Shown piece by piece: positions 1-14,747 of a stretch of DNA of 14,747 bases; position 1 is the first letter of the stretch, and each line of letters opens with the position of its first letter. The notes below the pieces were generated by a model. It saw only the letters and a program-made list of their open reading frames with translations, was not told the origin of the DNA and did not search any database. The stretch spans positions 1-14,747 of the forward strand of contig NW_021825685.1 in NCBI RefSeq assembly GCF_006345805.1. Direction: 5' to 3'. This DNA comes from Octopus sinensis. Taxonomy: Eukaryota. Both the position numbers and the translations under genes were made by a program.

Positions 1-9448: not shown

Positions 9449-10207
9449 TATATATATATATATACGCATGCTGATATATGACCTACGTTGGACTCCTAAT
9501 TCGCATAATCACCGAACCTGAAGCTTAACTATAGTCTGTCCAAAGCACTTACTCAGCATTACTTGACACCTTTGTGTTTTATTGCCACCATTACCTCTCA
9601 TAACCTATATATGTGTGTATATATATATATATACGCACACATACATATATACGTACAAAATACATACATAGCTTGATTGACAGATTTGAAGATATCATAC
9701 ATATAAAAACGTGTGTGCGTGTGTACGTACATATATAATATTTTCTTGATTATAATTATTTTTGAACCGATTTACTCGTCACCTGGTTTAGCACCAACAC
9801 CTTGTACGTGGGTATCTTTTTACCGACCCACAACATTGCAAACATATAAGCGAGATCCGTAGTGAGAAAAGCGATACATGTGTTATCGCTCACCCTCGGA
9901 TTAAAAGCTTAAAATTTATACCCACACATTTCAAATATCCCACGTTTTTGTTTTTCAGAAATCAAATATTTTCATATACACTTTGACCAAATTTGCTCTG
10001 GGTTGCTTCTTACGCAATGGACGACGTATTTTGAACCCATAGAGAATATCTTCAGGATATCTCCAAAGAAATAAACAAGAGACGGAACAAACTGGATACG
10101 CAAAGATGCATGTAAGAAGAATTCTCAGAATCAATACGGAGAAGACTTTACATTTACTAAAATTTAATGCCGTGATGCTACAAGAAGATTTTCAAATTCC
10201 ATAAAGA

Positions 10208-10444
10208 ACTCTTTTACTCTTTTTATTTGTTTCAGTCATTTGACTGCGGCCATGCTGGAGCACCGCCTTTAATCGAGCAACTCGACCTCGGCACTTATTC
10301 TCTGTAAGCCCAGTACTTATTCTATCGGTCTGTTTTGCTGAACCGCTAAGTTACGGGGACATAAACACACCAGCATCGGTTGTCAAGCAATGCTAGGGGG
10401 ACAAACACAGACACACAAACACACACGCATACATATACATATAT

Positions 10445-10519
<75 letters not shown>

Positions 10520-10683
10520 GACGGGCTTCTTTCAGTTTCCGTCAACCAAATCCACTCACAAGGTTTTGGTCGATCCGAGGCTATAGTAGAAGACACTTGC
10601 CCAAGGTGCCATGCAGCGGGACCGAACCCGGAACCATGTGGTTGGTAAACAAGCTACTTACCCCACAGCCACTCCTGCGCCTA
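10208..10683 (-). mobile_element. tRNA-derived SINE family A, best-preserved copy, with internal (TA)n
   Basis: Minus strand: taggcgcaggagtggctgtggggtaag (A-box-like), gggttcggtccc (B-box-like), accttgggcaagt (CORE-like motif), tail actgaaacaaataaaaagagtaaaagagt. Confidence 0.88.
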
Positions 10684-10914
10684 CTCTAAATATTAACATT
10701 GAAATGATTCTATTAAGAAATCTAATATCTTTAAGACTAACGCTCATATAACTTCTGATATTCTGAGAGTAGTTCTAATATTTCAATTCTACAGAGATTT
10801 TAAATGTCGTACTTTGATTGTTTCAGGCTTTTTCCACAAGATCTAACCAAGTAAAACATCCATTATGTAACAGCTGGAGAGAGTGAAGAAGGATTACGGG
10901 GTCAATGCCAACAC

Positions 10915-11064
10915 TCAGCTAGGGCTCATTCTCATCTGAGTAGTTTGCAGCAACGTGAAATATAGCACCATGCTAAGAGTAACATGTATCTTGGTCAAGG
11001 AATCGAACCCACTAACTTACAATTGTGAAGCCAACACTCTAACCACTTCGTCGTGCAGCCTCAC
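10915..11064 (-). mobile_element. Degenerate tRNA-derived SINE head (family D)
   Basis: Minus strand has agtggttagagtgttgg (A-box remnant) and gggttcgattcc (B box) at tRNA spacing. Confidence 0.6.
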
Positions 11065-11639
11065 TTAAGGTCCTTAGTTTTTAAAGAGAATTTATTTTTG
11101 TTGCTGAGTCAAGTGAAAGGGGTGATCTATGGATGCGGTCTGGGATCCCTGTTCGTTGCAGCATCACAGTCCTAGATGTTGGTGCAGCACTCCATTGTGG
11201 TCCTCACCTGAGAAATATTCTAAGAAAATAATAAAAATCGAAGGGAAATTCTAACATGTTAAGAGAAATTCTGAAACGCAAAGGTAAGTTTCAAGATTAA
11301 AGATAAGATTCTAGAATTCTAGTGCCTAAATAATTCTCAAAAGCATTCATATCACTCCGTAATGATGTTGCTGGTATTTTTACTTCCAATGAAAGAAGTA
11401 CCTAAGGCCAAATCATATAAAATACCTCCGCTGCGGCAGCATAAATTTTAGTCCACATATTTTTTTTCACATTAAGATGTATGTAATTTCTATTAGCGCA
11501 AGAATATTGCCGAGGACTACGTCATTGGAATCGCTTGATGAACATTGTTGGTAGTGTTATCGTCTGATCAATCCCACCAACTGGAGCTATTTGCTCTTGT
11601 TATATAAGCAGACTTTGTTGTAGGAGAAAGAGAGAAACC

Positions 11640-11770
11640 CTACGAGGTCGATCGACGTGCTGAAAATAGAATCTAAGTCTTTGTTAAATCACACGCTAAA
11701 ATCTCATAAAGAAATAAAGAACATATCGATTACACATAGTCCTAGGTATATAATTCCTCCAAGACGAGGG
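11640..11770 (+). repeat. Old interspersed repeat fragment with inverted relatives at about 12235-12350 and 12660-12720
   Basis: tcgacgtgctgaaaatag..aaatcacac..cctaggtatat resembles the reverse complement of tatatctagg...tttgagg...gctgttgttttcagtaaatcgag. Confidence 0.4.
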
Positions 11771-12386
11771 TTTGATGACAAGTAGAAAGTATTTGATAAG
11801 TGATCGGTCAGTCAGGATTCATATAAGCCTAGAAAACAATCAAGACGTTTTTATTATTATTATTAAATTTAATTAAACTGTTTTTTATGTTAGAAAGTAT
11901 AACAGATATTAAAAGAGAGAGGTATCAACTTTCAACTACTGGCCAATATTTCCAGACATAAAATATCTTTTTTGTCATACTTTATGGTGTAATATATAAT
12001 TAAGCTTTAGCCAGATCCTGTTTAAATCTATTTTGCTGTTGTTGTAGTTGTCGTCACAATTCTTGAATCCATCCATGGCCACAACTAAAAACGTTCCACA
12101 GCAAAGCGAAACAGATTTCGCTCAAGTTGTTGCTGTTGATGATGTTTACTCCAATATCTACTTCGGTCGGAGAGATATAAAATTAAAGGAGGTTCGCCTG
12201 TGACCATTTCATCTTTTTCTCTATTTTTTATGTTTTCAGACGTAGTATATCTAGGCCACGTGATCAGACATCGGCTCCGTTCTTTCTTAAGATAGCCTGC
12301 TAATATTTGAGGCAGGTTTAGCTGTTGTTTTCAGTAAATCGAGTGAGCACACAGGAAGCTCTATTTTAACTTGGATTTTGGGTCAC

Positions 12387-12445
<59 letters not shown>

Positions 12446-12475
12446 TCTTCTTCTTCTTCTTCTTCATCTTCTTCT
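12387..12475. repeat. (GTA)n followed by (CTT)n microsatellite
   Basis: Direct reading. Confidence 0.95.
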
Positions 12476-13148
12476 TGCTGTTGCTACTGTTGTTCTGGTT
12501 GTGGTTGCAGTTGTTGATCCTAATGTGAGTCCTGAACCCTAAAAGACCCCTAAAAGTAAAGAAATTGGAACCGTCATCATTCTCCGCCCCCACCAACCGC
12601 CCGGTGCATACAGGTGAATCCTAGCCGAAAATATTATCCAATTTAGCGCTCTTTTCGGGGGTTGCGTTTCTGGGATGATTTAACAGCCCTTTCTAGTAGG
12701 TCAAGATTCTACGCAGAGGCTCTCCCTCCTTGTTCACACATATCACATAGCGCCGCTTGCCAAGTCAACACGAAGCCATCTCCAAGCATCTTGTCAATAT
12801 GTTCCTGTATCAGCCACATAACAGCAATTAGCAAACGATGCTGATGAAAATCTCACTTCCAATATATTATATATGTCATCGTGACCTCAATCACTCCCCC
12901 GAAATATACAAAAATGTCGCTCCTCAATACATTCCGAGATTGCTATCATCGTGGTGATACACTAAACTAAGTGGAACTCTTCCCGGCAGGCATTTCACTT
13001 CCCTGGGTTTTTAACTCTTCTTTTTTTTTTTACGTTGCTTTTTTTTAGCTGCATTTCTTTTTCTTTTTCTTGTTTTGAGGGGGTTTTTTTCAGCGTGATT
13101 TACAGAATGAATGTAGGGAGGGAGGGAGAGAAAAAGAGGGGTAGATTG

Positions 13149-13183
<35 letters not shown>

Positions 13184-13225
13184 CAGAAGGGTAGAAAGAA
13201 AGAGAAAGAGAGAGACAGAGAGAGA
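13149..13225. repeat. (GAAA)n/(GA)n purine tract
   Basis: Direct reading. Confidence 0.9.
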
Positions 13226-13339
13226 TCAAGCAAGAGATACAGTGAGATGAAGAGAAAATTGATTTCTTCGTTGATTGATTGGTTCACTGCTTGATTGATT
13301 TGTGAGTACAAGGTTAAAAATAGTTGCATTTACGCACAC

Positions 13340-13376
<37 letters not shown>

Positions 13377-13552
13377 TAAACTCAAACACACATGTATATA
13401 TTTATGTATATATATATATATATATACAAAAGCATTTATGCATACGTGTATAAGCTTCTATGTATATGTATGTAGCGTTTTGCACAGACATAAATATATG
13501 CATTTTTATAAATACATGGTTATATGTATGTGCATATATATATGTATGTGTC

Positions 13553-13855
13553 GAGGCGCAATGGCCTAGTGGTTAGGGCAGCGGACTCGCGGTCGTAGGA
13601 TCGCGGTTTCGATTCCCAGACCGGGCGTTGTGTGTGTTTATTGAACGAAAACACCTAAAAGCTCAACGAGGTTCCGGAAGGGGGTGGTGATCCCTGCTGT
13701 ACTCTTTCACCATTCTTTCTCTCACTCTTTCTTCTGTTGGCCTGCTCGCTTAGCCAGCGGGGTGGCGTCATTCGAAGGCTAAAACAATGCGAACGCATTG
13801 TAACCAGCGATATGTAGCAACATCTGATGGTCTGGTCGGTCACGTGATCACGTGA
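13553..13855 (+). mobile_element. tRNA-derived SINE family B, full length, in a TA-rich tract
   Basis: A box TGGCCTAGTGG 13562-13572; B box GGTTTCGATTCC 13605-13616; tRNA-like head; tail tcacgtgatcacgtga. Confidence 0.9.
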
Positions 13856-13886
13856 TATATGTATGTATATGTAAATATATATATAT

Positions 13887-13920
<34 letters not shown>

Positions 13921-14153
13921 GATATGTATATATACATATATATATTAGGCAAATATATCTATGTCTGTGCGTATGAGTGTGTGTATCTGGGAAAATATTT
14001 ATTGAATGAATAAAGGACTGCTTGACTCATTCAAGTAGGATCATGTTGCTGAAAAAGAAATGGTTGACAGTAACTTCATATTCTCAAATCAGTTGCCCTT
14101 GCTTTTCAACTGGACCGAAACTTAAATGTCATTGTCAGCATTTCTGCGTTGTG

Positions 14154-14156
<3 letters not shown>

Positions 14157-14196
<40 letters not shown>
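14157..14196. repeat. (TA)n microsatellite flanking the terminal element
   Basis: Direct reading. Confidence 0.95.
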
Positions 14197-14199
<3 letters not shown>

Positions 14200-14394
14200 G
14201 AGATTACGGCAGCGTTACTGGATATTAATAGTTATCGCCAAACTAATATGGCAGTCCATAAATATAAGACTAAAGCTGTCGCTGATTAGCTCCAAGAGGC
14301 CATCGCCTCTAGCTAGCTATATGACACACGAACCTGCGTCCATTACAACCTTCGAACACGGGAGGTCAGCCGCTTCACCTTGCTGGTCAGACAT

Positions 14395-14435
14395 CTGCAG
14401 ACATGTTTCAGGGTTGTTGCCCTTTATCAATGCAG
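14395..14435 (-). ncRNA. Hammerhead-like fold, UUGAUAA core variant
   Basis: Exact reverse complement of 14637-14677. Confidence 0.6.
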
Positions 14436-14636
14436 CGTAATCAGACCCAGCGACAGCTTTAGTCTTATATTTATGGACTGCCATATTAGTTTGGCGATAA
14501 TTATTAATATCCAGTAACGCTGCCGTAATCTCCTTTAGAGAGACTTAGTAATTTTAATATTTCTATTATTGAAAACAAGTGGGTGTATTCCACTGAAACA
14601 GACGGTCGCTAGCGACACCTGCTGGGTTTGACTATG

Positions 14637-14677
14637 CTGCATTGATAAAGGGCAACAACCCTGAAACATGTCTGCAG
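14637..14677 (+). ncRNA. Hammerhead-like fold, UUGAUAA core variant
   Basis: CUGCA-UUGAUAA-AGGG-caacaa-CCCU-GAAA-CAUG-UC-UGCAG; 5-bp stem I, 4-bp stem II, palindromic stem III ACAUGU, triplet GUC. Confidence 0.65.
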
Positions 14678-14747
14678 ATGTCTGACCAGCAAGGTGAAGC
14701 GGCTGACCTTCCCTGTTCGAAGGTTATAATGACGCAGGTTCGTGTGT

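Follow-up and report, generated by a model that had tools for sequence, protein, structure and literature searches.

The window analysed here, which is the entire 14,747-nt contig NW_021825685.1 of the 2.72-Gb Octopus sinensis genome, ends in two hammerhead ribozyme motifs, one in each of two head-to-head arms of a non-coding tandem repeat that has a 362-nt unit and is likely a non-LTR retrozyme. The motifs carry a U3-A8 core where sister families carry C3-G8, and would likely cleave as a dimer; taken as a whole, this reading is considered probable. While the U3-A8 core and retrozymes are each already known, an abundant family that combines them, likely of the retrozyme type, appears to be new, and no report of a U3-A8 retrozyme or of a cephalopod retrozyme was found in the literature searched (which took in few subscription papers, and from which the supplement of PMC7229834 fell outside).

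Two inverted hammerhead arms in the window

A motif scan of both strands located two type I hammerheads, each with a U3-A8 core, at 14642 (plus) and 14430 (minus), confirming in each copy the change at both positions 3 and 8 that had originally been predicted. The motif, which reads TTGATAA followed by a 4-bp stem II, GAAA, ACATGT and C, spans 14642-14672 on the plus strand and 14430-14400 on the minus strand. Its core fits the pattern NUGANNA / GAAA / UH, positions 3 and 8 forming a Watson-Crick pair, and these two positions are paired in all 19 rows of the covariation alignment described below; three helices surround the core, with the open end in stem I (type I), and helix III is complete only between two molecules. 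The features of the region are as follows.

14156-14196, no strand: (AT)n microsatellite, the likely insertion target, adjoining the 3' end of the minus arm and corresponding to the family-wide 3' flanks
14196-14451, minus: minus arm, covering unit positions ~196-362 and then 1-89 of the 362-nt repeat, 5'-truncated (alignment to the unit)
14395-14435, minus: type I hammerhead copy 1, with core U3-A9 at 14430-14424 and C17 at 14400 (motif scan)
14448-14451, no strand: head-to-head (5'-to-5') junction of the arms, with a 4-nt overlap
14448-14747, plus: plus arm, covering unit positions 1-323, with a deletion of ~23 nt near 14598, truncated by the contig end
14630-14641, plus: 5' arm of stem I, with the distal 3 bp at 14630-32, a UA(C/U)N internal loop at 14633-36 and the proximal 5 bp at 14637-41
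14642-14648, plus: catalytic core U3 U4 G5 A6 U7 A8 A9, with U3 at 14642 and A8 at 14647
14649-14662, plus: stem II, 4 bp, with A10.1-U11.1 as its basal pair and hexaloop CAACAA
14663-14672, plus: G12 A13 A14, palindromic helix III ACAUGU (14666-71) and C17 at 14672 (predicted cut after it)
14673-14682, plus: 3' arm of stem I, proximal at 14673-77, a 2-nt loop, distal at 14680-82

The UAC internal loop of stem I and a CAA-led loop 2 are kept across families (the stem II hexaloop of other subfamilies is CAAAUA or CAACUA), an arrangement that may resemble the loop 1-loop 2 tertiary contact of Schistosoma. Rfam returned no hammerhead match for the window motif; a C3-G8 relative was likewise unmatched, and the miss is therefore not due to U3-A8.

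The 41-nt motifs at 14637-14677 and 14435-14395 are identical, as originally predicted; the identical run between the arms is 74 nt long (14636-14709) and exceeds the motif by 32 nt on its 3' side. Arm against arm, six substitutions and one indel were counted in 128 nt, and 1 of 90 nt differs in a second shared block. At that divergence a 41-nt identical stretch is expected with P 0.10-0.22, and the full 74-nt run with P 0.016 (for one fixed place). The hammerhead copies lie on opposite strands, a point not made in the original prediction. Because they are inverted arms, probably of one insertion, their identity is no evidence of selection, and the use that had been made of it as support for covariation falls away. 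That both arms represent a single insertion is the most likely reading, because of the insertion pattern of the family as a whole (its 3' ends, AT-rich flanks and head-to-head partners); the minus arm itself adjoins (AT)20. Since they lie on opposite strands, the two window hammerheads cannot partner each other within one transcript, and the insertion is likely a passive daughter copy.

The window also harbors further repeats. At 1038-2697 lies an unrelated tandem element of ~563 nt, comprising two minus units and one plus unit arranged head-to-head, with outer ends in (AT)n. Each of its units contains a C3-G8 hammerhead-like motif (cores at 1275 minus, 1841 minus and 2362 plus). The long stem II of these motifs is interrupted, and helix III is a palindromic ACGTACGT in both minus copies; a first look identified 2,490 candidates in the genome, including tandem runs spaced 560 nt apart. 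A microsatellite-flanked, SINE-like repeat is found as two inverted copies (89%) at 13522-13895 and 7828-8196, with a tRNA-like head at ~13553-13625, and additional interspersed repeats whose copies are 70-80% alike occur at 7448-7825, 8650-9120, 10210-10683, 6178-6404 and 5235-5497.

The tandem unit and its insertions

The motif sits in a non-coding 362-nt unit that is found in tandem and is self-closing, the repeats following one another without an intervening body; ten tandem core-to-core intervals gave unit lengths of 355-365 nt. Dimers and trimers of the unit were found at four loci (L052, L062, L246 and L267), adjacent units of young U3-A8 tandems are 98.6% and 99.2% alike, and the sequence 5' of the core continues into the preceding unit for up to 2.1 units. 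Folded as circles, three units gave z values of -5.2 to -6.4 with 56-66% of bases paired at a GC content of 0.42, and their antisense strands were also stable as circles (z -4.0 to -6.6). The unit accordingly displays the characters of a non-LTR retrozyme: a non-coding tandem repeat of between 150 and 450 bp with low GC, a single type I hammerhead in each unit, and a highly self-paired predicted circle. Among the records that contain the unit, none is listed as RNA and 14 are only guessed to be RNA, all of these being contigs; contigs from four such runs cover the unit; the corresponding variant table (four runs, four organism codes) held no core variant, yet known position 7 and A10.1 variants were also missing from it.

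Insertions were surveyed at 70 loci comprising 104 segments, selected with an anchor that lies outside the ribozyme. Of the 104 segments, 85 stop at unit position ~63 or ~122, 76 have AT-rich 3' flanks and 81 possess a head-to-head partner; 20 are longer than one unit. Among 52 copies at risk, 5' ends fall at unit 248-255 in six, one of them exactly at the cut, and other peaks are similar; the cut site is read through in the remaining 46, and the templates of these copies were therefore ligated or uncut. Inserted copies decay about neutrally: changes in the core (11/749) were not significantly rarer than in the rest (427/19,944; P 0.13). One widely spaced pair, at L061, was examined as a candidate Penelope-like element (PLE) and rejected as a local duplication.

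These partial, 5'-truncated tandems with an inverted neighbour and a microsatellite target correspond to the described signature of PLEs (PMC8557442), and the copies might on that ground be regarded as truncated ends (pseudo-LTRs) of an autonomous Penelope-like retrotransposon and not as a separate retrozyme. The U3-A8 core was, moreover, first seen in PLE hammerheads, which also occur as opposite-strand pairs 100-700 bp apart (PMC4209133), and our comparison covered only two PLE families. We nevertheless consider this explanation unlikely. Upstream of the core lies the previous unit, up to the 2.1 units noted above, and among the ORFs listed no reverse transcriptase (RT) or GIY-YIG ORF is joined to the unit, nor does any RT plus GIY-YIG ORF lie between pseudo-LTRs; the RT piece at L068 lies on the opposite strand at a distance of ~1 kb. 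The unit is unlike all 42 PLE loci compared, except for this L068 insertion, and among those loci, which represent two Penelope-like families, no autonomous partner sharing sequence with the unit was found; a pattern search of their 3' regions likewise gave no convincing hammerhead.

Intact RT plus GIY-YIG ORFs of 775-777 amino acids that end in (AT)n-rich flanks do exist in this genome, and a Pfam search with one 777-aa ORF returned RT (below cut-off) and GIY-YIG. They include a young Penelope-like family (L220-L226 and L231) with an ORF of this type, tandem copies, (AT)n flanks and a second ORF of ~450 amino acids upstream, in which a pattern search did not find a canonical hammerhead; its cysteine-rich linker is, we presume, Neptune-like. 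Several hundred heterogeneous, decayed minimal hammerheads with an ACATGT palindrome are also scattered genome-wide, and are probably relics of older Penelope-like families.

Core covariation, abundance and predicted dimer cleavage

With positions 3 and 8 left free and the window's stem II fixed, 192 genome matches were obtained, and U3-A8 is present in 99 of the first 100 listed. Independent single changes at positions 3 and 8, which had been named as grounds for rejection, do literally occur under this pattern, in that position 3 is not U at four places and position 8 is not A at one (none being C3-G8). They stand at the level expected of decay after insertion and so do not refute the claim; the near-neutral decay of inserted copies accounts for these few single changes.

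Core classes were also counted with an exact pattern in which only the core and the tail were fixed, against a reversed control. These searches yielded 668 U3-A8 motifs genome-wide (control 30), 591 C3-G8 motifs with the same GAAACATGTC tail (control 12), 135 C3-A8 motifs (control 19) and 127 U3-G8 motifs (control 18). Among the first 100 listed in each class, on our reading of them, the window family accounts for 92 U-A, 0 C-G, 4 C-A and 4 U-G matches, and sister family B for 28 of the C-G matches. Loop 3 is altered in a further 299 copies, and the first 100 of these listed comprise 96 U-A, 3 C-G and 1 C-A. The genome is estimated to hold ~900 U3-A8 copies, a figure extrapolated from exact patterns and best read as a soft lower bound. 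The description of the variant as rare could not be upheld, since U3-A8 is the commonest core of its motif class here and natural U3-A8 hammerheads have been published (PMC3088659; PMC4209133); searches that demand CUGANGA would overlook hundreds of motifs in this genome. Invariance of the core in pattern-selected copies arises partly by construction, and was excluded as evidence.

Sister family B carries C3-G8 in a 355-nt unit that is colinear with the window unit at 57-61% identity (scores of 198-248 against shuffle maxima of 168-184, at six of six loci). Family C (L264, L265 and L266), which supplies the three C-G copies mentioned above among the first 100 with a changed loop 3, also carries C3-G8, with a stem I like that of family B and a stem II like that of the window family (A), and serves the U3-A8 family as its nearest natural control. 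In an alignment of 19 rows picked to span the subfamilies, 95% of cells are paired, and both partners have changed at 8 of the 15 pairs, against at most one in slid controls; these two-sided changes include 3-8, three stem I pairs and two stem II pairs. A pair-count shuffle, which ignores relatedness, found two of its measures unexceptional (54/500 and 421/500), and seven of eight family B rows have a mismatch at the foot of stem II. A private compensatory swap of A-U for U-A in stem I was observed at L044:2183-2243.

A tree of 67 of 128 rows, in which the commonest type was sampled at 12 and the bootstrap is not fully settled, contains a 100/100 branch that separates the 11 C3-G8 rows, without exception, from all U3-A8 lineages. 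The split was retained, with SH-aLRT 100, when positions 3 and 8 were masked (103 of 173 rows, with three long rows left out and the commonest type subsampled). Mismatched cores are scattered in the masked tree, the seven U-G rows needing seven changes and the six C-A rows needing five. Two C3-A8 copies (L029/L067 and L065) had their C supplied by an inversion junction. A U3-G8 wobble intermediate was sought as a subfamily and rejected, as such copies are scattered and the partner arms of L280 and L284 are U3-A8. Together these patterns point to one historical double switch at positions 3 and 8 that was inherited by all copies, with no mismatched state amplified; as one event, the switch is not by itself open to statistical test. 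The tree is unrooted, and C3-G8 is taken as the ancestral state on general consensus. The original interpretation of covariation as opposed to decay is hence sustained on family evidence (the 100/100 branch, the scattered mismatched tips and the 8 of 15 pairs) and not on the identity of two copies.

Three palindromic versions of helix III occur in the family: ACAUGU, ACUAGU and ACGCGU. The first 100 listed of the 299 copies that start loop 3 with a base other than A comprise 52 ACGCGU, 44 ACUAGU and four non-palindromic sequences (by eye); the palindromic ones represent two subfamily-level changes, not 96 events, and both retain the palindrome. This retention of the palindrome, which is genetic in kind, is the strongest evidence for a dimer and favours dimer cleavage after 14672. 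In predicted folds, helix III closes poorly in the monomer (-7.1 kcal/mol with A15.1-U16.1 closed against -12.8 open), and a double hammerhead at -30.8 kcal/mol compares with -27.4 for two free monomers. The unconstrained local fold differs from the hammerhead (-31.4 vs -24.8), and with helix III open the corresponding values are -13.7 and -12.8.

Alternatively, a monomer might cleave in another register, in which stem III has 4 bp and C17 lies at 14682; a duplicated ATGTC permits this fold in both window copies. Such cleavage appears very improbable: in constrained folds the register with C17 at 14672 (-24.8 kcal/mol) is better than that at 14682 (-19.8 kcal/mol) by 4-5 kcal/mol, in agreement with the site originally predicted; the required duplication is missing in other subfamilies and in the C3-G8 families; and the covariation matches the first register. 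It might also be argued that the U3-A8 hammerhead has lost all or nearly all activity, and that the unit spreads as a SINE-like passenger whose core is simply inherited, in that read-through of the site is seen in 46 of 52 copies, stem II begins with A-U or G-U in place of the usual G10.1-C11.1, and minimal PLE hammerheads cleave weakly in vitro in the account of PMC4209133. Subfamilies 81-89% alike within the U3-A8 lineage have, in contrast, changed loop 3 yet kept the palindrome, the free position 7 changed while stem I stayed paired, and no subfamily with a mismatched 3/8 pair was amplified; a dead ribozyme is accordingly held to be quite unlikely. An active, dimer-dependent U3-A8 hammerhead remains the likely reading of these comparisons, and the view of U3-A8 as a compensatory pair that retains activity agrees with in vitro activity stated in PMC3088659, citing its ref. 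32.

Proposed replication and known systems

According to the scheme of PMC7229834, a multimer transcript is cleaved by its hammerheads, ligated by tRNA ligase and copied by the RT of a retroelement, for which PLEs are candidates; mussel retrozymes of 350-390 nt make circles in that account, and a PLE origin has been argued in a 2026 preprint (10.64898/2026.07.22.740005). For the octopus family, tandem copies would be transcribed as a multimer, as in published retrozymes; two hammerheads would pair via the palindrome and cut after C17 (14672); and the monomer would be ligated into a circle by tRNA ligase (a step from PMC7229834). A Penelope-like RT with its GIY-YIG endonuclease might then nick (AT)n DNA, prime at either AU-rich unit site (~63 or ~122) and copy round the template, and two cDNAs primed from opposite target strands would join 5' to 5'. 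Priming at two AU-rich sites, and from two strands, is our own inference.

It is doubtful, if conceivable, that the switch to U3-A8 was itself selected, a weaker pair slowing cleavage such that circles or multimers survive to reverse transcription, and that the lineage thereby outgrew its C3-G8 sisters (~900 against ~170 copies, both extrapolated from exact-pattern counts). If that were true, the head-to-head placement in (AT)n and the two fixed priming sites would directly record the copying of circular RNA, from both target strands, by a Neptune-like Penelope enzyme. The insertion footprint renders the proposed mobilisation of retrozymes by PLEs testable, the homologous C3-G8 and U3-A8 units offer a natural experiment within one genome for the comparison of rates, and the three palindromic versions of helix III allow dimer cleavage and cross-talk between subfamilies to be tested.

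The family resembles the metazoan non-LTR retrozymes described by Cervera and de la Pena (2020; PMC7229834), of 350-390 nt in mussel and 330-350 nt in axolotl, in its non-coding tandem unit of 150-450 bp, GC below 50%, single type I hammerhead per unit, self-paired circle, a helix III that, like that of axolotl HHR_Amex1, is weak and palindromic, and the presence of PLEs in the same genome. Unlike those elements as described there, it has a U3-A8 core, is found mostly as short head-to-head (AT)n insertions with two fixed 3' ends, and is known here from DNA, whereas theirs are described with expression and circles. With the minimal hammerheads of Schistosoma PLEs, of which ~1,300 with U3-A8 are given in PMC4209133, it shares the U3-A8 pair, a palindromic helix III and opposite-strand pairs a few hundred bases apart; in contrast to the form described there, it has a 4-bp stem II with no extra base after A9, a stem I with an internal loop and distal helix, and no attached ORF. 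Related literature includes PMC6765202, PMC3884650 and PMC7151607, where the study of PLE dimers by Lunse et al. is cited. The same compensatory U3-A8 pair occurs among the natural hammerheads of Perreault et al. (2011; PMC3088659), who refer to 'several examples', whereas the octopus genome holds hundreds of copies together with homologous C3-G8 sisters.
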